A program made the translations under genes and the position numbers. Of a DNA stretch of 27,818 bases, positions 1 to 27,818 are shown one piece after another. Position 1 is the first letter of the stretch; each line of letters opens with the position of its first letter. The notes under the pieces are model-generated. The model had not been told where the DNA came from. It made no database searches and worked only from the letters and a program-made list of their open reading frames with translations. Source of the stretch: Robiginitomaculum sp. (GTDB lineage: Bacteria; Pseudomonadota; Alphaproteobacteria; Caulobacterales; Maricaulaceae); NCBI GenBank assembly GCA_016765255.1, contig JAESQI010000200.1, forward strand, positions 1-27,818. Reading direction: 5' to 3'.

Positions 1-630
1 AGAAAGCATAACATCTGTTGCCCGTTTGATACTATCCACGAGGCTCTCTTTACAGCCGTAAAGATTATCAAATTTCGATTTGGTTACAGTGTCATTAACA
101 TTGATAGCAGGCACAACCAATTTGCCTTCTTTTTCCATTTGGTAGAGACGCATAACGCCCGTTGTTGTTTCTTCTGACAGGCCGCGTATGTCTTTCATCA
201 TGTCAGGATATTCTTTGTGCATAAGGACGGTCAAATCCCCGCCGTCATCCAAAATCATATTCGGTGTCCAGCCATCTGGCCCTTTTATAGTTGCGTGAAT
301 ACACTCCCAAAACTCTTCGTCAGTGAGACCTTTCCATGCATAGACAGGAACGCCCGTTACGGCAATGGCCGCAGCCGCTTGGTCTTGGGTTGAGAAAATA
401 TTACAAGACGACCAGCGCACAGTCGCGCCCAGAGCCGTCAAAGTTTCAATCAGAACAGCCGTTTGGATCGTCATGTGCAGACAACCTGCAATCCGTGCGC
501 CCTTTAGAGGTTTGCTGTCGCCAAATTCGGCGCGCAAAGACATAAGGCCCGGCATTTCTGTCTCGGCAATATTGATTTCTTTACGGCCCCAATCGGCAAG
601 GCTGATATCGGCTACTTTGTAATCGGTCAT
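1..630 (-). CDS. ahcY: Adenosylhomocysteinase (SAH hydrolase), N-terminal 210 codons, runs off the left edge
   Basis: Not in the ORF track. Manual translation from ATG at 630 gives [30 protein letters not shown]...[25 protein letters not shown], the characteristic AhcY N-terminus. AGGA RBS lies upstream. Confidence 0.97.
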
Positions 631-670
631 GTGAGAGTCCTGTTGGGAGGGGAAAGTTTTTAACCAGCAG

Positions 671-699
671 GCTATAAGTTCTTTTTCCACCAAGTGCAA
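671..699 (-). promoter_or_regulatory. Candidate sigma70-type promoter of ahcY
   Basis: Minus strand reads TTGCAC (699-694), 17 nt spacer, TATAGC (676-671), about 40 nt before the ahcY ATG. Confidence 0.55.
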
Positions 700-780
700 T
701 GCCTTTTTTATTCCCCGTTCAGATAAAAAACACGCCGCCAAGCATTCACATTGGGCATTATTGCTGATACAAAACCCAAT

Positions 781-1746
781 ATGCAATCCTCTCTTCCTAT
801 TGATGTCGCCCGACGCGTTCTCCAGACCGAAATTGATGGTCTTTTGGCGCTCTCAGACAAATTGGGCGACGAGTTTTCTATGGTTGTTGACCAGCTCTCT
901 AAATTGAGCGGGCATGTAATATTAGCAGGGGTTGGGAAAAGTGGTCATGTGGCGCGTAAAATTGCAGCCACCTTGGCGTCCACTGGCACACCGTCTCTCT
1001 TCATCCATCCCACAGAAGCCAGTCACGGCGACATGGGTATGATTAAAAAAGGCGATGTTGTCATCGCCCTGTCCCGCTCAGGCGAGACACAAGAACTTGC
1101 CGATATAACCAGATTTTGCAAACGGTTTGATGTGACCCTCATCGCAATCACGTGCATGGAAAACAGCACTTTGGCAAAGGCATGTGACATATTGTTGTTA
1201 CTGCCTGACGCTGCGGAAGCGTGCAATATAACGGGAGCGCCCACAACGTCCACTATATTGCAAATGGCCTTAGGGGACGCTTTGGCAGTGGCTCTGTTGG
1301 AGTTGCGCGGGTTTACCGCTGGTGATTTTAAAACCTTTCACCCAGGCGGCAATCTCGGGGCACAACTCACATTTGCGCAAGATATTATGCATACGGGCAA
1401 CCATGTGCCGCTCGTGGGCCACGCCGCCCTCATGGATGAAGCCCTGACCATTATGAGTGATAAGGGATTTGGCTGCGTGGGGATTACAGATCAAGCAGGC
1501 CAGTTCATCGGCATGATCACAGATGGAGACATACGCCGTAACCTCCATAAGGATTTGCCTAACTTAAAGGCCAAGCACATTATGACGACAAATCCCAAAA
1601 CCGTAACCCCACAAACATTAGCGGTCGAAACCCTGAAAATCATGACGGCCTCACCGCCGAAGGTCATGCAAATATTTGTATTACTTGGTGGGGAGCCAAT
1701 TGGTATAATACATATGCATGACCTTCTGCGGGCTGGGTTGGTGTAA
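781..1746 (+). CDS. kdsD: KpsF/GutQ/KdsD family arabinose-5-phosphate isomerase (SIS domain plus tandem CBS domains)
   Basis: Motifs [48 protein letters not shown] and a C-terminal CBS pair ending [15 protein letters not shown] 781 is preferred, TTG 751 is possible. Confidence 0.92.
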
Positions 1747-1877
1747 AATGTACACCCTCATGACCTTAAACGGTGCGAGGTGTTATTTCCGTCGGTTTTT
1801 AAAAAATAATCATGAAGGTTTAAGACTATTGCGCTTAAATAAGGCAAATTAAATCAACGCCTCTTAAAGGATAGACC

Positions 1878-3410
1878 ATGAATATGAAACCGAAATCGGT
1901 ACTCCGAGCCAATACGCTCGCCTTTGAAAATCAAGCTTTAATCAAGCCGACAGGCTTTCGCGAATATGACGCGCGGTGGTGGTTTGGCGATCATGAGAGC
2001 ATGGCAGGGGCGGGCAAAGCGCCCGAAATAAACCTATACGGTATACAGCTTTTGGGCGCGTCTCTTGGCACACTAATCCACGAGTTGGGCGTTAAACCGC
2101 AAATCGTCGTGGGCCATGATTACCGTTCTTATTCACTGTCAATCAAACAGGCTTTGATCACAGGCCTCATGAGTGCAGGTATCGAAGTTATGGACATTGG
2201 CCTCGCCCTATCTCCGACCGCCTATTTCGCTCAATTTGCATTAGACGTTGCGTGTGTGGCTATGGTGACGGCAAGCCACAATACCAATGGTTGGACAGGG
2301 GTGAAAATGGGGGTGGAAAAACCGCTAACTTTTGGCCCTGACGAAATGAGCCGCCTTAAAGAAATCGCCTTGTCTGGCAAAGCTATAAATAGAGGCGGCG
2401 GTGGATACCAAAAAATTGAAGATATGGCCGCTCTCTATATGCGAGACCTTGCCAAGGGCATTAAGATCAAACGTAAAATTCGCGTAGTCGCAGCCTGCGG
2501 GAACGGAACAGCAGGCGCATTTGCCCCCCATGTTTTGAGTAAAATTGGTGTCGAAGTCATTCCCGTTCAGTGCGAGCTTGATCATAATTTCCCCGCCTAT
2601 AACCCCAACCCTGAAGATATGAAAATGCTCCATGCGATGCGCGACGCGGTGCTAGAACACAAAGCAGACCTCGCCGTTGGTTTTGACGGCGACGGAGACC
2701 GATGCGGCGTGGTTGATAATGAAGGCGAAGAAATATTTGCTGATAAAGTCGGGGTGATGCTGGCCCGTGATCTCTCGGCAAAGTTTAAAAACGCGCAATT
2801 TGTCGCCGACGTGAAATCAACGGGGCTTTATGCCACGGATCCCGTCTTGATGGCTAACGGCGCAAAAACCGATTATTACAAAACTGGTCATTCCTATATT
2901 AAGCGCCGTTCCAAGGAACTCGGCGCTCTGGTCGGGTTTGAAAAATCAGGTCATTATTTCTTTAACGCCCCCATTGGACGGGGTTATGACGACGGGATAT
3001 TATCCGCCATCGCCATTTTGCAAATGCTCGATAATAACCCAGACAAATCCATGGCTGATTTACGCCGCGCCCTGCCCAAAACATGGGGCAGCCCGACCAT
3101 GTCGCCCTATTGTGATGATGAGAAAAAATACGGCGTGGTCGATAAGGTTATCGCTGAATATCAAAAAGCTTTTAAAGACGGGGACAAATTACTTGGCCAA
3201 TCCATTCGTGATGTCAACACCGTCAACGGGGTGCGGGTCACCTTAGAGGACGGCACATGGGGCCTCGTGCGCGCCTCTTCCAACACCCCCAATCTGGTCG
3301 TGGTCGTGGAAAGCCCGACAAGTGAGACCAACAAAACCAACATGTTTCGCGAAATCGAAACCAGACTCGCCAAATACGAAGACGTTGGCGAGTATGACCA
3401 AAAAATTTGA
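1878..3410 (+). CDS. Phosphomannomutase/phosphoglucomutase (alpha-D-phosphohexomutase)
   Basis: FREYDAR N-terminus, phosphoserine loop TASHN, metal loop FDGDGDR, sugar loop GFEKSGH, C-terminal VRASSNTP. AGGA RBS upstream. Confidence 0.93.
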   Translation: MNMKPKSVLRANTLAFENQALIKPTGFREYDARWWFGDHESMAGAGKAPEINLYGIQLLGASLGTLIHELGVKPQIVVGHDYRSYSLSIKQALITGLMSAGIEVMDIGLALSPTAYFAQFALDVACVAMVTASHNTNGWTGVKMGVEKPLTFGPDEMSRLKEIALSGKAINRGGGGYQKIEDMAALYMRDLAKGIKIKRKIRVVAACGNGTAGAFAPHVLSKIGVEVIPVQCELDHNFPAYNPNPEDMKMLHAMRDAVLEHKADLAVGFDGDGDRCGVVDNEGEEIFADKVGVMLARDLSAKFKNAQFVADVKSTGLYATDPVLMANGAKTDYYKTGHSYIKRRSKELGALVGFEKSGHYFFNAPIGRGYDDGILSAIAILQMLDNNPDKSMADLRRALPKTWGSPTMSPYCDDEKKYGVVDKVIAEYQKAFKDGDKLLGQSIRDVNTVNGVRVTLEDGTWGLVRASSNTPNLVVVVESPTSETNKTNMFREIETRLAKYEDVGEYDQKI

Positions 3411-3425
3411 GGTTTGCAAAAAATA

Positions 3426-3758
3426 ATGAACAGTTTATTTATTTACGGAACCTTGGCGCCCGGGGAAGAAAACGCCCATATTATGGACGGCATGGTCGGC
3501 ATTTGGACACAGGCCAGTGTGCGCGGCAAACGTTTTAATATCGGATGGGGGGTGCATAGCGGTCATCCTGGCCTCATACCTGACCAAGAGGGTGTAGTGG
3601 TGAACGGGCTTATTTTTACCTCCAAAGACCTACCCGCACATTGGGACAGACTCGATACATTCGAAGGCAAAGACTATAAACGCGTCATGATTATGGCCAC
3701 ATTAGAAAATGGCGATAAGGTGAAAACACAAATCTATAGCGTATTGAGCCGAGATTAA
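3426..3758 (+). CDS. Gamma-glutamylcyclotransferase (GGCT/AIG2-like) family protein
   Basis: LFIYGTL strand-loop at the N-terminus and LDTFEG..Y.R motif typical of the GGCT-like fold. ATG 3426 is preferred over TTG 3414. The stop shares TTAA with glmM. Confidence 0.8.
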
Positions 3759-5104
3759 AGCGCGTTTTCGATAACGCCTACTAAGCCATCTGTCACACTT
3801 TGCACGGCGGCAAAATCATCGCCTTCTGCCATAACGCGAATCAGAGGTTCGGTGCCTGACGCTCGTACTAAGATACGCCCGCTCCTGCCCATTTGCGCAT
3901 GTGCGTCTTTGATGGCAGATTGTACGCTTTTAATCTCAAGCGGGTTTTGGCCTGAATATCGTACATTTTTGAGAAGCTGCGGTACTGCCGTGAATAAATC
4001 TAGCACTTCACTGGCGGGTTTATCTTTGCGGATAATTTCGGCCAAAACCTGTAGGGCAGCAATTGTACCGTCCCCTGTCGGAGAAAAATCTGTCATCAAT
4101 ATATGCCCTGATTGCTCTCCGCCGACATTATATCCATCTTGTCGCATACGGGCAGCCACATAACGGTCGCCAACATCTGTGCGGATCAGTTCCAGTTTTT
4201 CATCCCCCAATCGCCGTTCAAGACCAAGGTTTGACATCACGGTCGCCACAATGCCGTTTCTTGACAGGCGGTTTGTTTGCTTCCAACCGATAGCCATGAG
4301 GGCCAATAATTGATCCCCGTCAACGATTTTACCTTTCTCGTCGCACATGATCAGACGGTCAGCGTCCCCGTCCAGAGCAATACCTATATCGGCTTTGTGT
4401 TCAAGCACGGCTTTTGACAAAGCATCCGTATGGGTTGAACCACATAATGCATTTATATTGGTACCGTCAGGATCCGTGCCAATGGTGATCACTTCACTCG
4501 CCCCCAATTCCCAGAGGGTTGCGGGCGCGGTTTTATAGGCAGCGCCATTGGCGCAATCAAGGACAATCCTAAGACCGTTGAGTGTAATGCGGCGCGGAAA
4601 TGTGGCTTTGACAATTTCGATATAGCGAGCTTGCGCATTATCATAGCGCTTTGCACGACCCAGATTGGCGCCCGTGGCCAGCCCCTCTTCCAAGCCTTGC
4701 TGCATCAATTTTTCGATTTCTGCTTCGGCACTATCTGAGAGCTTTTTCCCGTCAGGGCCGAAAAATTTAATGCCGTTATCATGAAATTTGTTATGGGACG
4801 CGGTGATCATAACGCCCAAATCTGCGCGTAAGGAACGGGTCATCATGGATACACCTGGCGTTGGCAATGGGCCGAATAGGCGTACATCCATCCCCACAGC
4901 CGTAAAACCAGCCACCAATGCAGGTTCAATCATATAGCCCGATAAGCGGGTATCTTTGCCAATCACCACGCTATGGCGGCGACCATTTTCGCGCATGAAA
5001 TATTTTCCAGCCGCCATCCCTAGTTTGAGGACGTTTTGCGGTTCCATGACGCCGCTATTGGCAAGGCCGCGTACACCATCAGTGCCGAAAAATTTCTTGC
5101 CCAT
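3755..5104 (-). CDS. glmM: Phosphoglucosamine mutase
   Basis: [59 protein letters not shown] upstream. Confidence 0.97.
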
Positions 5105-5298
5105 GATTTCCCTCTTAACGCTTATAAAAAAGACATGCTATTATTTTACCGTGCTTTAGTAATTGATTTATATCATGCAAATTTTAGGCCATACTATAAA
5201 TTTTTATACACTGTATTTTAGAATTTTTGGTATATATATTTGATTTACGCCGTATTCTAAAGGTAAGCGTACAAAAATAATACAAATAAAGGGCATTT

Positions 5299-7143
5299 AT
5301 GTGCGGAATTATTGGAATAGCAGGAACTCAACCCGTTACAGACCGTTTGGTTGAAGGCCTAAAGAGGTTAGAATACCGTGGGTATGATAGTGCAGGCATT
5401 GCCGTCATTGAAAAACTGGGCCAACAAACACAGTTGATACGCCGCCGCGCCAAGGGAAAAATAGTCAATCTTGAAAAACAGATTGAGCTTGAACCAGCCG
5501 ACGGTATGCTCGGGATTGCCCACACACGGTGGGCCACCCACGGCGCGCCAAATGAAACCAACGCCCATCCTCATTTTGCGGGCCGCGTTGGACTGGTGCA
5601 CAACGGCATCATCGAAAATTTCACCAGTTTGCGCGAGGATCTTAAATCTAGCCGCACATTTGTGACGGAAACGGACACAGAAGTTGTCGCCCACCTAATC
5701 GACGAGGCGATGAAATCGGGCCTGTCTGGCAAAGATGCATTTGCCCAATCCTTAAAGAAATTAACTGGAGCCTTTGCCCTTGGCGTCATTATTGACGGGG
5801 TGGACGGGCAATTATTTGCGGCGCGCAGGGGCAGTCCGCTTGCCATCGGATTGGGCGAGAATGAAAACTATATTGGGTCTGACGCTATCGCCCTCGCCTC
5901 GCTTTCGACCCGTATTATTTATTTGGAAGAAGGCGATTGGGCCGTGATTACAACGGACAGTGTTGAAATATTTGACGCCGATGATAACCCCGTTAAACGT
6001 GATATTACGATTGTAACAGGCAGTTTGGCGGCGGCAGAAAAAGGCAATTACCGCCATTTCATGCTCAAAGAAATTTACGAGCAACCCGAATCCGTCTCCC
6101 ACACGCTGACCCATTATGTAGATGCCTTTAACCACAAGATTAAAACCACAAAACAGTTAAAGCTATCTGGACTTGATTTCAAAGACATTGAACGGGTCAG
6201 TCTTGTGGCCTGCGGCACGGCTGCTTACGCCGCCTATGTGGCAAAATACTGGTTTGAGCAAATCGCGAACCTCCCTGTTGATGTGGATATTGCGTCGGAA
6301 TTTCGCTACCGTAAACCTGCTTTGATTAAAAACTCTATTACAATGGTTGTCTCTCAATCAGGCGAAACAGCAGATACACTGGCCGCCCTGCGCTATGCTC
6401 AGCAAAAAGGCTTACAAACCGCCGCCCTTGTCAATGTGATGAATTCTACCATGGGACGTGAAGCAGATTTTGCTTTGCCGATCAATGCAGGGCCAGAAAT
6501 AGGTGTGGCGTCAACAAAAGCATTTACCTCACAACTGACCGCCCTCTTGTCACTTGCCATTTGCGCAGGTGTCGAGCGCGGGCATATTAACGCCGCGCAG
6601 GAACGAGGCCTCATCGAAGCCTTAACCCAAATGCCTCGCCTCATTGCCGAGACCCTCACCTTGGATAGCGAAATCGAAACATTGGCCCATGATCTCTCCA
6701 AGGCCAAAAATGCATTTTATTTGGGTAGAGGTTTACATTTCCCCTTGGCCCTCGAAGGCGCACTCAAACTTAAGGAAATTTCTTATGTCCACGCGGAAGG
6801 GTATGCGGCTGGCGAATTAAAACACGGCCCCATTGCCTTGATCGAAGAAGGCACGCCCGTTATCGTGATTGCGCCTACGGACGAATTGTTTGAAAAAACT
6901 GTATCCAATATGCAAGAAGTCTCAACGCGGGGCGCGAAAATTTTGCTGATCACCGACAAAGAGGGCGCGCTCAAAACCAAAGGCATGGCCGACGCGACGC
7001 TGATATGTCCAGAGGTGAGTGTTGAAACCGCGCCGATTGTCTACGCAGTCACCATCCAGCTCCTCGCCTATCACGCCGCCGTGCATTTGGGGACGGATGT
7101 GGATCAGCCCCGTAATTTGGCCAAATCAGTTACGGTTGAATAA
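5299..7143 (+). CDS. glmS: Glutamine--fructose-6-phosphate aminotransferase (isomerizing)
   Basis: N-terminal MCGIIG nucleophile, LEYRGYDSAG, HTRWATHG, SQSGETADT, GVASTKAF, C-terminal DVDQPRNLAKSVTVE. Confidence 0.98.
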   Translation: MCGIIGIAGTQPVTDRLVEGLKRLEYRGYDSAGIAVIEKLGQQTQLIRRRAKGKIVNLEKQIELEPADGMLGIAHTRWATHGAPNETNAHPHFAGRVGLVHNGIIENFTSLREDLKSSRTFVTETDTEVVAHLIDEAMKSGLSGKDAFAQSLKKLTGAFALGVIIDGVDGQLFAARRGSPLAIGLGENENYIGSDAIALASLSTRIIYLEEGDWAVITTDSVEIFDADDNPVKRDITIVTGSLAAAEKGNYRHFMLKEIYEQPESVSHTLTHYVDAFNHKIKTTKQLKLSGLDFKDIERVSLVACGTAAYAAYVAKYWFEQIANLPVDVDIASEFRYRKPALIKNSITMVVSQSGETADTLAALRYAQQKGLQTAALVNVMNSTMGREADFALPINAGPEIGVASTKAFTSQLTALLSLAICAGVERGHINAAQERGLIEALTQMPRLIAETLTLDSEIETLAHDLSKAKNAFYLGRGLHFPLALEGALKLKEISYVHAEGYAAGELKHGPIALIEEGTPVIVIAPTDELFEKTVSNMQEVSTRGAKILLITDKEGALKTKGMADATLICPEVSVETAPIVYAVTIQLLAYHAAVHLGTDVDQPRNLAKSVTVE

Positions 7144-7365
7144 GCGCCTCCACGCACGGTATTCGCAGGCCATAAAACTTTTATTTCCTGAAATGATCCA
7201 GAACATAATGATCATGGACGGTATAAAGACCAACAGATCAACCACTTTGAACGGCATGTTAAAGGGTTCCAATATGTCTGGGCCGACGATCATCCATGCG
7301 GCTGCTAATATTGAGCCCCCTATAATCATAAAGGCTGACTTGTTTCTATTTGATTGTTTACGCAT
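7126..7365 (-). CDS. Small two-helix membrane protein of unknown function (79 aa)
   Basis: ATG 7365 with AAGGAG RBS overlaps the XRE stop (ATGCGTAA). Basic N-terminus followed by two hydrophobic segments. Last gene of a coupled operon. Confidence 0.65.
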   Translation of the reverse strand: MRKQSNRNKSAFMIIGGSILAAAWMIVGPDILEPFNMPFKVVDLLVFIPSMIIMFWIISGNKSFMACEYRAWRRLFNRN

Positions 7366-7567
7366 TCTCTTCTCCTTTATCATCTTCAAAAATTTCTTCT
7401 ATTGCCCGCTCAAACAGGCGGGATATTTTAAAGGCTAATGGCAAAGACGGATCATAACGCCCTTTTTCTAAAGCATTTATAGTTTGCCGCGAGACATTGA
7501 GTTTCTCCCCAAGTACCGCTTGGCTCCAATCGCGTTCGGCGCGCAATACTTTTAAAATATTTTTCAC
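7358..7567 (-). CDS. XRE/Cro-CI family helix-turn-helix transcriptional regulator
   Basis: KNILKVLRAERDWSQAVLGEKLNVSRQTINALEKGRYDPSLPLAFKI is a typical HTH_3. GTG 7567 overlaps the upstream TGA (GTGA). GTG 7573 is an alternative start. Confidence 0.93.
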   Translation of the reverse strand: MKNILKVLRAERDWSQAVLGEKLNVSRQTINALEKGRYDPSLPLAFKISRLFERAIEEIFEDDKGEENA

Positions 7568-7989
7568 GGACACCCACCTTTGAGGCCCGCTTTTTTATTA
7601 AGGACAAATGAGGCTATCCCGTAAGCAAAGTAGAACCCAGGTCCTGCAAAAAATATAGGGATACGCGGCACATCAGTCATCAGCTCCATGAGCCCCCAGC
7701 CACTTGCAAAAGCTGTAACGATCATCAAGCCAATCATCATCGCTTCGGTTTGAATGGCTCGTAAATACTCGTCTAGTTCTTTCACATAGCGCCACTGGGC
7801 CCACATCCATACAAATATGGCCAGCACGGGGATAAGGGTTAAAATATAAATCGCGTTAGTTGGAAAAAACGGCTTTCCCTCTGCCCATGAAATTACAAAC
7901 ACACCGACCAGATAGACAATCACGGCTGGAATAAAGAGTCGGAAATAGCGTTTAGCCGCTTGTTTATGATGATCCATTTTTGGCTCCAT
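7564..7989 (-). CDS. Conserved membrane protein of unknown function (about 4 TM helices)
   Basis: Four hydrophobic segments with a polar loop ..LDEYLRAIQTEA.. of the type usually found next to HTH_3 genes. TAATG coupling to the hydrolase. Confidence 0.75.
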   Translation of the reverse strand: MEPKMDHHKQAAKRYFRLFIPAVIVYLVGVFVISWAEGKPFFPTNAIYILTLIPVLAIFVWMWAQWRYVKELDEYLRAIQTEAMMIGLMIVTAFASGWGLMELMTDVPRIPIFFAGPGFYFAYGIASFVLNKKAGLKGGCP

Positions 7990-8954
7990 TACTTAAGGGT
8001 TAAAGCCGTTTGCACGGCGGTTAAAAATTCTTCTGGCTGGTCTTTCATAATGAAATGAAAGCTGTCTTCAATACGCGTCAACTCCACATGGGGGAGACCA
8101 CTATATTGAGACGTGTAAAAACTCTCCATTTGCGCGGCTGGCATGCCCATCACCTCGTCCCAAGCATAAATCACATGCACATTTGTTGTAACATCGCTTA
8201 AATGTGGACGCATATCATCCGTCATTAAATTATGGACTGCATTTGCCATAACGCTGCGGTCTGACGCCAATGACCAGACTAGAATATCTTTCTGTGCGTC
8301 CGCTTTTTTTGACATGCGGCCAACGGACTGCTTTTGCATACGCTCAAAACCTTGAGCGTCACTTCCCATGATTATATCTCTAAAACTGTCCGCTTGCGGG
8401 GCCGCAGTCTCAGTAGTCGCGGCGGGGTTAAATATGGTTGGGTAAAACGGCAACGCATCGACAATGATAATTTTATCCAACGAAACCGCGTCACTATGTG
8501 CCAGTTTCAGGGCGGTAAATCCCCCCATTGAATGCCCCATGAGGGTAACATTTTGCAGATTTTTCTCCTTTATATACATCGTCAGGTTTTTGGTGAGACC
8601 ATTTATTACCTGATCACTTCCCTGCTTTGGAGAGGGTGTACCCGCAAATCCTGAAACATCGACAATATGCAAATTATGGGTTTGTGCCAAATTCGCAATG
8701 ACGCCGTCCCACACTTTTGACGACGATACGAGACCGGGAATTAAAATTAAGTTTGGCGCATTTGCTGTGTCGGAGGGGATCAGCCGCACATTAAGCCAAT
8801 TTGCCGTATAATCATAACGCGACTCTATGTTTTGCTCAAGTGTTTGAATTTCTGGCGCTACCTTTGCGCTCTGATCAACACCAGCAGGCCCGCATGCAAC
8901 CATGCCAAGCAGCGCACTTGTGAGGCATATATTTTTTAATCCATTTTTACTCAT
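7989..8954 (-). CDS. Alpha/beta-fold hydrolase, predicted lipoprotein
   Basis: Lipobox-like LLGMVA-C, oxyanion LIPGL, nucleophile GHSMGG, catalytic His in SFHFIM. Confidence 0.9.
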   Translation of the reverse strand: MSKNGLKNICLTSALLGMVACGPAGVDQSAKVAPEIQTLEQNIESRYDYTANWLNVRLIPSDTANAPNLILIPGLVSSSKVWDGVIANLAQTHNLHIVDVSGFAGTPSPKQGSDQVINGLTKNLTMYIKEKNLQNVTLMGHSMGGFTALKLAHSDAVSLDKIIIVDALPFYPTIFNPAATTETAAPQADSFRDIIMGSDAQGFERMQKQSVGRMSKKADAQKDILVWSLASDRSVMANAVHNLMTDDMRPHLSDVTTNVHVIYAWDEVMGMPAAQMESFYTSQYSGLPHVELTRIEDSFHFIMKDQPEEFLTAVQTALTLK

Positions 8955-8973
8955 TTTATTGTCTCTCTATTTG

Positions 8974-9028
8974 TGTCAAGTTAGCTTTACATAGAGCAAG
9001 ATTTTATATATGTCAAGCATCCTTTCCA
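8974..9028. promoter_or_regulatory. Two 18-bp imperfect palindromes (candidate XRE operators) overlapping a TTGACA-N17-TATGTA promoter of the hydrolase operon
   Basis: 8974-8991 TGTCAAG-TTAG-CTTTACA and 9011-9028 TGTCAAG-CATC-CTTTCCA, plus a half site CTTTACA at 9043-9049. Minus-strand -35 TTGACA at 9016-9011 and -10 TATGTA at 8993-8988. Confidence 0.7.
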
Positions 9029-9106
9029 TTATATCTGGTATACTTTACACACTGTGATCACGAAAATTTGTATGACGCAGCATGGTTTTTTGCGGTAGGT
9101 AGAGAC

Positions 9107-10057
9107 ATGAATATCAAAGTTGACATATTAAACCCGCTAAAATTTAGTGACCCTGACATAACGGCTAAAGGTGAAAAACGGGCGAGTGTATATTTTAAAA
9201 CCCTAAAAACCCTCTGGTTTTTCACGGGATCTCTTTGCAATATCGAATGCTTGAATTGTTATATAAAAAGCTCGCCGACTGCCGATCATTTCGTGTATCT
9301 CACACCAGAGGACATGGCTCCGTATCTCGACGAAATCGACGCGCTCGGCTACGGGAAAATTGAGATCGCCTTTACGGGCGGTGAGCCTTATATGAACCCA
9401 CACATCATTACTTTGTCAGAAATGGCATTGGAGCGCGGGCATAACCTGCTCGTATTAACCAATGCCATGAAACCAATGATGCGCCCGCGTGTGCAAGCGG
9501 GGTTATTAGCCTTACAAAAAAAATACCCCCACACCATGACCTTACGCATTAGCCTTGATCATTACGCGCAGGAGTTCCACGATAAAGAGCGCGGCATTGG
9601 TAGTTTTGAAAGCGCTATAAAAGGTATAAATTGGTTATCTGAAAACGGCTTTAGTCTCAATATAGCAGGGCGTACAATTTGGCATGAGGACGAAAACACA
9701 TCCAGAAACGGCTATGCAAACCTCATTCATGATCATCATTGGAACATCAATACGCAAAGCACGAAACAACTGGTCTTATTTCCTGAAATGGACGACACAA
9801 AAGATGTACCAGAAATCACAACTGCCTGTTGGGGCATATTGGGCGTCTCGCCCGATGATATTATGTGCTCAAACGCCCGCATGGTGGTCAGGCGCAAAGG
9901 CGCGCAGCGGGCCAGTGTTCTGGCCTGCACCCTGTTATGGGATGATGATCAATTTGAGCTGGGCCCTAGTTTAGCAGAGGCCCGCGCTCCCATTAAACTC
10001 AACCACCCCCACTGCGCTAAATTTTGTGTTCTTGGTGGCGCGTCTTGCTCAGCTTAA
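9107..10057 (+). CDS. Radical SAM protein with Cys-rich C-terminal extension, function unknown
   Basis: CxxxCxxC (LCNIECLNCY), FTGGEP, VLTNA, and six further Cys in the C-terminal 80 aa ending HPHCAKFCVLGGASCSA. ATG 9107 is preferred over TTG 9068. Confidence 0.9.
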   Translation: MNIKVDILNPLKFSDPDITAKGEKRASVYFKTLKTLWFFTGSLCNIECLNCYIKSSPTADHFVYLTPEDMAPYLDEIDALGYGKIEIAFTGGEPYMNPHIITLSEMALERGHNLLVLTNAMKPMMRPRVQAGLLALQKKYPHTMTLRISLDHYAQEFHDKERGIGSFESAIKGINWLSENGFSLNIAGRTIWHEDENTSRNGYANLIHDHHWNINTQSTKQLVLFPEMDDTKDVPEITTACWGILGVSPDDIMCSNARMVVRRKGAQRASVLACTLLWDDDQFELGPSLAEARAPIKLNHPHCAKFCVLGGASCSA

Positions 10058-10095
10058 GGCGCGGCAGCGCTTGACTAAGGAGCTGCGGCGCTTGG
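10054..10095 (-). repeat. Imperfect 21-nt tandem repeat spanning the stop of the S9 peptidase
   Basis: Minus strand: CCA AGC GCC GCA GCT CCT TAG then TCA AGC GCT GCC GCG CCT TAA (PSAAAP* SSAAAP*), 16 of 21 nt identical. Confidence 0.8.
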
Positions 10096-12060
10096 GCCAA
10101 GGTTTTCGGCTAAAAACTTGTCCATGGCGTTAAAAAATATCAACCGGTTTTCCGAGTTTTGCAGATAATGGCTTTCATTTTTTAGGGGCACATATGTGAC
10201 CTTTGCGCTAGATTTTCTCAATGCCCGCTTCATTCTTTTGTACTGATCAAAATAAACCACGATATCATCTTCGCCGTGGGCGAGCATAAGCGGAATAGTG
10301 ATTTCCTTCGCTCTTTTAACCGGTGAGTTTTGCTTCATGTCATCCCGACCTTCAAACCCTTGTAGTAATGAATTTTGAGCGGTAATTTTTCCAAATCTAA
10401 ACTGCTTCATATCCCTAACCATGTCTTGGAGGTCGGTGACCCCCGCCATGCTTAAGGCACATGCATAAAGCTCAGGGTTTTTAATCGCCGCCATCAGGGC
10501 CGCATAGCCGCCGTAAGACCAACCAACAATGCAGACGCGGTTTGGATCTGCATATCCTTTTTTTATCAACCACCGGGTTCCGTCTTCCACATCATCTTGC
10601 ATCACCACCCAATTCTTACGGCCAGCATCTGCAAATTTTTTGCCGTAACCTTGAGAGCCGCGAAAGTTCATTTGCAAAACCGCATAGCCTCGCGACGCCA
10701 TAAATTGAGCCAAATAGTCAAAGCTAAGACTGTCGCGGGCGTGGGGGCCGCCGTGAGGCATAATAATAAAAGGCAAGTTTTTTAGCGGCATACCGTCAGC
10801 TATTTTTGGCGGCGTGGTGAGATAGGCTGGTATTTTGACCCCGTCTCGGGTTTTATAACTGATCTTTGTCACATCGCCTTGCACAATATTGCCAATTTCA
10901 GGATAATCGCAAGTAATAAATGAGACACGGCCTTGCGCTACATTAAAATGCATTAAGCTATTGGGCACGCTGGGTGTGCTGGCTTTAAAGACGATAATAT
11001 TCCCGTCAACGGTTTGGTCTACATATTGTATATTATATCCGTCTAATTTCTTGCGTATTTTATCAAATCTGCTTTTGTACTGACTGTCAAAAAATACAGT
11101 TTTTCCAACATCGGCAATATAGCTCGCCCCGATCACTTTTGTGCCGTCACGACTTAAGACAATGCCGCTAACATCATATTGATCGTTTTGGAAAAGCTTG
11201 CGAGTTCTTTGCTTTTTGGCAAGGTCATAAATGAATAAACCTCTTGTATCTTTGCCGTCATATAAACCAATAATCAATTCATTCGGGTCTTGCATAAATC
11301 CGTAAATAGCTGCGGTGGCGTCCAACCCTGGATAGTCATTCACATGTCGCCATTTTTTGGAATGGGCGTCACGAATGATCATTTTTACGCGACCACTCTC
11401 ATCTTTAAGCCCGATGCCAATCCGAGGCTCCGACCTTAAATCTGTCACCCAAGTTTGAATACCTTCTTCGCCCTGCTTAATATTTTCTATGCTAGTATTG
11501 CGCACGTCCACTTTTATAACGTCTGGCTTAAAGCGATCTGAAAGACCATATGACATTAAAATATGATTGGGATCATTGGGCAAAAAATCAATGACGTTAT
11601 TGCTAAATTGTCTCAATTCGGTTCTTCTTTTTGCTGTCCCAATAACACGCTTGCTCTTTGGTTTTAGTAACTGCCGTGCTTCCGTCAAATCGCGGTTAAG
11701 CGCGAAAAGATTTCCAGCTCCAGACAGAGTTTGCCCAATCATTATTTTATGGCGCGTACTGACCAATATAATATCATTGCCCGACCATTTTACCCAATTG
11801 ATATTGGATTTTTTATCAAGCGCTTTCACCCGTATTTTTTTATCACTTGGATTGGCGAGATTAAACACACGTACAATATATTTTCCCTCAAAATCAACCA
11901 CCGCCGCCAACCATTTCCCGTCGGGCGAAATCGCGGCGTCGTCAATCATAGGCATACGCGCATAATGTTTGACAGGAACGATTTTTGCATGGGCAAAACT
12001 CCCAGCCAGCCCAGACAGTGACGTGAATAAAAATATCAATATACAGATTGTAAAGTGCAT
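10075..12060 (-). CDS. Exported S9 family serine peptidase (prolyl oligopeptidase/acylaminoacyl peptidase-like), paralog A
   Basis: Signal peptide ending AHA, beta-propeller-like N-terminal region, PHGGPH, QMNFRGS, GWSYGGY (Ser), HGEDD (Asp), ESHY (His). RBS GGGGGGAATT. Confidence 0.93.
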   Translation of the reverse strand: MHFTICILIFLFTSLSGLAGSFAHAKIVPVKHYARMPMIDDAAISPDGKWLAAVVDFEGKYIVRVFNLANPSDKKIRVKALDKKSNINWVKWSGNDIILVSTRHKIMIGQTLSGAGNLFALNRDLTEARQLLKPKSKRVIGTAKRRTELRQFSNNVIDFLPNDPNHILMSYGLSDRFKPDVIKVDVRNTSIENIKQGEEGIQTWVTDLRSEPRIGIGLKDESGRVKMIIRDAHSKKWRHVNDYPGLDATAAIYGFMQDPNELIIGLYDGKDTRGLFIYDLAKKQRTRKLFQNDQYDVSGIVLSRDGTKVIGASYIADVGKTVFFDSQYKSRFDKIRKKLDGYNIQYVDQTVDGNIIVFKASTPSVPNSLMHFNVAQGRVSFITCDYPEIGNIVQGDVTKISYKTRDGVKIPAYLTTPPKIADGMPLKNLPFIIMPHGGPHARDSLSFDYLAQFMASRGYAVLQMNFRGSQGYGKKFADAGRKNWVVMQDDVEDGTRWLIKKGYADPNRVCIVGWSYGGYAALMAAIKNPELYACALSMAGVTDLQDMVRDMKQFRFGKITAQNSLLQGFEGRDDMKQNSPVKRAKEITIPLMLAHGEDDIVVYFDQYKRMKRALRKSSAKVTYVPLKNESHYLQNSENRLIFFNAMDKFLAENLGPSAAAP

Positions 12061-12124
12061 AATTCCCCCCGGATATGCATTTTATTATTTTGCAATTATA
12101 GAGGACGTTTTTTAAATTTACTAG

Positions 12125-12144
12125 GGCCACCTTGGCTTTTTTTT
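12125..12144 (+). terminator. Weak intrinsic-terminator-like hairpin with T8 tail, oriented for the plus strand
   Basis: GGCCA-CCT-TGGCT followed by a T run (12137-12144). The stem is only 4-5 bp. Confidence 0.3.
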
Positions 12145-12163
12145 GCTGGTACGGATTTTACAG

Positions 12164-14104
12164 TTAAGGTGCTGCCTCACTTGTCCCGAGATGTTTTTCT
12201 AAAAATTCATCCAGACCTACAAAAAACCGCTGTCGGTTATCTTGGTTGGATAAAAAATGATCTTCGTCTTTGAACGACATAAAAGTGACCTTGGCAGAAC
12301 TTTTTTTCAGGGCTCGCTTCATGCGGGTAAATTGGTCATAATGAACCCTTTGATCTAGGGTTCCATGCGCAAGAAACAAGGGTACTGTGAACTCTTTTGC
12401 AAGCTTGACTGGAGAATTAGCCTTGATATCGTCTTTACTTTCAAAACCCTTGAGGACAAAGTTTCTCGCCCCAATGCGTCCAAATCTGTATTTGTTTATA
12501 TCGCGGATCATATCTTGAAGGTCGGTTACACCGGCCATTGAAACTGCACACGCATAAAGCTCTGGATTTTTGATTGCCCCCATCAAGGCCGCATACCCGC
12601 CGTATGACCATCCTGCAATGCACATACGTGTTGGATCGGCATATCCTTTTTTTATCAACCATCGCGCGCCATCCTCAACATCTTCTTGCATCAGTACCCA
12701 GTTTTTTCGTCCCGCTTCTTTGAAAGATTTGCCATATCCTTCCGAGCCGCGAAAATTCATCTGCAAGACGGCAAAGCCCCGCGAGACGAAAAATTGAGAA
12801 AAATAATCAAATCTCTTTGAGGTACGGGCATAGGGGCCGCCGTGGGGTAAAATGACAAATGGCAGGTTTTTAAGTTGCGCCGAGCTCGTGATTGAAGGCG
12901 GCAAGGTGACATATGCAGGTATCTTAAACCCGTCCCTAGCCGTATATGAGACACTCATCACTTCCCCCATTTCACTTGCGGGTAGTCTTGGGCGTATTAA
13001 AGATAACAGAGATACTTTATTGGTACTTGTATTCAGCATCATTAACGCCCCAGGATCGTAGGCATTGGTAATATTGAACAATACAATTTCACTATCTTGG
13101 GATTGATCCACATAATCGACCGTATAGCCATTATATTTTGCCCGCATGAACTCAAGCGTATTTGCGTATTTACCAAACAGGACTGTTTCCTTTGTATCTG
13201 CTACATATTGTACACCGGCAATACTCTTACCGTCTGCACTCAGGACGAGATCACCCACGTCATAATCATCATTATGAAATAGTTTGCGCACTATTTTTTT
13301 AGCGCTCAGACTATATACATAGAGCCCGAGCGTTTCTTTGCCCTGATAGGAACCAATCACCAACTCGTTGGGATCAGATGTAAACCCGTGAATATCTACA
13401 TTTACATTCAGTCCCGGGAACTCATCAGCATATCGCCATTTTTTTCCATTGGCATCTCGAATGATTAAATTCCATTTTTCCGTCGACCTATCCAATAGTC
13501 CTTGTCCAATACGTGGCTCACCACGTAAATCCGTATACCACTGTTGAATATTTTTCTTCCCCCGCTTAACCGTTTTATATTTTCCAGTTTTAACATTCAC
13601 TTTCTTGATATCAGGGGCAAATACATTTGTGTCTGAAAAACTCATCAAGATATGATCGGGATCATCTTGAAGAAAATCTACAACATCATTATTATATTGC
13701 CTAATTTTGTCTTCGGGCACTATCAAGTATTTACCCTTCATAGAGTTTACGTCCAAAGTATATATGAAACCTGTTGTGACGGGTGTTCTCGCAATTTTTT
13801 CGCTTTTCCATAAGCTGATAAGGACACGGTCATTATTCACCCATTTAATCCATTGCGGCTTTATCCTTTTCCCCAAGCCAACAACACGAGGTTTGCCTTT
13901 GTTTATCTTGTCAATATTCATAATACTAATGCCGTATTCACCGCCCATATTGATAAATACGGCAATCTGTTTGGCATCGGGGGAGATGGCCGCGTCATAG
14001 ATCCGGGGGAGTTCCCCAAAACTTTCTGCCCTAGGGGCTGAATGGGCGTGAACCCACGGCCCAAAACCAACCATAATACCTAAAATAAAAATTAAAGTGC
14101 GCAT
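12164..14104 (-). CDS. Exported S9 family serine peptidase, paralog B
   Basis: Start at ATG 14104 (MRTLIFILG, RBS GGGGGAAAT) rather than 14143. Signal peptide ending VHA, PHGGPY, GWSYGGY, HGTLD, EDHF. Colinear with paralog A. Confidence 0.93.
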   Translation of the reverse strand: MRTLIFILGIMVGFGPWVHAHSAPRAESFGELPRIYDAAISPDAKQIAVFINMGGEYGISIMNIDKINKGKPRVVGLGKRIKPQWIKWVNNDRVLISLWKSEKIARTPVTTGFIYTLDVNSMKGKYLIVPEDKIRQYNNDVVDFLQDDPDHILMSFSDTNVFAPDIKKVNVKTGKYKTVKRGKKNIQQWYTDLRGEPRIGQGLLDRSTEKWNLIIRDANGKKWRYADEFPGLNVNVDIHGFTSDPNELVIGSYQGKETLGLYVYSLSAKKIVRKLFHNDDYDVGDLVLSADGKSIAGVQYVADTKETVLFGKYANTLEFMRAKYNGYTVDYVDQSQDSEIVLFNITNAYDPGALMMLNTSTNKVSLLSLIRPRLPASEMGEVMSVSYTARDGFKIPAYVTLPPSITSSAQLKNLPFVILPHGGPYARTSKRFDYFSQFFVSRGFAVLQMNFRGSEGYGKSFKEAGRKNWVLMQEDVEDGARWLIKKGYADPTRMCIAGWSYGGYAALMGAIKNPELYACAVSMAGVTDLQDMIRDINKYRFGRIGARNFVLKGFESKDDIKANSPVKLAKEFTVPLFLAHGTLDQRVHYDQFTRMKRALKKSSAKVTFMSFKDEDHFLSNQDNRQRFFVGLDEFLEKHLGTSEAAP

Positions 14105-14139
14105 ATTTCCCCCATTGACTGATTTATAACCAAATAACC

Positions 14140-15186
14140 TCAATCGGTAAAATGTTTTGATAGGCGCAGGCCTTGGGCTTGGTAGTGGGAGCCGTTTTGA
14201 CCGTAAAGGTTATCTGGAACTTCGAGCATTTTCTCAAATTCTAATTTGGCCACCGCCTGACCGTGGCGCAACATAAAGGGCACGTCGCGGCCACGCACTT
14301 CAAGTACGGCCCGAGATCCCGCGCCGCCCGCTTCCGATATGCCAAAGCCTGGATCAAAAAATCCAGCATAGTGAGCCCGAAATTCACCGATTTCTGGGGC
14401 AATCGGGGCCATTTCAGCCGCTTGGTTGGCAGGGATTTGCACGGCTTCTTTGGACGCTAAAATATAAAATTCATTAGGATCTAAAATCAGTAAACCATTC
14501 GGCGCAGAGAGTGGCTCCCAAAAATCAAGTGCTTTATGACCCGCTACCTTGGATAAATCGACCACACCACTATGGCGGCGCGCTCGCCAACCTATAATGC
14601 CGTCATTGCCGACCCCTTGCAAATCAATGCTCACCGTTTGCGAATTGATAATTTTTTCCGCGCCTCTGCGAAACCGGATTTGCACCAATTTATCACCGGG
14701 GCGAGCGAGAACGGAAAATGTTCGCGGGGCGATTTCCACATAGAGCGGGCCTTTATAACCGCACGGTATGGCCTCAAATTGCTCGGCACAATCCGATATA
14801 ACCCGAGTAAATACATCAAGTCTGCCCGTTGAACTTTTCGGGTTGGCATGGGCTGATATATGTTTTGGTAAGTTTAAATATTCCTGCAAGGGTACGAGAT
14901 ATACACACCCCGTCTCAAGTACGGCGCCAGAGCTTAGATCTATTTTGTGCATAACCAAATTGTCATCAAGACAGTCTTTGATGCTGCGCCCAGCACCCGG
15001 TAAAAAACTGGCCCTGAGGCGATACGCAGTATTGCCGAGCCGTAAATCCAACGAAGCGGGTTGGATTTGATCAATTTCCAAAGCCGTGGGCGCTGTAATG
15101 TATTTGTCCTTTAGCAAAACCTCTATGCTTTGCTTGGGCAAAATGCCAGATTTAACGGCTGGATTTGATATAGATTTTTTTCTCAC
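14140..15186 (-). CDS. dcd: 2'-deoxycytidine 5'-triphosphate deaminase, long alphaproteobacterial two-domain form
   Basis: QIQPASLDLRLG, ANPKSSTGRLDVFTR, GEFRAHYAGFFDPGFG, YQAQGLRLSKHF. Confidence 0.92.
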   Translation of the reverse strand: MRKKSISNPAVKSGILPKQSIEVLLKDKYITAPTALEIDQIQPASLDLRLGNTAYRLRASFLPGAGRSIKDCLDDNLVMHKIDLSSGAVLETGCVYLVPLQEYLNLPKHISAHANPKSSTGRLDVFTRVISDCAEQFEAIPCGYKGPLYVEIAPRTFSVLARPGDKLVQIRFRRGAEKIINSQTVSIDLQGVGNDGIIGWRARRHSGVVDLSKVAGHKALDFWEPLSAPNGLLILDPNEFYILASKEAVQIPANQAAEMAPIAPEIGEFRAHYAGFFDPGFGISEAGGAGSRAVLEVRGRDVPFMLRHGQAVAKLEFEKMLEVPDNLYGQNGSHYQAQGLRLSKHFTD

Positions 15187-15368
15187 GCTGGCTTTCTATC
15201 AGAGCAAAGCACGGCTGAACAGAATTGTTTTCGCCTAAAGCTTGCAGGAAAAGCATATAAATCGCTCGCTCTACTGGTTTATTCACTTGCGCTTATGGCG
15301 GGGATAGGTAATTTACATAAATTATAAAATACCAATAAAAATCAGTATGGTAAGGTAAGGGTGGCAAT

Positions 15369-15761
15369 ATGTACGAAAGCAAAACACGAGATGTTGTTGT
15401 CCGCGTAGAACCTGAGTTTCTCATCGAACAATCCTCACCGCAAGATAACCGCTTTATCTGGGCATATACCGTTGAAATCGAAAATCAAAGCAATGAAGAT
15501 TTGCAAGTGATCAATCGGTTTTGGAGAATTGCCGACCGCAATGGGCACGTACAAGAAGTATCTGGTGAGGGCGTCGTTGGGGAAATGCCGACATTAAAAC
15601 CCGGCGAGACCTTTCGCTATACATCTGGCGCCCCTTTGTCCGCGCCCTCAGGCGTCATGATGGGAAAATACGGCATGAAAACTGTGAGCGGCGAACATTA
15701 TGATGTGGATATTCCAGCCTTTTCACTCGATAGCCCATACGAGCCTCGCTCCATTAACTAA
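15369..15761 (+). CDS. apaG: ApaG/CorD family protein
   Basis: FIWAYTVEIEN, RFWRIAD.NG, V.GEGVVGE.P, YTSGAPL..PSG.M.G.Y, IPAFSLDSP. Confidence 0.96.
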   Translation: MYESKTRDVVVRVEPEFLIEQSSPQDNRFIWAYTVEIENQSNEDLQVINRFWRIADRNGHVQEVSGEGVVGEMPTLKPGETFRYTSGAPLSAPSGVMMGKYGMKTVSGEHYDVDIPAFSLDSPYEPRSIN

Positions 15762-15795
15762 GCTCTTATTTTCTGGCCTGTCTCTGATTTAAGCC

Positions 15796-17049
15796 CTAAA
15801 TAAAATCTTCCATATCTGGAATGCGCCCAAAGGCGATTTTACCGCCTGCATAGCCGCCGCTTGGTTCTATATGTGTGCCAAGGCTTAAACATGTACGGCC
15901 ATAATGGGTGTTAAGCGCGTCCATAAGTACACTCATGTTTTCCCAGTTTTTTCGGCGAGACCGCTCATCTGCAGTTTCGAGCAAATCTTCACACCGCTGA
16001 TTTTGTGTTACCAACCCAAACAAGCATATAGAGACTTTAAACGGAGATTGGTTTGGAGATTGTTGCTTCAATGCCAACACCATATTTTCCAAGCTTTTTA
16101 AGAATGTATGGTCATCAAAGGCAGGCACCTGAAAATGTGTTGTCCGTCGCCATCTTGTCTGGTGTTTAAAACCGACGTGCAGAGAAAGATAAGACGCGGC
16201 AAAGTTTTCCCGACGTAAACGCCGTGCCGCCTTGACCAATAACAAACGTGCGCAATTGCGAGCGCCTTGAATATTTCTCCAGTCTGGCGACAAGACGCGC
16301 CCATGCCCAAACATATTGCGGGTGGTTTTTAAGGCCTCTGTCCGAAATCCGTGCAGCCCCGCCCAAAGTCTTTCCCCCTCGACACTGCGCCAAATCGCGC
16401 GCATTTGCTTGCCGCTTAACCCCATCAATTGCCGCACGGAAACAATGCCAGACATCCGCAACCTTTCTTGCATCCTCCTGCCGATTCCAGGAATGTCTGA
16501 CAGTTTAATTCCGTACAACATGTGTGGTAAATCTGTTGGCTGTAAACAGACGAGACCGTTTGGTTTTTCCATTTCAGCCGCAATTTTTGCTAAAAGCTGA
16601 TTGGGGCCAAATCCAATAGAGGGGGTAATATAGGGGCCTATATCCGCCGCCAAATTATCGCGTATTTCCACGGCAATTGAAAGCCAGTTTTGCCGCTCAC
16701 GCCCCTTCAATTGGCACTCCACCTCGTCAATTGACCACACATTGTGAATGGGTAAGCTTTTGCCGACTGACTTTAAAATTCGGTGGTGCATTTTAATATA
16801 CACATCATGGCGGGCAACAGGCGCAGGAAAATCAGGATATATTTCGCGCACATCAATCAGGCGAACACCGCGCTGGATACCCAATGCCTTTGCCTCACGG
16901 CTGACAGCGATAAACCCTGAATAAGGACTATCAAGTGGCAACACGCCCATGGGACGGTTCCGGTAGGCGGGCACGAGCTGTTGCTCGACAGAGGCAAAAA
17001 AGCTGTCAAAATCTATATATAGTGTTTCTATACTGGTTGGTTTACGCAT
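15796..17049 (-). CDS. Y-family (DinB/UmuC-like) translesion DNA polymerase
   Basis: From ATG 17049: LYIDFDSFFASVEQ (catalytic Asp), WSIDE (catalytic Asp-Glu), LLAKIAAEMEKPNG, HhH motif DIPGIGRRM. The upstream ORF extension is unlikely to be translated. Confidence 0.92.
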   Translation of the reverse strand: MRKPTSIETLYIDFDSFFASVEQQLVPAYRNRPMGVLPLDSPYSGFIAVSREAKALGIQRGVRLIDVREIYPDFPAPVARHDVYIKMHHRILKSVGKSLPIHNVWSIDEVECQLKGRERQNWLSIAVEIRDNLAADIGPYITPSIGFGPNQLLAKIAAEMEKPNGLVCLQPTDLPHMLYGIKLSDIPGIGRRMQERLRMSGIVSVRQLMGLSGKQMRAIWRSVEGERLWAGLHGFRTEALKTTRNMFGHGRVLSPDWRNIQGARNCARLLLVKAARRLRRENFAASYLSLHVGFKHQTRWRRTTHFQVPAFDDHTFLKSLENMVLALKQQSPNQSPFKVSICLFGLVTQNQRCEDLLETADERSRRKNWENMSVLMDALNTHYGRTCLSLGTHIEPSGGYAGGKIAFGRIPDMEDFI

Positions 17050-17060
17050 CAACCTCAATA

Positions 17061-17075
17061 GAACATATAGGGAAC
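17061..17075. promoter_or_regulatory. Alphaproteobacterial LexA (SOS) box
   Basis: GAAC-ATATAGG-GAAC (GTTC-N7-GTTC on the minus strand), an exact match to the alphaproteobacterial LexA direct repeat, 11 nt upstream of the polymerase ATG. Confidence 0.88.
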
Positions 17076-17147
17076 ATTTACAAGCGTGTCTCGCACGAGT
17101 TTGCAATTTTTGTTGTATTGTGTAGCGATTTGGGCAATGGCTATACC

Positions 17148-18596
17148 ATGCCGGATTTAAGACCAGTTTTATTTGTTGTTGGACTGATGATTACGGCGTT
17201 GGGGGTTATCATGTTCATCCCCATGGCCGTGGGACTTGCCTATAATGATGACAGTTGGAATGCCTTTGCCACGTCTGGGTTTATCACCAGTTTACTCGGC
17301 TCTATCATGGCGCTTGCCAGTTATGCACCCAAAGCAAATCTACGGGCCAGAGGGGCCTTTTTGCTCACCACATTTTCTTGGATTGCCTTGTCCTTTTTTG
17401 CCGCCCTTCCCTTGTTAATCGCTTCTATTGGCCTTGATGTCACCGATGCTTTGTTTGAAGCAGTGTCTGGGATTACGACAACGGGCGCCACCGTCATGAC
17501 TGGGCTTGACGACGCGCCCAAGGCCATTTTGATCTGGCGCGCCATTTTACAATGGATAGGCGGCATCGGGATCATCGTGACCGCCATGGCTATTTTGCCC
17601 ATGCTCAATATTGGCGGTATGCAACTCTTTCGCATGGAAAGCTCGGACATGGGCGAAAAAATTCTGCCCAAAGCCGCAAGCCTCGCCGCCGCAATCGGGA
17701 TGATCTATTTACTTCTGACCATTGCCTGTGCTGTCGGATACGGCCTCGTCGGGATGAATGCATTTGACGCCATCGCCCACGCTATGACAACTATTGCAAC
17801 AGGTGGATATTCCACGTCCGATGCCTCCCTCGGTGGATTTATGGACGACGGAGCTGACCTGGTTGCCATTGCGTTTATGCTCGCAGGCGCGCTCCCCTTT
17901 GGGGTTTATCTTTTATCATGGCAAAGAAATTTCAAGCCCGCATTTTCTGATCCACAAATGCGCGGGTTCTTACTGATCGTAACGTTACTGATCGCTGTCA
18001 TCACCTATTATCTATGGAGTAATAGTATTGAAACCGGCAGCCACGCTCTGCGCCTCAGCGCGTTTAATGTGGTCTCGATTATCACGGGGACGGGCTTTGC
18101 AACTGCCGATTATAATCTATGGGGCCCATTTGCCGTGTCGGCTTTCTTTGTTTTTATGTTCATTGGTGGCTGTGCGGGCTCGACCGCATGTTCTATAAAA
18201 ATATTTCGCTATCAAGTGGCCTTTGAAGCCTTACGGGCATATCTGTTTAAAATGCCCAGACACCACGCCGTTGTCACCATGCGCTATGGGGGTAAAGTAT
18301 TACCAAACACTGTTGTATATTCAGTCATGGGGTTTTTCTTTTTGTTTTTCACATGCTTTGCCATTACGGCGATTATACTGTCCATGTTGGGCCTAGACGC
18401 TATCACCGCTTGGTCGGGGGCTGCCAGTGCCATAGCCAATGTGGGGCCTGGGCTTGGCGACATTATTGGGCCAGCAGGAACCTACCAATCTTTGCCCGAT
18501 AGCGCCAAATGGGTGTTAATGCTCAGCATGATTGTCGGTCGTTTGGAAATCATTACAGCGTTGGTTTTACTCACGCCGTCCTTTTGGCGCGCTTAG
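17148..18596 (+). CDS. trkH: TrkH family potassium uptake membrane protein
   Basis: From ATG 17148. Pore-loop motifs FEAVSGITTTGAT, LQWIGGIG, IATGGYST, ITGTGF, FIGGCAGST, IANVGPGLG, MIVGRLEI. Confidence 0.95.
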   Translation: MPDLRPVLFVVGLMITALGVIMFIPMAVGLAYNDDSWNAFATSGFITSLLGSIMALASYAPKANLRARGAFLLTTFSWIALSFFAALPLLIASIGLDVTDALFEAVSGITTTGATVMTGLDDAPKAILIWRAILQWIGGIGIIVTAMAILPMLNIGGMQLFRMESSDMGEKILPKAASLAAAIGMIYLLLTIACAVGYGLVGMNAFDAIAHAMTTIATGGYSTSDASLGGFMDDGADLVAIAFMLAGALPFGVYLLSWQRNFKPAFSDPQMRGFLLIVTLLIAVITYYLWSNSIETGSHALRLSAFNVVSIITGTGFATADYNLWGPFAVSAFFVFMFIGGCAGSTACSIKIFRYQVAFEALRAYLFKMPRHHAVVTMRYGGKVLPNTVVYSVMGFFFLFFTCFAITAIILSMLGLDAITAWSGAASAIANVGPGLGDIIGPAGTYQSLPDSAKWVLMLSMIVGRLEIITALVLLTPSFWRA

Positions 18597-18605
18597 AAAC
18601 AGGGC

Positions 18606-19508
18606 CTAAAGATCAGCCTGAGCAAAGGTATAATCCGTGCCGCAATATTCGCAATTGGCGGTGATTTTACCGTCTTTCATCATGTCGCCAATCGCCGCCG
18701 CGTCAAAACTTTTAAGGGTGTTGTGCAGACGATCCCGAGAACATGAACATTGGGCAAATATATCTTTTGGCTCAAGACGACTGACCCCTTGTTCGTGAAA
18801 AAGGCGGTAGAGCAGATTGTCAGAAGACAAATCTGGATCAAGGAGTTCAGCCGCGCTTACCGTTGCCATAACGGCCTTGGCCATATCCCAAGCCTCAGAG
18901 GCGTCGCCCCGCGCCGAATCGCCTGCAATGCGCTGCACCATCAATCCGCCGCCGCGCCATTTAAGTTCTTGCCCCGCCATTTGGTGCTGGCCAACCGCCA
19001 ATTTTACGCGTGTTGGAATTTGTTCGCTTTGGGCAAAATAATGCTCAGCACAATCTCCTAAGCTTTCCCCTTCAATGGCGGACAAACCTTGATACCTGTC
19101 CATGTCCTTACCTTGATCAATGGTCATAGCGAATGTCCCACCGCCCAAGAGCGTATGCGCATCTGGGTGTTGGTTTTCGCCTAGAATACGCGCTAAAGAC
19201 GACTGGTCAAAGCGAGCATAGGCCCGCACATCTCCGCCCGTTGTACACTCAGCCGTGAGCATGGAAATCGCCCCGTCATTGGTACCGTGGGCTTGCACAA
19301 ATAACCGCCCTTCGAATTTTAGTGTGCGCGCCACAAGTGCGCTAATGAGAATAGCTTCGCCTAAAATGCGGGCCACAGCAGGCGGGTAGCGGTCGTGACC
19401 AAGGGCCGCATCTAAAACATCGCCAAGCCGTATGACCCGCCCGCGCACTTGACCATCGCCAATTCGTACCGGCGCAGTCTGATTGTCATGCATTACATGT
19501 TCGCTCAT
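18606..19508 (-). CDS. hslO: Hsp33 redox-regulated chaperone
   Basis: [20 protein letters not shown], zinc motif CSCSR...CEYCG. Confidence 0.95.
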
Positions 19509-20437
19509 GTGTCGAGGCAGTATTTCAAGATCGCTTTTTGTGCGTGGAGGCGGTTTTCGGCTTCGTCAAATACAGCAGAACGCGGCCCATCAATCACGCT
19601 TGCGCTCACTTCCTCGCCCCTATGGGCTGGTAAGCAATGTAAAAACAGGGCGTCCGAAGCTGCCGTTGACATCAACTCATCATTGACTTGCCAATCGGCC
19701 AAATCAGCCAAACGCTGCTTCTTGTCCGAATCCCCCATAGACACCCATGTATCCGCAATCACCACATCTGTGCTGGCACATGCATTTTTCGGATCCCCAA
19801 TGATTTCGATTTTTGCGCCTGCACTTCTAGCCCGTTCCACATCTTGGCCCCGAACTTGATAATTTTGCGGACATGAGAGTACCAATCTATACCCGAATTT
19901 TGCCGCGCCATTAACAAAACTCATGGCGACATTATTGCCGTCCCCAACCCACGTTAGTGAAAGGCCGCGCAAATCCCGCCCCTGTTCTTCTAGGGTTTGT
20001 AAGTCTGCCATTATCTGGCAAGGATGATTATAATCGGTCAAGCCATTAATAACAGGAACGCTGGCACTATGGGCCAGAGCGGTTATAGTATCGTGAGAAT
20101 TGGCCCGCAACATAATCCCGTCCACAAAACGTGATAATACCTGTGCTGTGTCCTCGATGGTCTCGCCGCGCCCGAGCTGCATGTCATTTGAGCTGGCGGT
20201 AATGCTGGATCCGCCCAATTGGCGCATCCCCATATCAAATGAAAAGCGGGTACGAGTTGAGCTTTTCTCAAACAACATGGCCACCGTATATCCAGATAAC
20301 GGCGCGTCCGCGTCCACTTTTCCTTTTGGATATCCAGTTCGTGCTTTTTTGCGTACGTGTGCTTCGTCTAAAATTGCCCGAAGCTCACTGGCGGGAATAT
20401 CTGCGAGAGAGAGAAAATGTTTAATGGGTGAAGTCAT
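19505..20437 (-). CDS. argF: Ornithine carbamoyltransferase
   Basis: From ATG 20437 ([11 protein letters not shown]), overlapping the argD end. [50 protein letters not shown]. Confidence 0.96.
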
Positions 20438-21623
20438 CCATCTCTTTCGCTTGCGTAAAAACTTTGTCCAAAATTTCGATGGCTTCGCGTACATGTTCTT
20501 CTGTGATGATGAGAGGCGGCACCATACGCAACACATTATCCCCTGCATTGCCAACCAGTAAATGATTATCACGCGCCAAATTACGCACATCGAGCGCCTT
20601 TTTCTTAAGCTGCATACCGCACAATAAACCTTTGCCGCGCACCTCTTTGACCACATCGGGATGGGAGTCTTTTAGGGCGGCAAATTGTTGACTAAGATAG
20701 TTACCGACCTTAACCACATTGGCCGAAAGAGCTGGGTCAGTGAGTTCGTCGAAGACGGCATTGCCTACGGCCATAGCGAGGGGCCCACCGCCGTAAGTAG
20801 AGCCGTGTGTGCCAATGACCATGCCCTCCGCAGCCCGTTCTGTCGCCAGACATGCCCCCATCGGGAAACCGCCACCCATGCCTTTGGCAACGGCCATAAC
20901 GTCAGGATCCGCCGCGCCGTCTGCCCATTGATGGGCGAATAATTTACCGGTGCGACCCGCGCCGCACTGCACTTCGTCGTAAATCAACAGCAAGCCATGT
21001 TCATCACAAAGAGACCGAACATCTTTGAGAAATTGTACCGATAGAGGCCGTACGCCCCCTTCGCCCTGAACGGGTTCAAGCAAAACTGCCGCCGTATTTT
21101 CGTTGACCGCATTTTTAATGGCGTCCAAATCATCAAAGGGTAGATTAGTAAAGCCTGGCATAATCGGGCCAAAGCCTTCCATATATTTTGGATTGCCGCC
21201 CGCATTTATCGTCGCCATAGTGCGACCATGAAATGCGCCTTTGCAGGTCAGGATTTCGTAGCGCTCCTCGTGACCTTCGACAAATTGACAGCGCCGCGCC
21301 GTCTTAATCGCCGTCTCAACCGCTTCTGCACCCGAATTGGTAAAAAATACTTTATCGGCAAATGTGGCGGCGCAATATTTTTCAGCCAACTCAAATTGCC
21401 CAGGTACACGAAACATGCCCGATACATGCAAAATTTTATCCGCTTGCTCTTTAATCGCAGTTACGATGGACGGATGCCCATGTCCCAGACCGTTAACCGC
21501 AATGCCTGCGATAAAGTCCAAATATTTTTCACCGCTCTCCGTATAGAGATAAGCCCCTTCACCGCGCACAAATTCTTGGGGCGGGGGGGCGTAACAGTTA
21601 TAAATATGGTCATTTGCAGACAT
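20421..21623 (-). CDS. argD: Acetylornithine aminotransferase (class III PLP enzyme)
   Basis: [49 protein letters not shown] Lys in [16 protein letters not shown]. Directly upstream of argF. Confidence 0.95.
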
Positions 21624-21639
21624 TTGGGATTCCTTATAT

Positions 21640-22470
21640 TTAGGCTTTGAGCCGCCAACCTGATTTTAGCACTGAGAGACACACGACAAATAAAACAACA
21701 TTAAGAATGGATGTATAGAGCACACCGATCATTATATTCCCGTCCGCAGTCCCAAGAAAACCGTAGCGAAACCCGTCTATGAAATAAAACAACGGATTGG
21801 CAAATGATATTTTTTGCATGAAGACGGGCAATTGATCAATATGGTAAAATGTACCCGAGAGAAAACTTAACGGCAGGATGACAAATTGATTGACGACAGC
21901 CAGCTGGTCAAATTTCTCGGCCCACACCCCTGACAATAAACCAACCATTGATAAGGCCAAAGCGGCGGACAGGCCAAAATATATCACGGCCCACCACTGG
22001 GCGGGCCAAAGCACGGCAAATAGCGACAACGCGAATGTCGTAGCAATAGCAACGAGCACGCCCCGCGTGACTGCGCCGGCAATATAGCCGATTGCCAATC
22101 CGAGGGCTGAAAGCGGCGGCATCAACACATCCACAATACTGCCCATCACCTTGCCCGTCATAATGGACGAGGATGAATTGGCTGATGCATTATTTAAAAT
22201 GCCTAGCATGATCAATCCCGGAATCAAAAACCGGATGAATTCTTGTGGGCCTTCGGCGCGGTTTTGCGCAAAGGCCACCACAAATACGGTCATATACAGC
22301 AAATTTGAAACCACAGGGGCGAGGAGGGTTTGCGGCCCGACCTTCATAAATCGGCGCACTTCTTTTTTATAAAGCGTCCACAGCCCGAGCCAGTTTACAA
22401 GGCCAAATTGCCGTGTTGTTGGCCCTGCTACAGAGGGAAGCTTTTGAATGTTTTTTATGTTCACCGTCAC
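21640..22470 (-). CDS. ABC-2 type transporter permease (YadH-like)
   Basis: LYKKEVRRF, FLIPGLIMLG, VLMPPLS, PLSFLSGTFY, NPLFYFIDGFRYGF. About six TM segments. GTG start with GGAG RBS. Confidence 0.9.
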   Translation of the reverse strand: MTVNIKNIQKLPSVAGPTTRQFGLVNWLGLWTLYKKEVRRFMKVGPQTLLAPVVSNLLYMTVFVVAFAQNRAEGPQEFIRFLIPGLIMLGILNNASANSSSSIMTGKVMGSIVDVLMPPLSALGLAIGYIAGAVTRGVLVAIATTFALSLFAVLWPAQWWAVIYFGLSAALALSMVGLLSGVWAEKFDQLAVVNQFVILPLSFLSGTFYHIDQLPVFMQKISFANPLFYFIDGFRYGFLGTADGNIMIGVLYTSILNVVLFVVCLSVLKSGWRLKA

Positions 22471-22613
22471 TCTTGGCTCCGTAAATAAACGCCAAACTGC
22501 GCCTGATCCACTCTTATCGCTCTATCATGGCATTTCACCCCCGCCAAGCCGAAAAAAGTGGATTTTTAAAAATATCGGAGCCGCCTCATTTGTCATCATT
22601 ACATCATAATACA

Positions 22614-22742
22614 ACACAACATATAGAAATCTGTGGATAGTTAGAACAGCTATCTTGTATATAACTGTAAAACAGATACGATATGTTGTAATAAAGTGCG
22701 ATGTTATCAGCAATAACAAGCTCTAACCACTATATATGGTAT
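22614..22742. promoter_or_regulatory. Array of NrdR-box-like palindromes upstream of gcrA
   Basis: 10-nt cores: CAACATATAG (22617), AGCTATCTTG (22648, weak), CGATATGTTG (22679), CAATAACAAG (22711, weak), CTATATATGG (22730), compared with the NrdR core CwAtATaTwG. Confidence 0.5.
22632..22640 (-). promoter_or_regulatory. DnaA box-like 9-mer in the gcrA upstream region
   Basis: Plus strand TGTGGATAG equals CTATCCACA on the minus strand, 8 of 9 to TTATCCACA. DnaA is a known activator of gcrA in Caulobacter. Confidence 0.5.
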
Positions 22743-22807
22743 GTGGCACTCTAGTCACATGATAATGTGCGATATGCATACGGCGAATTTGCAAGGGGGA
22801 TTAACCA

Positions 22808-23314
22808 ATGGCGACGTGGACAGAAGACCGGGTAGAAACGCTTTCAAAGCTTTGGGCTGACGGCCTGAGCGCAAGTCAAATTGCCAAAATATTAGGCGAA
22901 GTGACGCGCAATGCTGTTATCGGCAAAGTTCACCGCCTTGGCCTATCTGGTCGGGTTAAAAAATCTAAGCAAGCCAAGCGTATGCCCCGAACAACAACTG
23001 CGAAAGCCCGTACCACCAGTCCAAGTGCGCCGCGTATGCCGAGACGCATGGCCGCAACACCTGCCCCCGTTCCCCTAGAAGCCAAAAAACTTCCCAACGG
23101 GGAATTTGCCAATATTATGACCATTACAGATCATATGTGCAAATGGCCACTTGGGGATCCATCCAGTTCAGATTTCCGTTTTTGCGGACGCGGAGCGGAC
23201 AAGGGCGACCCTTATTGCAAAGCCCATTCGCAAGTCGCCTACCAACCCGCCCGTCGACGCGGTGTGCCAAGCCCTGCTCTACTTGCGCAAAATAAACGAC
23301 GCGCTCTGCGTTAG
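22808..23314 (+). CDS. gcrA: GcrA cell cycle regulator
   Basis: WTEDRVETLSKLWADGLSASQIA..LG.VTRNAVIGKVHRLGL and C-terminal CKWPLGDP..FRFCG..PYCKAH..AYQ. Divergent from the ABC permease-argD-argF block. Confidence 0.97.
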   Translation: MATWTEDRVETLSKLWADGLSASQIAKILGEVTRNAVIGKVHRLGLSGRVKKSKQAKRMPRTTTAKARTTSPSAPRMPRRMAATPAPVPLEAKKLPNGEFANIMTITDHMCKWPLGDPSSSDFRFCGRGADKGDPYCKAHSQVAYQPARRRGVPSPALLAQNKRRALR

Positions 23315-23374
23315 GCGCACTGCATTTTCAAATTTTGTAATTACATTTATTTATCGTTTTTCAATAATAATTGA

Positions 23375-23402
23375 TTGACTCTCGTTATGAAATTGCTATG
23401 TT
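23375..23402 (+). promoter_or_regulatory. Candidate sigma70 promoter of the efflux genes, with a GANTC site over the -35
   Basis: TTGACT (23375-23380), 16 nt spacer, TATGTT (23397-23402). GACTC at 23377-23381. Confidence 0.45.
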
Positions 23403-23417
23403 GCCCTTAAAGGAGCG

Positions 23418-24926
23418 ATGATTGTGCAAATTTATGCGAAATGTTTATTGTTAACTGTGAGCTTGGCGACATTGTCGGCATGCGCCAGCATAAATATGGG
23501 TCAGGGTTCCGCAAATAAGGGCGTTGGAACACTGGCGCAGCAGAGTAACGTTCCGCAGCCTCCAATCAATGCAAAAACTGGCATTCAAACTTGGGTGGAA
23601 ACAGCGCCTGAGCGGTTGCCGTCTACGAACTGGGTTGGGAATTTCAACGATTCCATGCTTAACGACCTCATCGCAGAAGCCATGCTTGCCAATACGGATG
23701 TACGCGGCGCTCAGGCGCGTTTAATGGCGGCAGAAGCGAGTGCGGCATCTTCGCGGTCTGGGCTCTATCCAAATATTGGGGTCAATGCGAATGCCAGCCG
23801 CAATGAGAGTATTAGCGGCAATATTCCAGGCTCAACCAGTTTCAGCCTTGGCGGATCTGCCAGCTGGGAAGTTGATATGTGGGGCCGTATTCGAGGTCAA
23901 GCAGATGCAGGCGATTTAGACGCCCAAGCTTCCAATGCTGATTATGCGGGCACACGCTTGGCAATCGCGGGGGCAACGACCCAAACATGGTTTAATTTGA
24001 TCGAAGCAAGGCTGCAAACAGATTTGGCCACACGTAATGTGAAAACCCAAGAACGGGCTTTACGGCTCACAAAAAGGCGTTTTGACGGCGGTATATCAGG
24101 CTCATCCGATTACCGACTTGCCCGTTCAGCCCTCGCCAATGCCAATGCCAGCTTGGCGGCGCGCAAACAAATTCAAAATTCTACAACGCGGCAATTAGAA
24201 ACCCTTCTGCGCCGTTATCCCGAAGACGCTCTCAAAGCTCGAAATACCTTGCCAGACCTTCCCTCACTAAACGGTGTTGATGGACCGCAGGATATTTTTC
24301 TGCGGCGCCCTGACCTGCTCGCTGCCGAGCGGCGTATGCAGGCGGCTGGAATTCGGGTTGATATTGCTAAGAAAAATCTATTACCACGCCTCACTTTGAC
24401 TGGTTCAGCGTCGTCAAATGGCAGTTCATTGACACGTCTTTTTAGCCTCAATGCTTTAGCCGCCTCACTGGCCAGCGGTTTAACGGCACCCGTGTTTCAA
24501 GGCGGCGCTCTTCGGGCAGATATAGCCCGCAATGAAGCCAATTTACGTCTACAAATGGAAAACTATGCGGGCATTGCATTAACTGCCTACCGGGAAGTAG
24601 AAAACGGACTTGACGCAGAGGGTTTGCTCTCTGAACGCGTCGCGGCCCTGACTATTTCACTCGACGAAGCCCAAAAGGCGGAAGAACGGTTGGAACAACG
24701 TTTTAGTGAAGGCTTGGCCAGTATTTTACAATTACTGGACGCCCAATCACGACGTATTAGTACAGAAGGGCAATTGATCAGTGCACGCAAAGAAAGACTT
24801 GCAAATCGGGTCAGGCTACATTTGGCGCTTGGGGGCGGTTTATATGGTCAAGAATTGGCGAGAGAGAAACACCCAAAACCAAGTTTGATTTTGCCAAAAT
24901 TTGCACAGCTGACAGACCGTCCATAA
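23418..24926 (+). CDS. Outer membrane efflux lipoprotein (NodT/OprM family)
   Basis: Lipobox LSA-C, two outer-membrane efflux repeats (SWEVDMWGRIR, RRPDLLAAERR, YP/LPRLTLTG, APVFQGG, LHLALGGG). AAGGAG RBS. Confidence 0.94.
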   Translation: MIVQIYAKCLLLTVSLATLSACASINMGQGSANKGVGTLAQQSNVPQPPINAKTGIQTWVETAPERLPSTNWVGNFNDSMLNDLIAEAMLANTDVRGAQARLMAAEASAASSRSGLYPNIGVNANASRNESISGNIPGSTSFSLGGSASWEVDMWGRIRGQADAGDLDAQASNADYAGTRLAIAGATTQTWFNLIEARLQTDLATRNVKTQERALRLTKRRFDGGISGSSDYRLARSALANANASLAARKQIQNSTTRQLETLLRRYPEDALKARNTLPDLPSLNGVDGPQDIFLRRPDLLAAERRMQAAGIRVDIAKKNLLPRLTLTGSASSNGSSLTRLFSLNALAASLASGLTAPVFQGGALRADIARNEANLRLQMENYAGIALTAYREVENGLDAEGLLSERVAALTISLDEAQKAEERLEQRFSEGLASILQLLDAQSRRISTEGQLISARKERLANRVRLHLALGGGLYGQELAREKHPKPSLILPKFAQLTDRP

Positions 24927-25038
24927 CCGTATCTAAGAATGTGGTATTGGTGAAACGCTTGCAATAAAATGAAGAAGGCGTAAAACTATGCCCGTGCATT
25001 TTGTGCGCGTGCATATATTATTGTGGTAGGATATACAA

Positions 25039-26478
25039 ATGAAAATTAAAGTTGGCGACCGAAAATTGGGTATTGGCGGAATCATTTTGCGCGTGCTCAT
25101 CCCTATTTTCATCATTATAGCGTTCATAATTTTTTCATCCATACTTAAGGGTATGAAAAAAGAACCGGAAATCAAAAAACGTAAAAGCCCTATTTTAGCC
25201 GTTTTGGCCACACCAGCCGTATCTGATACGGTGCAACTCACAGTTACTGTGCAAGGGGAAACACGGCCTCGTACCGAAATCGACCTTGTTCCAGAAGTCG
25301 CAGGCAAAATCGTATATGTGTCGCCTAAGTTTTTAACGGGCGGTTTGTTTAATAAAGGGGATGTCCTCTACCGTATTGACCCTGCCGATTATAAGGTTGC
25401 GATTATCAAAAGTAATGCCGCCATTGCGCGCGCCCAGCAAGTGTTGATCCGTGAACAGGCGGAAGGGGATATTGCCCTGCAAGACTGGCAAGACCTTGGC
25501 CAAGGTCAAGCCTCTGACCTGACCTTGCGCAAACCCCAGCTTTTGGAAGCGCAAGCCAACCTCCAATCTGCGCAAGCCGATCTCGAAAATGCACGACTAC
25601 GCCTTGCGCGCACGGACGTAAAAGCGCCCTTTGATGGGCGTGTTCGTGAAAAACTGGCCGATTTGGGGCAATATATCAACCCTGGTTCAAAATTAGGGCG
25701 CATATTTTCAACCGATGTTGCGGAAATACGTCTCGCATTGAGTGACGCGGATTTAAGCCGCCTTAACCTCCCCATTGCCTTTGTTGCAAAATCGAGGGCT
25801 TCCGCCCCAAAAGTGCATTTTAGCACAATTATTGGCGGCAAATTACGGGAATGGGACGGGCATATTATGCGCACGGCCTCTACATATGACACACAAACCC
25901 GTTCGCTTTTCGCCATTGCCGAAGTTGTAGACCCGTACGGAAAAGGCGCAGCGACGGGTGGCTACCCTCTCGCACCGGGCCTATTTGTCGACGCGCAAAT
26001 TGCAGGTAAAACCATGGAAAATATCATTGTCATTCCACGCGATGGCCTACGTCCAGAAAACAAAATATACGTGGTCAATAAAGACGGCATTGCCGAAAGC
26101 CGAAACGCGGGTGTTTTAGATGTCAATCCAAACCGCGCTGTTATTGCCAGCGGGTTGAGCGTTGGAGAATTGGTTATTTTATCACCGCTCGAAAAATCCC
26201 AAATCAGTCTGCGTTTTAAAGCCCTTGATGTGAATGACCCGAGCAAGGTTCTGGTTGAACCAAAGGTTGAAAAGAAAGAGGATGATAAAAAAGAGGTGTT
26301 AACGGGCAAAGAGCTGCGCACCCAACAAGCCAATGAAAAACAAAAGCTGAAGAAAAAACACAAAATGGAATTGATCAAAGCCAAAAAACAAATGGCCGAA
26401 GCAAAAAAAGGCAAGTCCAAAAAAGGTAAATCCAAAAAATCCAACTCTAAAGAGGCAAGCACTGCGGGAGCGAAATAA
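25039..26478 (+). CDS. RND efflux periplasmic adaptor (membrane fusion protein) with Lys-rich C-terminal tail
   Basis: N-terminal TM anchor, PEVAGKIV lipoyl half, coiled-coil hairpin, VKAPFDGRV, PGLFVDA, IPRDGL. Confidence 0.93.
   Translation: MKIKVGDRKLGIGGIILRVLIPIFIIIAFIIFSSILKGMKKEPEIKKRKSPILAVLATPAVSDTVQLTVTVQGETRPRTEIDLVPEVAGKIVYVSPKFLTGGLFNKGDVLYRIDPADYKVAIIKSNAAIARAQQVLIREQAEGDIALQDWQDLGQGQASDLTLRKPQLLEAQANLQSAQADLENARLRLARTDVKAPFDGRVREKLADLGQYINPGSKLGRIFSTDVAEIRLALSDADLSRLNLPIAFVAKSRASAPKVHFSTIIGGKLREWDGHIMRTASTYDTQTRSLFAIAEVVDPYGKGAATGGYPLAPGLFVDAQIAGKTMENIIVIPRDGLRPENKIYVVNKDGIAESRNAGVLDVNPNRAVIASGLSVGELVILSPLEKSQISLRFKALDVNDPSKVLVEPKVEKKEDDKKEVLTGKELRTQQANEKQKLKKKHKMELIKAKKQMAEAKKGKSKKGKSKKSNSKEASTAGAK
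26404..26442 (+). repeat. Coding 15-nt tandem repeat (KKGKS KKGKS KKS)
   Basis: AAAAAAGGCAAGTCC AAAAAAGGTAAATCC AAAAAATCC, in frame within the adaptor tail. Confidence 0.8.
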
Positions 26479-27818
26479 TGAGAGGTTTAGTATCTTGGTG
26501 GGCGAAGAACGGCGTTGCCGCAAATCTTCTTATGGTGGCCATTCTCTTAATGGGAATCGTCGGGTTTAACAAGTTAGAGCGAGAGTTTTTCCCAACCCTC
26601 ACCGTCAACGGCATGACCGTATCCGTGGTGTGGCAAGGTGCGTCGCCTAAAGACATTGAAGAACAATTGATCACCCGCATTGAAGACGCGGTTCAGGGAC
26701 TTGACGGCATTGATTATATTGAGGCCACCGCCCGCGAGGGCAGCGGTCAAGTCAATATCCGTACAAAAGTACGAGCTGATTATGACAAAATACTCAGTGA
26801 GGTCAAAGTCCGCGTCGACGGTATCAATAACTTCCCACCCGATATTTTTCGCCCCACCGTTATTCGCTGGGAAGCCCGTGCTGATTATATGTATCTTGCC
26901 CTGCACGGCGATATGGACAGGCTAACCCTACAACGATTGACCAATGATATCCGCAAGGAAATGGCCAAAATTCCTGGTGGAGAGCTGATCCAAGACATTA
27001 GTAAATTGGAAGAAGAAGTCACGATTGAAATCAGTGAAACAGCCCTTAGGCGTTTTGGTTTGACCTTCAGAGAGGTCGCCAGTGCCATATCTGGCAGTTC
27101 GGTTAATCTTTCTGCGGGCACGGTTAAAACCAGTAGCGGCAATTTGCAAATGAAGGCGCGTAATCTTGCCGACAGCAAATCTCAATTTGAAAACATTATC
27201 ATTCGCCAAACCCAAGACGGGGGCAAAGTATATCTAAGAGACATAGCCCGTATCCATGACGGATTTGAGGACTATGATTTTGTCGCGACCTATGACGGTG
27301 AAACGGCAACTATGTTTCAAGTGACCACGCCTGATATAATGAATGTGACAAAAGCGGGCAAAGGCTTTCGAGAATATATCGCCCAAAAGAACCAAGAACT
27401 ACCGCCAGGGGTTACGCTATCCATGTGGTTTGACGGCTCCACCGTATTTGACAGTCGCATGAACCTGATTGGCAGCAATGCTCTTTTGGGCATGGTTCTT
27501 GTCCTGATTATTCTGGTTTTATTTTTGCGGCCCGCCGTCGCGCTTTGGGTAACAATTGGCATTATGGTTTCATTTGCTGGTGCTATTGCCGTTATGCCTT
27601 ATCTTGGGGTTAGCCTCAATATGATCTCCACATTCGCGATTTTACTGGTGATTGGCATCGTGGTGGACGACGCCATCGTGGTGGGGGAAAGTATCCATTT
27701 TCACGTGGAACACGGAATCACGGGCGAAAAGGGTGCTATTGCGGGTACAAATATGGTGATTAAACCCGTATTTTTTGCTGTGATTACAACCATTATGACC
27801 TTTATGCCGTGGATGTTA
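26478..27818 (+). CDS. RND efflux permease (AcrB/AcrD/AcrF family), N-terminal part, runs off the right edge
   Basis: Not in the ORF track. ATG overlaps the adaptor stop (TAATG). Manual translation gives MRGLVSWWAKNGVAANLLMVAILLMG..EFFP..WQGASPKDIEEQLITRIEDAV and later SLNMISTFAILLVIGIVVDDAIVVGE. Confidence 0.95.
   Translation, partial: MRGLVSWWAKNGVAANLLMVAILLMGIVGFNKLEREFFPTLTVNGMTVSVVWQGASPKDIEEQLITRIEDAVQGLDGIDYIEATAREGSGQVNIRTKVRADYDKILSEVKVRVDGINNFPPDIFRPTVIRWEARADYMYLALHGDMDRLTLQRLTNDIRKEMAKIPGGELIQDISKLEEEVTIEISETALRRFGLTFREVASAISGSSVNLSAGTVKTSSGNLQMKARNLADSKSQFENIIIRQTQDGGKVYLRDIARIHDGFEDYDFVATYDGETATMFQVTTPDIMNVTKAGKGFREYIAQKNQELPPGVTLSMWFDGSTVFDSRMNLIGSNALLGMVLVLIILVLFLRPAVALWVTIGIMVSFAGAIAVMPYLGVSLNMISTFAILLVIGIVVDDAIVVGESIHFHVEHGITGEKGAIAGTNMVIKPVFFAVITTIMTFMPWML

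Follow-up and report, generated by a model that had tools for sequence, protein, structure and literature searches.

A predicted, helically phased NrdR box array and nested DnaA box upstream of gcrA in Caulobacterales

Why would the DNA upstream of gcrA carry boxes that resemble nrd operators when no nrd gene lies beside it? The Caulobacter-type cell cycle has a core oscillator made up of GcrA, DnaA, CtrA and CcrM, and to our knowledge the dNTP pool has not been described as an input to this oscillator. NrdR represses the genes of ribonucleotide reductase (RNR) in response to the balance of dATP and ATP. In Streptomyces, Listeria, Streptococcus and E. coli, NrdR with ATP and dATP is the DNA-binding state of the protein. 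NrdR tetramers with ATP and dATP bind to pairs of boxes, and ATP alone leads to non-binding oligomers (PMC9110341, PMC12051234). The locus studied here belongs to a 2.38-Mb MAG that is 79% complete and, among named genomes, is nearest to Robiginitomaculum, Litorimonas, Algimonas and other Caulobacterales; the window that we analyzed is the whole of one of its contigs (C193; 27,818 nucleotides). A first-pass annotation of the window, made without database searches, had suggested that gcrA may be coupled to the dNTP pool through NrdR and had remarked that no nrd gene is adjacent. The second claim holds for the entire window, the nrd genes being on other contigs (nrdJ on C26; nrdA and nrdB on C290; a further set on C347). 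The first is supported by the analysis described here, in the absence of binding or expression data.

Predicted NrdR boxes in the gcrA upstream region

The Pfam GcrA match spans residues 3-150 of the 168-residue protein, which meets the criterion for GcrA of a match along its full length. The gene is separated from a divergent ABC-2 permease gene by a gap of 337 bp (22471-22807) with a G+C content of 39%, and the features of the locus are collected in Table 1. A GGGG(A) core of the gcrA ribosome-binding site is kept ahead of the ATG in the genus alignment. No Rfam family was matched in a scan of the whole window, and the CcrM/GcrA methylation site GANTC does not occur in 22471-22807.

Table 1. 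Features of the gcrA locus, with NrdR matrix scores and footprint conservation where available
Feature	Position	Strand	Score or match	Conservation
ABC-2 permease gene, divergent from gcrA	21640..22470	-	Pfam ABC2_membrane	
Predicted NrdR box B1, ACACAACATATAGAAA	22614..22629	.	13.3 bits; 6/6 key positions	0.88 (upstream flank 0.54)
Predicted DnaA box, TGTGGATAG	22632..22640	- (CTATCCACA)	8/9 to TTATCCACA	0.98
Degenerate predicted NrdR box B2	22645..22660	.	-7.7 bits; 4/6 key positions	right half 0.96, left half 0.57
Probable -35, TTGTAT	22655-22660		in right half of B2; inferred, rests on conservation	
Weak predicted NrdR box B3, ATACGATATGTTGTAA	22676..22691	.	5.5 bits; 6/6 key positions	0.85
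Probable -10, TACGAT	22677-22682		left part of B3, 16 nt after TTGTAT; inferred, rests on conservation	
Strong predicted NrdR box B4, CCACTATATATGGTAT	22727..22742	.	17.1 bits; 6/6 key positions	0.84
Linkers and flanks				0.46-0.57
Ribosome-binding site of gcrA, AAGGGGGA	22793..22800	+	read from sequence	
gcrA coding sequence	22808..23314	+	168 aa; Pfam GcrA PF07750, E = 7.8e-49	

For scoring, we used a matrix made solely from the nrdJ, nrdA and nrdB upstream regions of this genome and 30 relatives (31 genomes). Of the relatives, 17 are congeners, and the remaining 13 represent five further families of the order. The matrix is palindromic and 16 bp long, was seeded with the published NrdR consensus and then refined, and had all gcrA sequences excluded from it. 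It comprises 115 sites with the consensus ACACTATATATAGTGT and 13.4 bits, and its information peaks at C4, A6, A8, T9, T11 and G13. Upstream of nrdA and nrdB, the tandem boxes of this set are 31 bp apart. The same six key positions and tandem boxes are reported in the binding literature, in which the criterion for an NrdR operator is a partially palindromic 16-bp box with these six bases (PMC13584703).

Scored with this nrd-derived matrix, the gcrA boxes are on par with true nrd boxes and far above shuffled sequence, an outcome that the first-pass annotation had set as a test. Across the 2.38 Mb of the genome only two sites reach ≥17 bits, namely the nrdA operator (17.8 bits) and gcrA B4, and the three top intergenic sites are those of nrdA, gcrA and nrdB, the last with a best score of 15.8 bits. 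Among 20,000 dinucleotide-preserving shuffles of the 337-bp region, the score of B4 was reached once (p ~5e-5), and two sites of ≥13 bits likewise occurred in 1/20,000. The per-position information of the gcrA boxes correlates with that of the nrd matrix at 0.97, a value that is partly circular because the boxes were chosen by the matrix and that we give no weight.

Several other sites in the genome are recorded here as observations in their own right. The remaining high-scoring sites (on contigs C366, C387, C156 and others) fall within open reading frames, look like chance matches and were rejected. On C177, an NrdR-like box of 14.0 bits (4688-4703) is located 24 nt upstream of a gene for a 229-aa radical SAM protein with Radical_SAM and Fer4_12 domains, which could be an nrdG-like activase or QueE. 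Within the window, positions 17062-17076 carry GAACATATAGGGAAC, which matches the alphaproteobacterial LexA-type box GAAC-N7-GAAC exactly and lies a short way upstream of a gene for a Y-family DNA polymerase (15796-17049, minus strand; Pfam domains IMS, IMS_HHH and IMS_C). An NrdR-like site of 15.4 bits at 17010-17025, within the early coding sequence of this polymerase, is probably a chance match. GANTC is depleted 4.4-fold over the whole window, with 18 occurrences against ~80 expected from dinucleotide-preserving shuffles.

The first-pass annotation had listed five cores, three good ones at 22617, 22679 and 22730 and weaker ones at 22648 and 22711, with successive spacings of 31, 31 and 32 nt for 22617, 22648, 22679 and 22711. 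The three good cores (CAACATATAG, CGATATGTTG and CTATATATGG, respectively) hold in both sequence and coordinates and correspond to B1, B3 and B4, each with all six key positions. The core at 22648 holds in part: it corresponds to B2, which is degenerate in this genome, where only its right half, ATCTTGTAT, is kept, and which scores better in relatives (7-10 bits for the orthologous box). The core at 22711 fails and was rejected, as the corresponding box (22708-22723) scores -6.6 bits, has 4/6 key positions and is not conserved. The array is corrected to four boxes, B1 to B4, whose starts are spaced by 31, 31 and 51 bp; the 31-bp register is upheld, and the last step is 51 bp. The score of B3 is pulled down by a G at position 5, a base never found in nrd sites, and the B4 orthologs of relatives score 14.5-18.7 bits. 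A further inverted repeat, TCACATGATAATGTGC (CACAT-N4-ATGTG, 22755-22770), lies 12 nt past B4, with a score of 5.9 bits; its offset of +28 puts it out of phase, and relatives do not keep it.

A referee might object to the linkers of this array. NrdR requires two boxes, with linkers of 15-16 or 25-27 bp and a dependence on helix phase, the 25-27 bp linkers being a functional long-spacer class (PMC13584703, PMC12051234). Here, the B1-B2 and B2-B3 linkers are 15 bp each, with B2 degenerate, and the B3-B4 linker is 35 bp, a helical turn longer than the 26 bp of most other families. Neither box pair is canonical in this genome, given the -7.7 bits of B2 and the 35-bp B3-B4 linker. We found no test of a 35-bp linker in the parts of PMC13584703 and PMC12051234 that we consulted; one of these studies assayed 12-27 bp. 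A second objection is that the array lies upstream of gcrA and not of an RNR operon, such that the RNR-operon criterion for an NrdR operator is not met. We regard this position as the point of novelty and not as disproof of NrdR binding.

The absence of nrdR from the genome would also have spoken against NrdR sites, and nrdR (TIGR00244) was indeed not found in this MAG, which is 79% complete. It is, however, present in 16 of the 17 congeners and in all 13 of the other relatives, and thus its absence here is probably an assembly gap. Across the class, nrdR was found in 133/151 genomes, a tally that includes one unpublished genome that contributed no locus and supports no claim here, and only two GcrA-bearing genomes of the class lack it.

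Conservation and helical phasing of the array

The array upstream of gcrA is kept in 30/30 relatives, one of which (locus L017) gave no scan hit and has Ns within otherwise recognizable boxes. The footprint values in Table 1 are majority-base fractions over an alignment of 19 genus and family sequences. Between genomes, box letters change only at positions where the nrd matrix is degenerate. The conservation in orthologous promoters that the first-pass annotation had predicted is thus borne out, with all 30 relatives, and nearly all of the Caulobacterales sampled, retaining boxes and phasing while flanks and linkers diverge.

The pattern extends to 80 named gcrA loci from public genomes. In these, 69 sites of ≥12 bits are found in 20.3 kb of gcrA upstream DNA and 4 in 203 kb of flanks, an enrichment of about 170-fold, and shuffles contain a mean of 0.5 such sites. 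B1 and B4, ~104 bp apart, are present in nearly all Caulobacterales, including Caulobacter, Phenylobacterium, Brevundimonas, Asticcacaulis, Hyphomonas, Henriciella, Hirschia, Ponticaulis and Litorimonas; Maricaulis and Oceanicaulis have one strong box only at that cut-off. No box was found upstream of gcrA in most Hyphomicrobiales among the 80 named loci. When one genome per family was sampled across the class, a box of ≥12 bits was seen to precede gcrA in 12 of 28 other alphaproteobacterial families, against ~0.2 sites expected. Because related genomes are not independent, fewer independent events underlie these figures than the counts suggest; the difference between boxes and flanks is unaffected.

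Distances between sites cluster at 31/32, 42, 51/52, 62/63, 72/73, 82/83, 103-105 and 113-115 bp; each corresponds to a whole number of ~10.4-bp turns, with a resultant length of 0.79 and a mean phase close to zero. B1 and B4 are separated by 103-105 bp in most families, by 113-114 bp in this genus and by 83-85 bp in Litorimonas and Algimonas. These distances differ by whole turns, indicating that insertions and deletions came in whole helical turns. The B3-to-B4 start distance is 51 bp here, 51-52 bp in array variants and 42 bp in other families, and such one-turn and two-turn linker variants constitute a natural experiment on how NrdR depends on helix phase. When 53 loci were read from B1, the position at +31 bp (B2) had a median of 6.9 bits and that at +62 bp (B3) a median of 5.9 bits. 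B2 reached ≥5 bits, and B2 and B3 were found at these positions, in 64% of loci; at control offsets from B1, ≥5 bits was never reached. No partner box for B4 was found at +/-31 bp in the same 53 loci. Boxes of the CnACGAnAT type, to which B3 belongs, are widespread upstream of gcrA across the class.

The DnaA box and the probable promoter

The first-pass annotation had also placed a DnaA-box-like 9-mer at 22632-22640 between its first two cores, and this claim holds; the 9-mer matches at 8/9, is invariant in the genus and sits within the 15-bp B1-B2 linker. The sequence match alone is not above chance, since the window contains 11 one-mismatch matches against 6.7 expected. Support for the DnaA box rests on its conservation: CTGTGGATA is invariant in the genus alignment, and a TGTGGA core is found within the B1-B2 linker in 45 of 52 loci. 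NrdR linker sequence is normally not conserved (PMC13584703), and conservation of the B1-B2 linker thus indicates a second protein. The gcrA gene of C. crescentus is activated by DnaA from a promoter with one DnaA box (PMC3193534). The 9-mer meets the criteria for a DnaA box, which are a near-consensus sequence and an orthologous position that is conserved in a DnaA-regulated promoter.

A related arrangement was observed upstream of nrdJ (C26:530-570), where the DnaA-box-like TGTGGATAT adjoins a weak NrdR-like box, ACACAAGGTGGGGTAT, of 7.7 bits that is 138 nt ahead of the nrdJ start. A better nrdJ box, of 10.6 bits, lies 29 nt ahead of the start. It may be that nrdJ shares the logic of DnaA plus NrdR.

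We inferred TTGTAT in B2 and TACGAT in B3 to be the probable -35 and -10 elements of gcrA. Both are invariant in the alignment. A simple sigma-70 scan returned no plus-strand promoter at 9/12, with TTGTAT-N16-TACGAT matching at 8/12. The 11 sequencing runs that contain the stretch or part of it are all DNA metagenomes, and the transcription start could not be mapped. In the nrdA promoter of the same genome, box 1 holds a TTGACG -35 in its right arm and box 2 holds the -10; the gcrA hexamers, inferred without RNA data, would repeat this geometry relative to their boxes. With the same reservation, B4 is likely to be in the transcribed leader of gcrA.

Explanations for the array and its place among known systems

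The boxes match the nrd operators of the clade, stand out as extreme outliers genome-wide, and have been conserved together with their helical phase and the nested DnaA box. The explanation that we consider likely to be the best is that the 337 bp ahead of gcrA form a composite promoter with the design of an RNR promoter, at which NrdR would repress against DnaA; occupancy by NrdR and repression are both inferred. According to this explanation, four NrdR boxes would lie on one face of the helix, with the strong B1 and B4 outermost and the weak B2 and B3 overlapping the probable -35 and -10, and with the DnaA box in the B1-B2 linker. At a high ratio of dATP to ATP, the array would be occupied by NrdR tetramers with ATP and dATP, with binding beginning at B1 and B4 and spreading cooperatively across B2 and B3. 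The spread NrdR would occlude both the promoter and the DnaA box, and gcrA would be repressed. When dATP falls, for example as replication uses the pool, NrdR would leave, opening gcrA to activation by DnaA-ATP. The synthesis of GcrA would then have two requirements, DnaA that is competent for initiation and a dNTP pool that has been drawn down. That NrdR would occupy the array at high dATP is an analogy, made because characterized NrdR proteins behave in this way. NrdR occupancy, repression as opposed to activation, competition with DnaA and the promoter hexamers are all inferences, for which there are no binding, ChIP, transcription-start or expression data.

Among the systems closest to this design are the nrd promoters of the same genome. 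The nrdA (C290:5339/5370) and nrdB (C290:8953/8984) promoters have the same 16-bp box and the same 31-bp register as gcrA, their scores of 17.8+12.3 and 15.8+8.9 bits, respectively, are comparable to those at gcrA, and in all three the upstream box contains the -35 in its right arm and the downstream box contains the -10, as inferred for gcrA. They differ in having two adjacent boxes only, no conserved linker DnaA box and no distal strong box. In E. coli nrdAB, NrdR boxes likewise overlap promoter elements (PMC12176259). The E. coli nrdAB promoter also carries DnaA boxes, such that DnaA and NrdR are joined on one promoter. That promoter serves an RNR target with a box pair, whereas gcrA encodes a cell-cycle transcription factor and has four boxes, and its DnaA box is nested in an NrdR linker, unlike those of E. 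coli nrdAB. Listeria monocytogenes nrdAB, with two NrdR box pairs 113 bp apart, is a precedent for a multi-box array, and the long-spacer NrdR sites of Streptococcus pneumoniae (25-26 bp) show linkers lengthened by whole turns (PMC13584703, PMC12051234). The 26-bp B3-B4 linker of most Caulobacterales fits this long-spacer class. The Listeria and Streptococcus arrays belong to RNR operons, unlike that of gcrA.

Pseudomonas aeruginosa topA is the only validated non-RNR target of NrdR, and it is activated, not repressed; as with gcrA, it is a replication-related non-nrd gene, and mutation of its NrdR box alters its expression (PMC4409342). It is also listed in the reconstruction of proteobacterial NrdR regulons (PMC5343134 supplement). 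It differs from gcrA in that it has a single box and its link to NrdR is limited to one family, while gcrA has four boxes in a whole order and beyond. Because topA, the only tested non-RNR target, is activated, the sign of the regulation of gcrA is uncertain.

As described, the gcrA promoter of C. crescentus carries a single DnaA box, which lies upstream of the -35 (PMC3193534), and is subject to CtrA repression. The Caulobacter sp. locus L146 has the same layout as the array described here, with a CtrA-like TTAA-N7-TTTA in addition between the probable -35 and -10; relative to its start codon, B1 begins at -170 and B4 at -67. This CtrA-box-like element lies ~100-130 nt upstream of gcrA and is found in Caulobacteraceae loci; the genus alignment shows no CtrA box between the probable -35 and -10 in this genus. 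In the literature that we searched, we found no description of NrdR boxes at C. crescentus gcrA and no paper tying NrdR to gcrA; the two papers there that name both NrdR and GcrA do not connect them. The NrdR regulons of 20 proteobacterial groups contain nrd genes, yfaE, trxA, topA and a few hypotheticals, with gcrA absent (PMC5343134 supplement), and this is the largest NrdR regulon reconstruction.

Against the composite promoter, it is possible that B2 and B3 are kept purely as -35 and -10 elements, and B3-like elements do stand alone in many Hyphomicrobiales. A rival that accepts real NrdR sites holds that NrdR activates or fine-tunes gcrA, or that the sites mainly titrate NrdR. The activation of P. 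aeruginosa topA by NrdR (PMC4409342) speaks for it, as does the position of B1 upstream of the probable -35, where activators bind. However, B2 and B3 lie on the probable -35 and -10 and B4 lies downstream, which is a repression geometry like that of the nrdA promoter of the same genome, and topA has a single box with no phased array. We therefore consider this rival unlikely.

Similarly unlikely is the proposal that these are ordinary promoter or leader parts (-35, -10 or UP-like elements), or NrdR-like sites of an unknown factor, without any NrdR binding. In its favor, B2 and B3 fit TTGTAT-N16-TACGAT, the B3-like CTACGATAT is found without B1 or B4 in Hyphomicrobiales and Rhizomicrobium, and the G at position 5 of B3 is foreign to nrd boxes. 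Against it, B1 and B4 are outside the hexamers, are 16-bp palindromes with all six key positions and scores like those of the best nrd operators, and vary only at positions that are degenerate in nrd boxes. NtrX was considered as the binder and rejected, as neither B1 nor B4 fits its CAA-N2-5-TTG motif, which has been reported upstream of gcrA in S. meliloti.

It is very unlikely that the array controls the divergent ABC-2 transporter gene and not gcrA. The neighbor is conserved, being next to gcrA in most Caulobacterales, in 24/29 relatives, in 45/80 named loci and in 16/29 class-wide loci from families other than that of this genome, and the divergent pairing is ancient. However, boxes of ≥12 bits are found upstream of gcrA in 7 of the 13 class-wide loci without this neighbor, and we thus assign the array to gcrA. 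In addition, B4 abuts the gcrA ribosome-binding site in many genomes, there is no conservation between B1 and the ABC-2 start, and a promoter-like site on the minus strand, at 22596-22569, falls outside the array. The ABC-2 permease gene is a conserved neighbor that is probably not the target. Finally, chance matches in AT-rich intergenic DNA, a view to which the low G+C content of the region and the AT-rich motif core lend some support, are all but excluded by the shuffles, the enrichment over flanks and the conservation of the boxes across families.

With the composite promoter retained as the preferred reading, a 2025 study bears on its consequences. Raised dNTPs delay the G1-S transition in C. 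crescentus by a CtrA-independent and undefined mechanism, and deletion of nrdR (CC_1358) produces the same hyper-spreading phenotype as raised dNTPs, the two being synergistic (PMC12186491). Given that nrdR deletion both mimics and synergizes with raised dNTPs, NrdR is not required for the dNTP effect, and NrdR acting on gcrA thus cannot be the sole mediator of the delay. A bolder reading makes NrdR an ancient direct input from the dNTP pool to the alphaproteobacterial cell-cycle circuit, competing with DnaA at gcrA; we find this attractive but, on balance, would not yet favor it.

What the data suggest, without binding data, is that the supply of DNA precursors is linked directly to the alphaproteobacterial cell cycle, in a way that appears not to have been described. 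If the preferred reading is true, gcrA would be the second non-RNR member of the NrdR regulon after P. aeruginosa topA, and a master regulator. It would offer a concrete and testable route from the dATP/ATP ratio to cell-cycle transcription, the array being present in Caulobacter itself. On the bolder reading, accumulation of the S-phase master regulator would depend on dATP/ATP, such that the cell-cycle program would be checked against precursor supply or actual replication, and the checks on this program would go beyond DnaA and CtrA.
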